From positions 405,188-469,187 of the forward strand of contig CAWJKM010000007.1 in the NCBI GenBank assembly GCA_963843525.1: DNA of 64,000 bases, in the 5' to 3' direction. How positions within the stretch are numbered: position 1 is the first letter of the stretch; each line of letters starts with the position of its first letter. Of the stretch, positions 1-64,000 are shown piece after piece. The DNA is from Ignavibacteriota bacterium. GTDB taxonomy: Bacteria; Bacteroidota; Ignavibacteria; UBA10030; UBA6906. The position numbers were made by a program, and so were the translations under genes. Under the pieces are notes generated by a model. It did no database searches. It had not been told where the DNA came from and saw only the letters and a list, made by a program, of their open reading frames with translations.

Positions 1-460
1 GGTACGCCTGACAACTGCTATAAGGCCAATCTTCGGGCTCTTTAACAAGCCCCGCTTTGAGGGGGTTCTGGTGTATGTAACTTGCCAAATAGGGAACGCT
101 GTCATCTCGTTTGGCCCATTTCATTCCATATCGCCCCTGAAACAGATGGCCGCTGCGAGAAAGAGAGTGATTTAGCACTTTGGCGTAATCGCCGCAAACC
201 TGTTCCATCAAGCCTGATATTCCAAACGCCTGTAGCTGCTGGATCAACAGGTGAAAGTGGTTCGGCATGAGACAAAATGCCATTATGAGGAGCTCGCTGG
301 GGTTGAAGTACTGATTGATCAACTCCAGGAACTTCCTGTAATTCCGCTCCGAATGAAAAATAACCTGCTTATTGACACCTCTATTGTAGACGTGGAACGC
401 TTCGTTGCATGAGCGGATCATCTCAGATCGGGAATGTGCCTGCCGCGGAAATCGATTCAT
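1..460 (-). mobile_element. IS200/IS605-family HuH (Y1) tyrosine transposase, RAYT-like. The 5' end is complete (ATG at 458-460); the 3' end runs off the window start.
   Basis: Manual reverse-strand translation gives MNRFPRQAHSRSEMIRSCNEAFHVYNRGVNKQVIFHSERNYRKFLELINQYFNPSELLIMAFCLMPNHFHLLIQ...GHLFQGRYGMKWAKRDDSVPYLASYIHQNPLKAGLV... The HuH motif (HFHLL), GHLxQGRY and YIHxNP blocks are typical of the PF01797 transposase family. The ORF track omits it because it is window-truncated. Confidence 0.72.
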
Positions 461-683
461 TAGAATGTCCCTTGCTGTTCTGTTCGTTCGAAGATGGTCT
501 TCATATCGGCTTCAAGCATGCGGGACTTACGATTGTACTACGGACCAGTGGCCCATTGGGACTTCACTTGCGGCGATTTTCCATTTCTGTAGATGGTTGA
601 TTCCAAGTTGCCCGGTCCCAAGTGAAGGCCCTCATCTATCTATACGGCGCGCCCGGCCGATTTCCGACTACGAAAGGAAAAAA

Positions 684-705
684 GTGGCAGCCTAGGCAAC
701 CGTAG
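684..705. repeat. REP-like imperfect palindrome copy A: gtgg-GGCAGCCTAGGCAACC-gtag, preceded by an A-rich tract
   Basis: 16-bp near-palindrome centred on CCTAGG. Related copies at 747-762, 1961-1976 and 2071-2086. Sits about 225 bp upstream of the transposase start. Confidence 0.5.
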
Positions 706-744
706 ATTCTTCAAACGATCTTGCGGCAGAGCCGGCCGAAAAAG

Positions 745-764
745 ATGGCAGGCTAGGCAACCTT
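745..764. repeat. REP-like palindrome copy B (GGCAGGCTAGGCAACC), preceded by gaaaaagat
   Basis: Same motif family as 686-701, and the same A-rich 5' flank (gaaaaag[at]gg). Confidence 0.5.
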
Positions 765-1434
765 CTTTTCTCTCTTTGCACGATTGATACTTCAAGGCTC
801 AACAGCGTGTTCGATGAGAACCCCATCTGTGCTCCCCCTTCCAGGTGCGCAAACAACTTGTTTCCCACCCTGCTAGGAGCTCATCGGCGACAGAATCTAC
901 CGATACGTCCATGGACACTGACCAGCATCGCTCCAATTCTCGCGATGGCGATTCTCAGTGCAGGAATTGCATCCGGTGAGGGAGACCTCCTCTAGAAGAC
1001 GGCGCACGGCAAACTCGAAGTCGGAAGGAAAGAATCTCCGCTTAATTACGCCTACACAGTCCCCCTGAGCAACGACGAGATGCCCCTGATCCTGAGCGAT
1101 CAACCTCTGCAGACAAGGGTCTCAAGGACGTCTTTGAACGTATCCTCCGGGAGGAAGCCAACGAGATCCATACGGTCGAGTGCGTTCTCGATGCTCAGAA
1201 AACACCGATCTCCCCCTCGATACGGCACAAGGCTTTAACGACCGGCGGCGGTGGCGGATCGACGGAGGATCTCTTTGAGGCTACCAGGATCGATTCGAAG
1301 AGTGTCGCAGGAGGAGTCTATCGCAACTCTCCCGGATAATTTGAAGGTGTGAAGTGCACCTATGACGCCACATTCACGTCACCAGTCTGGAAGGAACCCC
1401 CGCCCAACTACAGTGGCGCCGCAGCAATTACTAG

Positions 1435-1728
1435 CCTCCAGGGAAAGGCGGCCCTTGTTTTCTTGAAAGCGGGCGAACGGGCATTGTCGCTGCGGTCAAA
1501 AGAACAATTGTCGTGAGCAGCCACGCCGATCTGGATGGTCCGAAGGGTATAGACATCGTGGAAATGATGAAACTCGATCCGGACCCGGAAAAAGCCAGAA
1601 TCGCGCGAGTCGATGTGAATGGAGAAACTGCGGTGATAACTCTTGAACAAAAGACAAAGGTGTCAAGGGAGACTACTACCATCAATCTCAATTTGGAAGA
1701 TGGACAGTGGAATGTCTCCCCTCGATAA
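1435..1728 (+). CDS. Small hypothetical protein, possibly a gene remnant
   Basis: Open frame only, with a GTG start at 1513 in the ORF track. No recognisable motifs. Embedded in a repeat-rich non-coding stretch. Confidence 0.15.
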   Translation, partial: PPGKGGPCFLESGRTGIVAAVKRTIVVSSHADLDGPKGIDIVEMMKLDPDPEKARIARVDVNGETAVITLEQKTKVSRETTTINLNLEDGQWNVSPR

Positions 1729-1956
1729 GCCCACTCAAATCATCGGCGTCCCTTTCCTAAGGACTCTTCATGCTTCGTGCTACTAGCGCGCGGCTCTCCA
1801 TGGAGCGTACTACATTCCGGGCTCAGGACCAGACCTGAGCCCTTCGCACTGTAACTCCCAGGGGTGTGCGTTTAGACACCTAGCGGCGTCGGAGTTTTCT
1901 TCGGGACAGGTGTAAGCGGTCAAGCTCTCGATCCGTCATTGACAGGTAGCCAAGAA

Positions 1957-1978
1957 AAGTGGCTGCCTAGGCAGCCAG
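1957..1978. repeat. Perfect 16-bp palindrome GGCTGCCTAGGCAGCC (copy C), preceded by agaaaagt
   Basis: Exact reverse-complement symmetry. It is a member of the same repeat family as copies A, B and D. Confidence 0.5.
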
Positions 1979-2062
1979 GAATATTCTTCCACAACGCGGG
2001 CACCCTACAGATCGACTCCAAACGAGGAACTCATATCTTGGGCCGCTATGTTTTTGCCCGGC

Positions 2063-2094
2063 AAAAACATGGCAGCCTAGGCAACCATGTTTTT
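2063..2094. repeat. Extended 32-bp palindrome aaaaacatgg-CAGCCTAGGCAA-ccatgttttt (copy D)
   Basis: Core GGCAGCCTAGGCAACC identical to copy A. The 10-bp flanking arms are perfectly inverted. Lies about 390 bp upstream of the sensor-kinase gene start. Confidence 0.5.
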
Positions 2095-2482
2095 TCCCCC
2101 AACATCAGTAATCCCCCCCCTTTTTACGCAATGGCCCCCCCTTTGTGCACTTAACAAAGCCCTCCGGCACCGTTTCCTGCCCCTCCTCAAAACAACAGCC
2201 GATTTCCGGTCAATTGTGCGTGTTTCGGAACAGAAGAGAAAGGGGCTGTTGGTATGGAAATTGTACCTTTTCATAGTCGCACTTGATAGAGAACCGTTCT
2301 GGAGGGCTATGTAGAAGCGATTTTGGGAAGTCTACTTCTGGGGATTAGCAATGCTCTGTTCCCTGCGACATAAGGTACTCCTGCAGCAAACATACCCCTC
2401 TGCTCTCCACCTCCAGAGGGGCAACGATTGCCTCCCTCGTGGGTCATCCGCCGGGAACAGTCCCATCCGTTTATGGCTCTTG

Positions 2483-5400
2483 ATGACGCTGGTGCTTCTC
2501 GCATCAATCCACCCCGGGAAAGTTCTTGCGCTTGACCCTCATAAAAGTATCGGCCAATACGGGCACGATGTCTGGCTGCGACAAAACGGCCTCCCGGCAA
2601 ATATCGTGAATACCCTCCTCCAGTCCAGCGACAGCTATCTCTGGGTCGGAACGACATCAGGCCTCTATCGTTTCGATGGCGTCCGCTTCAGCGAATGTTC
2701 CCTTGACACGCAGAAGCAGAAAATCTCAGAAACCATCGCCGCCGTGTGTGAATCGTCGGACAGGAGCATCTGGGTCGGAACGCTGTATGGCGGCCTGCGC
2801 CGCATTAAAGACGATCAGGTATCCATGTTCGGCGAAAAGGAAGGCTTGCCCGAACGGCAAATCCGAACCCTGTTCGAGAGCCGAGCCGGCCATCTCTGGG
2901 TGGGCACCACCAATGGGCTGTTTCGATCTTCTGGAAACACCTTTGTGCCCGTCCCCGTCGACCAGACCTTTTTCACCGGCATCACAGAGGATACCCAGGG
3001 AAGGATCTGGGTAGCAACTCATGACGGGGTCCGGATCTTCGACGATGAACGGATGACGTTGCTGCAGAGCCTCAGAACTGCAGAAGGACTCCCCGATAAA
3101 ATCACCACAGCGATTGCGTCGGATAGCAAGGGCAGTGTTTGGGTAGGGACTTCCCACGGTCTGTTCAAATGGAAGAACGGATCGACAACCGTGTATTCGA
3201 CAGGAAATGGCCTTCACAATGACCATGTCGGTGCAATGCATGAAGACAAAGACGGCAACTTCTGGGTCGGCACGTTTGGAGGTCTCTATCGCGAGCGCGA
3301 TGATGTCTGGACTTCCTTCACCGTGGATGACGGGCTGAGCAATAACCAGGTCCTCTCGATTACCGAAGATCGAGAGGGGAGTCTCTGGGTGGGAACACTC
3401 GAAGGATTGAATAGATTTAAAGATGTCAACCTTACGACGTATACCACGAAGGACGGGCTCGGTAATGACTACGTTTCAGGGATCGCCGAAACTCCTGACG
3501 GGGCAATCTACTTTCTCAGTAATGCAAACTCAACCGTTTCCTGCCTGCGAAACGGGCGGATGAGTACGTTTTCAAGCTCAGTCGGACCTACGTATGTCGC
3601 CCGCGACGGGAGCCTCTGGATCGGACAGAACGGCACACTGATCAATATCAGGAATGGACACATCACACGGTTCGATACCACTGCAGGTTTGCCCGCCAAG
3701 TGGATTTCCGCAATAACGGAAGATGCGCAAGGGTTGATCATCTTCGTGGATCATACCGGCTTGAAGAGATTTACCGGCGGTCGGGCCCGGCCTTTCCTCT
3801 TGCGGGATGGCAGGATGTATCCTTCCACGGAATACGTCGAATGTTTCTATACAGACCCCGGCGACACGCTATGGGTCGGGACGACAAATGGTCTCGTGCG
3901 AATGTATCGCGGGGAGTATAGCGTGTTCGGCACAGTCGATGGGATGGCCGATTACTGGGTGAGCGCCATCTATGATGATCACCGGGGAAGCCTCTGGTTT
4001 GGATCCGCGAATGGCGGATTGACCAGGTATTCGAACGGCAGGTTCACCGCCTACTCCGCGAAGAGCGGACTCTTCTCCAATGAGATCTATTGTGTTCTCG
4101 GCGATGCCCGGGGCGATCTCTGGCTGGGAAGTTCCCGGGGGATCGAGCACATTGCCAGAGCGGATCTGGATGGCTATGCAGCCGGAACATTGCCCGCGAT
4201 GTCGTCCCATGTTTATTCTATGGTGGACGGCATGAAGTCTGATGCATGCTTTGACGAGTGGCAACCCGCCGGAATCCGCGCGACAGACGGTCGCCTCTGG
4301 TTCTCAACGAAGAAAGGGGCGGTAATGATCGATCCGGGTGCCTTCAAACGGAACGAAGTCGTGCCGCCGGTCAGGATCGAGAAAGTGGTTGTCGAACAAC
4401 GAACAGTCGCTCCGGAACAGAAGCTGGTATTCGAGCCCGGCACAAAGAATCTCGAATTCCATTATACTGCCCTGAGTTTCCTGGTTCCCGAGCGCACGCT
4501 CTTCAAATACAAACTTGAGGGGTACGATCGAGACTGGGTGGAGGCTGGAACACGGCGCGCAGCCTATTATACGAGTCTCCCCCCCGGGAATTACCGCTTC
4601 CGGGTCATTGCCTGCAATAACGACGGACTGTGGAACGAAGACGGAGCGGACATCGGAGTAATCCTTACCCCGCACTTTTACGAGACATACTGGTTTACCG
4701 TCCTGGTTGCCGGTGTGATCCTGGCGTTAATCGTCCTCATTGTCAAGATGCGGCTCAGAACACTGCAGAGAAGGGAAAAGGAGCTCGAAAGAATCGTCCA
4801 TGTCAGGACAAAGGAGGTGCAGGATCAACGGTCCTTCCTTCGCAAAGTCATTGATTTGAATCCGAGCTTCATATTCGCAAAGGATTCTGAAGGGAGATTC
4901 ACCCTTGCCAACCGCGCGCTCGCTGAGGCATATGGGGCGACATCCGACGGCCTCATCGGAAGGACGGATGAGGCATTCAATCGTCACGGCGAGCAAGTGG
5001 ATAAATTCCGTGCCGATGATCGAGAAGTTTTTGAATCAAAGACGGAGAAGTACATCCCGGAGGAACGATTCACCGGGGCGGACGGCGAATCGCGTTGGCT
5101 GCAAGTCTCGAAAATCCCGATTACAAGCGAAGAGGGGACTGTGCAGCAGGTGCTTGCGGTAGCCACCGATATTACTGCGCAGAAAGCCGCAAAAGAAGTC
5201 GCCGAGGCCGCTACCCGTTCCAAAAGCGAATTCCTCGCAAATATGTCTCATGAAATCCGGACGCCGATGAACGCGGTGATAGGGATGTCCGGTCTTCTGG
5301 GCGACACAAATCTCGATGCAGAACAACGGGAGTTTGTCGATATCATCCGGACCAGTGGCGACACGCTGCTCACGATCATCAATGACATCCTGGACTTCTC

Positions 5401-6775
5401 GAAAATCGAGAGCGGCAAGCTCGAACTGGAAACCCAGGCGTTTGATTTGGCCCGTTGCATTGAAGATTCGCTGGACCTTCTTAGTTCAAAAGCATCCGAG
5501 AAGAGCATAGAACTGGCGTACCTCCTGGACGCGAGAACTCCCCGCGACATCGTGGGAGATAGGACGCGCCTCCGGCAAATCCTGATGAACCTCGTCGGCA
5601 ACGCTGTGAAGTTTACCCAAAACGGGGAAGTCATCGTTTCGGTCTCATCGAAATTGCTGCAGGATGATGAATATGAACTGCAATTTGCCGTTCGGGACAC
5701 CGGGATAGGCATACCGAAAGACCGGTTGGATCGATTGTTCAAGTCTTTCAGCCAGGTCGACTCTTCCACGACGCGGCACTATGGAGGAACGGGATTGGGG
5801 TTGGCGATCAGCAAGAGATTGAGTGAGATGATGAAGGGGAGGATGTGGGTGGAGAGCACGGAAGGGAAGGGTTCAACGTTCTCGTTTACGATCATCGCGA
5901 CGGCCGCGCCCAGCATTACCCGCGTGTCGCGGAAGGATGGGGAATTGCAGCTGGACGGGAAAGCGGTCTTGATTGTCGACGATAATGCGTCTAATCGACA
6001 GATCCTCACTCTGCAAACCCAGTCATGGGGAATGAAACCGACGGCTGTCGCTGACGGCCGCCAGGCCTTGGAGCTCCTCAAGCAAGAAAAGAAGTTCTCT
6101 CTGGCAATACTTGATATGCAAATGCCGGAGATGAATGGGGCACAGCTTTCCATCCAAATCCGCCGGACTTCAGGACTCCCGGCGCTTCCTCTCATATTGC
6201 TCACATCTGTGTCTGAGAGTAGCCGTCAATTGCGTGAACAGTATGGCGAGCTCAGCATTGCAGCCCATTTGAACAAACCCGTCAAATCGTCGCAGCTCTA
6301 TGAGACCATAGTCAGTGTTCTCGCCGATCACATAACAACAGAGCAAAAAGATCCGGTGAGCGAGGCCAAAGCTGTTGAGGGTGGTACAACGAGGAGACTC
6401 CGGATTCTGGTCGCCGAAGACAACGTGATCAATCAGAAAGTAGCCGTCCGGATTCTTGAACGATTTGGGTATCGTGCGGACATTGCTGCGAACGGCGTCG
6501 AGGCCATCGAAGCGATTCGCCGTCAGTCCTACGACCTGGTATTCATGGATGTCCATATGCCGGGAATGGACGGCCTCGAGGCAACACGGCACATTTGCAG
6601 CGAGTGGCCAACCGGGCGGCCCAAGATCATCGCGATGACTGCGGATGCGTTGCAGGGGGACCGTGAGCAATGTCTGGAAGCCGGCATGGACGGGTACATC
6701 AGCAAACCTGTCCGTGTAGAGGAACTGCGGACTATTCTGGAGAAGTATGAGGCGGAAGTCTGTGACCGCGTGTAG
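2483..6775 (+). CDS. Hybrid sensor histidine kinase/response regulator. Periplasmic beta-propeller + Y_Y_Y sensor, TM helix, PAS, HisKA/HATPase, and two receiver domains. No DNA-binding output domain.
   Basis: Repeated 'LWVGT..GL.R..G' propeller repeats; TM helix FTVLVAGVILALIVLIVKM; H-box SHEIRTPMNAVIGM; G-box GTGLGLAISKRL. REC1 is LIVDDNASNRQ...DMQMPEMNG; REC2 is ILVAEDNVINQ...DVHMPGMDG. The ORF is open from 2351. I prefer the ATG at 2483 because it begins a hydrophobic signal-like segment. Confidence 0.85.
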   Translation: MTLVLLASIHPGKVLALDPHKSIGQYGHDVWLRQNGLPANIVNTLLQSSDSYLWVGTTSGLYRFDGVRFSECSLDTQKQKISETIAAVCESSDRSIWVGTLYGGLRRIKDDQVSMFGEKEGLPERQIRTLFESRAGHLWVGTTNGLFRSSGNTFVPVPVDQTFFTGITEDTQGRIWVATHDGVRIFDDERMTLLQSLRTAEGLPDKITTAIASDSKGSVWVGTSHGLFKWKNGSTTVYSTGNGLHNDHVGAMHEDKDGNFWVGTFGGLYRERDDVWTSFTVDDGLSNNQVLSITEDREGSLWVGTLEGLNRFKDVNLTTYTTKDGLGNDYVSGIAETPDGAIYFLSNANSTVSCLRNGRMSTFSSSVGPTYVARDGSLWIGQNGTLINIRNGHITRFDTTAGLPAKWISAITEDAQGLIIFVDHTGLKRFTGGRARPFLLRDGRMYPSTEYVECFYTDPGDTLWVGTTNGLVRMYRGEYSVFGTVDGMADYWVSAIYDDHRGSLWFGSANGGLTRYSNGRFTAYSAKSGLFSNEIYCVLGDARGDLWLGSSRGIEHIARADLDGYAAGTLPAMSSHVYSMVDGMKSDACFDEWQPAGIRATDGRLWFSTKKGAVMIDPGAFKRNEVVPPVRIEKVVVEQRTVAPEQKLVFEPGTKNLEFHYTALSFLVPERTLFKYKLEGYDRDWVEAGTRRAAYYTSLPPGNYRFRVIACNNDGLWNEDGADIGVILTPHFYETYWFTVLVAGVILALIVLIVKMRLRTLQRREKELERIVHVRTKEVQDQRSFLRKVIDLNPSFIFAKDSEGRFTLANRALAEAYGATSDGLIGRTDEAFNRHGEQVDKFRADDREVFESKTEKYIPEERFTGADGESRWLQVSKIPITSEEGTVQQVLAVATDITAQKAAKEVAEAATRSKSEFLANMSHEIRTPMNAVIGMSGLLGDTNLDAEQREFVDIIRTSGDTLLTIINDILDFSKIESGKLELETQAFDLARCIEDSLDLLSSKASEKSIELAYLLDARTPRDIVGDRTRLRQILMNLVGNAVKFTQNGEVIVSVSSKLLQDDEYELQFAVRDTGIGIPKDRLDRLFKSFSQVDSSTTRHYGGTGLGLAISKRLSEMMKGRMWVESTEGKGSTFSFTIIATAAPSITRVSRKDGELQLDGKAVLIVDDNASNRQILTLQTQSWGMKPTAVADGRQALELLKQEKKFSLAILDMQMPEMNGAQLSIQIRRTSGLPALPLILLTSVSESSRQLREQYGELSIAAHLNKPVKSSQLYETIVSVLADHITTEQKDPVSEAKAVEGGTTRRLRILVAEDNVINQKVAVRILERFGYRADIAANGVEAIEAIRRQSYDLVFMDVHMPGMDGLEATRHICSEWPTGRPKIIAMTADALQGDREQCLEAGMDGYISKPVRVEELRTILEKYEAEVCDRV

Positions 6776-6854
6776 AGGTCACTATCCGACTGTTCCCCAT
6801 CCTCGCCTTAACCATGGTGTCACACTTCACTGGTCTGCCACGAGGAACACACGA

Positions 6855-6885
6855 GGAACCCGGCGTGCGTGCCGGGTTCCTTGTC
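6855..6885 (+). terminator. Rho-independent terminator candidate downstream of the sensor kinase
   Basis: GGAACCCGGC-gtgcgt-GCCGGGTTCC: a perfect 10-bp stem followed by TTGTC. Confidence 0.5.
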
Positions 6886-6989
6886 ATCCAGTAGTTCGCC
6901 AGTAGCGTCATACGCAATCTTGGAATTGTGAAGCCGTTAATGTACTTTATTCTGAAATCTTAAAATTCCAATGCCGGAAAGCCTCTCCA

Positions 6990-7844
6990 ATGCCAGAAAT
7001 ACTGTGGCGAAGGTCGTACCTGCGGTATTTTCTACTCTCTGCAATTATGTCAGCCACCCTTACCAGCTTCTCCTTTTCCCAGGAGGAAGAGGAAGCCGAA
7101 GTTGAAGAAGAGCAACCCTGGAACCTCTCGATAGACGCGAATTATCTCAGTCGGTACACACGATTCGGTGTTGACCTCAGCCAGAATGAACCCGCAGTGT
7201 CGCTCGAGGCAGCGCTGCTGCACAGCTCCGGCTTGAGCGCAGGCATCGCAGCAATTGGCTTGACCGGAGAAAACGGAGGCTACGAGGAATCTTCATTTCA
7301 CCTGGGTTACGAACGGCAGTTGATGAACGCGCTGACTCTTTCAGGAACATACACCTACCACCTTTACAGGAACGATTCGTTGAACGCGCTTACGGGGATT
7401 TCGAACACGCTTACTCTTGGCGCTGCCCTGGTGGTCAAGGGGATTCGATTGTCCGCTTCCTACAATCTCTACTTCGGAGGCGCAAGCGCAAACTACTTCT
7501 CGGGTGGACTGTCAACGACGGGTGTGATCGGAGATTTAACTATTCAACCGGCTCTCGAAGCCAGCATCGTATCGCAGGAGGTTGATATCAGTCTTCTCCC
7601 CAAGAACCGCGGGAAGGGGAAAGGATTGTCTAAGAAGCCCGGCGTTGCCACAACCAGTGTTGTGACAACCGAGACTATACGGGGACTGAGCAATTTTAGG
7701 GCCGTCTTGACGATGAGTTATCCTCTGGGCAAGGGGTTCACCGTCTCACTTGCGCCGGCGTGGGAATACTCTCCGTCTGATCTCGGGGGCACGACTTCAC
7801 AGTTCATTGTGGCTGTGGGGGCGGGGTATTCCGTCGATTTTTGA
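6990..7844 (+). CDS. Hypothetical outer-membrane beta-barrel protein
   Basis: N-terminal hydrophobic signal and an acidic EEEEAEVEEE linker. Alternating amphipathic strands and a C-terminal ...YSVDF, where a terminal Phe is typical of OMPs. Confidence 0.4.
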   Translation: MPEILWRRSYLRYFLLSAIMSATLTSFSFSQEEEEAEVEEEQPWNLSIDANYLSRYTRFGVDLSQNEPAVSLEAALLHSSGLSAGIAAIGLTGENGGYEESSFHLGYERQLMNALTLSGTYTYHLYRNDSLNALTGISNTLTLGAALVVKGIRLSASYNLYFGGASANYFSGGLSTTGVIGDLTIQPALEASIVSQEVDISLLPKNRGKGKGLSKKPGVATTSVVTTETIRGLSNFRAVLTMSYPLGKGFTVSLAPAWEYSPSDLGGTTSQFIVAVGAGYSVDF

Positions 7845-7891
7845 CGTTTGGATGCCGGGTGGTGTTTTTTCTCACATTGATCGCACACCCC

Positions 7892-8968
7892 ATGATTCGC
7901 AAATTGCTTTCTCCCTGTGGGTTGTTGTTCTTGACCCTTCTTTTCGTGTCATCTTACCCCGCTTTCAGTCAATCCGTTCGTCCGATCAGGGATGACGTAG
8001 GTTTCTGCTGGCGCGCGGCCGAGATGGATTCTCTTATGGGTTACCTTGCCGCGCATCAGGAACCCGCCCCGCGACCGGACGGTACGATCATTGGAGGGAT
8101 TTCCCCACATGACGATTTCCTGTACGCGGGTCGCGTATACTATCCGCTCTTTGCGATGATGAAAGCGCCCGAGGTAATCGTCATTGGCCTCACCCATGGA
8201 ACGGTCCGTAAAGAGGTCGGCGATCTCCGCGGGGTTCTTCTCTTCGACGACTTCGACCAGTGGGCGGGGCCGTACGGGCCGGTGAGCATTTCGCCCCTGC
8301 GCTCCTATGTCTCGGCGCATCTTGATACGGCTTTCTGGCGCACGAACAGAAAGGCGCAGATGGTGGAACACTCCATTGAAGCAATTGTCCCGTTTCTGCA
8401 ATACTATCAGCGGGACGTAAAGATCTTCCCGATCATGGTGACTGCAATGTCGCTCGATCGAATGAAAAGTGTGGCCGAAGCGCTTTCTTCCATTGTCGCG
8501 GGATACGTCAAAGAACGCCACCTCGTTCTGGGGAAGGATCTGGCCGTGATCATCTCCACCGATGCGAACCACTACGGTGCGGATTTCGGGAACACTCCCT
8601 TTGGTGAGGATAGCATTGCCCATGCCCGCGGGACTGCACTGGATCGGGAAATCATCACCGATGCGCTTACGGGGACTGTCGACACGGATCACGTTGCGCG
8701 ATTTGTAGGTTATACGTGGGGCGCTCATCCGACCGACCCCGGAAGAAGCCTCTGGTGTGGGAAATTCTCCGTCCCCTTTGGGCTCCTCTTTGTAGCGGAT
8801 CTGGTAAAGAGTACATCGGACGCAAGAGTGACGACCGTGCCACTTGCGTATTCAGACACCTGGACGGAAAAGGTGCTCCCGCTAAGGGGTACGCACATGG
8901 GGACCACCGCACCATTTTCTCTGAGGCATTGGGTGGGGTGGTGTTCGGTTGCATTCGTAACACGTTGA
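7892..8968 (+). CDS. MEMO1-family protein (AmmeMemoRadiSam system protein B-like), secreted
   Basis: ISPHDDFLYAGRVY resembles the MEMO PHAGYxYSG motif, and HSIEAIVPFLQYY and ISTDANHYGADFG blocks match MEMO1. The signal peptide is MIRKLLSPCGLLFLTLLFVSSYPAFSQ. The ORF is open from a TTG at 7841 that overlaps the upstream stop. Confidence 0.6.
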   Translation: MIRKLLSPCGLLFLTLLFVSSYPAFSQSVRPIRDDVGFCWRAAEMDSLMGYLAAHQEPAPRPDGTIIGGISPHDDFLYAGRVYYPLFAMMKAPEVIVIGLTHGTVRKEVGDLRGVLLFDDFDQWAGPYGPVSISPLRSYVSAHLDTAFWRTNRKAQMVEHSIEAIVPFLQYYQRDVKIFPIMVTAMSLDRMKSVAEALSSIVAGYVKERHLVLGKDLAVIISTDANHYGADFGNTPFGEDSIAHARGTALDREIITDALTGTVDTDHVARFVGYTWGAHPTDPGRSLWCGKFSVPFGLLFVADLVKSTSDARVTTVPLAYSDTWTEKVLPLRGTHMGTTAPFSLRHWVGWCSVAFVTR

Positions 8969-9146
8969 GCGCCATCTTGTCCATTCGCACGATCGAATCT
9001 TCGGGGTCGTGAAGGCCAGAGCCACAGCTGGCGCAGGAATTGTAGTGTAGGAACCGCACAACTCGTTTGAAATTCGCCACGCAAATCGGTACTATAAGAA
9101 CGCTATTTGATCGCGCTGACCATGTGATCTGTAGAATGAGTCCCCC

Positions 9147-10217
9147 ATGAAAAAAGAAGTCGTGGTGTTGCGGCAGAGAAGAGCCGCAGTGCAAAAGAAG
9201 AGCGTCTCACTCAGGATGCGTTCAACATCCGCCATGGCGCCTGCGCTTGTCGGGCAGCTCTCTACGAACTCGCCGATCCCGTTTGATATTGGCCTCGTTC
9301 AGTCCATCCGGGTCAACCGCAGCGCCGTGGAGGCGAGAGCAGCCGAACTTGGCACACGGCGGTCCTTCAAGGTTGAAGCACAGGTCGCAGCCTACCTTGC
9401 CGCAATTCGTTGCATGGATCTGACAACCCTTTCGGGTGACGATACACCCGGGAGGATCGCCCGTCTTTGTGCAAAAGCCCTCGCTCCCGTGGAACAAGAA
9501 ATCATTTCCGCACTGGGTGTGCGATTACAGAGTCCTCTCACCACCGGGGCGGTCTGCGTGTATCCCGCCCAGATAAGGTCGGCCGTGCTGTGCCTCAATG
9601 GCCGCATTCCTGTAGCCTCCGTGGCAACAGGATTTCCTTCCGGGCAGACCTTCCCGGACGTCAAACTTGTTGAGATTGAGCTGGCGATGAAAGCGGGGGC
9701 GACGGAGATCGATGTGGTGATCAGCAGGGAAAAAGTACTCACCGGGAAATGGAAATCGTTGTATGATGAGATCGTGGCCTATCGCCAGGTGTGCGGGCAG
9801 CGGGCCAGGCTCAAGACCATTCTTGGCATCGGGAATCTGGAAACCCTGACAAACATTGCTGCGGCAGCGTCCGTGGCAATTATGGCGGGCTCGGATATTA
9901 TCAAGACATCGACCGGGTTCGAACCGACGAATGCGACACTCCCCGGTGGACTGGTGATGGTGCGGCAGATACGGCGGTTTATGGATACCGGCGCGCTCAA
10001 CGGCCAGTATGTAGGGTTCAAACCCGCCGGCGGGATCCGCAGTGCAAAGGACGCGATGCTCTGGTTGATCCTCATGCTGGAAGAACTCGGTCAGGAATGG
10101 ACGAAGCCGGATCTCTTCCGCATCGGGGCGAGCGGACTCTTGACTGACATCGAACGACAGCTCCGCCATCTTGCGTTCGGCCGTTACGCAAATGCCCAGT
10201 ATCATCCGATGGCCTGA
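9147..10217 (+). CDS. deoC: Deoxyribose-phosphate aldolase, eukaryotic-type long DERA
   Basis: Near-collinear with animal DERA: IDLTTLSGDDT, AVCVYPA, IPVASVATGFPSGQT, GATEIDVVISREKVLTG, IKTSTGF (the Schiff-base Lys region), GFKPAGGIRSAKDA, LFRIGASGLLTDIERQ. The true start may be the internal ATG at 9216 or 9234. Confidence 0.85.
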   Translation: MKKEVVVLRQRRAAVQKKSVSLRMRSTSAMAPALVGQLSTNSPIPFDIGLVQSIRVNRSAVEARAAELGTRRSFKVEAQVAAYLAAIRCMDLTTLSGDDTPGRIARLCAKALAPVEQEIISALGVRLQSPLTTGAVCVYPAQIRSAVLCLNGRIPVASVATGFPSGQTFPDVKLVEIELAMKAGATEIDVVISREKVLTGKWKSLYDEIVAYRQVCGQRARLKTILGIGNLETLTNIAAAASVAIMAGSDIIKTSTGFEPTNATLPGGLVMVRQIRRFMDTGALNGQYVGFKPAGGIRSAKDAMLWLILMLEELGQEWTKPDLFRIGASGLLTDIERQLRHLAFGRYANAQYHPMA

Positions 10218-10244
10218 GAATCGCTACCCAAGAGAGAATTCATC

Positions 10245-12668
10245 ATGAACCAAGGTTCGCTGGCGTCTCTTCTCGAGAAGTTGGATTATGGTCCCGCACC
10301 GGAGTCGGAAGCGAAAACGCGGGAATGGATCAAGTCTCACCATGCTAAATTTTCGCACTGCATCGACGGTGAATGGCGACCTCCGCAACGGGGCAGGTAC
10401 TTCACGACCATCAATCCGGCCCGAAGCGACGAAGTGTTGGCCGAGGTCGCTCTGGGATCAGAAGAGGACGTCTCGGCAGCGCTCGAAGCTGCCAGAGCAG
10501 CGTTTCCGCGATGGAGTGCGCTCGCGGGTCATCAGCGTGCACGGTATCTGTATGCGATCGCGCGTTCAATAGCAAAACACGCGCGCGTCTTTGCGGTGCT
10601 TGAATCGCTCGATAATGGCAAACCGATCCGCGAAACGCGGGACATCGATATCCCGGTGGTGATACGGCATTTCTATTACCATGCAGGCTGGGCGCAGACA
10701 ATGGAACAGGAATTCCCGGGATATCGCCCGGGAGGGGTGATCGCCCAGATTGTTCCGTGGAATTTTCCCTTTCTGATGCTCGCCTGGAAGATCGCGCCCG
10801 CGATCGCGGCCGGGAACACCATCGTGATCAAGCCGTCAAAGTCCACGCCGCTGACCGCTCTTCTTCTTGCCGATATCCTCATGAATGAAGTTCACCTTCC
10901 CGCGGGGGTGGTGAACGTGCTCACGGGCGATTCGAAGACAGGTACGATGCTCTACGAGCACCCTATCCCATGGAAGGTCACGTTCACCGGATCGACGGAA
11001 GTCGGGCGAATCATCAGAGCGGGTACCGCCGGATCTCACAAACATCTCACGATGGAACTCGGCGGCAAATCACCTTTTATCGTTTTTGAAAATGCGGATA
11101 TCGACTCGGCCATCGAGGGCGTGGTGAACGGGATCTGGTTCAACGAGGGACAGGTCTGTTGTGCCGGTTCACGGCTCATTGTCCAGGAAGGCATCCATGA
11201 TGATTTTATCAAACGGCTGAAACGCCGGATGCGCAAGCTCCGTGTCGGGAACCCCCTGGACAAGGCCGTCGATATGGGTGCAATCAATAATGCGGAGCAA
11301 CTACAGAAAATCACACGGATGATGGCGCTGGGGACGCAGGAAGGCGCGGTCATGTGGCAGCCGGAGAACGTCGTTTGTCCACCCGGAGGTTTCTTCCTCC
11401 CGCCGACCTTGTTTACGAACGTCGAACCTTCCCACACGATCGCTCAGGAGGAAATCTTCGGGCCGGTGCTGGTGACATTGACCTTCCGGACTCCTTCCGA
11501 AGCGGTACAACTTGCCAACAATACGCGATACGGTCTGGCAGCATCCATCTGGTCCCAGGATATCGATACGGCAATGGATGTGGCGCGGAAGACAAAAGCG
11601 GGAACGATCTGGATCAACTCCACCAACCTGTTCGACGCGGCGTCAGGGTTTGGAGGGTACCGGGAAAGTGGCTATGGCAGGGAAGGGGGGCGGGAGGGGA
11701 TGTATGACGTGCTTGTCGACACTGATCCGGTGATATCTTCCGGTGAGCCCGGATCGGGGCCGACCACAAGCAGTGCAGAGGAGATCCCGGTTCATGCGGG
11801 GGCGAATGGAAACGGTCGGTCGCACAACGAAATTGATCGGACCTTCCGCTTCCTGATCGGGGGGAAACTTCAACGGCCGGACCAGGCCGGGAGTTTTACG
11901 GTGACCACTCCATCGGGCGATTTGCTGGCGGTGGTCGGGGAAGCGAACAGGAAAGACGTGCGCAACGCTGTGGAGGCTGCGCGATCGGCATTCCCTTCCT
12001 GGTTTGAGTCCGCCGCTCATCTCCGTGCACAAATCCTCTACTTCTGGGCGGAGAACCTGGCTGTGGAGAAAGAACGGTTTGCACTCGCGCTTGCCGCGCA
12101 GACCGGCTGCAACCAGGATGCAGCGCTGTCGGAGGTCGAACAATCGATCAGCAGGATTTTTGATTTCGCGGCCTATGCGGATAAGTTCGGCGGGACCGTC
12201 CAACCGGTCCTCGGCAGGAGATTGGTCGTTGGCCTGCGTGAACCTGTTGGGGTGATTGGTATCCGGGCGTCGGACTATTCCCCGCTCCTGAATCTGGTCA
12301 CCGTCATCTCTGCAGCGGTCGCGATGGCAAACACAGTGGCAGTCGTGGCAGGGAAACACTCTCTGACCGCGATGGACCTGGTCCAGGTGATCCAACACTC
12401 AGATGTTCCGCCAGGCGTCATGAACATTGTGACGGCTCAGAACCCGGACGCGATTGCCAGAATCCTTGCCGAACATGAGGACGTCGATGCGATCTGGTTC
12501 TTTGGAGGACCGGAGGGCAGTAGGGCCGTTGAAGCGGCCTCGATCAGCAACATGAAACAGACCTGGACATCGTACGGCAAGCAGATAGATTGGAGTCGTG
12601 TTCGCAACGAAAAACTGCTCTTGAAGTCCACACAGGTGAAAAACATCTGGGTGCCGTACGGAGTATAG
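10245..12668 (+). CDS. Aldehyde dehydrogenase family protein. A full catalytic ALDH domain is fused to a second, partial ALDH-like domain.
   Basis: ELGGKSP and FNEGQVCCAGSRL (catalytic Cys) motifs in the first about 480 aa. From about residue 530 there is a second ALDH N-terminal/NAD-binding-like region (AVEAARSAFPSWFE...) with no second catalytic Cys block. Confidence 0.8.
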   Translation: MNQGSLASLLEKLDYGPAPESEAKTREWIKSHHAKFSHCIDGEWRPPQRGRYFTTINPARSDEVLAEVALGSEEDVSAALEAARAAFPRWSALAGHQRARYLYAIARSIAKHARVFAVLESLDNGKPIRETRDIDIPVVIRHFYYHAGWAQTMEQEFPGYRPGGVIAQIVPWNFPFLMLAWKIAPAIAAGNTIVIKPSKSTPLTALLLADILMNEVHLPAGVVNVLTGDSKTGTMLYEHPIPWKVTFTGSTEVGRIIRAGTAGSHKHLTMELGGKSPFIVFENADIDSAIEGVVNGIWFNEGQVCCAGSRLIVQEGIHDDFIKRLKRRMRKLRVGNPLDKAVDMGAINNAEQLQKITRMMALGTQEGAVMWQPENVVCPPGGFFLPPTLFTNVEPSHTIAQEEIFGPVLVTLTFRTPSEAVQLANNTRYGLAASIWSQDIDTAMDVARKTKAGTIWINSTNLFDAASGFGGYRESGYGREGGREGMYDVLVDTDPVISSGEPGSGPTTSSAEEIPVHAGANGNGRSHNEIDRTFRFLIGGKLQRPDQAGSFTVTTPSGDLLAVVGEANRKDVRNAVEAARSAFPSWFESAAHLRAQILYFWAENLAVEKERFALALAAQTGCNQDAALSEVEQSISRIFDFAAYADKFGGTVQPVLGRRLVVGLREPVGVIGIRASDYSPLLNLVTVISAAVAMANTVAVVAGKHSLTAMDLVQVIQHSDVPPGVMNIVTAQNPDAIARILAEHEDVDAIWFFGGPEGSRAVEAASISNMKQTWTSYGKQIDWSRVRNEKLLLKSTQVKNIWVPYGV

Positions 12669-12698
12669 CCAAAATCTCACTGGTGGGAGGGGGTGTCT

Positions 12699-13226
12699 AT
12701 GACCTCGAGACCGGACAATTCGGAGTTTGCGTCATCATTCGCGGGCTACGTGGCGCTCGTCCCCGAGACCGATGTGCTTGCAGTTCTTCAGGATCAAATC
12801 ACGGTGGTCTTTCAACAGGCGGCTCAGGTCGCCGCCGATCGCGAGCGATATCGTTACGGCGTCGGGAAATGGAGTATCCGCGAAGTATTCGGTCACCTTG
12901 TAGATGCCGAACGGGTATTCGGATACCGGGCATTCTGCATTAGCCGGTGGGAATCAGTCTCGCTCCCCTCGTTCGAAGAGAATGATTACGTAAAGCGATC
13001 GCGGTATGACGAATGCCCCCTGAAAGATCTTGTCACGGAGCTCAAAATCGTCCGGGAAGGAAATCTGTCCTTCCTTCGCTTTCTGGACAACTCTGCGTGG
13101 GAACACATCGGGACCGCGAACAACCATCCTGTTTCCGTCCGTGCGCTCGCATACATTATGGCGGGACACGTGCGCCATCACTTCAAGGGTTTACACGATA
13201 ACTACGGAGTACCCGCGGCTCGTTAA
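12699..13226 (+). CDS. DinB/YfiT-like (DinB_2) metal-dependent hydrolase/thiol transferase family protein
   Basis: WSIREVFGHLVDAERVFGYR ... MAGHVRHH, the characteristic His triad spacing of the DinB_2 fold. RBS-like GGTGGGAGGGGG upstream. The frame is open from a GTG at 12693. Confidence 0.55.
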   Translation: MTSRPDNSEFASSFAGYVALVPETDVLAVLQDQITVVFQQAAQVAADRERYRYGVGKWSIREVFGHLVDAERVFGYRAFCISRWESVSLPSFEENDYVKRSRYDECPLKDLVTELKIVREGNLSFLRFLDNSAWEHIGTANNHPVSVRALAYIMAGHVRHHFKGLHDNYGVPAAR

Positions 13227-13552
13227 CGTCCTGTTATCACTCCCGCGGGACCATTGACCACGGAAACTTTTTCCTCTCTGTCTCCTTCCCGGCCGCCTTA
13301 CCAGCTGTCGGGGAATGTTATTGCCAACCTCCGCAAGAATTTCCGGCAGCTTTTAAAATTGACTTTGTGACGCCCTCGAAGTATATTCGCGCAGGTGAAT
13401 TGGGCTTCATTGTCCGGAAGACTCATTTGTTTTGTCCCGGCGAGCATGTTCGCCACATCCCATCCCTCTCTTCCGTAATCGCAGTCCGGCCAATCCGTTC
13501 CCTCATTTTCTCATCTGAGGGGACATGGCAGTCACTCCTCGGAGGGTCTCAA

Positions 13553-14638
13553 ATGTCTGCGCAATTTCTTCTTCTGCGTCCCTTAGGCTCCCTGCTGGGT
13601 CGGGCAGGCGCGTTGTTTCTCACCTTCTCTTTCTTCGTGCTGGCCCCAGACGTCGTGCAGGCCCAGGAAACCGATCGTCCGGGAGATGATACGACGGGGA
13701 TGGAGCCGCCCCTCTACGATCCTTTCGGGAAGGAAAACATGCCCGATCAGACCGGCCAGGGATCAGGAGGGGTGTTGACCTGCAGTCCTTATGACAATGT
13801 CGTGCAGACATACTTTACCAGTGTGAGTTCGGGATTCTATGGCCTGCAATACATGCTTGATTCCCCTTTGCAGATTGCTCTGGGTTCAGGCTGGTCTGCA
13901 TATCAGGACCATGGCTTCGGGTTTATGATGAAGGTGCGCTCGTCAGGGTTCCAGGAGGTACGGTACGATTCTTTGCTGGACGATGATGTGTCGTACTACT
14001 TTCTTTCGTTCGAAGGATCATTTGAATATCCGTACCGGGAACACGGATTCCGGTCCTTTAAGGTTCGTGTTCACGCGGAAACAGAGCCGGCCAGCCTGAG
14101 CATGGCGGGAGTGGGCGTCGTAGTCGCAAAACGGAATCTGCTGATAGGTGCCGACCAGCCGATGGACCGAAGACTGGAAGCAGAGGTGACTTGGATGCAG
14201 CTCGTGGGGGGTTATGTCATGCCCCTTTCTCCCAGCAAAGGAGGAATCAACCTGGCCCTCTGCGGTGCCGTCGACCTTGCGGGACTGAAGTATCAAACGT
14301 ACTATTCTGGTCTGGGCAACTTCGTCGGCGCTAAGATCGGCTCAGTCGGCTGGGTATTTGGTGCGGGCTGGAATGCGAACAGCCTGGTGAACCTGAGCGT
14401 CTATGTGGGCGGTGAGTGGAGTTTTTCCACGGGGGGTCTCTACCTGGCTACAAAACGAACAGTGTTTTCAGATATATCGCGAAGCTCCCTGTACGTGGGC
14501 TTGCAGGCCACCGGTCGCTGGGTCAACGTTGTCGGAGGAATACAGAAAGAATGGGAGAACAATGACTTTCAGGACTCGAGAGTTACAATGAAAGCTCTGC
14601 GCTACTATCTGGGGATGAATATCTACCTCCGGCGCTAA
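13553..14638 (+). CDS. Hypothetical secreted/outer-membrane protein
   Basis: Signal peptide MSAQFLLLRPLGSLLGRAGALFLTFSFFVLAPDVVQAQ after a GGAGGG RBS. Aromatic-rich beta-strand-like composition. The frame is open from 13367. Confidence 0.4.
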   Translation: MSAQFLLLRPLGSLLGRAGALFLTFSFFVLAPDVVQAQETDRPGDDTTGMEPPLYDPFGKENMPDQTGQGSGGVLTCSPYDNVVQTYFTSVSSGFYGLQYMLDSPLQIALGSGWSAYQDHGFGFMMKVRSSGFQEVRYDSLLDDDVSYYFLSFEGSFEYPYREHGFRSFKVRVHAETEPASLSMAGVGVVVAKRNLLIGADQPMDRRLEAEVTWMQLVGGYVMPLSPSKGGINLALCGAVDLAGLKYQTYYSGLGNFVGAKIGSVGWVFGAGWNANSLVNLSVYVGGEWSFSTGGLYLATKRTVFSDISRSSLYVGLQATGRWVNVVGGIQKEWENNDFQDSRVTMKALRYYLGMNIYLRR

Positions 14639-14651
14639 CGGGAGACTTGCC

Positions 14652-15965
14652 ATGCGGCTTCTGATCGTATGCAGTGCCCTTACTGCTTTTGCGGTCTCCT
14701 CCTGCAGAGACTTCAGTGGAGGAGGGACCTTTCCCGGGATTCCGGACGATGCCAAGCGTGTGTCGATGCGCCAACTGACCCGCTACTATCGGGAGCAATC
14801 GGACAGCCTCATCCTGCCCGTGAATCAGGGTTCAGGACGTCAAGCCCGCAGACTCTGGTTCAGAGTCGATCAATTCGACTCCACGAGAATCCTCGCGCCG
14901 ACCCGTTTTGGGCCAGACGAAATTCAGGACCTTTTCCGGTTTGATGCCGAGCGATTCTTCAGCCGTTCCGGCCAAGTCGACTTCCTCTCTGCCGCATATC
15001 AGTGGTATGCCGCTCGACCGTTTGATCATAAGTGGCAAAGGTTCGTCCCCCCGTACCGGACACTCGAATATTGGGGAAGTCTTTTCTACCCGCCGATCAA
15101 GCAATTGACTCAGCCGCTTTCGTTCTACCATGCAGGATTCACGGCCGAATTCGACCCGCGGGCGGTTTCTTCGGTGTATTTTGACCCGACATTCCAGATG
15201 AACCTGGATGACGCCACAGGGACCGAATTGACATACGGAAATTACGTCCGGGCACTTTTCAATGGCGTAGAGTCATACCCGGAGAAATTACGGCTTGCCT
15301 CCGAAGCCAAGAGATTCCTGTACGTCGCAGTCATGACGATCGTCGCCGATGAAACCGGCCGGGAGTTACTCCGGATCATGGTCAATCGAAAACGGGCGGG
15401 TGTGGACGTTCGCGTTATCACCGAAGGCTTCTACACGTTCTCCCTGTCCAACTTTGCGATGGGCGTGCTTGAAAAAGAAGGGATCCCCGTGGTTCGCGTG
15501 GAAGACAAGCGTCTCAACCAGGTCGACAGGATGTTCCACGACAAGTTCTGGATTCGAGACGGGGAAGAAGCGGTGCTGGGCGGGATGAACGTGATCGACT
15601 ATGAGAACACCGCTAACGGGTTCGATTTTCTGAACCGGGACACAGACATCCTTATCCGTGGACCAGCCGTAACGGATTTGCTGGAAAGGTTCATCAGTCT
15701 GTGGCACAGGTACGACCGGGATGGCCGGTCGATCGAACAAACCGAAGCGTACATGAAACGACAGCTTGCTTCCGAGCGCGCATCCGGAGTCCGCGGGCGA
15801 GAGAACTACGCCCGGTGGCTGGGGAATCCGGATACCCGAATGAACGGCATTTGCCGGACTGCTGTTCAGGGCGATGACGCGTCCTCGCAGAAGATTGCCA
15901 CCCTGCTGACCAGGTATCTCGAAGTGGCGCAGCATTCCTTCTACGTGACCAGCTCCGGGGATTGA
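14652..15965 (+). CDS. Phospholipase D superfamily lipoprotein, N-terminal part (first HKD motif). Interrupted by a frameshift.
   Basis: Lipobox LTAFAVSSC and HKD motif HDKFWIRDGEEAVLGGMNVID. The frame stops at 15963-15965 immediately after a GGGG run. Confidence 0.65.
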   Translation: MRLLIVCSALTAFAVSSCRDFSGGGTFPGIPDDAKRVSMRQLTRYYREQSDSLILPVNQGSGRQARRLWFRVDQFDSTRILAPTRFGPDEIQDLFRFDAERFFSRSGQVDFLSAAYQWYAARPFDHKWQRFVPPYRTLEYWGSLFYPPIKQLTQPLSFYHAGFTAEFDPRAVSSVYFDPTFQMNLDDATGTELTYGNYVRALFNGVESYPEKLRLASEAKRFLYVAVMTIVADETGRELLRIMVNRKRAGVDVRVITEGFYTFSLSNFAMGVLEKEGIPVVRVEDKRLNQVDRMFHDKFWIRDGEEAVLGGMNVIDYENTANGFDFLNRDTDILIRGPAVTDLLERFISLWHRYDRDGRSIEQTEAYMKRQLASERASGVRGRENYARWLGNPDTRMNGICRTAVQGDDASSQKIATLLTRYLEVAQHSFYVTSSGD

Positions 15966-16476
15966 GTATGAACCGAATCGCGGGGAACCAGCCTCCATCG
16001 ATACGCTTGCCCGCACGATGATTGAAAAGGCGTCGCTTCCAGGTTTCTCGGCGTCAGTCATTACGAACGGCAGCGACGGGGGGATGGGAGAAGCAACCTC
16101 GTTTCTCCGTTTGCGGGTGAAGAATGCCAGGCTGGCAAACGATCCATTCTGGATCGATATGTTGACGCCTCTTATCGATACAGGAAGCAGGGGAATAAAC
16201 AGGGGGAACAGACAAATTGCGAAACCCTTCATTGAAGCGGGTATCCACGTCTATCAATACTGCAATTACATACACGCGAAGGAGTTCTATTTTGACCGGC
16301 TGCTCGTGGGCATCGCCAGCTGGAATTTTGACAGTAACTCGGCGGACAAGAATCATGAAGCAGCGATCTTCTGCCTCGACACGAACCTTCGCACACAGAT
16401 CGAACGACAACTGGTTCTGGACATGATCAACTCGGTGCCGATTGTCGGTCCGATTGAAGATTTGTCTGTCCGTTAG
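15949..16476 (+). CDS. Phospholipase D superfamily, C-terminal part (second HKD motif), in the +1 frame relative to 14652-15965
   Basis: YIHAKEFYFDRLLVGIASWNFDSNS is the second HxKxxxxD motif. This frame is open back to 15949 and overlaps the end of the upstream frame. The track ORF is 16018-16476. Confidence 0.6.
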   Translation, partial: PAPGIEYEPNRGEPASIDTLARTMIEKASLPGFSASVITNGSDGGMGEATSFLRLRVKNARLANDPFWIDMLTPLIDTGSRGINRGNRQIAKPFIEAGIHVYQYCNYIHAKEFYFDRLLVGIASWNFDSNSADKNHEAAIFCLDTNLRTQIERQLVLDMINSVPIVGPIEDLSVR

Positions 16477-16548
16477 AGGATGAAGAAAGAGATGACTTCC
16501 GATCGGAATTCCGGGGTAGCCGCACCAGGCTTTGCCCCGGGGAATGGG

Positions 16549-17535
16549 TTACAACCGTTCATAGGCTTCGAGGATCCTGTCCATCATCCGGTGGGTTTCT
16601 TCACGAACGATGCACCGGGCCGGATCCTCTTCGAACCAATCCAGAGTCCGCCTGATCCCATTGGAGAACGGAATGACCGCGCTGAAATCCGGTACAAAGC
16701 GTTTGATCTTCTCGTTGCTGAACACGACGCTCACCGCCTTGTCGCCGAGCAATGAGCCGGACAGCGACGGTTCGCACCGGGCGAGGAAGTCAGAGGCGAT
16801 ATGGACGATGTTCGGCTCTTCGCCCGCAGCGTTCGCGACAGCGGTATAGATCTGATCCCACGTAAGAATCTCATCCGAAGTGATGTGAAAGGCCTGACCC
16901 ACTGCCTGTTGATGGCCCAGAAGCCCCACGAAACCTCCGGCAAAGTCCTCTGCGTGCGTAATGGTCCAGAGTGAACTCCCGTCCCCATGGACGATGATCT
17001 TCCGCTTTAGACGAATTCTGTCGATGATCGTGAATTCCTTCCAGCCCCCGATGGGGACGGGGATTACGGTGTCGTACGTCAGGGAGGGACGGACTATCGA
17101 GACCGGGAAGCCCTCGTCCCGGTAGGCACGGAGAAGCCGTTCCTCGCAGGCGATCTTCTGCCGTGAGTACTCCCAGAAGGGATTGCAGAGGGGTGTGGAT
17201 TCCGTAACGATCGGATGAGAAAGGGGTTTCTGATATGCAGATGCGGAGCTGATGAAGATGTACTGTGCGGTCCTGCCACGGAAAAGCTCAATGTCGCGCT
17301 CCACATCTCCCGGCTCGAATGCAATCCAGTTGACAACGGCATCCCACCGGCCGCCGGCAAGAGCGGCGAGGACTGCCGCCCGGTTCTTGATATCCGCAAC
17401 GATCGTTCTGGCTCCAGGAAAATGCGCCTCCGTGGTTCCCCGATTGATCAGTGTCAGATCGAAGCCGCGTTCAACGCAAAGCCGGCTGGCAGCTTTGCTG
17501 ATGTTCCCTGTTCCACCGATGAACAGTACCTTCAC
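16549..17535 (-). CDS. NAD-dependent epimerase/dehydratase (SDR family)
   Basis: N-terminal Rossmann motif MKVLFIGGTGNISKAASRL. Length and layout are typical of NAD(P)-binding sugar epimerases/reductases. Confidence 0.7.
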   Translation of the reverse strand: MKVLFIGGTGNISKAASRLCVERGFDLTLINRGTTEAHFPGARTIVADIKNRAAVLAALAGGRWDAVVNWIAFEPGDVERDIELFRGRTAQYIFISSASAYQKPLSHPIVTESTPLCNPFWEYSRQKIACEERLLRAYRDEGFPVSIVRPSLTYDTVIPVPIGGWKEFTIIDRIRLKRKIIVHGDGSSLWTITHAEDFAGGFVGLLGHQQAVGQAFHITSDEILTWDQIYTAVANAAGEEPNIVHIASDFLARCEPSLSGSLLGDKAVSVVFSNEKIKRFVPDFSAVIPFSNGIRRTLDWFEEDPARCIVREETHRMMDRILEAYERL

Positions 17536-17571
17536 TCGAATCTCCTTTCGCGAAAGAGAGGCGTGGGGGGG

Positions 17572-18504
17572 TCATACTTTGCCGACAGCATAACCTTTCG
17601 AAGAGAGATACTGGTAGCTCTGTCGAATGCCGTCGAAAATGTCTTTATCATATTCATCGAACTCCACAATCCACCACTCAGTGTTCCCGGCTCCCGCAGT
17701 GGCAATTGCTCCAAAATCCATCACCCCTTCTCCCGCCGGGACCTGGCGATTGGCGGCATCTCCTTTAACGGCTGGCCCGTCTTTGATATGGAGGAGAGGT
17801 GCACGCTTGCCGAAATCATGAACAATTTTCGCCGGGTCGCCCCCCGCGGTTTTCGCCCAGTACGTGTCAATTTCGAAGAAGATTGATGGTTCCACGTGTT
17901 TCAGGAGGTAATAGAACGGCCTGAATCCAGCCGTGTTTTCAAATTCCCACCAGTGGTTATGGAGCCCGAAGCGCAATCCGCGCGTCTTAAGGAAAGCCGC
18001 GGTTTCATTATAGATGCCGATCGTGTGCTTTATCGCATCGAGGCCCTTGTATTTTTCGCTTTCGGGCCATCCGGGGTATATCACCCTGTCGCACTCATAA
18101 GCATCCGCCTGCCGGAGAGCAGTTTCCCTCTTGTCTCCAACCGGCAGCTCAACATGCATCCCCAGGACTTGCAGGCCGACGCTCTTGAAGGTTTTCGCTG
18201 CATGATCAAGTGAGACGCTTTCCGGCAGGGCATACGTCTCGATCCCGGAGAACCCGGTCTTTGCAACCCGCCGGATTGTCGAGTCAAAGTCTGTTTCTAT
18301 CGCCTTGCGCACGGTATAGAGCTGTATGCCCAGTCGCGCCTTCCGCTTCACCGAGGCGTGCAGCATTGTTTCGGAAAGAGTTCCGGCAATCGCGCTGATC
18401 CCCAGAAGTCGCAAAAAGGATCGACGGGAAGAAGAAAGTGCACTCATGACAGGGTTTCCTTTGGTGTACGTGGTGCGATGGGCTGGTTTCTCACCAACTA
18501 TCAT
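17572..18504 (-). CDS. Sugar phosphate isomerase/epimerase (xylose-isomerase-like TIM barrel), Tat-exported
   Basis: Twin-arginine signal SSRRSFLRLLGISAIAG. AP-endonuclease-2/xylose-isomerase-like TIM barrel blocks (HNHWWEFE, HIKD). Confidence 0.65.
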   Translation of the reverse strand: MIVGEKPAHRTTYTKGNPVMSALSSSRRSFLRLLGISAIAGTLSETMLHASVKRKARLGIQLYTVRKAIETDFDSTIRRVAKTGFSGIETYALPESVSLDHAAKTFKSVGLQVLGMHVELPVGDKRETALRQADAYECDRVIYPGWPESEKYKGLDAIKHTIGIYNETAAFLKTRGLRFGLHNHWWEFENTAGFRPFYYLLKHVEPSIFFEIDTYWAKTAGGDPAKIVHDFGKRAPLLHIKDGPAVKGDAANRQVPAGEGVMDFGAIATAGAGNTEWWIVEFDEYDKDIFDGIRQSYQYLSSKGYAVGKV

Positions 18505-18818
18505 TTGATCGCCCCGGGAAAGAATTGTGTCGGACGTTCATTCTGCCGGCATGGTTTCCCACGGTGTTTGGTAGAATTCGCTGGCATGGGACGAATAGAC
18601 GACGGAACGGAACTCGCCAGGCTTCCATTTGCTTTCAGGAGACCAGGACGAGACCTTGGTTGTTCGCCTGTTCGATCCGGGGAGCGCGACTAAAATAGGT
18701 TGTATTTAGCGCAGTATCAAGACCTCTGGCGAGCCGGCCGCCAGGCCACCCGGTGTACTGGGTCTGCTTTTGCGGAAAGTGGAGTCGATGTCGAGGAATC
18801 GATGTCGTGAAGGGACTA

Positions 18819-20255
18819 TCAGTCGGCCGTCTTCACACACTCGGCAAAAAGATCGATCCGACACTCCTCGAACGTTATCTTTGTACACCGCGAACGGAAG
18901 GGTGAGGCGAGGAACAACCGATGCATATCTTCTTCCGTGCGATGAATCAGGTTCCACTCCAGCACATGGTCCATGAATTCCTTTGCGGGATTATCGGGAT
19001 GGAAATTCCCCAGAATAATCCTCCCGCCGGGGTTCAGGTGGTCATAAGCGAAGTGGAGCAGTTTGCCAACCAGTTTATCGTTGAGATAATCGATCAAACC
19101 AACACTGTAAATCATATCCTGAAGCGGGACCTGAACCCTGCCGCGGCCAAGGAAGAGGGCAATGAGGTTTTCGTTAATGAGGTCGATTTGCGTCGCGAGC
19201 TTTGACTTCCCCCGAAGATCGTCTACGAACGCAAGAGCCTGGAGGTCGATATCCAAAAGAGTCATTTTGAGCTTCGTCTTATCCGGAAGCTCCGAAAATG
19301 CATCGAAGACTTCCGATGCGGGTCCGCTCGCCAGGCACATGACGCGCGCCTGATGAGGTGCTTCTTCAACCGTCCGGAGAATTTCTCCCGCGAGTAATTT
19401 GCGCCGGTTCCTTACCGCGATGCATGGGGGCATTTCGAGGAACATCCTGTCAATGAGTGGACCGAGCCTGCTTGCACCGGAGGGCATATTCTGATAAATG
19501 CCGTGGATCGCAAGGTAGTCCCCCGCGTACCCTCTGGGCTTGGAATAAAAGCGTTCCGCGGTTCCTGTCGTAAGGAGATACGGCAACATATCGTTTTGAA
19601 GGCTTGCGCCGAGCTGCTCCTTTTCCGAACCGGTCAGGGGAGAGCCCTCTCCGAGGGCCCGGTGCAACGACTTCATCATCGAATTGGCCTGATCCATGAA
19701 TGCGGTCGTCGACGAATCTGCCATCACTCCCGATTTGATCGCTTCTTTATCGATACGCACCATCAGTGCTTTGAATCGGTCGATTTCCTCCTGCGTGGCC
19801 TGGACGAGGTCGCTCTGCGATTTTTCAGCACCGGTTTCGTGAAGGAGAGCGATAAATTTCAGAGAGAGACGGTGGTATTTGTCCGACATCGACGCGATCA
19901 CGGCTCTGTAAAGATCGGCAGCATAAATATGATCGTGTTCGAGCTTCGGGGAGAGCAGCAAGCGGGGGATATCCAGGACACGCGATGGTTCCACGGCGCG
20001 AAAGGTGGTGTGGGCCAGGTCGTTTGTGAAAAAGGGGACTTCACCGAGGGTGTTCCCAGGGGCAATCCGTTCGACCTGATGCGCTGAAGAGGCTCCGCCC
20101 ATCGAAGCAAAAAGACCGTCAAGGACGATAAAGAACGAATCGCAGCGTTCGCCCTCTTTTATAAGGACTTCGCCTTCCGACACAAGTCGGTCTCTGCCTT
20201 TCTGCACCATCCACTGAAGAACGTATTCCGGCACCAACTGGAGCAGATCGGGCAT
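18819..20255 (-). CDS. Cyclic-nucleotide-binding domain protein fused to a class I SAM-dependent methyltransferase-like C-terminal domain
   Basis: cNMP-binding domain (GEVLIKEGERCDSFFIVLDGLF ... GEVPFF). The C-terminal part has Rossmann-like MCLASGPASEV ... LLDIDLQALAFV ... NPGGRIILGNF. Confidence 0.5.
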   Translation of the reverse strand: MPDLLQLVPEYVLQWMVQKGRDRLVSEGEVLIKEGERCDSFFIVLDGLFASMGGASSAHQVERIAPGNTLGEVPFFTNDLAHTTFRAVEPSRVLDIPRLLLSPKLEHDHIYAADLYRAVIASMSDKYHRLSLKFIALLHETGAEKSQSDLVQATQEEIDRFKALMVRIDKEAIKSGVMADSSTTAFMDQANSMMKSLHRALGEGSPLTGSEKEQLGASLQNDMLPYLLTTGTAERFYSKPRGYAGDYLAIHGIYQNMPSGASRLGPLIDRMFLEMPPCIAVRNRRKLLAGEILRTVEEAPHQARVMCLASGPASEVFDAFSELPDKTKLKMTLLDIDLQALAFVDDLRGKSKLATQIDLINENLIALFLGRGRVQVPLQDMIYSVGLIDYLNDKLVGKLLHFAYDHLNPGGRIILGNFHPDNPAKEFMDHVLEWNLIHRTEEDMHRLFLASPFRSRCTKITFEECRIDLFAECVKTAD

Positions 20256-20990
20256 ATAAACCTCCTGGAATTGTTATATTGAGACAGCCCGTGATCCACC
20301 CATTCAAGCGATTGCACAGAGCCGCAGGATCTTCCTTCATCCTCAGAAAGACTCTAACGTAGGAATTTCCACCCGTTCGTTCAAGGCCTGACTGAATGTT
20401 CAGGCTCGTCATGGCTATGCCGGGCAGCGGAATGTCCTCGTGCATCCTGCTAACCTCCGATAGATACATCACGCCGATCTAAGTCTGAGTTGGCTTGTAA
20501 TGAAAAATTTCCATTCGTCCACGCGATTGAGAATCCTCGTCACCTCGCATAGAAGCCATTCGGGCAAAATGCTATATTTCCTATCATCACGAAATGCGGA
20601 TTGTGTGCGAAGGATCACAATTTTCTAACGATTGAATGCATAATCTTCTAGAGATCGTAATACTGTTGTCGTCCCCCTCCCCACGAATAGGGGAGAGACA
20701 GCGGCAACGAGTTCGCGACGTTATGATTACCGGCCATCCGATCCCCCGCTCGCTTTGCCTGCTCTCACAGCTCTTTCGATATCTCCACCCCAGTGTTCGG
20801 CCTGGCTCCTTTGGGAAACTCACGCAATGGTCTTTCTTAAGGGAGGAAGACTTGTGGCTTCACTATTGAACAAATGACTTTTTCGCCTTCGGTGATCACG
20901 TATTGTGCCTGGTTCACCGGGTTGCCTCCCATTCAGTCAAATGAAGTTTTCGTTTCGGTCCGTTGCGTATCTATCAGGGGGTAGTTTCAT

Positions 20991-22268
20991 ATGCTGCAAG
21001 GACAAACGTTGTCGGACAAGGAAATAGTGGTCGGAATAAACAGGTTCAATCTCATCATGAACCGCTATCCTGCCAACGTTCTGGAGGCAGTGCGCCTCAA
21101 AATCATTCACGATCCGGTCAGCCTCCTCAACTCTCTTCGGAGAAGGTTTATGCGTTCGGAACTCGAGGCCACCGAATTCCTTAATTGCATTCACTTCCAT
21201 CCGGGGATCGTACGTGCAGATCTTCTCCATCTGGTCAACGTGCTGTCTCTCAATTGGAAACCCTGGGTGGTCACGTTTGAACACTATCTACCTCGATGGG
21301 ACAAATCGTCAACGTTCGGGATCCGACTGCTTGCAGGCAACTCCTGCAGGAAGATTATTGCGATGAGCGAGTATGCCCTGCGAACACAGGAAAGCATCCT
21401 TGCACAGTTTCCGAGGGAGGAAGCTGCCATACGGAATAAGATGACGGTGGTCTACCCGGCTCAGGAAACGCTAACGAATTCGGCCAGGGAGAAACGACCG
21501 GCGGACGCCGACCTCTCCGTCGTGCTTGTCGGGCATGAGTTCTTTCGAAAAGGCGGGAAAGAAGTCCTCCGGGTCTTCGAAAGACTTATCTCCGAAGGCG
21601 AACATCTCTCTCTTACGATTGTCTCTTCATTGGCCACCGGAGACTACGCTTCGTGCTCCACGGATGAAGATCGTCGGGAAGCCCTGGCGACAATCGAGAG
21701 GCTGGGAAATCATGTTCAGTACCACTCGATAATTCCCCGAGATCAAGTCCTGGAGATTTTCAGGAGATCGGATCTGGCCCTTCTGCCGACGTATGATGAC
21801 ACGTTTGGGTTTTCCGTTCTTGAGGCGCAGGCCGCGGCTTGCCCCGTGATCACAACACGTTGCTGTGCGTTGCCGGAGATCAATAATTCGGACTGTGGGT
21901 GGCTGATCGACGTGCCGGTGGATGAATTGGGAACTCCCCTCCACGACACGGTGGAACAACGTGCCGAACTCTCAAAGGCCATTGAGGTTGGGCTCTATGC
22001 CCTCTTGAAAAACATTTGCAGAGATCCGCTTGTTGTCCGTCTCAAGGGCGCCGCCGCACTTGAACGGATCAAGACGCAACACGACCCGGGAATCATTGCA
22101 GGAAAAATGGAAAACATCTACCGGGAGGCGTTGACGGGGACAATTCGGCAACGGTCTGGACTCACGAAATCTTCATTCTTTTTCGGCATGAATACCCGGA
22201 GTCCCTTTTACCCTTCGAATACTAAGCGACTTTTTGTGGGGGGTGACAGGAACAAGGATGTCAGATAG
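20991..22268 (+). CDS. Glycosyltransferase family 4 (GT-B, GT1 clan)
   Basis: VLVGHEFFRKGGKEVLRVFERL ... FGFSVLEAQAAACPVITT, the EX7E-type GT4 C-terminal domain signature. Confidence 0.7.
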   Translation: MLQGQTLSDKEIVVGINRFNLIMNRYPANVLEAVRLKIIHDPVSLLNSLRRRFMRSELEATEFLNCIHFHPGIVRADLLHLVNVLSLNWKPWVVTFEHYLPRWDKSSTFGIRLLAGNSCRKIIAMSEYALRTQESILAQFPREEAAIRNKMTVVYPAQETLTNSAREKRPADADLSVVLVGHEFFRKGGKEVLRVFERLISEGEHLSLTIVSSLATGDYASCSTDEDRREALATIERLGNHVQYHSIIPRDQVLEIFRRSDLALLPTYDDTFGFSVLEAQAAACPVITTRCCALPEINNSDCGWLIDVPVDELGTPLHDTVEQRAELSKAIEVGLYALLKNICRDPLVVRLKGAAALERIKTQHDPGIIAGKMENIYREALTGTIRQRSGLTKSSFFFGMNTRSPFYPSNTKRLFVGGDRNKDVR

Positions 22269-22597
22269 CCATAACAGGAAAAGTGGCGCAAAATCCGTAG
22301 GGATAGGCGTTTGGGCGCTCCACCCCCTGCCCGCTGCCTCTTCGCTCCCTCGGGGGGGTCATCGGGTGAGCAAATATCTGAATCCTGGTTCACCATCGCT
22401 TCTCTCCTCTCCGAGGTAACGATCTTCTCACCGTCTGACGCGGGCTGCTCCATTCTGCCCGCAAGGGCCCGCCAACTCACCCCCGAAGCATATTCCACCT
22501 CCCGTGATCTCCCAATGCTGTGAGTTCCGCAACCTTTTCCCCCTTATCCCAGTCTAAGATGTATCAGCACTGTGCGTTACCCACCACGCGGGGCGAG

Positions 22598-23161
22598 ATG
22601 AACGATCACGAACTGATCCGAATGGCGCGCGACGGCAATGTCGGCGCCTTTGAGGAACTCGTCTATCGGCACGATAGAAGCGTCCTGTCGATCACTGCAC
22701 GTTATGTAACCAGCTCCGAAGAGGCCAAGGATATCTATCAGGAAGTCTTTTTGCGGGTGTTCCGCAACCTGAAGGATTTCCGGTTTCAGAGCGAGTTCTC
22801 GACATGGCTTTATCGGATCACAGTGAACGTCTGTCTGACGCACCTCTCGAGCCAGCGTTCCTCCGGGAGAAGGCAGAAGCATCACGATGAATCCGGGGAT
22901 GATAGCCAGGAGGATGGGGATATAGCAGACACTGCCGAAGGTCCTGACGGACAGGCCGTGCAGTCCGATATTGCTGAACATGTACATGACGGGCTTGCCC
23001 GGTTGGCGCCAAAGCATCGCATGGTATTCACGTTGCGACATCTCGAAGGATATTCTCTGAAGGAAATTGCAGCCATGATGGATTGTGCAGAAGGCACAGT
23101 GAAGAGGTATCTGTTCGATGCAACCCGCAAGATGAGAAATCACCTGAAGGACTTCGCATGA
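22598..23161 (+). CDS. RNA polymerase ECF-type sigma-70 factor
   Basis: Region 2 (ELVYRHDRSVLSITARYV...DIYQEVFLRVFRNLKDFRFQSEFSTWLYRITVNVCL) and region 4 (LKEIAAMMDCAEGTVKRYLFDATRKMRNHL). An acidic insert lies between regions 2 and 4. ORF open from 22520; I prefer the ATG at 22598, which gives the canonical 'HELIRMARDGNVGAFEEL' N-terminus. Confidence 0.85.
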   Translation: MNDHELIRMARDGNVGAFEELVYRHDRSVLSITARYVTSSEEAKDIYQEVFLRVFRNLKDFRFQSEFSTWLYRITVNVCLTHLSSQRSSGRRQKHHDESGDDSQEDGDIADTAEGPDGQAVQSDIAEHVHDGLARLAPKHRMVFTLRHLEGYSLKEIAAMMDCAEGTVKRYLFDATRKMRNHLKDFA

Positions 23162-24120
23162 GACACAGGAAATATGAAGAGCTGCTCGTTCTCTCTGTGA
23201 ACGGAGTGCTCAATGCGGCAGAAGAGTCAGAGCTCGCGCAGCATCTCGCAGGCTGTTCTCAATGCAGGAATGAACGGGTGTTGCTGCAAAAGCTGGAGAA
23301 GTCTGTGGAGGCTGCCCGTGAAGTCCCCCGGGCCGACGAAGCCCTCTTACAGGAATCGCGGCGGGATCTGCATGCCTTGCTCCTCAGGGAGGTGCACGCC
23401 CAGCAAAGGATCTCGCTGTTTGCTCGTTTTCGGGAATTGGCTTCGCCGGTTCGAATCAGCTTCGGCGGCGCACTCGTCTTCATGCTGGCTGTCGGACTCG
23501 TTGCCGGATGGTTCCTGCGGCCTGATCATGAACCAGCCAGATCCCCGCAAGGACTCGCAACTCCTGCAACGGCTTCATTTCCACAGGAAGGAAAGACCGA
23601 GATTGCGAATGTTCGATTTTTTGATAGGGGAGAATCTTCCGGCACGGTGGAGTTTTCCTTCGACGCGATCACACCTGTGCGAATGCGTGGAAGCGTCGAT
23701 GACCCGGCGATTCAGAAAGTCCTGGTCAGGGCGGTCCTGCACGATGAGAATCCCGGCGTGCGGTTGACGGCGATGAACGCAATCAGTGCGGGGCAACCTT
23801 TCCCTGAGGACAAAGAAATTGAAACAGCTCTGGTCAAAGCGTTGAAATCTGATCCCAATGCCGGTGTCAGAAAGCAAGCGCTCGCGATGCTGCACAAAAT
23901 GCCCCTTACCGAAGAGATCAAACAGGCGTTTCTGAATACTCTCGTATCCGACGCCAACCCCGGGCTTCGGGTCGCTGCAATTAACGCTCTCGATGAGACG
24001 TGGGGTCAGTCGGGAACCATCGACCCGAAAATACGTGAAATCCTTCAAGAGAGAGTGCAATCCGACAAAAACGATTACGTTCGCCTGAAAGCGAAGGCCG
24101 TCCTTCTGGAGAAACCATGA
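23158..24120 (+). CDS. Anti-sigma factor: N-terminal putative zinc-finger (ZAS-like), one TM helix, periplasmic HEAT-repeat domain
   Basis: Its start overlaps the sigma stop (ATGA at 23158-23161). Contains HLAGCSQCRNE and the TM helix GALVFMLAVGLVAGWFL. HEAT/PBS-lyase-like repeats: DENPGVRLTAMNAI, DPNAGVRKQALAML, DANPGLRVAAINAL, DKNDYVRLKAKAVL. Confidence 0.7.
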   Translation: MRHRKYEELLVLSVNGVLNAAEESELAQHLAGCSQCRNERVLLQKLEKSVEAAREVPRADEALLQESRRDLHALLLREVHAQQRISLFARFRELASPVRISFGGALVFMLAVGLVAGWFLRPDHEPARSPQGLATPATASFPQEGKTEIANVRFFDRGESSGTVEFSFDAITPVRMRGSVDDPAIQKVLVRAVLHDENPGVRLTAMNAISAGQPFPEDKEIETALVKALKSDPNAGVRKQALAMLHKMPLTEEIKQAFLNTLVSDANPGLRVAAINALDETWGQSGTIDPKIREILQERVQSDKNDYVRLKAKAVLLEKP

Positions 24121-25250
24121 CTATTCACATGTACGTCCGTAGAATCTGGCTCACTGCGCTCTTCATCGCTTGTGTCATTGCCGTAACCCCGGCCCGGGCA
24201 CAAGGGCTCAGCGCAAAGTCCTTTTCCGTGACGCCCGACGGTACGCTGAAAATCTCCCTTGGCGCCGGGAATATTCACATTGCCACGTGGGAGAAAGGGG
24301 AGGTGAGAATAAACGCCGTCGACAATGATAATCAGCTCCTCATGACGCAGGACGGCAATACGGTTGTCGTGAAGTCGTCGGGAGACGTAGACATCCAGGC
24401 AACCATCCCTTCACGTTTCAATATTGATCTGCAGTGCGGGAGCGGCGACATCAGCATCGACGGCCCGCTGGCAGGATCTCTGAAGGGGAAGACGAGCGGC
24501 GGAGGTATTAATCTCGGAAATCTCTCCGGGACGATCACGATGAGCACGAGTGGCGGAGAGATCACCGGGGGAAATATGCGTGGGAAGGTATCGGTGGTAT
24601 CGGCCGGTGGGAATCTCCGGCTCGGGAACGTGGAGGGCGATGCGGATCTTCAGACCGACGGTGGAGATATTGATGTCAAAGAGGTCGGGAAGTCGGTTTC
24701 CGCTAGCACGTCAGGTGGAAACGTATCGGTCGGGAAAGTCGGAGGGTCCGCGCGACTCTCGACGTCCGGCGGGGATGTGGAAGTCGGTCCTGTGGGAGGA
24801 GATTGCTCTCTCACCAGCTCGGGTGGCAATATTATTGTCCACGGGTGCGAGGCGAAGGCCTCGGCAAGCACTGCAGGGGGCGATTTGACCCTTGAGAATG
24901 TTGCCGGCTCTTTTTCCGGCTCGACTGCCGCGGGCAATATCGAGGCAACTTTGCTGAGTAGCGGCAAATCGAAGCGAACCGATGGCAGTCTCGCAAGTGG
25001 CGGAGGGAATATCCGGATTGTCGTGTCTCCTGCAATCAGTGCGGTGATCACCGCAAGAGTGCATTTCACGGACCGGTGGCAACGCGATCACGACGAAGAA
25101 TATATCACTTCGGATTTTCCCGCTGAATCTTACCACAAAGATGATCAGTCCGGGGAGATCATTGCAACCTATCGTGTGAACGGCGGAAGCGGCAGTATTA
25201 CTCTTGATGCTTCCATGGGCAGCATTACCATTCGCAAAGGCGCGCACTGA
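24117..25250 (+). CDS. DUF4097-family beta-strand repeat protein (putative adhesin / cell-envelope stress module partner)
   Basis: Start overlaps the anti-sigma stop (ATGA). Signal peptide, then repeated '..SGG.I.V..V.G....TSGGDV' units typical of DUF4097. This family is often co-encoded with ECF sigma/anti-sigma pairs. Confidence 0.65.
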   Translation: MTIHMYVRRIWLTALFIACVIAVTPARAQGLSAKSFSVTPDGTLKISLGAGNIHIATWEKGEVRINAVDNDNQLLMTQDGNTVVVKSSGDVDIQATIPSRFNIDLQCGSGDISIDGPLAGSLKGKTSGGGINLGNLSGTITMSTSGGEITGGNMRGKVSVVSAGGNLRLGNVEGDADLQTDGGDIDVKEVGKSVSASTSGGNVSVGKVGGSARLSTSGGDVEVGPVGGDCSLTSSGGNIIVHGCEAKASASTAGGDLTLENVAGSFSGSTAAGNIEATLLSSGKSKRTDGSLASGGGNIRIVVSPAISAVITARVHFTDRWQRDHDEEYITSDFPAESYHKDDQSGEIIATYRVNGGSGSITLDASMGSITIRKGAH

Positions 25251-25251
25251 G

Positions 25252-27873
25252 ATGATTGCAGCAGCAATGCTCGTTATGGCGCTCGCCACAGACACGGGAT
25301 CCACGGCGACTCCTGAAGTTCAAGCACTTCGGGTTGCGGAGCCCATCGTGGTGGACGGAAAGCTCGACGATGCCGAATGGGAATCGGTCCCGGTGTTCAC
25401 CCGCTTTGTGCAGCGGGATCCGATTGAGGGCGCATCGCCGTCGATGAGGACAGAAGTGCGCATTGCGTACGATGATGACGCGATCTACATCGCCGCCCGG
25501 ATGTTTGACCCTGCTGCGGATTCAATCACAGTCCGCCTCGGGCGGCGTGATGTGCAGCAAAACGCCGACCTCTTCCAGGTGTATCTCGATACTTATCACG
25601 ACCGCCGATCGGGCTACTATTTCGGTGTCGACGCTGCCGGCACGATGTACGACGGAATATTGTATAACGACGATTGGAACGACGATTCCTGGGATGGTGT
25701 GTGGGAGGCGAAGGTCCGGCGCGATGGATCCGGGTGGACAGCCGAACTCCGGATTCCCTTTTCCCAGCTCCGATTTCAGGATCAACAGAGCTATCGTTGG
25801 GGGATCAATTTCCAGCGTGACATCGCCCGCCGGAGTGAGACGGATTGGATTACCTTCACTCCAAAGAATGGAAGCGGATTTGTGTCCCGGTTTGCCACTC
25901 TGACGGGCATTGGGGAAATAACGCCTCCACGACGCATTGAACTCCTGCCATATCTCACGACCCGTGCGGAATATCTCCAACACCCTTCAGGCGATCCGTT
26001 CAATAACGGCGCGCGGTATACACCCCGGGTCGGGCTGGATGTCAAAATGGGGCTTGGTTCAAACCTCACCCTCGACGGCACCGTAAACCCGGATTTTGGT
26101 CAGGTGGAAGTCGACCCTGCTGTGGTCAATCTCGGCGATGTGGAAACATACTTCAATGAGAAACGACCGTTTTTCATCGAGGGTTCTTCAACGTTCAACT
26201 TCGGCCGTGGCGGCGCGGTCAGCTATTGGGGATTCAACTGGTCTGATCCGCAGTTCTTCTACAGCCGACGGATCGGAAGGGCTCCGGAGGGAGCATTGCC
26301 ACAGGCCGACTTTGCCGACGTGCCATCGGGAACAGCGATTCTCGGTGCTGCAAAGCTGACCGGCAAAGCAGGCCAGGGGTGGAACATTGGTGCGATCGAG
26401 GCGGTGACCGGAAGAGAACACGCTGACATTCAATTGTCGGGGAATCGATCGAGACTGGAGGTGGAGCCGTTGACTTCCTACACAATCGCGCGCGTGCAGA
26501 AGGAATTCAGCGAAGGCGGTCAGGGTCTCGGGGCGATGGCGACGATGACCTCTCGATTCTTCGACGAATCCTCGCTCCGGGATCAATTGAATTCCGGCTC
26601 GAACGTCGCCGGACTGGATGGTTGGACCTTCCTCGACAGTAGTCGCACATGGGTTCTCACCGGCTGGGGATCGGGTTCATTCGCGCGCGGGAGCAGTGAT
26701 CGTATGATCGCACTGCAAAGCAATGCGCAGCACTACCGCCAGCGGCCGGATGCCCTTCATGCAAGGATCGACAGCAGTGCAACGTCTGTCTCCGGATATG
26801 CAGGACGTCTCATGCTTTCCAAACAAAAAGGGAATTCCTTTGTAAACTCGGCAATCGGTGTGATCAGTCCCGATTTCGACATCAACGACCTGGGATTCCT
26901 CTGGCGTGCCGATGTGGTCAATATGCATGCCGTGGCAGGGTATCAGTGGACCAGTCCAACATCCTGGTATCGAAGCATTGTTACCGGGACCGCTCTCTTC
27001 CGCACGCTCAACTTTGACGGGATTACGACATGGGAGGGAATCTACAGTTACGCGACCTACCAGTTCCTCAATTATTACACGTTCCGATTCGACTGGGCAT
27101 ACAACCCACAAACCTCGAATGACCGGCGGACTCGCGGCGGGCCTCTAACCCTGAATCCCAAGGGGTACCAAATCGATTGGGAGATTCAGACGGACCCGAG
27201 GAAAGACATCGTGGGAGACGTCTCGTTCTTTTTCTATCGAGACCGCGAGGCAACCTGGTCACTCTCGGCTTCCATCGATGCACACCCGCTCCCAAACCTG
27301 GAAATCAGCGTTGGGCCGGAGATCGACAAGAACAGCGACTATGCCCAGTGGGTCGGTGCTTTTGCGGATCCCGCAGCCACTGCGACGTACGGTACACGGT
27401 ATATGTTCGCCCTTCTGGATCAGACAACTCTCTCAGCAAACATCAGGATAAACTGGACGTTCACTCCGCATCTGAGCCTCCAGCTCTACCTGCAGCCGTT
27501 GATCTCGTCTGCATCGTACCGTGACTTCCGAAGTCTCGTCAGGCCCGGGTCATACGATTTTCTGACCTATGGGACCAACGGATCGACCGTGTCAAACAAC
27601 GGAGGAAATGTTGTGGCCGATCCCGACGGGAACGGTCCCGTGGCATCGATTGGATTTCCCGACCCGAGTTTTCTGTTCAGTTCCCTCAGGGGCAATGCAG
27701 TCCTTCGCTGGGAATATCTCCCGGGCTCGACTCTTTATCTCGTCTGGACACAGACAAGGTCGGAATCTGATCAATGGGAGAATATTCTGTTCCGCTCGTC
27801 TGTCCGCCGTCTTGTGAATATCCGGCCGGATAACATCTTCATGGCAAAGCTCACGTACTGGTGGAACAGGTGA
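25252..27873 (+). CDS. DUF5916 domain protein with N-terminal CBM9-like carbohydrate-binding domain
   Basis: EPIVVDGKLDDAEWESVPVFTRFVQRDPIEG...IRIAYDDDAIYIAARMFD matches the CBM9-like module. The long C-terminal beta-rich region is consistent with DUF5916. The ATG lies 1 nt after the DUF4097 stop. Confidence 0.55.
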   Translation: MIAAAMLVMALATDTGSTATPEVQALRVAEPIVVDGKLDDAEWESVPVFTRFVQRDPIEGASPSMRTEVRIAYDDDAIYIAARMFDPAADSITVRLGRRDVQQNADLFQVYLDTYHDRRSGYYFGVDAAGTMYDGILYNDDWNDDSWDGVWEAKVRRDGSGWTAELRIPFSQLRFQDQQSYRWGINFQRDIARRSETDWITFTPKNGSGFVSRFATLTGIGEITPPRRIELLPYLTTRAEYLQHPSGDPFNNGARYTPRVGLDVKMGLGSNLTLDGTVNPDFGQVEVDPAVVNLGDVETYFNEKRPFFIEGSSTFNFGRGGAVSYWGFNWSDPQFFYSRRIGRAPEGALPQADFADVPSGTAILGAAKLTGKAGQGWNIGAIEAVTGREHADIQLSGNRSRLEVEPLTSYTIARVQKEFSEGGQGLGAMATMTSRFFDESSLRDQLNSGSNVAGLDGWTFLDSSRTWVLTGWGSGSFARGSSDRMIALQSNAQHYRQRPDALHARIDSSATSVSGYAGRLMLSKQKGNSFVNSAIGVISPDFDINDLGFLWRADVVNMHAVAGYQWTSPTSWYRSIVTGTALFRTLNFDGITTWEGIYSYATYQFLNYYTFRFDWAYNPQTSNDRRTRGGPLTLNPKGYQIDWEIQTDPRKDIVGDVSFFFYRDREATWSLSASIDAHPLPNLEISVGPEIDKNSDYAQWVGAFADPAATATYGTRYMFALLDQTTLSANIRINWTFTPHLSLQLYLQPLISSASYRDFRSLVRPGSYDFLTYGTNGSTVSNNGGNVVADPDGNGPVASIGFPDPSFLFSSLRGNAVLRWEYLPGSTLYLVWTQTRSESDQWENILFRSSVRRLVNIRPDNIFMAKLTYWWNR

Positions 27874-28127
27874 GGGCCCTCCCTGGTCTGATTTCAGAGT
27901 TCTTGGGCCTCACATGGAGATCCCATTCCTAAAAAAACCTCGCGCCAGACACGATAACCCCCACCCTCCTATTTCGGTGGTTGGGCTTGGCATTTTACCT
28001 TTTGTTTCTTTTCTTTTCCTCTAAGCTGCAAGTTCAAGAGTCCATAGGCGCTGGCCTTCGGAACCCCCGGGGGAGGTGCCTCGACCTGTAGGCGGGCTTT
28101 CCTTCCACTCACCCTGAAGCTCCAACC

Positions 28128-28646
28128 ATGAACCGGGCAGTCGGATCTGTGCTCATATTGCTTGTCCTTTTTGGTCTGGGGGGATGTAACGAAGAGCTGG
28201 GTCCTCTGAACGAACCCTCGGGCTTCAGTGGAGTCATCAGGTTCCGTCACTGGCCGCCGGTAGAGAGCATTCGCGAAATGCGACTTGTTGCATTCGAGTC
28301 AGTTCCTACCGATAGCGGGGGCATCATCCCGATGCTGATTGCCGGGAAGGCTGCGGCATACCCACCGATCGGGCAGGACTATCTCCCCACGCTCGTCGAT
28401 AGCGTGCACTACGAGTTCACCACAGCGATCGGAACGAACCTTCAGATCAAGAACTACGAGTACGTAGCAGTGATGTACCAGTATGGTCCGAACATCCTAT
28501 CCGACTGGCGTCCTGCGGGTGTCTTCTCCTCCGGACCACCGGCTTCCCAACCGGCTGCTGTACGCGTTATCCTGCATCATGTCATTCCCAATATCGACAT
28601 TCAGGTGGATTTTGACAGTCTTCCACCCATCCCATGGCGCCCATGA
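28128..28646 (+). CDS. Hypothetical lipoprotein
   Basis: Lipoprotein signal MNRAVGSVLILLVLFGLGGC. No other motifs. Confidence 0.4.
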   Translation: MNRAVGSVLILLVLFGLGGCNEELGPLNEPSGFSGVIRFRHWPPVESIREMRLVAFESVPTDSGGIIPMLIAGKAAAYPPIGQDYLPTLVDSVHYEFTTAIGTNLQIKNYEYVAVMYQYGPNILSDWRPAGVFSSGPPASQPAAVRVILHHVIPNIDIQVDFDSLPPIPWRP

Positions 28647-30832
28647 GCGGTAGATACCTCATATTGTGTCTCCTCGCATCTGTACTTTTTGCCCGAGCGT
28701 TCGGCGGGCAGATCGCGGGGCGCGTGACCGCGAGGGAGAACGGGGAGGGACTCGTAGGCGTCAGGGTGTACCTCGTAGGGACCGTCCGCGGGGTAAGTAC
28801 GGATATGCATGGAGACTTTGTCATTCCCAATCTCGCTGCAGGAAAGTACTCTGTGATGTTTTCCTCGTTGGGGTATCGACGGGAAACGCGCCCCGAGATC
28901 GTGGTGGAAGAAGGGCGGACGACGACTGTCGATGTTGCGCTCGAGTCCGTGCCGATCGAAACTGACCCCATTGTTGTCACCGCAAATAAGCGGGAACAAT
29001 CGCTCGAAGAGGTCCCTGTGAGCATCTCTGTACTCGATGCAACCGACATCGCACGCCGTAATGCTCAGACCATCGATGAAGCACTCCGCTACATTCCCGG
29101 GGTCAACATCACGGGCACCCAGGTGAACATCCGGGGCTCCAGCGGGTACAGTCTCGGGGCGGGGAGCCGTGTGCTCATGCTCCTCGATGGCATCCCGTTC
29201 ATTGCGGGCGACACCGGAGAACTGAATTTCGAATCGATCCCGATGGAAGAGGTGGACCGGATTGAAGTCGTGAAGGGAGCGAGTTCGGCTCTCTACGGTT
29301 CGAATGCCCTCGGCGGCGTCATCAATCTTATTACGAAGCCCATCGCGGAGGGATCGGCGACTACCGTCCGCATCTTCGAAGGGGTGTACAGCAAGTTCCC
29401 GTATGCGGAATGGAACTGGTCATCCAAAGACCGCTATTTTGCCGGTCAATCGGTGAGTCATGTCCGGAGAGTGGGAGATCTCGGCCTGTCGTTCTTTTTC
29501 TCACACCAATCGGACGACGGATACCGGCAGAACGACTACCACCACCGGTACAACGTGCTTGTGCGCGCGAAGGAGAATTTTTCGTCGACAAGTTCTCTGG
29601 CGCTCAACCTGGGGTTGGCGTCCGAGAATGAAGGGCAGTTTCTTTACTGGCGGAATATCGACTCCGCGCTGATTCCGCCGCTCCGCCACGAGACCGACAA
29701 TGAAGTCTCCACGAGATACTTCCTGAGCGGTCTCTACAATATCGCATTGTCCGACCATGTCCTCTTTACCGTCAAAGGCCTCTGGTATCACAATAATTGG
29801 GGGGTGGAACAGACAGGAGCCGACGCACGTACGGAATCCGTTGCTGATGATTTTCGGCTCGAAGCTCTCGCCACCATCCTCTCGGCAGACATTCATGCCG
29901 TCACAGTCGGCGTCGTCGGCAGCCTTGATCAAATCGGGGGGGATATTTTCGACAAGCAGGAGCTGGGGGGCTTTGCATTTTATGGTCAGGATGAAATGAG
30001 GCTTCTGGAACAACTCCGCTTGACCATCGGCATGCGGTTTGATTTTCAATCTGTCGGACTCTCAAGCGACGGAGGACAGCTCAATCCGAAAATCGGGGTC
30101 ACTTACAACCTGTTCCCCGGGACGGTCCTTCGCGCGTCGTTCGGTGAGGGGTACCGGGTTCCCTCGCTGCCCGAAGCCTTCGTTTCGGCAGGGTCGACGG
30201 GAGTGATTGCCGTCCCCAACAAGGATCTGCGACCGGAAAAAAGCAGATCGGTGGAATTCGGAGTTTCACAGAGAATCGGCGAGATCGGGTCGATGGATAT
30301 TGCAGCGTTTCTTTCCGACATCGACAACCTGATCGAGCCCGGCCTGATCTACTCGGGGACTGACCTTGAAGTCCAGTGGAGGAATGTCACCAGAGCACGC
30401 ATTCAAGGTTTCGAAACGTCCCTCAAATGGGGGCTCTTCGGCGGCGCACTGATGTCCGGCGTCGGATATACTTACGCCTATCCACAGGACCTCACGCTTC
30501 ATGAATTGCTCAAGTACCGTCCTCGACATGTGCTCTATCTCAATGCAGACACCCGACTTGGCTGGTTCACCGCCTCCGTGGATTTCCGGTATATCAGCAG
30601 AGTTGACCGCATCGACGACGAACTTGTCTTTGCGGGGGTGATCCCCGACGGAGACCAGCGAGTCCCGATCTACGTGACCGACATCCGGATAGGCGGCGAC
30701 TTTTCTCTTGGCGCCACGATGTTCTCCGTAAGTTTTAACGTGAATAATGTCTTTCAACACCGATATATCGAATTAATAGGCAACGTGATGCCCCCCCGGA
30801 ATTTCGTAATCGTGCTCCAGGCGAAAGTGTGA
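28634..30832 (+). CDS. TonB-dependent receptor with N-terminal carboxypeptidase-regulatory-like (CarbopepD_reg) domain
   Basis: GQIAGRVTARENGEGLVGVRVYLVGT...DMHGDFVIPNLAAGKYSV is the CarbopepD_reg domain. The plug is PIVVTANKREQSLEEVPVSISVL. NIRGSSGY and GIPFIAGD blocks follow, then a C-terminal beta-barrel. Confidence 0.85.
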   Translation: MAPMSGRYLILCLLASVLFARAFGGQIAGRVTARENGEGLVGVRVYLVGTVRGVSTDMHGDFVIPNLAAGKYSVMFSSLGYRRETRPEIVVEEGRTTTVDVALESVPIETDPIVVTANKREQSLEEVPVSISVLDATDIARRNAQTIDEALRYIPGVNITGTQVNIRGSSGYSLGAGSRVLMLLDGIPFIAGDTGELNFESIPMEEVDRIEVVKGASSALYGSNALGGVINLITKPIAEGSATTVRIFEGVYSKFPYAEWNWSSKDRYFAGQSVSHVRRVGDLGLSFFFSHQSDDGYRQNDYHHRYNVLVRAKENFSSTSSLALNLGLASENEGQFLYWRNIDSALIPPLRHETDNEVSTRYFLSGLYNIALSDHVLFTVKGLWYHNNWGVEQTGADARTESVADDFRLEALATILSADIHAVTVGVVGSLDQIGGDIFDKQELGGFAFYGQDEMRLLEQLRLTIGMRFDFQSVGLSSDGGQLNPKIGVTYNLFPGTVLRASFGEGYRVPSLPEAFVSAGSTGVIAVPNKDLRPEKSRSVEFGVSQRIGEIGSMDIAAFLSDIDNLIEPGLIYSGTDLEVQWRNVTRARIQGFETSLKWGLFGGALMSGVGYTYAYPQDLTLHELLKYRPRHVLYLNADTRLGWFTASVDFRYISRVDRIDDELVFAGVIPDGDQRVPIYVTDIRIGGDFSLGATMFSVSFNVNNVFQHRYIELIGNVMPPRNFVIVLQAKV

Positions 30833-30875
30833 CCGACGCTGCCCTCCCGTGCATTCCAGAATACTGTGAGTCCCT

Positions 30876-33800
30876 ATGTCTACCGCATTGACACGCATTC
30901 GGCTGTCTCCTCTTCTCTTCTCGCTGGTGGTGCTCCCTGCATTGTGCCTGGCCGGATTCAAAGAATCGGTCGAGCAGACTCTTCACCTCGTCCAGGCATT
31001 TGAGGGCTGTGCGGAAGGATATGGGTCGACGAGTATCGGAGCGACACTTCAATACCCCCGGATCCGATCGGACGCTCCCAACGCGCTGATCTCCCGTGCC
31101 ACCGATGGTAAACAAGTGATTGAATGGTTGACAGGGCCGGTCCCGGCCACGCGAAGCACTGAGTCGGTTTCGTTTGTGGTGCGTGCAGGGATCTACGGAC
31201 AGGAAGAGCCGGGGAAGAAGTTCCATCTCTTCGTGGATGGCGCGGAACGCATCGCGTTTTCAACGTCGAATCGTGACCGATGGGTGATCAAGGGGGAAAA
31301 TGGAAGTGAACTCTTTTTTGAAAGCGTGATGAAAGATCAATTCGGCGATCTGTTCGGATACCTGCGCCTGACCATCCCCTCCAGTTGGACGACCGGCGAT
31401 GCACCTGTGCGATTGAAGATCGTCGGTGAAAATGAAGGGTCGTCGGCATGGGTGATGATCTACCAGGATTCGACGGCCTTATCGTATCTACGGGAGCAGG
31501 CTCTTGAACAGGCATGGTGCCGGGTTGACGTGGACCTGTCGGGCCCGGAGGCTCTCGCTACATGTATGGCTTCTTCCTCCTGGGTGGGAAGGCATATGAC
31601 CTGGCAGGTCGGATCGCAGGCTCCGGGAAGCACCGAGCTCACTTCTCACGACAAGTTTGCCCGCGCCGTCTTTCACATGGAATTGAAACCGCATGATGCT
31701 TTGACATTGTCCGTGGGAATGGACACGCTGTTTCGCGGGGCAATCTCCGGGGATAGCCTTACAGAAAGTGCGATTTACCCGAAGAGACTGGTGACCCGCC
31801 GGTCTTCCTCCGGAGTCCAATCGTGGAGCGTGGAGTATCAATCGACGTATATGCCCGAACTGGGAACGTCGCTCCTCGAACTCTCGGACGAATCCAGGGG
31901 GAAGGGGAGCCAGTATCTGATCATCTCATCCCACCAGGATATCGCCTGGATGGACACACCCACTGAATGCGTGAAGGAGAGGGATGAGAAGGTTATCACA
32001 CCGGCGCTGTCGTTGCTTCATGATGATCCCCGGTTTTGCTTCGACCTCGAAGACGTCCTCGAACTCAGGGAGTACCTGGGCCGTCATCCTGATCGAAAGG
32101 ACGAGATCTCCGGATTCATCAAGCAGGGGAGGCTGGGGATCGGCGCTTCCTTCAACATGCCGTATGAAGATCTTTGCTCCGGCGAAATGCTGGTCCGGCA
32201 GTTCTATGCCGGGCTCCGCTGGTTGAGAAAGAATCTCCCCGGCTGTGACAGCCGAACGGTATGGAATCCCGACGTCCCCGGAAGGTCCACCCAGGCTCTC
32301 CAGGTGATGCACAAAGCCGGCGTGCGATTCCTGCTGATCAGCCGGCAGAAGCCGGGTCTCTATGACTGGAGCAGTCCGGATGGCTCGAGCGTCCTTGTTT
32401 TCAGTCCCGGTCACTATGCCCTGTTCAACGAACGAACGACTGGGAAACCTTTCCCTGAAGCAGCGGCCTATCTTGCATCTTTTGACCGGCAATGGGAAGC
32501 AGCGGTCAACAAAGAGAGCACAAACACGCCGGTCCTCTCGATGTCGGACATGAGCGCTCCGGTCCGGTACGATGATTTCATCGATACCTGGAACGGGCTG
32601 CATTCCATTGCGGTCGCCGGCGGGAAGTCCCGTCCTCTCACCCTCCCGTCTCTTCACTATTCAACCGCAAGCGCTTTCTTCTCCGCCGTCGAACGGGAAG
32701 ACGCGCCCCGCCCAACCATCCGGGGCGAGCGTCCGAACATCTGGTTGTATATTCATGGACCGACGCATCACCGTGCGATAGACGCAAAGCGGCAAGCTGA
32801 TGGATTCCTGACTTCCGCGGAAATATTCTCGACTGTCGATGGGTTGCTGGAGCATTCCTTCGCCCGGTACCCCCAGGAAGAGCTGACCAACGCCTGGGAA
32901 GCACAACTCTATCCGGATCACGGTTGGGGTGGGAAGAACGGCGAAATTACCGATAGCACGTTCCGTGCGAAATTTGAGTTTGCCAGGGATGTGGCCCGGC
33001 GGATCACCACCTCGGCGACGAACGCGCTCGCATCGCGAGTGAAAACTTCGTCCCGCAAAGGCGTACCGCTGGTGATTTTCAACTCGCTTTCCTGGAAGAG
33101 GAGCTCGCCGGTGGAATGCACGGTGCAGTTTCCCCCGGCCCTCTTTCGAGGAAGTTTCTCTCTGTCGACCTCCTCCGGGAAATCCGTCCCGGTGCAACTG
33201 CTTTCGATAACGAGGAACTCGGATGGATCGCTCAAATCGGCGCGGATCGTTTTCGTTGCGGAAAATGTGCCCTCAATAGGCTATTCGACGTACTATGTTC
33301 ATTCCGTCAAGGGAGTCCCCGCGCTTGCCGGAAAAGACACTGCTGCTCCTCCATTGTTGGAAAGCGCCGATTACCGGCTTGCCCTGAGTGCCGGGGGGAT
33401 TCAGCAAATTTATGACAAGGACCTGCGCAGGAACCTTCTTTCAACCGGGAAGTTTCTCGGCGGCGAGCTCTTCACCATGCAATCGGTGGGCGAAGATGCA
33501 GGCGAATGGAGCGAGCCGCAACAACCGACCATGGAGGGGTTTGATCAATTGCAGCGCCACAAACCGGTGTGGCGATTGGTGGAGACAGGCCCCGTCAGGC
33601 AAGTGGTGGAACTCCGGCAAGATATCGACCACGCGACTGTGCACCAACGGCTTCTCCTCTACAACCATCTGAAGCAGCTGGATGTTGAGACAGCCCTCCT
33701 CCGGTGGGATGGGACGAAATACCGCGAGTTTCGTCTGGCGTTTCCGGTGGCGATGCCAAAAGGCCAGGTCACCTACGAAGTTCCCTTTGGCACTGTTGAG

Positions 33801-34454
33801 GTGGGGAAGGACGAACTACCGGGTGCTCCCGGAGAGCGGTATACGCAGGATGCGCGGCAGATCAGGCCGAGAAGCATTCAGAACTGGATCGATGTTTCGG
33901 ATAGCACAGCAGGGATAACAATCAGTTCCAGCGTTGCTGTGTGGGACTACAAGGATCCGACAGACCATCCGGAAGCGATGCCTGTGCTTCAACCCGTGCT
34001 CCTTGCATCACGAAAGAGTTGTCACTGGGAAGGGAACTGGTATCTTCAGAAAGGAGATCACTCTTTCCGGTTCTCCCTGACCTCACACAGTCGGGGCTGG
34101 AGGATGGGTCGACAGTTCGGGGTGGGGGCAAATACACCGCTTTTCGTCGCAGCCGGACCGTTTCAGAACATAAGAAAGACACTGCCTGAACAAGAGAGTT
34201 TTTTCTCTCTCGATTCTCAAAACGTTCTTCTCAGCACGATGAAAAAGGCGGAAGACGGCGATCGCGTGGTCCTGAGACTGGTTGAAGAGGAAGGGAGGGC
34301 GGGAAAGGTAACCCTGAATTTGTTTGGGCGGGTTCATCGGGCCGAGCAGACGAACATCATTGAGAATGATGGAAAAGTCGTACCTGCGGAGGGCAAACAT
34401 CTTTCGCTGGATATCGCAGGGCACGCCATCGAGACATTTGTGCTGGACTTCTGA
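30876..34454 (+). CDS. GH38-like glycoside hydrolase (putative alpha-mannosidase) with an N-terminal accessory domain. Paralog of 44938-48318.
   Basis: LIISSHQDIAWMD fits the GH38 N-domain metal-site pattern H-x-D-x-x-W. About 1.2 kaa and secreted. Its N-terminal approx. 200 aa are clearly homologous to the other paralog (KKFHLFVDGAERIAFS...DLFGYLRLTIP vs VRKFHLSVNGSPLVAFS...DLFGYAFLTLP). Confidence 0.45.
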   Translation: MSTALTRIRLSPLLFSLVVLPALCLAGFKESVEQTLHLVQAFEGCAEGYGSTSIGATLQYPRIRSDAPNALISRATDGKQVIEWLTGPVPATRSTESVSFVVRAGIYGQEEPGKKFHLFVDGAERIAFSTSNRDRWVIKGENGSELFFESVMKDQFGDLFGYLRLTIPSSWTTGDAPVRLKIVGENEGSSAWVMIYQDSTALSYLREQALEQAWCRVDVDLSGPEALATCMASSSWVGRHMTWQVGSQAPGSTELTSHDKFARAVFHMELKPHDALTLSVGMDTLFRGAISGDSLTESAIYPKRLVTRRSSSGVQSWSVEYQSTYMPELGTSLLELSDESRGKGSQYLIISSHQDIAWMDTPTECVKERDEKVITPALSLLHDDPRFCFDLEDVLELREYLGRHPDRKDEISGFIKQGRLGIGASFNMPYEDLCSGEMLVRQFYAGLRWLRKNLPGCDSRTVWNPDVPGRSTQALQVMHKAGVRFLLISRQKPGLYDWSSPDGSSVLVFSPGHYALFNERTTGKPFPEAAAYLASFDRQWEAAVNKESTNTPVLSMSDMSAPVRYDDFIDTWNGLHSIAVAGGKSRPLTLPSLHYSTASAFFSAVEREDAPRPTIRGERPNIWLYIHGPTHHRAIDAKRQADGFLTSAEIFSTVDGLLEHSFARYPQEELTNAWEAQLYPDHGWGGKNGEITDSTFRAKFEFARDVARRITTSATNALASRVKTSSRKGVPLVIFNSLSWKRSSPVECTVQFPPALFRGSFSLSTSSGKSVPVQLLSITRNSDGSLKSARIVFVAENVPSIGYSTYYVHSVKGVPALAGKDTAAPPLLESADYRLALSAGGIQQIYDKDLRRNLLSTGKFLGGELFTMQSVGEDAGEWSEPQQPTMEGFDQLQRHKPVWRLVETGPVRQVVELRQDIDHATVHQRLLLYNHLKQLDVETALLRWDGTKYREFRLAFPVAMPKGQVTYEVPFGTVEVGKDELPGAPGERYTQDARQIRPRSIQNWIDVSDSTAGITISSSVAVWDYKDPTDHPEAMPVLQPVLLASRKSCHWEGNWYLQKGDHSFRFSLTSHSRGWRMGRQFGVGANTPLFVAAGPFQNIRKTLPEQESFFSLDSQNVLLSTMKKAEDGDRVVLRLVEEEGRAGKVTLNLFGRVHRAEQTNIIENDGKVVPAEGKHLSLDIAGHAIETFVLDF

Positions 34455-34555
34455 TTGCCGGGCGACACGATACTCACAAAAGGGGGGTTTGCCATTTCTG
34501 ATTAAACGGTTCTCCATGCCGGTGGTCTAATGAAGAAACGAGGAGCATCGGCACA

Positions 34556-37363
34556 ATGCGTGCACCTCTCATCTTCATGAGTTGCATTCTTTTTTCCTTC
34601 CCTTCGTTTGCCCGGGATTCCCCTCTTCGGGGGCGTGTCGTCGACGAGAAAAACACTCCGCTTCCCGGGGTGCATGTGCGCCTCGTAACCATCCTGGACA
34701 CTTCCACGGCAATCTTCGCAACGAGCGGACTGGATGGGAGTTTTCAGATCCCAGACCTCTCCTCCGGAAGCTACCGCCTCGACATTACGGCCATCGGACA
34801 CAGATCCATCCAACAAGTTGTCAGAGTGCAGGGGAGGGCCATAGACCTGGGGACCATCGTTTTAGCCGAGAGTCCAATCCAGCTTGGCGAAGTCCTTATC
34901 GAACGGCGGCCGCCGGCCGCCGTGTTAAACGGTGACACGACGGAATTTCTCGCCGCATCGGTGAAGGTCAACAGGGATGCGACAGCCGAGGATATGCTCA
35001 CAAAATTGCCCGGAATCACCGTCTCAAACGGAACGGTGAGCCAGGGGGGAGAAAACGTCCAGCGGGTTCTCGTGGACGGAAAACCCTTTTTCGGGGACGA
35101 TCCGACCCTCGCGCTCCGGAATCTTCCCGCCGAAGTTGTTGACAAGATCCAGGTGTTCGACCAGATGAGCGATCAGGCGCAATTCACCGGATTCGACGAC
35201 GGCCAATCGGTGAAAGCATTGAACATCATCACCCGCCGGCGGGGAAGGGATCTCAATTTCGGCAAGGTCGCGACAGGTTACGGGGACAACCAGCGATACG
35301 AGGTGGGAGGGAACGTCCATCTGTTCGATGGCGATCGAAGGATTTCTGTGCTGGGGCTCTCCAACAACGTCAACGATCAGAACTTTTCGATGCAGGACAT
35401 CCTTGGCGTGATCTCGTCGAACAATCAAATGCGCACGCCGGGGATGGGCCCACGCGGACGCGGGCCGGGCGGAGGCGGAGGATTCCGGCAGGCCAGCCCC
35501 TTCGGGCGGTCGGGCGCCGGCGGCAACCCCTCCTCACTCGTTGGTCAGCAGCAGGGTATCAATACGACCTCCATGTTCGGAACGAATTACTCCGATAGTC
35601 TTGCGTCGAATCTCTTCATGCAGTCTTCGTATTTTTTCAACCGTATCGACAACACCAATGAACAACTGGACAGGAGACAGTACCTCCTGGGAGGAGATTC
35701 GATCGGTCTTTATCATCAGACCTCCAACGCCGACGGGAAGAATTTCAATCACCGGATCAACAGCAGGATCGAGTACGCCCCTGATCCATCTGATGTGCTC
35801 ACGGTTCTCCCGCAATTGTACTTCCAATCAAACCGCTCATCGAACATGCTGGACGCGATCACGGCGCTGAATTCCACGGCGTCCCTTTCGCAAAGCGTTA
35901 CTGATGGCTCGAATTCCGGGTACAATCTCTCCGGCCACGTGGTCTACCGGCACAAATTCGATCTCCCTGGTCGTACGATATCACTCGACGTCGGAATGGC
36001 GGCGAATCGGAAAGTGTCGGTGGGACTCCTTTCGGCGTCCGATCAGTACGAAGGGACCTCGGGGATCAATGACTCCCTCGCGCAGCGCTCCGACTACCTT
36101 TCCAATGTGAACACGGTGAGCGCGAACATTGTCTACACCGAGCCTGTGAGCGTTGACGATCTCGTGGAACTCCTGTACACGCCGTCTCTCACGAAGAGTA
36201 CCGCCGACAAGAACACCTTGGATCTCGATCGATTGGTGGGGATGTATTCAATCCCGAATGCCGCTCTTTCGAACGCCTATGCGAACAACTATCTGACGCA
36301 AAGTGCGGGTGTCGGGTATCGTTGGCGCGGGACGGCGATGAACCTGATGACGAACTTGTCGTATCAGGTAGCCCAGCTGCGGAGTGACAATATTCTCCCC
36401 GGGGCGGACCTCTCCAAGAGATTCGGATCCTTTCTCCCCAGCGCGTTATTCATCTCTTCGATGGCGGACCACCGGACGCTCAGGATCTTCTATCGAACAT
36501 CGACCCAGTCTCCCAGTGTGACACAACTTCAGCAGGTCGTTGATAATTCCAATCCTCTCCTGGTCACCACAGGCAATCCGGACCTCATACAGTCGTATAC
36601 TCATTCACTTCTTGCGCGGTATGCGCTCACCTCGGCGGACAGGGTTCACAGCATGTTCCTGCTTCTTGCCGGGACGTATACATCGCACTACGTTGCCAAT
36701 GCGACACTCATCCCTTCGCGCGACACACTTCTTGCCGGAGGCACGGTTGTGCCTGTGGGGAGCCAGTTGACCTACCCGGTGAACTTAAACGGCTACTGGA
36801 ACGTCCGTTCGTTCTTCACGTACGGATTACCGTTCAGCCTGCTGGGCAGTACATTGAACCTCAATAGCGGCGTCACTTTTTCCCGGACTCCTGCACTGCT
36901 CAACGCCGTCCGGAGCACCGGAAACTCGGTCGCCTTTACTGAGGGGTTTGTCCTGGGAAGCAATCTCAGTGAAGACTTTGATTTCACCATTTCCTATTCC
37001 GGCAATTATACACTCTCACGGAATTCACTGCAACCAAATGCCAACAGCAACTCCTATTCTCACACGGCGTCGCTCCGGTGGGTATGGACGTTCTGGAATG
37101 GCTTTGTCTTGAGAAACGATGTGACTAATGCGCTGACGAACGGGCTTGCAGAGGGTTTCAATCAAAACTCAGTCCTCTGGAATGTCAGTCTGGGGAAGAA
37201 ACTCTTTGCAGAGGAGAGGGGAGAGATCAAGATGGGAGTGACGGACCTTCTGGGGCAGAACAAGAGCGTTAATCGTTCGGTCACCGGCACCTACATCGAC
37301 GACACCTCCAATGAAGTGCTGACAAGGTATTTTTTGGTAACGTTCACCTACACGTTGCGATGA
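34556..37363 (+). CDS. TonB-dependent receptor-like outer-membrane protein (CarbopepD_reg + plug + barrel) with an internal Gly/Arg-rich low-complexity segment
   Basis: RGRVVDEKNTPLPGVHVRLV...DGSFQIPDLSSGSYRL is the CarbopepD_reg domain. The plug is TTEFLAASVKVNRDATAEDMLTKLPGITV. The low-complexity GMGPRGRGPGGGGGFRQ segment is internal, and the protein ends in beta-barrel strands. Confidence 0.7.
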   Translation: MRAPLIFMSCILFSFPSFARDSPLRGRVVDEKNTPLPGVHVRLVTILDTSTAIFATSGLDGSFQIPDLSSGSYRLDITAIGHRSIQQVVRVQGRAIDLGTIVLAESPIQLGEVLIERRPPAAVLNGDTTEFLAASVKVNRDATAEDMLTKLPGITVSNGTVSQGGENVQRVLVDGKPFFGDDPTLALRNLPAEVVDKIQVFDQMSDQAQFTGFDDGQSVKALNIITRRRGRDLNFGKVATGYGDNQRYEVGGNVHLFDGDRRISVLGLSNNVNDQNFSMQDILGVISSNNQMRTPGMGPRGRGPGGGGGFRQASPFGRSGAGGNPSSLVGQQQGINTTSMFGTNYSDSLASNLFMQSSYFFNRIDNTNEQLDRRQYLLGGDSIGLYHQTSNADGKNFNHRINSRIEYAPDPSDVLTVLPQLYFQSNRSSNMLDAITALNSTASLSQSVTDGSNSGYNLSGHVVYRHKFDLPGRTISLDVGMAANRKVSVGLLSASDQYEGTSGINDSLAQRSDYLSNVNTVSANIVYTEPVSVDDLVELLYTPSLTKSTADKNTLDLDRLVGMYSIPNAALSNAYANNYLTQSAGVGYRWRGTAMNLMTNLSYQVAQLRSDNILPGADLSKRFGSFLPSALFISSMADHRTLRIFYRTSTQSPSVTQLQQVVDNSNPLLVTTGNPDLIQSYTHSLLARYALTSADRVHSMFLLLAGTYTSHYVANATLIPSRDTLLAGGTVVPVGSQLTYPVNLNGYWNVRSFFTYGLPFSLLGSTLNLNSGVTFSRTPALLNAVRSTGNSVAFTEGFVLGSNLSEDFDFTISYSGNYTLSRNSLQPNANSNSYSHTASLRWVWTFWNGFVLRNDVTNALTNGLAEGFNQNSVLWNVSLGKKLFAEERGEIKMGVTDLLGQNKSVNRSVTGTYIDDTSNEVLTRYFLVTFTYTLR

Positions 37364-37552
37364 GAGGCGTACGGGATATCTCTATGGAAATGGGAAAAGT
37401 TCTGATGCAAGATCTGCGTGAGCTGCGAGAGAATCAGTAGCCAGAGGCATGTGCACAAGGGGTGGGGCATCGATCGTGTGCAGAGCCGGCTCATTTCTAT
37501 TGACTCTTAGATTAGGAATTCGTAAGGTTCCTGCCAATTTAATTGTTTTCGT

Positions 37553-38179
37553 ATGCCCAGGAAACGGTTGCTCGGTATGGCCTTCTGCGACACCCAGTCT
37601 CTTCGCCTCTTTGAAGTCCTCAGAGAGCAGGCTTCGTTCACTGAGGACGAAATCCAATGCTTCCAGTCGTTCCTGGATCTGAGGGTCTTCAAAAAAAAGG
37701 AGCACCTCCTCCGCGCAGGAGAAATATCCGGGGCGACATCCTACGTGAAGAAGGGGTGCCTCCGTCGGTATGTTATCGATGAGCATGCCAAAGAAGTAAT
37801 CATAAATTTTGCAGTGGAAGACTGGTGGATCGGCGACCTGGAGAGCTTTCATTTCCAGCGGCCCAGCCCATACTACATCCAGGCTCTTGAAGAGAGTGAA
37901 TTGCTCCTCCTCTCCCGGCAGAATTTTTTGCGCGTGTGCGAGGAGTTGCCGAAATACAAAGTCTTCCATGAACGGAAGGAGCAACGCTCCCATTACGCTA
38001 CCCTCAAACGGCTCTCCATCATCTCGGGGGGGACCCCCGAAGAGAAATACCTCCTGCTCATGAAACAGCAGCCGCAGCTGTTTCAGCGCATCCCCCTCCA
38101 CTATATAGCCTCCTATCTCGGCATTGAACCGGAATCGCTCAGCCGTCTCCGCAGGCGCCTCGCCGAAAAGAAATCCTAA
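37553..38179 (+). CDS. Crp/Fnr-family transcriptional regulator
   Basis: N-terminal cNMP-binding domain (KKEHLLRAGEISGATSYVKKGCLRRYVIDEHAKEVII) and C-terminal HTH (HYIASYLGIEPESLSRLRRRL). An antisense ORF (37382-38101) is judged spurious. Confidence 0.75.
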   Translation: MPRKRLLGMAFCDTQSLRLFEVLREQASFTEDEIQCFQSFLDLRVFKKKEHLLRAGEISGATSYVKKGCLRRYVIDEHAKEVIINFAVEDWWIGDLESFHFQRPSPYYIQALEESELLLLSRQNFLRVCEELPKYKVFHERKEQRSHYATLKRLSIISGGTPEEKYLLLMKQQPQLFQRIPLHYIASYLGIEPESLSRLRRRLAEKKS

Positions 38180-38255
38180 CCATCGTCAATGACTTGCCGT
38201 CCATCGGCCTGTACCTTTGATCCATCAACCAACAACACCATCAAAGGGAGGTCCT

Positions 38256-39326
38256 ATGGATACCGCAACACTTGCTTCGAAGGTCGTAGTCAGCCCGGCC
38301 ACTCCGGTCAGCCCCGAACATATCCTGAAACTGGGGATGGGGTATTGGGCCTCAAAAACCGTCCTGACCGCAGTGCAACTCAAGCTGTTTACCATTCTTG
38401 CGCAAAAGCCGCACAGCGCAGGCGAAATCCGGGAGCGTCTGGGACTGCATGAACGTTCGTATCTTGACTTCCTGGACGCACTGGTAGCATTGAAACTCCT
38501 GAAACGAAAAGGGCTGGGAGGCGAAGCAATCTATTCCAACACGCCGGAGACCGATACTTTCCTCGACAGGAACAAGCCATCCTACCTTGGCGGGATTCTG
38601 GAAATGAGCAACAACCGCCTGTACAAGTACTGGAACGATCTCGAAGAGGGTTTGAAAACCGGGCTCCCGCAAAACGAATTGAAGGATTCTCACTCAGAAT
38701 CGCAATTCAACGATTTCTACAGCAATCCGGAGTCGCTGGCCGAGTTCATGAGGGCCATGGCCGGAATACAAATGGGCGCTTTCATCTCTTTGGCCCAGCA
38801 ATTCGACTTCTCACCGTACAGGAGATTTGTCGATATCGGAGGTGGAAACGGATCGCTTTCCATCCAGGTGGCCCTGCACAATCCTCAGATCGAATGCACG
38901 ACGTTCGACTTGCCGGTGGTGGAGCCGGTTGCGAAAGATACGATAGACCGGTTCAGCCTTTCCACAAGAATTCGCACGGCCGGAGGCGACTTCTTCAACG
39001 ATGACCTTCCGCAAGGCGATGTTGTCGCGATGGGAAATGTCCTCCATGACTGGAATGAGAAAGAGAAACTCTTGCTCATGAAGAAGGCGTTTGACCTCCT
39101 GCCCGCCGGCGGGGCCTTCGTGTGCATAGAGAGCATTATTGACAACAACAGAAGTGAGAATGCTTTCGGGCTCTTGATGTCCTTGAATATGCTGATCGAG
39201 ACCAAGGGCGGTTTCGATTATACATTCAATGATTTCGATCGATGGGCTCACCAGTCAGGATTCCACCGCACGGAATGGCTGCCCCTCGCCGGACCGACCA
39301 GCGCAGCGATAGCGTACAAAGCATGA
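38256..39326 (+). CDS. Class I SAM-dependent O-methyltransferase (O-MTase family 2-like)
   Basis: Strong SD (AGGGAGG) before the ATG at 38256. SAM motifs FVDIGGGNGSLSIQ, DLPVVEP, GDFFNDDLPQGDVVAMGNVLHDW. N-terminal dimerisation-type winged helix. Confidence 0.75.
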   Translation: MDTATLASKVVVSPATPVSPEHILKLGMGYWASKTVLTAVQLKLFTILAQKPHSAGEIRERLGLHERSYLDFLDALVALKLLKRKGLGGEAIYSNTPETDTFLDRNKPSYLGGILEMSNNRLYKYWNDLEEGLKTGLPQNELKDSHSESQFNDFYSNPESLAEFMRAMAGIQMGAFISLAQQFDFSPYRRFVDIGGGNGSLSIQVALHNPQIECTTFDLPVVEPVAKDTIDRFSLSTRIRTAGGDFFNDDLPQGDVVAMGNVLHDWNEKEKLLLMKKAFDLLPAGGAFVCIESIIDNNRSENAFGLLMSLNMLIETKGGFDYTFNDFDRWAHQSGFHRTEWLPLAGPTSAAIAYKA

Positions 39327-39368
39327 AGTCCTGAGCTGCGGACTTCTCTGTGCGTGAAGTGTCTTCGC

Positions 39369-39408
39369 GCCCGCATACCCCGAAGGTGTGCGGGCTTTGT
39401 TTTCTGTT
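39369..39408 (+). terminator. Rho-independent terminator after the O-methyltransferase
   Basis: GCCCGCATACC-ccgaa-GGTGTGCGGGC (one G-U pair) followed by TTTGTTTTCTGTT. Confidence 0.6.
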
Positions 39409-39525
39409 CGGGTGCTTGATTCGGCGCGCGTGGCGGGCTCCACTGATTGTGAATTCTCTCATGCGTTCTTGACAATTGGTTTTCCTTCCGCTATTATTTC
39501 GCAGGAACGCTTGCAGAGATTTATC

Positions 39526-40017
39526 ATGCTCGATCAAAGTTGTCGATACGAGGTGCCAGCGATCCACTTCATGTCAGAGAAGGCCTATCTCATGAATATC
39601 AGCATCCTGGACGCCAGCAATTATTTCAAGGGTGTTCTTCTCCTGATCCGGAAGGACCGGAAAATCACCGAACCGGAAGTTGAACTTGTGAAGCATATCG
39701 GCAAATCCCTCGGTTTTGAACCGGAATTCTGCACGAATGCGATCAACGAAATCCTTGAAAACAGGTTTATTATCGACTCCCCCCCGGTGTTTTCCACGAA
39801 GGAATTAGCCCTGAAATTCGTCAAGGACGGCCTTGCTGTGGCATTTTCCGATAATAGACTCGACCCCGCCGAGGAACAATGGCTCAAAGAAACGCTCGAG
39901 AACAATGGATTCGACGAAGAGGTATTCCCACGGGAACGAAAGATGGCCTCTGCACGACAAGTATTTCCAGAGAAACTGGAAGTCGATGACCTGACCGTTG
40001 AACATTCGAAAACGTGA
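39526..40017 (+). CDS. Hypothetical protein with two TerB-like/DjlA-N-like helical repeats
   Basis: Two about 55-aa repeats (YFKGVLLLIRKDRKITEPEVELVKHIGKSLGF and ALKFVKDGLAVAFSDNRLDPAEEQWLKETL) resembling the TerB co-chaperone fold. The start is chosen downstream of the terminator; the ORF is open from 39388. Confidence 0.3.
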   Translation: MLDQSCRYEVPAIHFMSEKAYLMNISILDASNYFKGVLLLIRKDRKITEPEVELVKHIGKSLGFEPEFCTNAINEILENRFIIDSPPVFSTKELALKFVKDGLAVAFSDNRLDPAEEQWLKETLENNGFDEEVFPRERKMASARQVFPEKLEVDDLTVEHSKT

Positions 40018-40026
40018 AAGACGACA

Positions 40027-40380
40027 GTGATTTCTAAGGTAAATATTGCGGAACAAGCGGGCGCGATTCACGAACACTGGCGTCCCGTCACCATCGCCTC
40101 CTTGAACGGACAAGAAGTGAAGATTGCGAAATTCAAAGGGGAATTCGTATGGCACTCCCATAAGGATGAGGACGAACTTTTCCTGGGCGTAAAGGGATAC
40201 TTTCGGGTGGAATTCCGTGATCACGTCGCGGAGATCGGACCCGGAGATCTGATTGTCGTCCCGCGAGGCGTCGAACACCGGACAATTGCTGAAAATGAAG
40301 CGGAGGCTTTGCTCTTCGAACCGGCAGGCGTCAGGAACACGGGAAACGTGTTCCACCCGACACTAACAGCCCCACAGTAA
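40027..40380 (+). CDS. Cupin-domain protein (cupin_2)
   Basis: Two-His cupin motifs: HSHKDEDELFLGVKGYF ... GDLIVVPRGVEHRT. Confidence 0.6.
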   Translation: MISKVNIAEQAGAIHEHWRPVTIASLNGQEVKIAKFKGEFVWHSHKDEDELFLGVKGYFRVEFRDHVAEIGPGDLIVVPRGVEHRTIAENEAEALLFEPAGVRNTGNVFHPTLTAPQ

Positions 40381-40563
40381 ATTGGAGAAAAAGAAAAGTT
40401 TCCAGGGTCTACCTCGCGGAATTTTCGGATGGGTTGCGCCGCACCAGACGGGCCTCTTGGTGCCTTCTGGTCGAATCAACTTTGCCGGATCCTTTTGTGC
40501 ATACCCCACAGATCCCACCGCTTTTAACCGATTGCGGGCCGTCGTCGACCCGCGCTTCATAGC

Positions 40564-42315
40564 TCAAGAATTCGTCCTCACATAAGCCTTGATGGTTGCA
40601 CACTTCTTTCTGTTGCTTGACCCGGCAGGCCGGATCGTGTAATTGCCGACGGAGGCGGGGACGATGAACGTTTCCGCATAGTGGACTTGAAATGGGGGAA
40701 AAGCATTGGTCGGACTTTCGACGACGATTTCATCGCCTTCGACAAGACAGAGGACATTCACGCCGCCACCGGTCTCATGGGAGACCGTACCGGTGAACCA
40801 GTGCCGGCGCGTTTCAATAAACTCCCGTTCGTGAAGGCCCGTTCGTTCTTCCACCCAGCCATCGCCGCTTGCGACTCTTTCCACCCGGTTTGCCAGGTTC
40901 TCCTCCGTCCAGAGTGTCGTCCGCTCCCATTGAATGGACCGTTTGCCATGATCGATATTGATGGGTCTCGGCTTTCCATCGAGTCCCAGGCGTCCCCAGT
41001 CCCATAACTTAAACGTAAAGATGTATGGTGTCGCGCTGATTTCCAGTACCACGCTGTTTTTCCCGGAGCAATGAATTGTGCCTGCGGGAATCAGGTAATG
41101 TTCGTGCTTTCGCACCGGCCAGGTCTGTACGTAGCGTTCTGCATCAAAAGGAACGGATCCCTTCTCCGCTTCCACCAGTCCCGCGATCATCTCGTCCGGA
41201 TCGATCCCGTCCCTGAGCCCCAGGTACACGACGGCGCCATCTCGGGCCTCCATGATGTAGTAACTTTCGTCCTGCGTGTACTGGATGCCGAATTGCTCCC
41301 GGATATATTCCGTCAGCGGATGGACTTGAAGGCTGAGATTGCCTCCGTCCATGGTGTCGAGGTAATCGAATCGAATGGGGAATTCATCACCAAATTGCTC
41401 ACGCACAGCCTCCCCGAGCAGAGATTGAGGATCGAAGAGCACCAGATTGAGTGAAGGGATTTCGATAGTCGTTCCGCCGAAACTGAGCAGCAGGCTGTTC
41501 TCCTCGGGGACGCAATTGAAGCACCATGCGTAGTTGCTGACGGATCTATCGAGGTTGCAGATTTTCTTCAGCCATTGCCCTCCCCATGGGCCGGGATCAA
41601 AGAAAGGGACCACGCTGAACGGCCGCTGCAAGGCCTGTTTCAGCCCCTCGCGAACGCTCTCCCCGTCGATGAGTTTTGGAATCGACCGATCATTCGTATC
41701 GAGAAGGAAGTCCCAGCGCGTCATCAACTGCTTCTTCAGCCTGTCGCACACCCTCCAATCGACGAAGTACCCCTGCTTGTAGAGGAGCATCCAGTCTTCC
41801 GTATCTTTGTTGGAGACCCCGAGGTTGCTTATTTCGTGCCTCCTCATCCTGAGCTGGATCTCCCACCGCGCCATATCGGCATAGACCAGGAGATCAAACT
41901 CCTCGGGAATGATCGCCGCGCCGGATCCAACGACGAGAAGGATTCCGTCATGATGGGAGGAGATCCTTTGTCGGGCCGCCTGGAGTTTGTCAGGTTCGAA
42001 GAAATCTTCGATGGTCAATCGGGTGAGACGCCCGAAGAGGCGGTCGTCCGTCACATCCGGGTGGACCAGATTCTTCACTTCGCTGATGTCCCGATAGAGG
42101 CTCGCCGCAGTGAGAAGAAAGTCCGGAACCAACCCCTCGACCAGGGCTCGTGTGACCTCTTCTTCGAGGACGCCGTGGTAGTATTCCACAACGACGACCT
42201 TTTTCTTCCCGGGGAGTACCGCGATGCGCTCCCGAAGCACGCGAATGATCCTGTCCCAACCCTCTGCAACCTCCGTGTCACGTTGCACGTCGATCGCCGG
42301 ATATTTCTGGAACAT
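40564..42315 (-). CDS. manA: Class I mannose-6-phosphate isomerase domain protein, long form with N-terminal extension
   Basis: LSLQVHP is the PMI type I zinc-site motif, and YLIPAGTIHCSGKN is the second PMI block. The protein is 583 aa, about 170 aa longer at the N-terminus than canonical ManA. Confidence 0.65.
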   Translation of the reverse strand: MFQKYPAIDVQRDTEVAEGWDRIIRVLRERIAVLPGKKKVVVVEYYHGVLEEEVTRALVEGLVPDFLLTAASLYRDISEVKNLVHPDVTDDRLFGRLTRLTIEDFFEPDKLQAARQRISSHHDGILLVVGSGAAIIPEEFDLLVYADMARWEIQLRMRRHEISNLGVSNKDTEDWMLLYKQGYFVDWRVCDRLKKQLMTRWDFLLDTNDRSIPKLIDGESVREGLKQALQRPFSVVPFFDPGPWGGQWLKKICNLDRSVSNYAWCFNCVPEENSLLLSFGGTTIEIPSLNLVLFDPQSLLGEAVREQFGDEFPIRFDYLDTMDGGNLSLQVHPLTEYIREQFGIQYTQDESYYIMEARDGAVVYLGLRDGIDPDEMIAGLVEAEKGSVPFDAERYVQTWPVRKHEHYLIPAGTIHCSGKNSVVLEISATPYIFTFKLWDWGRLGLDGKPRPINIDHGKRSIQWERTTLWTEENLANRVERVASGDGWVEERTGLHEREFIETRRHWFTGTVSHETGGGVNVLCLVEGDEIVVESPTNAFPPFQVHYAETFIVPASVGNYTIRPAGSSNRKKCATIKAYVRTNS

Positions 42316-42333
42316 ACGGTCCTTTCCGTTTTC

Positions 42334-43284
42334 CTAAAGAGATCCCCGGAGACTTTCTGAGAGAAGATGCGCGACGCCGAGAAGGGCGGCGTTGTCGATG
42401 TCCTGGGCTTTTACGACATGGACCTTCCCCCACGGCGTCCATGCACGCCGGGCGACCTGGTCGGCAATGAAGGGGATAATTCTCTCCGCACTGCGCATCA
42501 TCCCGCCACCGATGATGGCTCGTTCGGGGTCATAGGCGTGGATGAGATTGATCACACCGGCGCTCCACGCCAGGAGGCTGCGATGGACAAGGCGCTGGGA
42601 GAGAGGATCATTGTTTGCGGCGAGACGGAAGAGCACCTCATAATCGATGGTGGGCGCTTTTGAAAGGCCACTGGTGGCGAAATCCTTCTCGGCTACGGCA
42701 AGTGAAGCCAACCGCCAGGAAGAGGCCTCGGATTCCACGCACCCGATATTGCCACAGTTGCAGGTTTGCCCCTCGTAAGCGATCGTGAAGTGTCCGCCGA
42801 GGCACCCGGCCTGGAAATGCTTCCCGCGAAGTAACTCCCCCTCCATGAGTGCGGCGGCGCCGACTCCTGTACCGAGTGTGACCATCACGAGATTGTCACA
42901 TCCCTTGCCGGAACCGAATTGCCACTCGCCTGCAAGCGCTGCCCGGGCATCGTTTTCCAGGAAGAGAGGGAGACCGAATGTGCTATCCGACCATTGTCGA
43001 AAATCAAATCCCACGATGTCGTTATATTTTTGATTGATGGAGAGCACCCGCGCGACCTTCGAGTCCACGATTCCGGGGACAGACAACCCAATCCCCCGGA
43101 TATCCCCGCGTGAAAATCGTGGATCGTGAAGGAGTTCGACGAGCATGGGCTCGAGAGCCGTCAGCCGCGGAAGGAACCCGCGATCGGAGAGTGCCTCAAC
43201 GACGCGACTTTCGAGAATCTTCTCCTGCTCCACAACGCCGATCTTTATCCTGGTACCACCGAGGTCGAGTGCAAGAATTTTCAT
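42334..43284 (-). CDS. ROK-family sugar kinase (putative mannokinase/glucokinase)
   Basis: MKILALDLGGTRIKIG is the actin-like ATPase N-terminus, and CNCGNIGCVESEAS is the ROK zinc-binding motif. The start is taken at the internal ATG (43284); the ORF is open to 43389. Confidence 0.8.
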   Translation of the reverse strand: MKILALDLGGTRIKIGVVEQEKILESRVVEALSDRGFLPRLTALEPMLVELLHDPRFSRGDIRGIGLSVPGIVDSKVARVLSINQKYNDIVGFDFRQWSDSTFGLPLFLENDARAALAGEWQFGSGKGCDNLVMVTLGTGVGAAALMEGELLRGKHFQAGCLGGHFTIAYEGQTCNCGNIGCVESEASSWRLASLAVAEKDFATSGLSKAPTIDYEVLFRLAANNDPLSQRLVHRSLLAWSAGVINLIHAYDPERAIIGGGMMRSAERIIPFIADQVARRAWTPWGKVHVVKAQDIDNAALLGVAHLLSESLRGSL

Positions 43285-43524
43285 TGTTTCCGAAGTCTGT
43301 ACGTGCAATGGAAGAATGTCCGGCGATCTGAGGGCATTGGAGATCTCAGAGCCGTACGTTCTCAAAAATCTCTTGGACGGTGAGTACAAAGCTAGCCACT
43401 ATTCTGTATATTTCCAAGAATCAAAAGGGCGGGGGGAACTATGATCGGGACGGGACCATTCCTGCAACGGACTTTCGGCAGCAGGTTGTGGGACCGTGAA
43501 AAGCTTTGACCATGCGGAGAGGTT

Positions 43525-44922
43525 ATGAACGGAAAACGAAATTGGATTCTTATTGGAGCTTCTCTCACAGCGGCATTCGGCGGTTTTCTCTTCGGCTTCG
43601 ACACGGCGGTTATTTCCGGGACGCTCTCTTTCGTCCAGCAGCAATTCCACCTCACCACTCTTGAGGAAGGGTGGTATGTGAGTTCAGCTCTTGTGGGATG
43701 CATCGCGGGGGTCGCCATTGCCGGAACTCTCAGCGATCGATTCGGCAGGCGCAAGGTGCTGCTCCTCTCCTCATTCTTGTTCCTGCTGTCGACTGCGGGT
43801 TGCACGATCGCTCCGGCGTTGCCCACTTTGATCGCATCGCGTCTGGTCGCGGGAATGGCCATCGGCGTGGCTTCCATGCTTGCTCCGCTCTACATCTCCG
43901 AGATTGCGCCCGCTCAACGCCGCGGTATGCTTGTGGCCCTCTACCAATTTGCGATAACGCTCGGGATCCTCTGCGCATATTTCTCCAATGCCTGGGTTGT
44001 CGACCTCTCAAACCGCTTGAGTCTGCAATCAGGGCTTTGGAAATTCGTTTATGTCGACGAAGTCTGGCGAGGAATGTTCGGGAACATGCTGGGTCCGAAC
44101 ATCGTGTTTATCCTTCTTCTCCTGTTCATACCCGAGAGCCCGCGGTGGCTCATCGCTCACGGACGCGCAGACCAGGCACGGGCCATCATGGAGAAGATCG
44201 TTGCTCCGGGATCATTGGAGTCAGAATTCCGCCAGATCTCCGACGCTATACTTGACGAACAGCCTTCCTTTCTGCAGCTTTTCCAGGCCGGGATGCGGAA
44301 GCCGCTCCTTGTCGGTCTTCTTCTCCCGATGTTCTCTCAGCTGAGCGGCATTAACGCGATCATCTATTACGGCCCGAAAATCCTCAGCGAAGCGGGATTC
44401 TCAATCAGCGATGCGCTCGGCGGGCAGGTGTCGATAGGAATCGTCAACGTGCTTTTCACGGTTCTCGCCATTCAACTGGTGGATCGTTGGGGGAGGAAAC
44501 CGTTACTCCTCATCGGGATCAGCGGGGTGATCCTGTCTCTGTCTGCTGTTGGCTTTCTTTTTGCCCTCGGGATATCGCATGGCTGGCTTCTTATCGGCTT
44601 CATCATGTGTTTCATTGCTTGTTTTGCGTTTTCTCTCGGTCCAGTGACCTGGATCGTGATCTCAGAGATCTTCCCGACGCACATCCGTGGACGGGCAATG
44701 GCGCTCGCAACATTCGCAGTGTGGGGGACGAACGCCGTTGTCGGACAGCTTTTCCCCTGGCTGTTGGAGCATCTCGGGTCTTCCGGGACCTTCTGGACGT
44801 TCGCGATTATCTGCCTTCCTTCCATCCCTTTCCTCGCCAAAGTGTTGCCGGAAACGAAGGGAAAGACTCTTGAAGAGGTGGAAGCATCCTTTCATTCGCA
44901 GGCCCCGTTGAAAGCCCTGTGA
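43525..44922 (+). CDS. MFS sugar porter family transporter
   Basis: GFDTAVISG, GRRKVLLLSS, PESPRWL and PETKGKTLEE are classic sugar-porter signatures. 12 predicted TM helices. Confidence 0.85.
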   Translation: MNGKRNWILIGASLTAAFGGFLFGFDTAVISGTLSFVQQQFHLTTLEEGWYVSSALVGCIAGVAIAGTLSDRFGRRKVLLLSSFLFLLSTAGCTIAPALPTLIASRLVAGMAIGVASMLAPLYISEIAPAQRRGMLVALYQFAITLGILCAYFSNAWVVDLSNRLSLQSGLWKFVYVDEVWRGMFGNMLGPNIVFILLLLFIPESPRWLIAHGRADQARAIMEKIVAPGSLESEFRQISDAILDEQPSFLQLFQAGMRKPLLVGLLLPMFSQLSGINAIIYYGPKILSEAGFSISDALGGQVSIGIVNVLFTVLAIQLVDRWGRKPLLLIGISGVILSLSAVGFLFALGISHGWLLIGFIMCFIACFAFSLGPVTWIVISEIFPTHIRGRAMALATFAVWGTNAVVGQLFPWLLEHLGSSGTFWTFAIICLPSIPFLAKVLPETKGKTLEEVEASFHSQAPLKAL

Positions 44923-44937
44923 AGAAATGCAGCCGAA

Positions 44938-47900
44938 TCACTGTGCCAATTCCAGGAACTTGACTTCCAAAGGCTTGAAGTCAAGTGCATCGTCGAGGCG
45001 TCGTATCTTCTCTCCGAGAACGTTAACCTGGTCCGCGGATCTTACCCGGGCGTTCTCCAGAACACCGGATAGCGGAAGATGGGTCTGTTTCCCGTCAACC
45101 TCTCGCAGTTGGAGGATAATGCCGGTATTGTCCCCTGACGGCGTCGCCCCCACCAGAAGTATGTTGGATGGCAAAACTTTGAGAAACGATGCATCCATGG
45201 CGGAACCGTGACCTGCTCCTGCGGGAAGGACTCGTGAGACAAACGGTACCCTTGCGCCCCAGCCGAACTCCGTCGCATACGAATCGGAAGTGTCTGGCGT
45301 CGATGTGAGGTAATAACTCCATTTCAATTCTCCATCCTCTTCTGCGAGAAAATTCGTCGTCCAGTAATTATTTGAGACCCATGAAAAAACAGAGGGACGG
45401 TCGATGCGGGCAATGCGCTGGAATTTTCCCGTATTGATATCGCCGAATTGCATCAGGGGAGCTTCATCGCTGCCGATAATGATCTGGCCCGATGGGTTTC
45501 TCGCGGCGGCGAAATTCTGAACGGTCTGCCAATCGGAGGAAGAGCCGGGAATTTGTGAAATGCCGGGAACGACGGTTCCCCCCTGGACGTCGTAGTGGAT
45601 GGTAGCCCCGGGGAGGGAAAATGGAAACGCGACATAGAGTGCTTCCGGGTCGGTGATCGGAAGCTTCATGATGGAGTACCGGATCTCAATTCTCTTTGCA
45701 TTGTTGTAGAGGCGGACTTCGCAGGTCACACCATCCGGGCCTTCGCAAGCCTCCGACCTCCCGGCGAACACAACGCTCTTCCAGATTTTGCCTTCTGACC
45801 AGCTCTTGATGCGCACATCTTTGAGAGTTGACCTGCTGTAACTGTCCATCCTATACTGTTCAAGCTGTTGCCGGTTTGTCAGCGTTTCGCGGATGAATTG
45901 TCCCGCCTGCCACGGAGAGCTTGTGTCGACGAGGTCTTTGCGGAGCTCCTTGTCGTAAATGTCTTTCACGGTCCCCCGTGTGGGGTCCAGCACGACCCGG
46001 TAGAATGCATTTTCAAGCACCGAAGGGGCGGCATTACTCTGGATTTCCGGCGCGGCAGGTGTCCCCGACACTTCAATGCGAAGTGTTTTGTACCCCATCG
46101 GCGGGACATCCTCAACCCACAAACCCCAGTAGTTCCCATCCGCACGCTTCGCGATGAGTTGCGCAGAGACTTCCTTCCCGTGAGCATCAAGGATTGTGAA
46201 TTCCCGGTCTGACGGAAGAACCTGGTTATCGATGTATACCGTGTGAAGCCCGGACCGTTTCCAGGAAAGGGTGTTGAAGATCGTGATCGTCGGGACGGTC
46301 GAATGGAAAAGTTTATCCTGGAGAAGTCCGAGCGCGTATTCGCGCGCGAGCCCTGAGTTTTTTACGGCATCCCAGACGTACGCGCTTTTTTCCGCCCATT
46401 GGACCTCAGAGTTTTCCGCCCGTGGATCCGTAATGCTTTCAGCGGCGCCGAAGGTGTGTTCGTCGTAGAAGAGCAGATTCTCCATGATCGAGCTGTTGTG
46501 ATCGAGCATCCCGGCAGGGATGTTTACTCCAAGGATCCTCGCCATGGCAAGGAGACCCTGGGTTGAGATCATTTCCGCCTGGGTTCTCCGTGCCGCGGCT
46601 GTCTCCCGAGGGGCCGAACCGGTTCCGTCAGTCCACCAGTCGGGCCATGCGGCGCGTACTGTCCGGAGGTCGTTCGCATGTGTCTTCTCGATATATTCGG
46701 GGAACTCATGGTCGGTTGCGCTCCTGAGATGCGGCCAGAGATACTTCCGGTTCCAGGCTTCGATGACATTGCACCCCGCAGTGGAAGGCGGTGAGTTGTC
46801 GGTGAAGTAGCCGGAATACTGGACCGCTATCCTGTCGAACGGATATGCGTGCCGTTCGAGGTTGTTCAGGTATTCAAACATATCCGGTTCGACAATGTCC
46901 AGTTTTCCCCGTTCTATCCCCATGAAATTTCCGGTCATGTAGTGATCGGCCCGGAACACCAGGATCCGGTTTCCCGAAGGGGATTCCCACCAGAAGGGGG
47001 TCGGAACATCAAAAGGTCTGAGAGCCCGGGCAATGTTTTCGCCCATGGTGAGGTATTTGATGCCGATATCATGACAGTAATCGACCAGACACCAGGCCAC
47101 GCCGTTTACATCGTCCTGCATTCCGGTCTGCACGGGGATCCCAAGCTTCTTGAACTGGAGGATCGGCTTGAGAAAAGTCACGTAAGCGTTTTCATCAGGA
47201 AGTTCTGACATGTTAAAGAGCATTCCTGTAGCCTCGATTCGTCCCTCCCGAACCCTGCGTTTGAACCGCTCGATTTGTTCCGGGGGCCGATTGTTAAGAT
47301 ACTGGCTCACCGGCCACGATGCCTCGCACGTCCAACGAAACTTTGCATCGTCGGGCAGGCTGTCCGTCTGATCGCAATAGTCCAATGCATAGTCGATGAA
47401 GCGGAGATGTTCAGGAAGAATTTCAGTCTGGGGGCGGGTATACCCAATATCCGTGTGGGCATGCTCCACGAGGTACACCGTCCACTTCCGGATCGGTTTC
47501 TGCAGAAAGGAATACGATTTCATGCCAGTGTTGTCGAAGCCCACGCCGATGGCGACGGTTCTCTCTGCATCAGTGTTGCGCAGTTTGAGAACCAATCTGT
47601 TGAACCCGAATTGCAGCTTCGAATGCACCTCCGCACCTTCCGGTGACTTCAGGTGCACCTCGGCACCGTCGCGTAAGTGGATGATGTCTACGCTCACAGG
47701 TTGGAGCCCGTTCTTCCCCTCACGGAGCAACGCTTCCTGTGGGATGATCATGACGGTATCAGCAAGGCCGTACTGGAATGTCATATACCAAACCTGGCTG
47801 CCTGCACTCTCACCATTGACGCGGATGCGCAGCGGTTTGCCGCGCTCCAGGAGTGAGGCGGGGAGGGTCAGGAAGGCATATCCGAAGAGGTCGTCGTTCT

Positions 47901-48318
47901 TATCGATAAGGGTCCGGCGAAAATGCAGCTTCGCCCCGTTTGCTGCCCGGACGGTCCATTCAGATTGTTCAATTTTCTCCGGTCTGGAAAACGCAACAAG
48001 TGGAGATCCATTGACGGAAAGATGGAACTTCCGCACTTCCATATTTGCGCCGATCCCAAAAATCCATGCAAAGGTCGCCTCTTCGCCGTGAAATTGTGAT
48101 GGCACCGGGCTGGTTTCCCATTCGATGTATTCAGTCGAGTCCAGGGAGCGCACGAGTAATGCAGCGTTGGCGTCGGGCTGACAGGAACGATACTCGATGA
48201 CCCCTCCATGGATGGACCGCACATAACCGCGAAGTGGAATCTGCTCCTCGCCGTAAGAAACATGAAGGGCGGGAAGGGAGAAAAGCAGGCAGAGCAGGAT
48301 GGAGCAGTGGAATTTCAT
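44938..48318 (-). CDS. GH38-like glycoside hydrolase (putative alpha-mannosidase), paralog of 30876-34454
   Basis: YLVEHAHTDIGYT fits the GH38 N-domain H-x-H-x-D-x-G pattern. Signal peptide MKFHCSILLCLLFSLPALHVSYG with the ATG at 48318; the ORF is open to 48387. The N-terminal domain is homologous to the other paralog. Confidence 0.45.
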   Translation of the reverse strand: MKFHCSILLCLLFSLPALHVSYGEEQIPLRGYVRSIHGGVIEYRSCQPDANAALLVRSLDSTEYIEWETSPVPSQFHGEEATFAWIFGIGANMEVRKFHLSVNGSPLVAFSRPEKIEQSEWTVRAANGAKLHFRRTLIDKNDDLFGYAFLTLPASLLERGKPLRIRVNGESAGSQVWYMTFQYGLADTVMIIPQEALLREGKNGLQPVSVDIIHLRDGAEVHLKSPEGAEVHSKLQFGFNRLVLKLRNTDAERTVAIGVGFDNTGMKSYSFLQKPIRKWTVYLVEHAHTDIGYTRPQTEILPEHLRFIDYALDYCDQTDSLPDDAKFRWTCEASWPVSQYLNNRPPEQIERFKRRVREGRIEATGMLFNMSELPDENAYVTFLKPILQFKKLGIPVQTGMQDDVNGVAWCLVDYCHDIGIKYLTMGENIARALRPFDVPTPFWWESPSGNRILVFRADHYMTGNFMGIERGKLDIVEPDMFEYLNNLERHAYPFDRIAVQYSGYFTDNSPPSTAGCNVIEAWNRKYLWPHLRSATDHEFPEYIEKTHANDLRTVRAAWPDWWTDGTGSAPRETAAARRTQAEMISTQGLLAMARILGVNIPAGMLDHNSSIMENLLFYDEHTFGAAESITDPRAENSEVQWAEKSAYVWDAVKNSGLAREYALGLLQDKLFHSTVPTITIFNTLSWKRSGLHTVYIDNQVLPSDREFTILDAHGKEVSAQLIAKRADGNYWGLWVEDVPPMGYKTLRIEVSGTPAAPEIQSNAAPSVLENAFYRVVLDPTRGTVKDIYDKELRKDLVDTSSPWQAGQFIRETLTNRQQLEQYRMDSYSRSTLKDVRIKSWSEGKIWKSVVFAGRSEACEGPDGVTCEVRLYNNAKRIEIRYSIMKLPITDPEALYVAFPFSLPGATIHYDVQGGTVVPGISQIPGSSSDWQTVQNFAAARNPSGQIIIGSDEAPLMQFGDINTGKFQRIARIDRPSVFSWVSNNYWTTNFLAEEDGELKWSYYLTSTPDTSDSYATEFGWGARVPFVSRVLPAGAGHGSAMDASFLKVLPSNILLVGATPSGDNTGIILQLREVDGKQTHLPLSGVLENARVRSADQVNVLGEKIRRLDDALDFKPLEVKFLELAQ

Positions 48319-48631
48319 ACGAGATGCCTTTGATGTGATACCGGGATCTCTGCAGCGGGCGGACCTTCGAGACATCGATGCGTGCACCTCACGGCGAGGT
48401 TACGCCTTCAAGAATACTGGCGGAGGCAAAAGGTTTGAGTATGTTTGAGAACGCTGCCGGCCGTTTGCAGGCGTACGATATTGTAATCACCTCTCCGCCG
48501 AAAATCAATTTTCTTGGGTAACCCTTTGAACCGACTGTGCGCATCTCCTTGAATGTTACGATTTTTGTTTCAACATTCATGGACAGCCCGCTGAAATCCT
48601 TCTCGAATGATTCCGTTTCAGAGAGTTCTTC

Positions 48632-50803
48632 ATGAAAATCCCGGCGTTTATCATTTCTCTGGCTACCACGGCGTTCTTTGCTGTTGCTCCGGCCGACTCT
48701 CAATGGACCCAACTCGGGCCTCCGGGACCCGTATCAGCACTCACGACAGTGGGAGGGACAATTCTGGCAGGATCTTTGGGCGGAGGAGTCTATGTGTCAT
48801 CAGACAATGGAGGATCCTGGAAAGCCAGTTCAACGGGGCTGACGAGTCTGAATGTAACGGGCCTTGCGACGAATGGGAGCAACGTACTTGCCGCCACAAG
48901 CGACGCAGGAGTGTTTCTCAGCACAGACGAGGGGATTACCTGGAACACCAGCAAAACGGGGTTGATCAGCCTGAGCATCAATTCAATCGCATCGGTCGGC
49001 GCCACCCTCTTTGTGGGCCCCGGTAACTTCGGGGCGTTCATGTCGACGGACGGGGGAACGACCTGGGCTCCCGCCGGGAAAGGGTTCGCCAGCGGCACGG
49101 CAACGTCGTTTGTTAGCCTGGGAGGGTTGATTTTCGGCGGCTCCCTCCAGAAGGGAGTTTACATTTCAAGTGACGGCGGCAAAAATTGGTCGCAATCGAA
49201 TGCCGGCCTCACTTCGCCGTTTGTTGCCTCACTCGCAGTGAGTGGAACGCATGTCTTTGCCGGGACACAGAGCGCGGGAGTCTTTGTTTCCGCCGACAGC
49301 GGCGCTTCGTGGAATCTTGTAGGAAACGGGTTGACCAACAAAGAAATGGTGTCGTTGACCGCAGTGACTCCGTCAGGTGGAAACGCGACACTGATTGCAG
49401 GGACAGCGAGCGGAGGAATGTTCGTCTCAACGGACAACGGCGCTTCGTGGAACCCGGCAGAACTTTCCCTGGTGAACAAGGCCGTTAACACGCTTGCCGC
49501 CGCAGGGACGAGTGCCTATGCCGGAACAGGAGACGGAGTTTTTGTGTCAAATGATGGGGGATTCCACTGGACCGATCTCAGCTCCAACCTTTCCAATTCA
49601 AGCGTTACGGCGGTTGTTGCCGGCGGGGGGAACATCTTCGTCGGTTTGAAAAACGGAGGGGTCTGCATTTCTACGGGCGCCGTGGAATCCTGGACTCGTG
49701 CCAACCAGGGATTGACGAGCACTGCAATCACATCGATGACACGTTTGGGTACAACGACCTTCGCGGGGACCGGGGGAGGAGGCGTGTTCGAACGCGCAGA
49801 CAGCGACACAATGTGGACGGATCAGAGCGTCGGTTTACCGACCGACTTTCTCAATGCTCTCCAGGCACTCGGGACGAGGCTTTTTGCCGGCCCTGCAGGA
49901 GCCGGAATATACTATTCCTCCAATGGCGGATCGACATGGAATGCCGGCGGTGGATCGAATCCCGGCGGTTTGGCGGGGACAAATGTCCTTGCTTTCACCC
50001 GCGGAAGGAATGTGGTCATGGCGGGTACGGACGGATTTGGTGTTTTGATATCAGCCACTGACGGGCAGAACTGGGGCTTCCCAGACACGACCTCTTCTGT
50101 GTTGAACAGCATGAGATCCATGAGAGTGAGTGCGGCTCCGCTTCCCTCCCACGTCCTCTCCTTATTTACACTCGATACTCTCGTGTTTGCGGGAACCAGT
50201 GGCGGACCGTATGTGACGAGTGACGACGGGTCGCATTGGAACGCGGCAGGAAATGGTTTCGGGACGCATCCGTTACTCACGATGGCAGCGAGCGGGAATG
50301 TGCTGATCGCAGGAACAAGCGGTGCCGGGGTGTTTGTGTCCGCTGACCGTGGGGCAAACTGGCAGGCCGCAAATTCCGGGTTGCCGGTCTCCACAATTCA
50401 GGGTCTGGCGATCGATGGAGATTATGTGTACGCCGGCACACAGTGGGGCGGTCTCTGCAGACGAACCATCAGCGATCTAGTGACATCACTCGCTGTCGAG
50501 AATCACCCGTCCCTCCCTGTGGAGTTTCGGCTGGAACAAAATTATCCGAACCCGTTCAATCCATCAACAGTTATCAGTGGACAGTTGACGGTAGACAGTC
50601 GGGTGAGGCTTGTGGTGTATGATATGTTGGGACGTGTCGTGGCGACGTTGGCTGATGGGAGATATCCTGCCGGGAGATACTCGTTTGGCTTCGATGCCAC
50701 GGGTTTGGCGAGTGGCGTGTATCTCTACAGGATCGACGTGCGTGGGACCAGGAGGTCGGGGGAGAGCTATAGTGCAACGAGAGCGATGGTTCTGCTTCGA
50801 TAA
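48632..50803 (+). CDS. Secreted multi-repeat BNR/sortilin (xyloglucanase-type) repeat protein with T9SS C-terminal sorting domain
   Basis: About 14 repeats of 'GVF(V/L)S.D.G.SW...GL'. The C-terminal NYPNPFNPSTVISGQL...VVYDMLGRVVATL...GVYLYRID matches the Por/T9SS sorting domain (TIGR04183-like). Confidence 0.75.
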   Translation: MKIPAFIISLATTAFFAVAPADSQWTQLGPPGPVSALTTVGGTILAGSLGGGVYVSSDNGGSWKASSTGLTSLNVTGLATNGSNVLAATSDAGVFLSTDEGITWNTSKTGLISLSINSIASVGATLFVGPGNFGAFMSTDGGTTWAPAGKGFASGTATSFVSLGGLIFGGSLQKGVYISSDGGKNWSQSNAGLTSPFVASLAVSGTHVFAGTQSAGVFVSADSGASWNLVGNGLTNKEMVSLTAVTPSGGNATLIAGTASGGMFVSTDNGASWNPAELSLVNKAVNTLAAAGTSAYAGTGDGVFVSNDGGFHWTDLSSNLSNSSVTAVVAGGGNIFVGLKNGGVCISTGAVESWTRANQGLTSTAITSMTRLGTTTFAGTGGGGVFERADSDTMWTDQSVGLPTDFLNALQALGTRLFAGPAGAGIYYSSNGGSTWNAGGGSNPGGLAGTNVLAFTRGRNVVMAGTDGFGVLISATDGQNWGFPDTTSSVLNSMRSMRVSAAPLPSHVLSLFTLDTLVFAGTSGGPYVTSDDGSHWNAAGNGFGTHPLLTMAASGNVLIAGTSGAGVFVSADRGANWQAANSGLPVSTIQGLAIDGDYVYAGTQWGGLCRRTISDLVTSLAVENHPSLPVEFRLEQNYPNPFNPSTVISGQLTVDSRVRLVVYDMLGRVVATLADGRYPAGRYSFGFDATGLASGVYLYRIDVRGTRRSGESYSATRAMVLLR

Positions 50804-50837
50804 GAAATCACGATGGAGGTTTTCTTGTCTTTGGCCC

Positions 50838-50867
50838 GGGCAGCCCCGATCAGGCTGCCCTTTTTTT
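50838..50867 (+). terminator. Rho-independent terminator after the T9SS cargo gene
   Basis: GGGCAGCC-ccgatca-GGCTGCCC followed by TTTTTTT. Confidence 0.7.
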
Positions 50868-50881
50868 GCGGGAGTAAAGAG

Positions 50882-51808
50882 CTATCTGGTGATCGGATAG
50901 GTTTGCGTCACCGTCACAGAGCTCCCGAATACCCCGAGGCCCCGCGGGATGTTCGTGTAGTCCGGTTGATCCAGTCTGATGCTCGATTTGTCAACCGGCC
51001 CGTTGTTCACGTAATAGTAGTTATATAACACGTCGTCGATCTGGGTGAGAACAAAAACACCCTGCAGCCAGATGACGGGAGCCTCCGGATATTGCCGGAT
51101 GACTTCAGCGCGCGTGCTGACATACTGCGTGGTGTCGAGTAATATCGGTACGGTTTTCTGAGCCGGCGTCAGGCTGCGAACAAGTGAGAGCGACGGATAC
51201 GTTTTGATGAGGTTGCCGTTGCTATCATAGTACCTGCTCAGAGGGACTTCCGAGCGATGGAACTCCCATCCGCCGTCGACGAATGCATAGTAGTCAATGT
51301 AGAAGTGAAGAACATAGGCACCCCCCGAACTCCGGAAGATGGTGTTCAGGGTAATCTGTTCGGTGGTCGACCTGTCCAGGATCCTTGCATCCTTCAACGC
51401 CATCGAGGGGAGAAGAAGGGCCTGTGTATTAACCGTGGCGGTGAGGCCGGTCGGTGTCAAAACCTGTAAAGTATAATTACCTCCCGGACTTATGGGCTGG
51501 TTATAGGCCACATACACATTGATCGGGAGCGGGTTGCCTGCGCCGTCGGTACCGACCACAACCGTGTCGCGGAAGGGAATTGTCCTGCCATTGGTGAACA
51601 TCTGCACCGTCGCATTATCGATCACCGGTCCGGGTGGATTCGCGTAGGTCGTTCCCACACGCACGAATTGCGTGCTGCTCGCAGAATTCAAAATGCTATA
51701 GACCGCAAGTTTGCTGCTTACCGGGCCGTCCGGTTCAAACGGCTGATTGCAGGAGGCGATGACTGCGCACGCCGCAACGACGAATCCTCTGTGGAGTGGA
51801 ATCTTCAT
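50882..51808 (-). CDS. DUF4249-like lipoprotein, partner of the adjacent TonB-dependent receptor
   Basis: Lipoprotein signal MKIPLHRGFVVAACAVIASC. About 300 aa and beta-rich. Located immediately downstream of a CarbopepD_reg TonB receptor, the usual arrangement for DUF4249. Confidence 0.4.
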   Translation of the reverse strand: MKIPLHRGFVVAACAVIASCNQPFEPDGPVSSKLAVYSILNSASSTQFVRVGTTYANPPGPVIDNATVQMFTNGRTIPFRDTVVVGTDGAGNPLPINVYVAYNQPISPGGNYTLQVLTPTGLTATVNTQALLLPSMALKDARILDRSTTEQITLNTIFRSSGGAYVLHFYIDYYAFVDGGWEFHRSEVPLSRYYDSNGNLIKTYPSLSLVRSLTPAQKTVPILLDTTQYVSTRAEVIRQYPEAPVIWLQGVFVLTQIDDVLYNYYYVNNGPVDKSSIRLDQPDYTNIPRGLGVFGSSVTVTQTYPITR

Positions 51809-51810
51809 GT

Positions 51811-54060
51811 TCAGAACTCGACGGACAGTGAAGCGGTGGGAAAGAAGGGGATCATATAGTCCGTCTTTCCGGTGTTGCGATCATAGTAGAGAATGTTCTT
51901 CTGGTTGTAAAGATTGATGATGCTGACGCCGACGGTACTGCGAACCCCTCCGAGAGACAGCGCATACGACACCGCCGCATCCAGCCGGTGATAGGCGGGG
52001 AGACGCGCTGCATTTTTCTCCCCGAGGGTGCGACTGGGCGAGCCTGGACCGGCCGGGAAGGGGTCCGTCCCGATTCCCGACAGCGGAAGACGATCGTAGA
52101 AGCCGGCACTCTGGGTGAAAGGATACCCGCTGCCGTAATCCCACCGCAACGTTGCTTCCAGACCGGGGAGAATATGGAAAGTCGTCACCGCCTTTGCGGT
52201 ATGCCTCCTGTCGTACCGGGGCGAATAGGTCACATCGTTTGCACTGACCGTGACATACGAAAGGGCGTACGAGGCGTAGACGTCGACAAACCGGGAGGCG
52301 TAACGAAGGAGGATCTCGGAGCCGTAGGCCCGGCCCGTCCCATTGAGATAATCCGGGTCCCCGGGATAGACCTTCGCGCTATTGTAAAGGGTGAGCGACC
52401 GGTAAGATTTTATATACGTCTGGACATTAAGAGCAAGCGACGGGAGGATGTTCCCTTCGAGACCCAGGACGTAGTGGTGTGCCTCCTCCGGCCGTAATTC
52501 CGTCGGGAGCAGGATCCAGGCGTCGAACAGGGATATCAGGTCGTCTTCGTTGCTGATAGTGATCAAATTTTGGGTGAAGACACCGTATGAGGCCTTCGCT
52601 ATCCAGCTGTTCCCAAAATCGTAGGAAAGGGTGAACCGCGGCTGCAGCCCCTGACGAAGTGGCCCGCCATTCATGATGAGAAGGATATCGGAGTGTATGC
52701 CCAGGTCGAATCCCAGATTTCCCATCTTTCCCTGATACCGGAGCCAGACATACCATTCGATATCGCTGTCTTTGATTTCGTTCGGGAAAATGTTATTGGT
52801 GTACAGTGAATCATCAACTGAAGGGAAGTTGATTTCAAACCCCTCAAAAAAAGTATTCTGGCTCTCGGTAAATGACGTGAACTCTACTTTGAGCCCGACT
52901 TCCTGAAGTTTTGAGGATGCCGGGGTCACCGAAAGCGCCTGCTTCGGCTCCCGTTTGATGGTCGAAGATGAATACGTAAAGGCTGCATCAAAATAGGTCC
53001 TGTCATCCGCCAGGCCGGAAAGGACTGCCGAGAATGCTGAATTGCGCCAGGAGTGATTGGGTTGATCGACATCGTTCGGCAGCACATCATCGCCGCTAAT
53101 GTAGCCGCGGAAGCCGATCCGCCCGGTGGAGGTGCCCATCGTCCCCTTGAGAAAGAGATCGTAAAAGGAGAGAGGTGCGGGGTTAGGGATGAGTTTGTCC
53201 ACCGCGTTGCGGAAGAGCGATGAGCGGCCGCTGACGAGCCAGGAATTATCTCCGGAAAACGGGCCGTCCAGTTCGAGTTTCCCGGAAAGGAAGTTTATGT
53301 TCGCTGACCCGGAAATTTTCGAAAGATTACCTTCCTTTGAGGTCACGTTGACAACAGAGGAGAGCCTTCCACCGTAGCCTGCGGGGAATGCTCCCGTGTA
53401 CACTTCCGCCGTTTGGACGATGTCGGGATCCAGGATGCTGAACAGGCCGAAAGCGTGGAAGGGGTTGTAGATCTTCATGCCGTCGAGAAGGATGAGGTTC
53501 TGGTCTCCTGCACCTCCCCGGACATAAAACTTTGCGCTCACATCCGAGGTCGACGTGATCCCGGGAAGCATCTGGAGAGATCGCAAAAGATCCTGTTGCC
53601 CGACCGCCGGAATCGATTGGAGCTCTCTTGGAGTGATAATATGCACACTCGCGCTCTGTTCCGAGAGCGTGGAAATGCCGCGCGAGCGCACCACAACCTC
53701 GCCGGTCTGAATCACCCGGGCTGCAAGGCGCACATTTACGGTCAGCGGGTCCCGGCCGTTGACCCGGATAGTGGTCACGCGTCGTTCATACCCCACCGCG
53801 CTGACCATTAACTCATAGGTGCCGGCGGGGAGTCCGGTGATGATATAGAAACCGTTCAGGTTCGTTGTTGCCCCCCGGTTTGTCCCCGACACGGTCAGGT
53901 TGACACCGAGAAGCCGTTCGCCATTCGCACTATCAGAGACAATTCCCCGAACATCAGAAACCTGCGGTGTTTCCTCTCGCGGAGTCCCAAACGATTGTGC
54001 TCGAAGAGATATTCCGGGCAGGACAAGGAGGACGAGGAGAGGGATTCGAAGAGAGTTCAC
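51811..54060 (-). CDS. TonB-dependent receptor (CarbopepD_reg + plug + 22-strand barrel)
   Basis: VRGIVSDSANGERLLGVNLTVSGT...NGFYIITGLPAGTYEL is the CarbopepD_reg domain. The plug follows, and the C-terminus SLSVEF ends in Phe. The start is taken at the in-frame GTG (54058-54060), which gives the signal peptide MNSLRIPLLVLLVLPGISLRAQS. The ORF is open to 54216. Confidence 0.8.
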   Translation of the reverse strand: MNSLRIPLLVLLVLPGISLRAQSFGTPREETPQVSDVRGIVSDSANGERLLGVNLTVSGTNRGATTNLNGFYIITGLPAGTYELMVSAVGYERRVTTIRVNGRDPLTVNVRLAARVIQTGEVVVRSRGISTLSEQSASVHIITPRELQSIPAVGQQDLLRSLQMLPGITSTSDVSAKFYVRGGAGDQNLILLDGMKIYNPFHAFGLFSILDPDIVQTAEVYTGAFPAGYGGRLSSVVNVTSKEGNLSKISGSANINFLSGKLELDGPFSGDNSWLVSGRSSLFRNAVDKLIPNPAPLSFYDLFLKGTMGTSTGRIGFRGYISGDDVLPNDVDQPNHSWRNSAFSAVLSGLADDRTYFDAAFTYSSSTIKREPKQALSVTPASSKLQEVGLKVEFTSFTESQNTFFEGFEINFPSVDDSLYTNNIFPNEIKDSDIEWYVWLRYQGKMGNLGFDLGIHSDILLIMNGGPLRQGLQPRFTLSYDFGNSWIAKASYGVFTQNLITISNEDDLISLFDAWILLPTELRPEEAHHYVLGLEGNILPSLALNVQTYIKSYRSLTLYNSAKVYPGDPDYLNGTGRAYGSEILLRYASRFVDVYASYALSYVTVSANDVTYSPRYDRRHTAKAVTTFHILPGLEATLRWDYGSGYPFTQSAGFYDRLPLSGIGTDPFPAGPGSPSRTLGEKNAARLPAYHRLDAAVSYALSLGGVRSTVGVSIINLYNQKNILYYDRNTGKTDYMIPFFPTASLSVEF

Positions 54061-54472
54061 CGGAGCAGGGGTTAGAGTCTTGGACGTGATTGCGATAGGA
54101 AGGAGCAGAGAGACACTTACATTCAAAAGAAACGCAAATCCTCTCCAATATGCAAGGAATCGGTGCACTCCGAGGAGGGCTCTCAACAGCGAAGCGGCAG
54201 ACTCCCGGGAGGTCAAATCAATTCCGTTTTGAGCAACTGGAACTCAAAAATGGATGCTCGCCGTTGTATTATCATTATGACGGCAGAGAGATCGGTGAGG
54301 GGAAGTTCGCTCACGGAGTAGGGCAGCATGACGTGGTAGGTCCCTTCCCGTCGGAGGGTTTGGGATTGAAGTCCGGAACGAGAACCCTGCAAAGATTAAA
54401 CCGGCGTTTCATTTCCGATGTCAAACAGTGAATCCATCGTTTTACCTCCACATAGGCCTGCGAGATTTCATA

Positions 54473-55279
54473 ATGACCCTCCGATCCTCTTCCTTGGCGC
54501 TTCCGTTTGCAGTGAGTGTCCTCCTTTCCGTAGGTGGCTGTTCATCGGTGATTGAAATGACCAGTGATCATGCAAATCCGGGCCTTGCTATCGATGGGAT
54601 CCCGAACGAATGGGAGGGGAAGCTCTATATCTTCAAAGACAAGGGGCTGCTCGTCGGTGTTCAGGATGATAGCCGTGATGTCTACGTCTGTGTAGAAGGC
54701 CTCGATCCGTCGACGTCCCGGGGGATGATGCGGGGAGGTGTCACAATCTGGTTTGATCCGGGTTCGGGGGAGCAAAACAGGTTCGGCGTTCATTACGGAG
54801 GGATGCACGGAGGGGCATTCCGTGAACAGGATGATCAGATGTTTCACCCGATGTCACCAGCAGACATCGAGATTCTCGGTCCCGACAAAGCGATCAAAAT
54901 GAAAATCCCCTCCATAAGCTCCGAGCAGGAATACGGGCTCAAGGTCGCTCTCCGCGATTCGGGCGGGGCAGCGGTCTTCGAAATGAAGGTTCCCCGGGGT
55001 GTAAAGGCAGGCGATGTAGGACTGGAACAAATCGTCGATAAAACTCTAGGGGTTGAAGTTGAGACGTCGAAGGGTCCGACGGGAGGCTCATCTTCTTCAT
55101 CCCGCGGTGATGGCGAACGCGAGGGTGAGGGGGGGAGGCGTGGCGGCGGAATGCGGGGGGGAATGGGGAGAGGCCGTCCGGAAGGGGGAGAAGGAGCGGA
55201 AGGTGGGCCACGCGACCGCGAAGGGGGAAGAAAACCAGATTCGATGAGCCTGTCCTTGCGGGTTCACCTGGCATCTTGA
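54473..55279 (+). CDS. Hypothetical lipoprotein with a Gly/Arg/Glu-rich low-complexity C-terminal tail
   Basis: Lipobox LLSVGGC. C-terminal SSSSSRGDGEREGEGGRRGGGMRGGMGRGRPEGGEGAEGGPRDREGGRK. Confidence 0.4.
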   Translation: MTLRSSSLALPFAVSVLLSVGGCSSVIEMTSDHANPGLAIDGIPNEWEGKLYIFKDKGLLVGVQDDSRDVYVCVEGLDPSTSRGMMRGGVTIWFDPGSGEQNRFGVHYGGMHGGAFREQDDQMFHPMSPADIEILGPDKAIKMKIPSISSEQEYGLKVALRDSGGAAVFEMKVPRGVKAGDVGLEQIVDKTLGVEVETSKGPTGGSSSSSRGDGEREGEGGRRGGGMRGGMGRGRPEGGEGAEGGPRDREGGRKPDSMSLSLRVHLAS

Positions 55280-55529
55280 CAATAGGAGGCCGGAACCTTA
55301 TCGCACCCCATATGTGTTAACCCCACAGTATCCAACCTGCCGAAAGGTACAATGATCCTCTTTTGATACCGGTTTAATCGCCGAACTCATCTCCCGGGGA
55401 GCGTTGTGCCACATATTGCCATTCTCAAGTGTTATGTATCCAGACCCTGGTGTAACCTGCCGGGATCCCGGGAATGCACGCGCCCTCAAGAAAATGTCTA
55501 ACCAGTAATCCTCCAACAAGGAGATTCTC

Positions 55530-56351
55530 GTGTCCCTCTCCTGTCGGCTCGATCCAGCGTTACGCCGGAATATCCTCTCCTTCGTAGGTCTCATTGGCGT
55601 TCTCATCGTTTTTGCTCCATCGAGCGGCAGGTCAGGCGTCCTCTGGACCCAACTGCATATCGATTCGAGTCGGGCGGTGTTCCCTTCATCGCTGAGTTTT
55701 GCTCGCGTCGAGCCGGTCGATGGTGAATCGGGTTTGTTCCCGGTAAGCCTGGTGACTCTTCAGGATACTCCTGTTGTTGAGCATCATGAACCACGTCTTT
55801 TGCCTCCGTCGCTCAGCCCGGTTGAGAAAATCATTTGGGGAGAGAGCGGGTTCCTGCGTACCACCGGGATCGCGCCGCTGACCCCTTCTGCACGGATGAG
55901 TGAACTCCGATTCCGGAGGACCATGCTGACAATTCATCAGATCGGTGGGTTTGTGACCCTTGGTCTTCTTGTTCCCACCATCATCTATGGTCAACGCAAC
56001 ATCCAGAACTGGAACGATGCCATGATGGGCGTGCGCCCGCTCGACCGTCAGCTCAACCGGACCCATCGCATGTGGGCGGATCTTGCGTTCACATCCTATC
56101 TTGTCACGGCCGCGATGGCGATCCTCTCGCCGCCGCCGATCATCCGTCGCAATGAGGCAAGCACGATTACCACGCACAAGATTCTGGCATGGGTCCATTT
56201 CACGGGGATGATCGCCCTGCCCATTCTTGGCGCGCTTGCAGCACATGCCAACACTGCAGACCAGGCCAAGACACTGCGCACCGTACACGCGATCACTGCC
56301 TATACGACTGCGGCAGCACTCGCGACCGCCATGATTGTCATAACTTTTTAA
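55530..56351 (+). CDS. Hypothetical integral membrane protein
   Basis: An N-terminal TM, then 3-4 C-terminal TM helices (VTLGLLVPTIIYG, LAFTSYLVTAAMAIL, ILAWVHFTGMIALPILGALAAH, AITAYTTAAALATAMIVI). No recognised family. Confidence 0.35.
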   Translation: MSLSCRLDPALRRNILSFVGLIGVLIVFAPSSGRSGVLWTQLHIDSSRAVFPSSLSFARVEPVDGESGLFPVSLVTLQDTPVVEHHEPRLLPPSLSPVEKIIWGESGFLRTTGIAPLTPSARMSELRFRRTMLTIHQIGGFVTLGLLVPTIIYGQRNIQNWNDAMMGVRPLDRQLNRTHRMWADLAFTSYLVTAAMAILSPPPIIRRNEASTITTHKILAWVHFTGMIALPILGALAAHANTADQAKTLRTVHAITAYTTAAALATAMIVITF

Positions 56352-56363
56352 GGGGGGAGTCTC

Positions 56364-56942
56364 ATGGGAAAAGTCTTTCATGTTCTCACCGGCCTGGCGC
56401 TCCTTGTGACACTGGGCGCTGCACCGTTGCTCGCAGGTGCGCCGGTCCACCTGACGGCGCTCAAGGGGGATTCGTTCTTGAAATACATCCTTGTCCATCC
56501 ACTTCATCACGTGGAGGGTGTGAGCAAAGAGGTAACTTGCTCGATGGACTACGATGACGCGACACATACGGTCACGGCGGCGTCGTTTCAGGCCGATGTG
56601 GCATCATTTGACAGCGGGAACAGCAGCCGTGACTCGCACGCGATGGAGGTGCTTGACGCTCTGGAATACCCGGAGGTCTCCTTTACAAGCAAGAGCATCA
56701 CGAGTTCAGGACGGAACATGCAGGTTCAGGGGGATTTGACCTTTCACGGACAGACGAAACCCGTTGCATTCCCGGCCACGCTGGATGCGGCAGGATCGAA
56801 AATCTCCGTAGAAGGGAATGCCGCGGTGAGTCTCACGGCGTTCGGAATTGAACGACCATCCCTTCTTTTAATCCCGGTGGAGGACACGCTGCATATCTCC
56901 TTCACGATGGTCTTCCCGAACTCAGGTCTGTCGAGCAAATAA
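56364..56942 (+). CDS. YceI-family periplasmic protein
   Basis: Signal peptide, with length and beta-barrel composition typical of YceI-like polyisoprenoid-binding proteins (FTSKSITSSGRNMQVQGDLTFHGQTKPV). Confidence 0.55.
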   Translation: MGKVFHVLTGLALLVTLGAAPLLAGAPVHLTALKGDSFLKYILVHPLHHVEGVSKEVTCSMDYDDATHTVTAASFQADVASFDSGNSSRDSHAMEVLDALEYPEVSFTSKSITSSGRNMQVQGDLTFHGQTKPVAFPATLDAAGSKISVEGNAAVSLTAFGIERPSLLLIPVEDTLHISFTMVFPNSGLSSK

Positions 56943-56999
56943 TCGTTGGACAGGCTTCAGGACCACAGGGTGCGACATTCCATACAACAGAGGATACAC

Positions 57000-57476
57000 A
57001 TGGACACCAGTCTTCAAACACGGCGAGAATTCTTCATCCGTACTGCGCAGGCCGGTTCGCTCGTGGCATTGGGGGGAGTTCTCAGCACATTTCTCTCTGC
57101 ATGTAATTCCAACGGGAATAGTCTCGGGAATGCGCCGACGCTCCCGACCATCAAGGCTACCGTCTCGAACAATACGATCACGATTTCGACTGCATCCGGT
57201 TCTCCCATCGCAGGTGTCGGCAGTGCGGCACTGGTGCAGTATGGCAACGGGAATCTTCTGGTTGCGCATACCGCCCAGGATGCTTTCACGGTCCTGACGG
57301 CGATTTGCACACACCAGGGGTGCATTGTGGACGGATTCAGCGGCGGGATCTACACCTGCCCCTGCCACGGAGCCGAATACGATACCAACGGCAACGTGGT
57401 GCATGGGCCCGCCACGGCTGCTCTACGAAAGATTCCCGCCCAGTATGCGAATAACCAACTTGTCATTTCCGTTTGA
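57000..57476 (+). CDS. Rieske [2Fe-2S] domain protein, Tat-exported lipoprotein
   Basis: RBS AGAGGA before the ATG at 57000. Tat motif TRREFFIRTAQAG and lipobox LSAC. Rieske boxes CTHQGC and CPCHGAEY. ORF open from 56946. Confidence 0.75.
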   Translation: MDTSLQTRREFFIRTAQAGSLVALGGVLSTFLSACNSNGNSLGNAPTLPTIKATVSNNTITISTASGSPIAGVGSAALVQYGNGNLLVAHTAQDAFTVLTAICTHQGCIVDGFSGGIYTCPCHGAEYDTNGNVVHGPATAALRKIPAQYANNQLVISV

Positions 57477-57570
57477 TGTCCCCGGAGATTGGAGGGCCAT
57501 CCCGAAACGTGGGCAGCTGAGAGGCTCTGTGGTGGGAGAAGCACGGTAGAAGGGTGGCCGTTCCATGAAC

Positions 57571-57610
57571 GCCCGGCGTGGGAGTACAACCGCGCCGGGT
57601 TTTTTTTTGT
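57571..57610 (+). terminator. Rho-independent terminator after the Rieske gene
   Basis: GCCCGGCG-tgggagtacaac-CGCGCCGGG followed by a T9 run. Confidence 0.65.
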
Positions 57611-57680
57611 CCATGCCCACTTGCACAGGTCGGTGAAGTGTCCCTACATTGGACCACCACCCACCCTGTCTGGAGGTCCC

Positions 57681-58682
57681 ATGGTACCGCTCCCTCGCCC
57701 GGCATTATCTCTCGCCGTCCTTATCCTTGTTCTTCTCTCCTCCTGCGCCAAACGCGACTATCACGGCGTCGAGTCAAAAGACGTTTACCCTGTGCAGGAG
57801 GGTTATGTTGACGCTCATGGAGTTCTGATCTACTATACGATCGTGGGCAATGGAGCGCCGCTGCTGATCCTCCATGGCGGACCGGGGGCGTCGCACGACT
57901 ATTTCCTGCCCTACCTCCTTCCGCTTGCGCGCACGCACCGCCTCGTGTTCATCGACGAGCGGGGTTCCGGCCGATCGGAAAAGCTCGAAGATCCTGCGGG
58001 CTACACTGTTGAAACAATGGTTGAAGATGTCGAGGCTGTACGGGCGGATCTGGGGCTCGGAACCATCGATCTCCTCGGTCATTCCTACGGGGGAGTCCTG
58101 GCGCAGGCATACGCGTTGAAGTATCAGCAACACCTGAGACACCTTATTCTCTGCAGCACGTTTCAAAGCACGTCGAAAATGAACAAAGTGTTCGACGTCA
58201 TGAAACAACGGATGGCCGAACCTCTTCGCAAGCGCATTAACGCGATGGAATCGACGGGCCTGTTTGGCAAGGGAAAGGAATACGAACAGGGGAGATATCA
58301 ACCGGAGTACATGGTTGCTGCGTGGGGGGAAGGCTACTTTCCGTACTTGTATCAAAACCACCCCGATCCCAACTACGACCCCGTTCAGAATGGTGTAATG
58401 TCGTGGGACCTCTATCGGGAGATGTGGGGGTCGCATGGGGAATTCGTGATCGACGGGAACCTCTCGTCGGTCGAGTATGACGATCGCCTGGCGACGCTGA
58501 AGGTGCCGACACTGATCACGGTCGGCGACCATGACGAATGCGATCCTTCGTTGTCCCGGGAGATGCATAGCGAAATCGCAGGGTCGACATTAACAATCTT
58601 TCCCAAGAGCGGTCACATGACGTTTGTCGATCAGCCGGGGTTGTTCATCCGGACCGTGAACGATTTTCTTGGCGCCAAATAG
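57681..58682 (+). CDS. Alpha/beta hydrolase, proline iminopeptidase (S33) family, lipoprotein
   Basis: LILHGGPGASHDY (the HGGPG motif) and the nucleophile elbow GHSYGG. Signal peptide/lipobox LSSCAK. The upstream part of the track ORF (from 57489) contains the terminator, so the start is placed at 57681. Confidence 0.75.
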   Translation: MVPLPRPALSLAVLILVLLSSCAKRDYHGVESKDVYPVQEGYVDAHGVLIYYTIVGNGAPLLILHGGPGASHDYFLPYLLPLARTHRLVFIDERGSGRSEKLEDPAGYTVETMVEDVEAVRADLGLGTIDLLGHSYGGVLAQAYALKYQQHLRHLILCSTFQSTSKMNKVFDVMKQRMAEPLRKRINAMESTGLFGKGKEYEQGRYQPEYMVAAWGEGYFPYLYQNHPDPNYDPVQNGVMSWDLYREMWGSHGEFVIDGNLSSVEYDDRLATLKVPTLITVGDHDECDPSLSREMHSEIAGSTLTIFPKSGHMTFVDQPGLFIRTVNDFLGAK

Positions 58683-58716
58683 ATACCTGCCCAGCCAGGG
58701 CGGGAAGGAGAAAGTC

Positions 58717-59844
58717 ATGGTGCGCTCTTTGATGATGTTCCCGTTATTGGCACTCCTGAGCTTCGGCGGATTTGTCTGTGGGAAATCGGAGGAACGTTCC
58801 GTATCCACGAATGCGAGGGAATTACGATTCAAGGTGGCGCGATGCATCGATCGTGAAGGCATCGGGATAGAGGCGTTCAGCCTCCTCATTCCTGCAGATT
58901 GGGCCTTTGAGGCCGCAATACATTGGAATGTTCAAAATCCAGGCATGCCGGCGGTCGCGACCATGCGGACGATGAGCCCGGACAGCACGAAAGAAGTTGA
59001 CGTCTTTCCCAATCAATCGTTCTTTTGGACCGACAATCCCATGACCAGATCAATGTTCCCGGTCGGATCGCGGTACTTTGGGGCGGAGGTGCGCCCGGTT
59101 TTGCAGGTACGCGACATGCTGCGCCGGATTGTCCTACCGCGATTCCGCCGACACGCGAAAGAGTTGAAAGTCGTAAAGGAGGAAAACGTGCCTGCCCTCG
59201 CGCGAATCGCTGAAACCGGAAATTCTGCAGCGGCAAGCGGACTTTTCCACGCGGAAGGGGGCAAGATCAGAATTGAATACAGGACGGGAAACGCGTGGAG
59301 CGAGGAAGATCTCTACGGTGTGGTGGAAAGCTATGGGATACCTCTTCAGACGCTTTCCGGAAGTTCGACGAACACCATGTGGACTGCCGACTACCTCTTT
59401 TCCCTGAGAGCCGGCAAAGGCACACTCGACTCCAGCGGCCAGCTCTTTCGTGTCATTATCGGCTCTTTTCGTGTCAATCCGCAATGGTTCAACAGATACG
59501 GACAGGTCGTTGCCGCGTTGATCCGCGCAAACATCCAGCAGATCCATCGCGTGGGGGAGCTGAGTAGAATCATCAGCCGTACCTCGAACCAGATTTCCGA
59601 TGATATGCTCCGTTCATACAACGACCGCCAGAATGTGTACGACCGTCTTGCTGATGACTTCTGCAGGCATATTCGGGACGTGGATGCCTATTACGATCCG
59701 TATGCAGAAAAGGAAGTGGAACTTCCTGCGGGGTACAACCAGGCATGGACCAACAATCTCGGGGAGTACGTGATCAGCGAGGCCGAAGACTTCAACCCCA
59801 ATATCGGTTCGAACCTTCACTGGCAACGCATGGAAAAGAAGTAG
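58717..59844 (+). CDS. Hypothetical secreted protein
   Basis: RBS AAGGAGAAAG before the ATG at 58717. Signal peptide MVRSLMMFPLLALLSFGGFVCG. No family recognised. Confidence 0.4.
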   Translation: MVRSLMMFPLLALLSFGGFVCGKSEERSVSTNARELRFKVARCIDREGIGIEAFSLLIPADWAFEAAIHWNVQNPGMPAVATMRTMSPDSTKEVDVFPNQSFFWTDNPMTRSMFPVGSRYFGAEVRPVLQVRDMLRRIVLPRFRRHAKELKVVKEENVPALARIAETGNSAAASGLFHAEGGKIRIEYRTGNAWSEEDLYGVVESYGIPLQTLSGSSTNTMWTADYLFSLRAGKGTLDSSGQLFRVIIGSFRVNPQWFNRYGQVVAALIRANIQQIHRVGELSRIISRTSNQISDDMLRSYNDRQNVYDRLADDFCRHIRDVDAYYDPYAEKEVELPAGYNQAWTNNLGEYVISEAEDFNPNIGSNLHWQRMEKK

Positions 59845-60570
59845 TTATGGTGTCAGCTTGAACAGCCCTTCCGGCCGTGAACCTCGAAGTCCGGCCTCGT
59901 AGGAGCGGGGGTCAACTTTGGCCAGCCCCGCCACCATTCCCCTGGTCAGAAGGGGATACCGTCTCATCTTCTCAAGCTTCGCGGCAATGAGTTCCATTGT
60001 TTCCTCGCGCGTCATCCAGGCGCGGGAGGAGAAGGTCGTCAGCCGAAGCGGTCGCGTGTACCCCCGCAGCGTTTTCTCTCCCGCCACATTGAAGTACTGC
60101 TCGAAGTACGAAATTATGAGTTCCCGCAAAGTCCTGTGGATCGGCTCGCGGTAGCGGAGCCCCACGAAATTCGATTTCCCCAGTGCTCCCCAGGCTCCAT
60201 GCCGACGGAATAACGCCACCAGGTGCTCGTCGTCCCGGCTGTTCGGGAACATGTTGACGATGAGCGGCGGATGCCCGAGGAGACTCAGCATCCCCGCCCC
60301 AAAGACTGCTCCATCATAACAATGGGCTTGCCCGTCGCGGAGAACGCGGAGTGGCGAACGGTACGTGGACTCGGCACTGTACGTCATCCCATCCATGAAC
60401 GACTGGATAGCAAAGGGTGAACGAAGAGACTGCACGGTTCGTCGTTCGTTCGGCGTGAGGACACGGAGAAACTCGTCTCGATCGAGTATTGCCATTGGAC
60501 AGGGAAGCGGTTGTGGCAGTATGAGTGAGAGATAGTGTGGATGGTACGGAAATCGTCGCGACGTTGCCAC
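59845..60570 (-). CDS. Hypothetical protein, possibly transglutaminase-like cysteine-protease fold
   Basis: GQAHCYDGAVFGAGMLSLLGHPPLIV weakly resembles the transglutaminase-like Cys-containing core. Convergent with the upstream gene. Confidence 0.25.
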   Translation of the reverse strand: MATSRRFPYHPHYLSLILPQPLPCPMAILDRDEFLRVLTPNERRTVQSLRSPFAIQSFMDGMTYSAESTYRSPLRVLRDGQAHCYDGAVFGAGMLSLLGHPPLIVNMFPNSRDDEHLVALFRRHGAWGALGKSNFVGLRYREPIHRTLRELIISYFEQYFNVAGEKTLRGYTRPLRLTTFSSRAWMTREETMELIAAKLEKMRRYPLLTRGMVAGLAKVDPRSYEAGLRGSRPEGLFKLTP

Positions 60571-60723
60571 CCCTGAATGAAATGCAAAACCTGCGACGAT
60601 ACATTCTCAAGAATTGGAAAGCTCGAGGTCGGGCCAACATGATTATTAGATAATATATGATAACGTGCATTGGCATGAAACCTGATGATCTAGACTATAG
60701 GTTTTGGAGCCAGAGGAACACTT

Positions 60724-61230
60724 ATGCAGAATTTCGACCAGGACACATCGGTTTATTCGATTGGCAGCGTGGCGCGCAGGCTGGGAGTCTCCGTCCAGAC
60801 CCTGAGGCTGTACGAAGCCGAGGGGATGATTCTCCCGACGAAATCCGGTGGGGGGCAGCGGCGATACTCTGAGAGGGATGTGAAGCGCCTGGAATGCATT
60901 CGTCAGGCAATCGTGAAGGACGGGATCAGTGTTGCCGGGATACGGCGGATGCAATCCCTCGTGCCCTGCTGGTCGATCGTCCATTGTACGGAAGCAGAAC
61001 GGGTCGTCTGTCCTGCATTCCGCGACCATGACGGCGGTTGCTGGACCTATAAGCACGCAGACAACGTGTGTTCCGGTAAAGACTGCCGGCTCTGTGAAGT
61101 GTACCAGCTCTCCTCGACCTGTGAAGGAATAAAGCAAATCATTTCAAGGACCACCATCGTTCCGCGGACGGAAGTGCGACCGGCGCGTGCCGCGGACGGC
61201 GGGAAATTGGAGAGAGAGACCAGCGTATGA
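60724..61230 (+). CDS. MerR-family transcriptional regulator with a C-terminal 7-cysteine domain
   Basis: MerR HTH (YSIGSVARRLGVSVQTLRLYEAEGMILPTKSGGGQRRYSERDVKRLECIRQ). C-terminus: CWSIVHC...CPAF...GGCW...CSGKDCRLC...STC. The stop overlaps the start of the cytochrome gene (ATGA). Confidence 0.7.
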   Translation: MQNFDQDTSVYSIGSVARRLGVSVQTLRLYEAEGMILPTKSGGGQRRYSERDVKRLECIRQAIVKDGISVAGIRRMQSLVPCWSIVHCTEAERVVCPAFRDHDGGCWTYKHADNVCSGKDCRLCEVYQLSSTCEGIKQIISRTTIVPRTEVRPARAADGGKLERETSV

Positions 61231-62804
61231 AACGGATTCTTCTAGGCGTTGTTCTGGTTCTCGTGATCATGGGAGCAATTCTCACATCTCTGGACCGAAA
61301 AACGAGTGAGCCGTCCGACATCGAGCTGTTGCGGCAGCGTTATTCGCAGAAGCATTCGGAATCGGTGGACCATTCGAAATTCACCCAGCTGCAAAAGCAT
61401 TTCAACAAACCCCAGGAAGTGACCGCAGCGTGCATCGGCTGCCACAACGGCAGGGCAAGCGAGGTGATGCGCTCCTCCCACTGGAACTGGGAGTCGGAAC
61501 AATACATCGAGGGCAGGGGGATTCGAGCGATAGGGAAGAAGAATATACTCAACAACTTCTGCATCGGCACCGCGGGGTCGCATCAAAGCTGCAACAAATG
61601 TCATATCGGATATGGGTGGGGGGACAAAGGGGAGTTCGACTTCACTGACTCGTTGAACGTCGATTGCCTCGCGTGCCACGATAACAGCAATACCTATATC
61701 AAGGGGACAGGCATGGCCGGGTATCCCGACTCTTCCGTTGACCTGAACAAGGTGGCGCAGTCGGTGGGGAGACCGACACGCGTCACGTGCGGAACGTGCC
61801 ACTTTTTCGGTGGCGGGGGAAACAATGTAAAGCACGGGGACCTGGAGATGTCCATGTTCGATCCCTCGCGAAGCGTCGACGTGCATATGGGATCTGATGG
61901 CGCCGATATGCAATGCGTGGATTGTCATACTGCGACACAACATCAGATGAAGGGGAAATCGTTTGCCGTCTCCTCCATGAATCGTGGTCTCGTGGCGTGC
62001 CAGGATTGCCACACGGCGATGCCCCACGACAGCGAAGTCCTGAATGAACATACGTACAAGGTGGCGTGTGAAACATGCCATATACCGATCTACGCAAAGG
62101 TCAACAAGACGAAAGTCTATTGGGACTGGTCAACCGCCGGCAAACTTCGCAACGGGGAACCGTACGAAGTGCGGGACACGTCGGGCTATGATTCGTACCT
62201 GTCCATCAAAGGATCATTTGTGTGGGCGAAAAATCTTGTCCCCGAGTATGTCTGGTCGAACGGGACTGCCACGCATTATCTCCTCGGGGACACGATCACG
62301 ACTGTCCCGATCCGGCTGAACGATCTTCATGGGAGTTACAGCGATCCCGATGCGAAGATCATCCCGGTGAAAATCTCGCGGGCGAAACAACCGTACGATG
62401 AACGGTACCACTGGCTTATCCAGCCGAAGTTGTTTGGCGAGAAGAAGGGGGAAGGTGCCTTCTGGGAGGATTTTGACTGGAACCAGGCGGCAAAGGAAGG
62501 GATGGCTGTCGTCGGGAAGCCGTTCAGCGGCGACATGGGCTTTGTGGAAACGGAAATGGTTCTACCCGTCAATCACATGGTCTCGCCCAAAGGACAGACC
62601 GTTCAGTGCATTGAGTGTCACACGAGGAACCACTCCCGGCTTGCCGGGCTGAAGGACTTCTACCTGCCCGGTCGTGACCACAATGCAGCCATCGACGGCG
62701 CGGGACTACTCCTGATCGGTCTCTCCCTTGCAGGAGTTGTTACGCATGCCACTATCCGCATCATGTCCAATCGACGTCACAAGGAGGGGAGTCATCACGC
62801 ATGA
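61227..62804 (+). CDS. Octaheme c-type cytochrome, tetrathionate-reductase (OTR) family-like, membrane anchored
   Basis: Eight CxxCH motifs (CIGCH, CNKCH, CLACH, CGTCH, CVDCH, CQDCH, CETCH, CIECH) in 525 aa. N-terminal signal-anchor and C-terminal hydrophobic helix. The size and heme count match the OTR family. Confidence 0.7.
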   Translation: MKRILLGVVLVLVIMGAILTSLDRKTSEPSDIELLRQRYSQKHSESVDHSKFTQLQKHFNKPQEVTAACIGCHNGRASEVMRSSHWNWESEQYIEGRGIRAIGKKNILNNFCIGTAGSHQSCNKCHIGYGWGDKGEFDFTDSLNVDCLACHDNSNTYIKGTGMAGYPDSSVDLNKVAQSVGRPTRVTCGTCHFFGGGGNNVKHGDLEMSMFDPSRSVDVHMGSDGADMQCVDCHTATQHQMKGKSFAVSSMNRGLVACQDCHTAMPHDSEVLNEHTYKVACETCHIPIYAKVNKTKVYWDWSTAGKLRNGEPYEVRDTSGYDSYLSIKGSFVWAKNLVPEYVWSNGTATHYLLGDTITTVPIRLNDLHGSYSDPDAKIIPVKISRAKQPYDERYHWLIQPKLFGEKKGEGAFWEDFDWNQAAKEGMAVVGKPFSGDMGFVETEMVLPVNHMVSPKGQTVQCIECHTRNHSRLAGLKDFYLPGRDHNAAIDGAGLLLIGLSLAGVVTHATIRIMSNRRHKEGSHHA

Positions 62805-63454
62805 AACGGGAATATGTGTATAAGGCCTTTGAACGCTTCTGGCATTGGACGCAGGCCGTGCTCATCCTGTTTCTGGGGGTGACGGGTTTTGAGATTCACG
62901 GTTCGATCTCCTTCTTCGGATACGATCAAGCCGTCCGGTATCATAGTCTTGCAGCGTGGGCGTTCCTCGCGCTGATTGCCTTTGCGATCTTCTGGCATGT
63001 CACCACCGGTGAATGGCGGCAATATCTGCCCACGTGGCACAACCTGCGGGCCCAGGCGGAATTCTATCTCATCGGCATCTTCCATAATGCACCGCACCCG
63101 ACGCGAAAAACCGTCCTTAGCAAGCTGAACCCGCTCCAGCGTCTTGTGTACCTCGGACTTAAAATCCTCGTGATTCCGGTGATGGTGTTTTCCGGGTTGT
63201 TGTACATGTTCTACCGGTATCCGCAGCGCCACGAAATCGTTGCACTGAACATCAGCGGTCTTCAGCTCGTTGCGTTCATTCATACGGCGGCAGCCTTTCT
63301 CCTGGTCGCGTTCGTTATCGTGCACCTGTATCTGATCACTACGGGAGAAACGCCCACGTCAAACCTTCGTGCGATGATCACGGGATGGGAAGACCTCCCG
63401 CACGCAGAGAGTCATGCTCCCAAACGGGCAGTTCAGGAAGGAGTCCCGTCATGA
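62801..63454 (+). CDS. Di-heme cytochrome b, PhsC/FdnI/HyaC-like (PF01292) quinol-interacting membrane subunit
   Basis: ERFWHWTQAVLILFLGVTG is the RxxHW motif of the Ni/Fe-hydrogenase b-type cytochrome family. Four TM helices with conserved His. ATGA overlap with the upstream cytochrome c. Confidence 0.65.
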   Translation: MKREYVYKAFERFWHWTQAVLILFLGVTGFEIHGSISFFGYDQAVRYHSLAAWAFLALIAFAIFWHVTTGEWRQYLPTWHNLRAQAEFYLIGIFHNAPHPTRKTVLSKLNPLQRLVYLGLKILVIPVMVFSGLLYMFYRYPQRHEIVALNISGLQLVAFIHTAAAFLLVAFVIVHLYLITTGETPTSNLRAMITGWEDLPHAESHAPKRAVQEGVPS

Positions 63455-63963
63455 AAACACAGTACATGAATCCCTATCTGGCCGGCGTCCTTCTCGGGCT
63501 GGTGCTGCTCGCCTCAGTGTTCATCACCGGACGTGGATTAGGAGCCAGCGGAGCGCTCAAAAGCGTTGTGGTGGAGGGTGTGAGCGTTGTGGCTCCCACT
63601 CACCTCCAGTCGGGGGAATTCTACAAAGAGTTCAGCTCAGGTCATTCCGGCAGCCCGCTCAAGCAGTGGCTCGTGTTTGAAATGCTGGGGGTGGCCATTG
63701 GAGCATTCTTCTCCGGTGTCGTTTCAAAGCGACTGAAGTGGACCACGGAAAAGGGCCCTCACGTGGGGGGCGGCTTACGCATCGGACTTGCCGTACTCGG
63801 CGGAGCCCTCTTTGGAATTGGAGCCCAGTTCGCACGGGGGTGCACAAGCGGGGCGGCGTTGAGCGGGATGGCGGTACTCTCCACCGGCGGATTCATCACG
63901 ATGATGGCAATTTTCGGCACCGGGTATGCCGTTGCCTTCTTTTTCCGAAAACTCTGGCTCTAG
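63451..63963 (+). CDS. YeeE/YedE-family (DUF395) sulfur-compound transporter, half-size protein
   Basis: RBS AGGAAGGAG before the ATG at 63451, which overlaps the cyt b stop. GCTSGAALSGMAVLSTGG matches the conserved Cys-containing YeeE/YedE motif. A second ATG at 63976 probably starts the partner half (window-truncated). Confidence 0.6.
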   Translation: MKTQYMNPYLAGVLLGLVLLASVFITGRGLGASGALKSVVVEGVSVVAPTHLQSGEFYKEFSSGHSGSPLKQWLVFEMLGVAIGAFFSGVVSKRLKWTTEKGPHVGGGLRIGLAVLGGALFGIGAQFARGCTSGAALSGMAVLSTGGFITMMAIFGTGYAVAFFFRKLWL

Positions 63964-64000
63964 GAGGAGGCGACTATGGGACCATTTGTGCCTGACTTCA

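Follow-up and report, generated by a model that had tools for sequence, protein, structure and literature searches.

An ignavibacterial operon for a probable octaheme sulfur-compound reductase, with a split YeeE pair and a cysteine-rich MerR-type regulator

At the end of the window, the 64-kb stretch of Ignavibacteriota DNA that was analysed, a MerR-type regulator, an octaheme cytochrome c of the OTR (octaheme tetrathionate reductase) family, a cytochrome b and the first of two YeeE/YedE half-transporters are encoded one behind the other on the + strand, where all features of the window described below lie. With moderate confidence in the explanation as a whole, the locus is regarded as one transcription unit for a membrane-bound, menaquinol-dependent sulfur-compound reductase accompanied by its own regulator and by a module for the import and relay of sulfur. 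The substrate would be a sulfur compound in oxidized or zero-valent form, the likeliest candidates being tetrathionate and S-S species of the polysulfide/thiosulfonate type. The regulator bears a domain with eight conserved cysteines that is presumed to be its sensor.

Organization and conservation of the operon

An ORF check of the window recovered the four genes as earlier called (168, 525, 217 and 170 aa). A sequence-only reading of this DNA had considered them translationally coupled, and the three ATGA start/stop overlaps on which it relied, at 61227, 62801 and 63451, do connect merR, OTR, cytochrome b and YeeE half A. The case for a single operon rests on these overlaps, on the lack of any internal sigma-70-like promoter in a scan of the + strand of the operon and on the late position of the best terminator-like hairpin, which lies only downstream of the sixth gene. 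The hairpin was located on contig L081, a near-identical sequence (99.5 % identity, 16 mismatches in 3277 nt) that was also used to complete the gene truncated in the window. A check of genomic neighbourhoods revealed the order MerR-OTR-cytochrome b-YeeE half A in further loci, each from a different species-level genome, of which 21 are complete and 5 are truncated by the end of a contig. The operon is real and widely conserved in Ignavibacteria-like bacteria, and its arrangement is not a product of chance.

The octaheme cytochrome and its membrane partner

The 525-aa product of the second gene (61227..62804) begins with a hydrophobic signal or anchor and belongs to the OTR family, as already proposed from its eight CxxCH motifs. 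It scores 562.8 bits on TIGR04315 (cut-off 375) over model positions 1-440 of 440 and 208 bits on PF11783, and it aligns with S. oneidensis OTR (1SP3) at E=1.5e-121 and about 50 % identity over 410 residues; the profile searches gave no placement in a non-OTR family. There are exactly eight CxxCH motifs (residues 69, 122, 147, 188, 230, 258, 281 and 461), in the same order as in 1SP3, and eight are likewise present in 22 of 22 orthologues. In the HMMER alignment, Lys104, the first lysine of a GKKN motif (codon 61536..61538), equals position 56 of 1SP3, which we take to be the lysine ligand of haem 2, the active-site haem of the S. oneidensis enzyme (Mowat et al. 2004). The motif GK[KR]N is invariant in the 22 orthologues and 1SP3, and with it the position of the lysine haem ligand. 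Two features set this enzyme apart from its S. oneidensis counterpart. Whereas 1SP3 stops in the alignment right after the last haem motif, the window protein carries a C-terminal extension with one predicted TM helix and a conserved His (62685..62765), and all 22 orthologues have such a tail, 53-73 aa long, with a hydrophobic segment (Kyte-Doolittle maximum 1.76-2.53). In addition, genes of the window type lie directly upstream of, and overlap, a cytochrome b gene.

This cytochrome b (62801..63454, 217 aa) is of the HyaC/FdnI/PhsC type (PF01292, 96.5 bits) and presumably acts as the quinol oxidase and the membrane dock of the complex. Its earlier description as PhsC/FdnI-type is accurate only at the level of the family, because its best NCBIfam match, PhsC (NF011582), gives 110.7 bits against an equivalog cut-off of 204. 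The histidines at positions 15, 33, 48, 66 and 99 are found in 17/17 sequences and those at 161 and 175 in 16/17.

Membership of the OTR family leaves the substrate unfixed, since the S. oneidensis enzyme reduces nitrite and hydroxylamine too in vitro (PMC7509429). Octaheme relatives act as nitrite reductases in other lineages (PMC12142623), and it could be argued that the physiological role of the window enzyme too lies with nitrogen oxides, be it ammonification or the detoxification of nitrite, hydroxylamine or NO, and that the sulfur genes are co-located for other reasons. This is improbable: in 21 genomes the OTR gene goes together with the coding regions for two YeeE halves and a rhodanese-like domain, through translational coupling or tight linkage, the protein lacks any CxxCK haem motif, and elsewhere, in the loci examined, the same regulator and transporter module accompanies PhsA-like enzymes, SQR and DsrE and never recognizable nitrogen-cycle genes.

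The split YeeE transporter and its rhodanese-like fusion

The ORF following cytochrome b (63451..63963, 170 aa) encodes YeeE/YedE half A, of PmpA/YedE type, which corresponds to the C-terminal half of the DUF395 family model (PF04143, 64.7 bits, cut-off 27, model positions 175-308) and bears the conserved cysteine of a GCTSG motif, Cys131. The plural "half-transporters" of the sequence-only reading holds for the locus, of which the window contains half A complete and half B (63976..64000) cut after 8 codons. On L081 the half B gene is complete (4701-5894) and its 397-aa product matches both PF04143 and PF00581. It consists of a PmpB-like YeeE half, an extra TM helix, a rhodanese-like domain and a C-terminal GGC. 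The L001 orthologue gives 58.2 bits on PF04143 (positions 10-194), L081 behaving likewise, and 45.9 bits on PF00581; the motif GG[YF]CPGTS is invariant in 18 half B sequences. The pair thus has the signature of the split PmpAB/YedE1E2 type, two adjacent genes that each cover half of the model and contribute one conserved Cys, with the differences that half B is extended by the TM helix, the rhodanese-like domain and the GGC tail, and that the halves measure 170 and about 230 aa rather than about 130 aa.

The NCBI name of the protein identical to half A is YeeE/YedE thiosulfate transporter family protein, and a thiosulfate-uptake type had also been proposed for the window gene. Assignment to the YeeE/YedE family stands, but the thiosulfate label is probably too specific, because split pairs have been shown to import zero-valent sulfur: CpYedE1E2 does so experimentally, not thiosulfate, with one essential Cys per half (PMC10812762). 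Half A falls far below the TsuA/YeeE equivalog models (NF041049, 16 bits versus 645; NF052577, 37 versus 400).

At the loop position the catalytic Cys is missing from the rhodanese-like domain of all 18 fusion proteins, and 5 relatives that stand alone and are TM-anchored lack it too. Every one of the 18 fusions has the C-terminal GGC, at the end of an invariant Lys-rich tail, one orthologue ending in GGCGA. Judged from hydropathy and the positive-inside rule only, the domain is probably periplasmic. SoxY is a carrier protein whose C-terminal GGCGG forms a swinging arm. The half B fusion, a sulfur-pathway protein that is probably periplasmic in this part, resembles it in carrying Gly-Gly-Cys at its very end; the likeness is one of motif, the fold here being rhodanese-like, the tail Lys-rich and a SoxZ partner missing.

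The regulator and its eight-Cys domain

The first gene (60724..61230) encodes a 168-aa protein whose N-terminal part is a winged HTH of the short, HspR/GlnR/TnrA-like type. Matches to PF13411 (66.3 bits) and PF00376 (44.5 bits) place it in the MerR family, and its fold matches GlnR/TnrA/MerR structures. It belongs to none of the characterized MerR subfamilies (SoxR, CueR, ZntR, MerR, HspR and others), all 18 NCBIfam matches being far under their cut-offs (the best, HspR, with 65.6 bits versus 105). Its C-terminal domain (residues 80-140; 60961..61143) had been credited with seven cysteines and actually has eight, C82, C88, C96, C106, C116, C121, C124 and C133, in the pattern PCW-x4-C-x7-C-x9-CW-x9-C-x4-C-x2-C-x8-C; another, C58, sits in the DNA-binding half. 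All eight are invariant in 22/22 aligned homologues, and 110 of 112 homologues keep the full spacing.

Neither a Pfam match nor a PDB relative, by sequence or by fold, was found for this domain, and the literature search yielded no paper on it. A profile search with the domain retrieved 378 relatives in several architectures, on chemoreceptors (MCP), on kinases (HisKA/HATPase) and on HD-GYP proteins as well as alone or behind a TM helix. Seven of 65 sampled relatives match NF045718, the two_CW_domain (best E 8e-27), while the window domain itself reaches 10.6 bits and two relatives 14-15 bits, below the cut-off of 35. The eight-Cys domain therefore appears to be distantly related to the two-CW domain, by a transitive link only. 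Both share two CW motifs and further Cys at matching spacing, and the MerR domains have two additional Cys (C116 and C133). A described function for the two-CW family was likewise not found in the literature.

The contexts in which the regulator occurs are almost exclusively those of sulfur genes. Eight-Cys MerR proteins head PsrABC clusters made of a PhsA-like Mo enzyme (490-540 bits, NF012032), NrfD, two YeeE halves and a rhodanese; in Lentisphaeria and Marinimicrobia, another eight-CxxCH cytochrome with a lipoprotein rhodanese that retains its catalytic Cys; and elsewhere Type III SQR (681 bits) clusters with DsrC/DsrE2. Since the same regulator heads the PsrABC, octaheme-rhodanese and SQR-DsrC-DsrE clusters, both a sulfur substrate and a sulfur signal are favoured over nitrite. 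The first of these arrangements is known from published genomes as a MerR-psrABC-DUF395x2-rhodanese cluster in Ignavibacteria, Melioribacter and 'Ca. Thermonerobacter' (PMC6338057, PMC5492636). It shares with the window locus the eight-Cys regulator family, the split YeeE pair, a Cys-tailed rhodanese-like protein and the order around the reductase. In contrast to the window locus, a PhsA-like molybdoenzyme, an FeS subunit and NrfD take the place of OTR and cytochrome b, and the rhodanese-like protein, anchored by a TM helix, comes from a gene of its own and not as part of a fusion.

What the eight cysteines respond to admits several answers. They could ligate one or two Fe-S clusters, which would make the regulator a general oxygen/redox switch for anaerobic respiration, of FNR or SoxR kind, instead of a sulfur sensor. 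Like redox sensors, the domain does occur on chemoreceptors, kinases and HD-GYP proteins, and at one locus the regulator is paired with a peroxiredoxin. Such a switch is nevertheless unlikely given how closely the regulator keeps to sulfur genes, among them SQR clusters that are not specific to anaerobiosis. In M. roseus, moreover, whose MerR (MROS_1773) is linked to the eight-Cys family only through a congeneric isolate, expression of the MerR-preceded psr locus is negligible in air, in microaerobic cultures and in strictly anaerobic fermentation, and arsenate induces it (PMC5492636). Silence in anaerobic fermentation argues against a plain anoxia switch.

Alternatively, the cysteines might form structural zinc sites and the signal might arrive through a partner protein, as HspR receives it from DnaK and TnrA/GlnR from glutamine synthetase. 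Little probability is given to this arrangement, because one Cys-rich module is fused to outputs as unrelated as MCP, HisKA/HATPase and HD-GYP and also exists by itself or after a TM helix, a pattern typical of sensor domains that work autonomously.

Multi-Cys sites also bind As(III), and a regulator of this kind might sense a thiophilic metalloid (arsenite or thioarsenate), the reductases then serving arsenic respiration or detoxification. In arsenate-grown M. roseus psrA was strongly induced, and the authors proposed Psr/Phs as its arsenate reductase (PMC5492636). This induction may be indirect, since arsenate in reduced media could yield sulfane sulfur or thioarsenates abiotically, and its bearing on the eight-Cys family again passes through the congeneric strain. 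Across the 54 loci examined there are no ars or arr genes, the constant partners being YeeE, rhodanese, DsrE, DsrC and SQR. As we know of no arsenate chemistry for octaheme OTR either, arsenic as the true signal and substrate is improbable. A sulfur-responsive sensor remains the preferred reading.

A conserved element upstream of the regulator

A conserved element, TGGCATGAAACCTGA (60671..60685), is situated 39 nt ahead of the start codon of merR and follows the pattern TGGCA-N6-YTG, with the -24/-12 geometry of sigma-54 promoters. It is the sole match to this pattern in the window. In 39/51 loci the pattern is present no further than 100 nt upstream of the gene for the regulator, its background frequency being 0.01 per 100 nt, and cultured Melioribacter also carries it. 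The element is a candidate for either a promoter or an operator. Its spacing and TGGCA are canonical for sigma-54 in the 39 loci; the C at '-12' is present in only 19 of them, and the window copy reads TGA, that is, GA and not GC. Among the flanking genes examined none encodes an enhancer-binding AAA+ activator, the gene for which may be unlinked. MerR family regulators act at sigma-70 promoters with an over-long spacer of 19-20 bp that holds a dyad operator, and we know of none that acts at a sigma-54 promoter. No sigma-70-type promoter was detected upstream on the + strand in a scan restricted to 16-18 bp spacers, which is a weak test for the longer MerR-type spacing; a dyad operator was not found in the region upstream of merR in the window.

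Proposed mechanism and relation to known systems

In the proposed mechanism, the di-haem cytochrome b would oxidize quinol and pass the electrons to the eight c-haems of OTR, which the C-terminal TM helix would hold at the periplasmic face, much as the electron-transfer subunits of formate dehydrogenase-N and NiFe hydrogenase dock on a cytochrome b of this type. Reduction of the sulfur substrate would take place at the Lys-ligated haem. The YeeE halves, as a PmpAB/YedE1E2-like heterodimer, would bring sulfane sulfur or thiosulfate into the cell, and the rhodanese-like domain of half B may carry sulfur species on its terminal GGC Cys. The MerR-type protein would bind the conserved element before its own gene, and modification of its eight-Cys domain by the import product (persulfidation, a thiophilic ligand or Fe-S chemistry) would change its activity, whether it is a repressor or an activator.

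Import-coupled sensing has a precedent in the SoxT1B-SoxR signalling pair of Hyphomicrobium denitrificans, in which a YeeE-like membrane protein is encoded with a sulfur-responsive transcription factor (PMC11582611). By analogy, a functional link between the YeeE pair and the MerR regulator is inferred here, with the difference that SoxR/sHdrR have two Cys and belong to the repressors of ArsR type and that SoxT is full-length, while the present regulator is of MerR type with eight Cys.

On the side of the enzyme, Kadnikov et al. 2020 (PMC7509429) noted an Otr and cytochrome b561 cluster in the MAG of Ignavibacteriae bacterium Ch128a and read it as encoding a terminal reductase linked to quinol. 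Set side by side by description, it is the same gene pair in the same phylum, and that paper makes no mention of a regulator, YeeE halves or a rhodanese-like fusion. In Caldithrix abyssi, growth tests did not confirm the predicted Otr/Psr-based respirations (PMC5317091). The combination in the window had been thought undescribed, and indeed no paper turned up in the literature search in which the OTR version is described together with the Cys-rich MerR regulator and YeeE. The novelty is nonetheless smaller than claimed, because the Otr-cytochrome b pair (PMC7509429) and the MerR-psrABC-DUF395x2-rhodanese cluster (PMC6338057, PMC5492636) had already been noted. What is new is the putative two-CW kinship of the Cys-rich domain, the rhodanese-like domain with its terminal GGC and no catalytic Cys, the C-terminal helix of this OTR clade and the sigma-54-like element.

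Taken jointly, an eight-Cys domain that senses sulfane sulfur or a related thiophilic species, a split YeeE importer and a rhodanese-like carrier, catalytically dead and Cys-tailed, might compose a portable periplasm-to-DNA signalling module with sigma-54-like promoters, a reading put forward only tentatively. If it is true, a sulfur-signalling module would be attached to at least four oxidoreductases (OTR-cytochrome b, PsrABC, the other octaheme cytochrome and SQR-DsrCE) in several phyla, and the action of a MerR-type protein at sigma-54-like promoters would be unprecedented.

Operon organization and genomic surroundings

The operon comprises a MerR regulator (60724-61230, forward strand, 168 aa), an OTR octaheme cytochrome c (61227-62804, forward, 525 aa), a cytochrome b (62801-63454, forward, 217 aa), the half-transporter YeeE_A (63451-63963, forward, 170 aa) and, from 63976 onward on the same strand, the start of a YeeE_B-rhodanese fusion, with only 8 codons before the window end. 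The translational coupling proposed for the first four genes agrees with the ATGA start/stop overlaps present at 61227, 62801 and 63451. Sequence beyond the window end was obtained by an exact look-up with the cytochrome b, which led to L081, a contig of a near-identical MAG (GCA_049587695.1; 16 mismatches in 3277 shared bases); look-ups with the MerR and OTR proteins of the window returned no contig. Three proteins of this MAG are identical to those of the window and the cytochrome falls in the same 90 % cluster. In the MAG, assigned to Bacteroidota, the NCBI names are MerR family regulator, tetrathionate reductase family octaheme c-type cytochrome, cytochrome b/b6 domain protein and YeeE/YedE thiosulfate transporter family protein. 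The gene cut at the window end encodes in full a 397-aa protein, and in L081 it is followed by the gene of a 122-aa DUF4890 lipoprotein and then by the strongest terminator-like hairpin of the region. This Spy/CpxP-like lipoprotein with two LTxxQ-like motifs (L081 5998-6366, just past the window end; 14505-14870 in L001, the locus of a regulator relative) was rejected as a core member of the cassette, since it is kept only in the lineage of the window and its closest relative.

The remaining window content consists of T9SS-sorted proteins, TonB-dependent receptors and glycoside hydrolases; outside the operon no other sulfur-related genes were found in the 64 kb, and Rfam and tRNA scans of the window gave no matches. 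The two ORFs directly upstream of the operon, at 59845-60570 (reverse strand, 241 aa) and 58669-59844 (forward strand, 391 aa), gave no Pfam hit with E<=1e-4. Farther upstream, positions 55530-57476 hold a multi-hydrophobic ORF of 273 aa, a YceI-like protein (56364-56942) and, at 56946-57476, a small Rieske [2Fe-2S] protein whose N-terminus looks like a signal; no link between them and the operon was found.

Conservation and sulfur context

A survey that took one genome for each species yielded 54 loci encoding a full-length regulator relative. The cassette recurs in Ignavibacteriota and Bacteroidota MAGs, where 21 complete loci and 5 cut by a contig end show the order MerR-OTR-cytochrome b-YeeE_A, followed by the YeeE_B-rhodanese fusion wherever the sequence continues. 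Parts of this arrangement have been noted before: an Otr and cytochrome b561 cluster was described in an Ignavibacteriae MAG by Kadnikov et al. (PMC7509429), and a MerR-psrABC-DUF395x2-rhodanese cluster was pointed out by Thiel et al. (PMC6338057) for 'Ca. Thermonerobacter', M. roseus and I. album. The latter order corresponds to a Psr type, found in 11-13 loci of Ignavibacteriota, Calditrichaceae and Acidobacteriota, in which the regulator precedes a PhsA-like molybdoenzyme (490-540 bits against NF012032, under its cut-off), an FeS subunit, NrfD, both YeeE halves and a Cys-tailed rhodanese-like protein. In 6 loci of Lentisphaeria and Neomarinimicrobiota, the regulator is followed by an eight-CxxCH cytochrome of another kind, a tandem rhodanese that is a lipoprotein and keeps the catalytic Cys, and an anchored cytochrome with six haems; this cluster may represent another uncharacterised sulfur reductase. 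Its octaheme cytochromes (435-518 aa; clusters L043 10633-14187, L044 10612-12934 and L046 10417-12437) are only remotely OTR-like and have no NCBIfam match. A fourth type is formed by a second regulator paralogue heading type III SQR-DsrC-DsrE2 clusters, in taxa that include the cultured M. roseus P3M-2. In Melioribacter roseus (L083 9001-13682) this second eight-Cys MerR paralogue stands before SQR-HMP-DsrC-DsrE2 and a Toluene_X outer-membrane channel, so that one genome can carry two such regulators on different sulfur operons, as do L029 and L030. Across the 54 loci, the linked targets of the regulator are almost exclusively sulfur-handling genes, and it is chiefly for this reason that the OTR is taken to act on a sulfur compound and the regulator to answer a sulfur-related signal. 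The sulfur respiration proposed by the sequence-only reading, a function assigned from sequence and gene content, was supported by every test run.

The octaheme cytochrome and its cytochrome b partner

Which substrate the octaheme cytochromes of the OTR family use physiologically has been uncertain ever since the Shewanella structure. Assignment of the 525-aa protein to this family was borne out by the TIGR04315 profile (562.8 bits against a cut-off of 375) and by its similarity to the Shewanella oneidensis OTR structure 1SP3 (E=1.5e-121). It contains eight CxxCH motifs, and the Lys aligned with position 56 of 1SP3, which we take to be the haem-ligand lysine, is invariant in 22 orthologues. 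The Shewanella OTR is soluble and has no C-terminal TM helix, whereas every member of the cassette's OTR clade carries a C-terminal tail of 53-73 residues with a hydrophobic helix and a conserved His (22 orthologues); in the window this predicted TM helix is encoded at 62685-62765 on the forward strand, with the His within GV..H...R. The cytochrome b belongs to PF01292, with PhsC as its best NCBIfam match, under the equivalog cut-off, and displays seven conserved His, including the positions expected for both b-haems. The simplest reading of the two proteins is a quinol:acceptor oxidoreductase in which the cytochrome b would oxidise menaquinol and the tail-anchored octaheme subunit would be docked to it, possibly through the C-terminal helix.

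A split YeeE transporter and a pseudo-rhodanese

The YeeE/YedE half-transporters claimed at the end of the operon stood as far as family is concerned, YeeE_A matching the C-terminal half of PF04143 and the following YeeE_B the N-terminal half; only YeeE_A, however, is complete within the window, and YeeE_B had to be read from L081 and L001. By sequence, the pair is a PmpA/PmpB or YedE1/YedE2 arrangement, and the conserved Cys motifs of both halves are found in it. The halves of PmpA/PmpB and YedE1/YedE2 have been proposed to pair as a heterodimer to which each contributes one essential Cys (PMC11582611), and CpYedE1E2 takes up zero-valent sulfur, not thiosulfate (PMC10812762).

YeeE_B is prolonged by an additional hydrophobic helix and then by a rhodanese-like domain. 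None of the 18 aligned fusion proteins has the active-site Cys of a rhodanese, and in each of them a Lys-rich stretch leads into GGC at the extreme C-terminus, one reading GGCGA. In Psr-type loci the equivalent rhodanese-like protein is a separate gene product with an N-terminal membrane anchor, without the catalytic Cys and ending in a Lys-rich tail plus [DE]GC. Pseudo-rhodanese genes, fused to or adjoining a YeeE half, lie at L081 4701-5894, L001 13214-14413, L037 15407-16039, L048 9314-9943 and L085 13330-13995. From the charge distribution, the rhodanese-like domain is predicted to face the periplasm. Its terminal Gly-Gly-Cys resembles that of the SoxY swinging arm, a likeness to be taken as a lead and not as a classification.

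The eight-cysteine domain of the regulator

Residues 80-140 of the regulator contain eight invariant Cys in the pattern PCW-x4-C-x7-C-x9-CW-x9-C-x4-C-x2-C-x8-C, which is kept in 110 of 112 homologues. No Pfam model, sequence relative in the PDB or structural match was found for this domain, and a fold search with the full-length regulator model gave matches only to the MerR-type N-terminal part. Its profile, run against 1.84 billion representatives, recovered 378 proteins, mostly MerR fusions, the rest being stand-alone proteins of 60-90 aa, forms of about 110 aa anchored by a single TM helix, chemoreceptors, a histidine kinase, an HD-GYP protein and an OmpR-type/MerR fusion. Among P0165, P0170, P0221, P0255 and P0243, the domain lies C-terminally on methyl-accepting chemotaxis proteins (twice in tandem), the HD-GYP protein and the histidine kinase, and it is also found in the OmpR-type/MerR double regulator. 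Because 7 of 65 sampled relatives match NF045718, the 'two-CW domain' (best E 8e-27), and the MerR-linked domains themselves score only 10-15 bits, these profiles make the eight-Cys domain a divergent representative of a sensor-like, uncharacterised superfamily. The whole superfamily has six Cys in common, C116 and C133 being specific to the MerR branch. A literature search on 'two-CW domain' found no paper. A plain HspR-type heat-shock repressor was rejected on account of a score under the cut-off, the sulfur-gene targets and the extra Cys domain. Cultured carriers of the regulator family are Melioribacter roseus, Melioribacter sp. Ez-97, Stygiobacter electus and Rosettibacter firmus; it also occurs in a MAG assigned to Ignavibacterium album.

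Upstream element and nature of the signal

Directly upstream of the regulator gene, the element TGGCA[CT]-N5-[TC]TG is present in 39 of 51 loci from several phyla, against a background of 0.01 per 100 nt. The window copy (60671-60685, TGGCATGAAACCTGA) is the sole match in 64 kb, and the element is also present in cultured Melioribacter strains; L083 8947 and L085 7953 are further positions at which it lies. In geometry it corresponds to a sigma-54 -24/-12 promoter and may be called sigma-54-like, although the C at '-12' is found in only 19 of the 39 loci, the window copy has GA there, and no enhancer-binding protein gene occurs among the genes flanking the regulator in ten loci, which are housekeeping (PPDK, peptidases, LeuRS, cytochrome bd). 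The element itself could instead be an operator, because it is partly palindromic (TGGCA-N7-TGnnA). In many loci a dyad follows or overlaps it, such as TTGTATTTATAAATACAA in L016, CTGTATT-N4-AATACAG in L044 and, in most OTR loci, GCTA-N10-TAGC. Upstream of the regulator gene in the window itself, an AT-rich palindrome is the only dyad symmetry. A MerR-type regulator combined with a sigma-54-like promoter type is an unexpected pairing.

Expression data bear on the signal. In M. roseus, according to Gavrilov et al. (PMC5492636), psrA, located behind the MerR-like MROS_1773, is expressed at negligible levels whether the cells grow aerobically, microaerobically or by anaerobic fermentation, and is strongly induced when they grow with arsenate. 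The gene at the position equivalent to MROS_1773 in Melioribacter sp. Ez-97 is a member of the eight-Cys family. The M. roseus expression pattern speaks against a simple oxygen switch and would fit either a sulfur species or a thiophilic metalloid as the signal.

Significance

The operon is built from components of familiar types, namely an OTR-type reductase connected with a cytochrome b, an importer of the PmpAB type and a regulator of the MerR type. What stands out most is the uncharacterised two-CW-like sensor domain, which recurs in four kinds of sulfur operon, together with the Cys-tailed pseudo-rhodanese. By joining OTR with a quinol-oxidising cytochrome b, an importer of sulfur and the regulator of a sulfur regulon, the operon provides a directly testable case for a sulfur substrate in a widespread group of bacteria from sediments and the subsurface, and experiments are feasible because cultured carriers of the regulator family exist. 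The regulator is a candidate for a sensor class new to the MerR family, one that would detect reactive sulfur (or thiophilic species), and, as its domain is also found on chemoreceptors, kinases and HD-GYP proteins, the ligand, once learnt, would annotate hundreds of signalling proteins.
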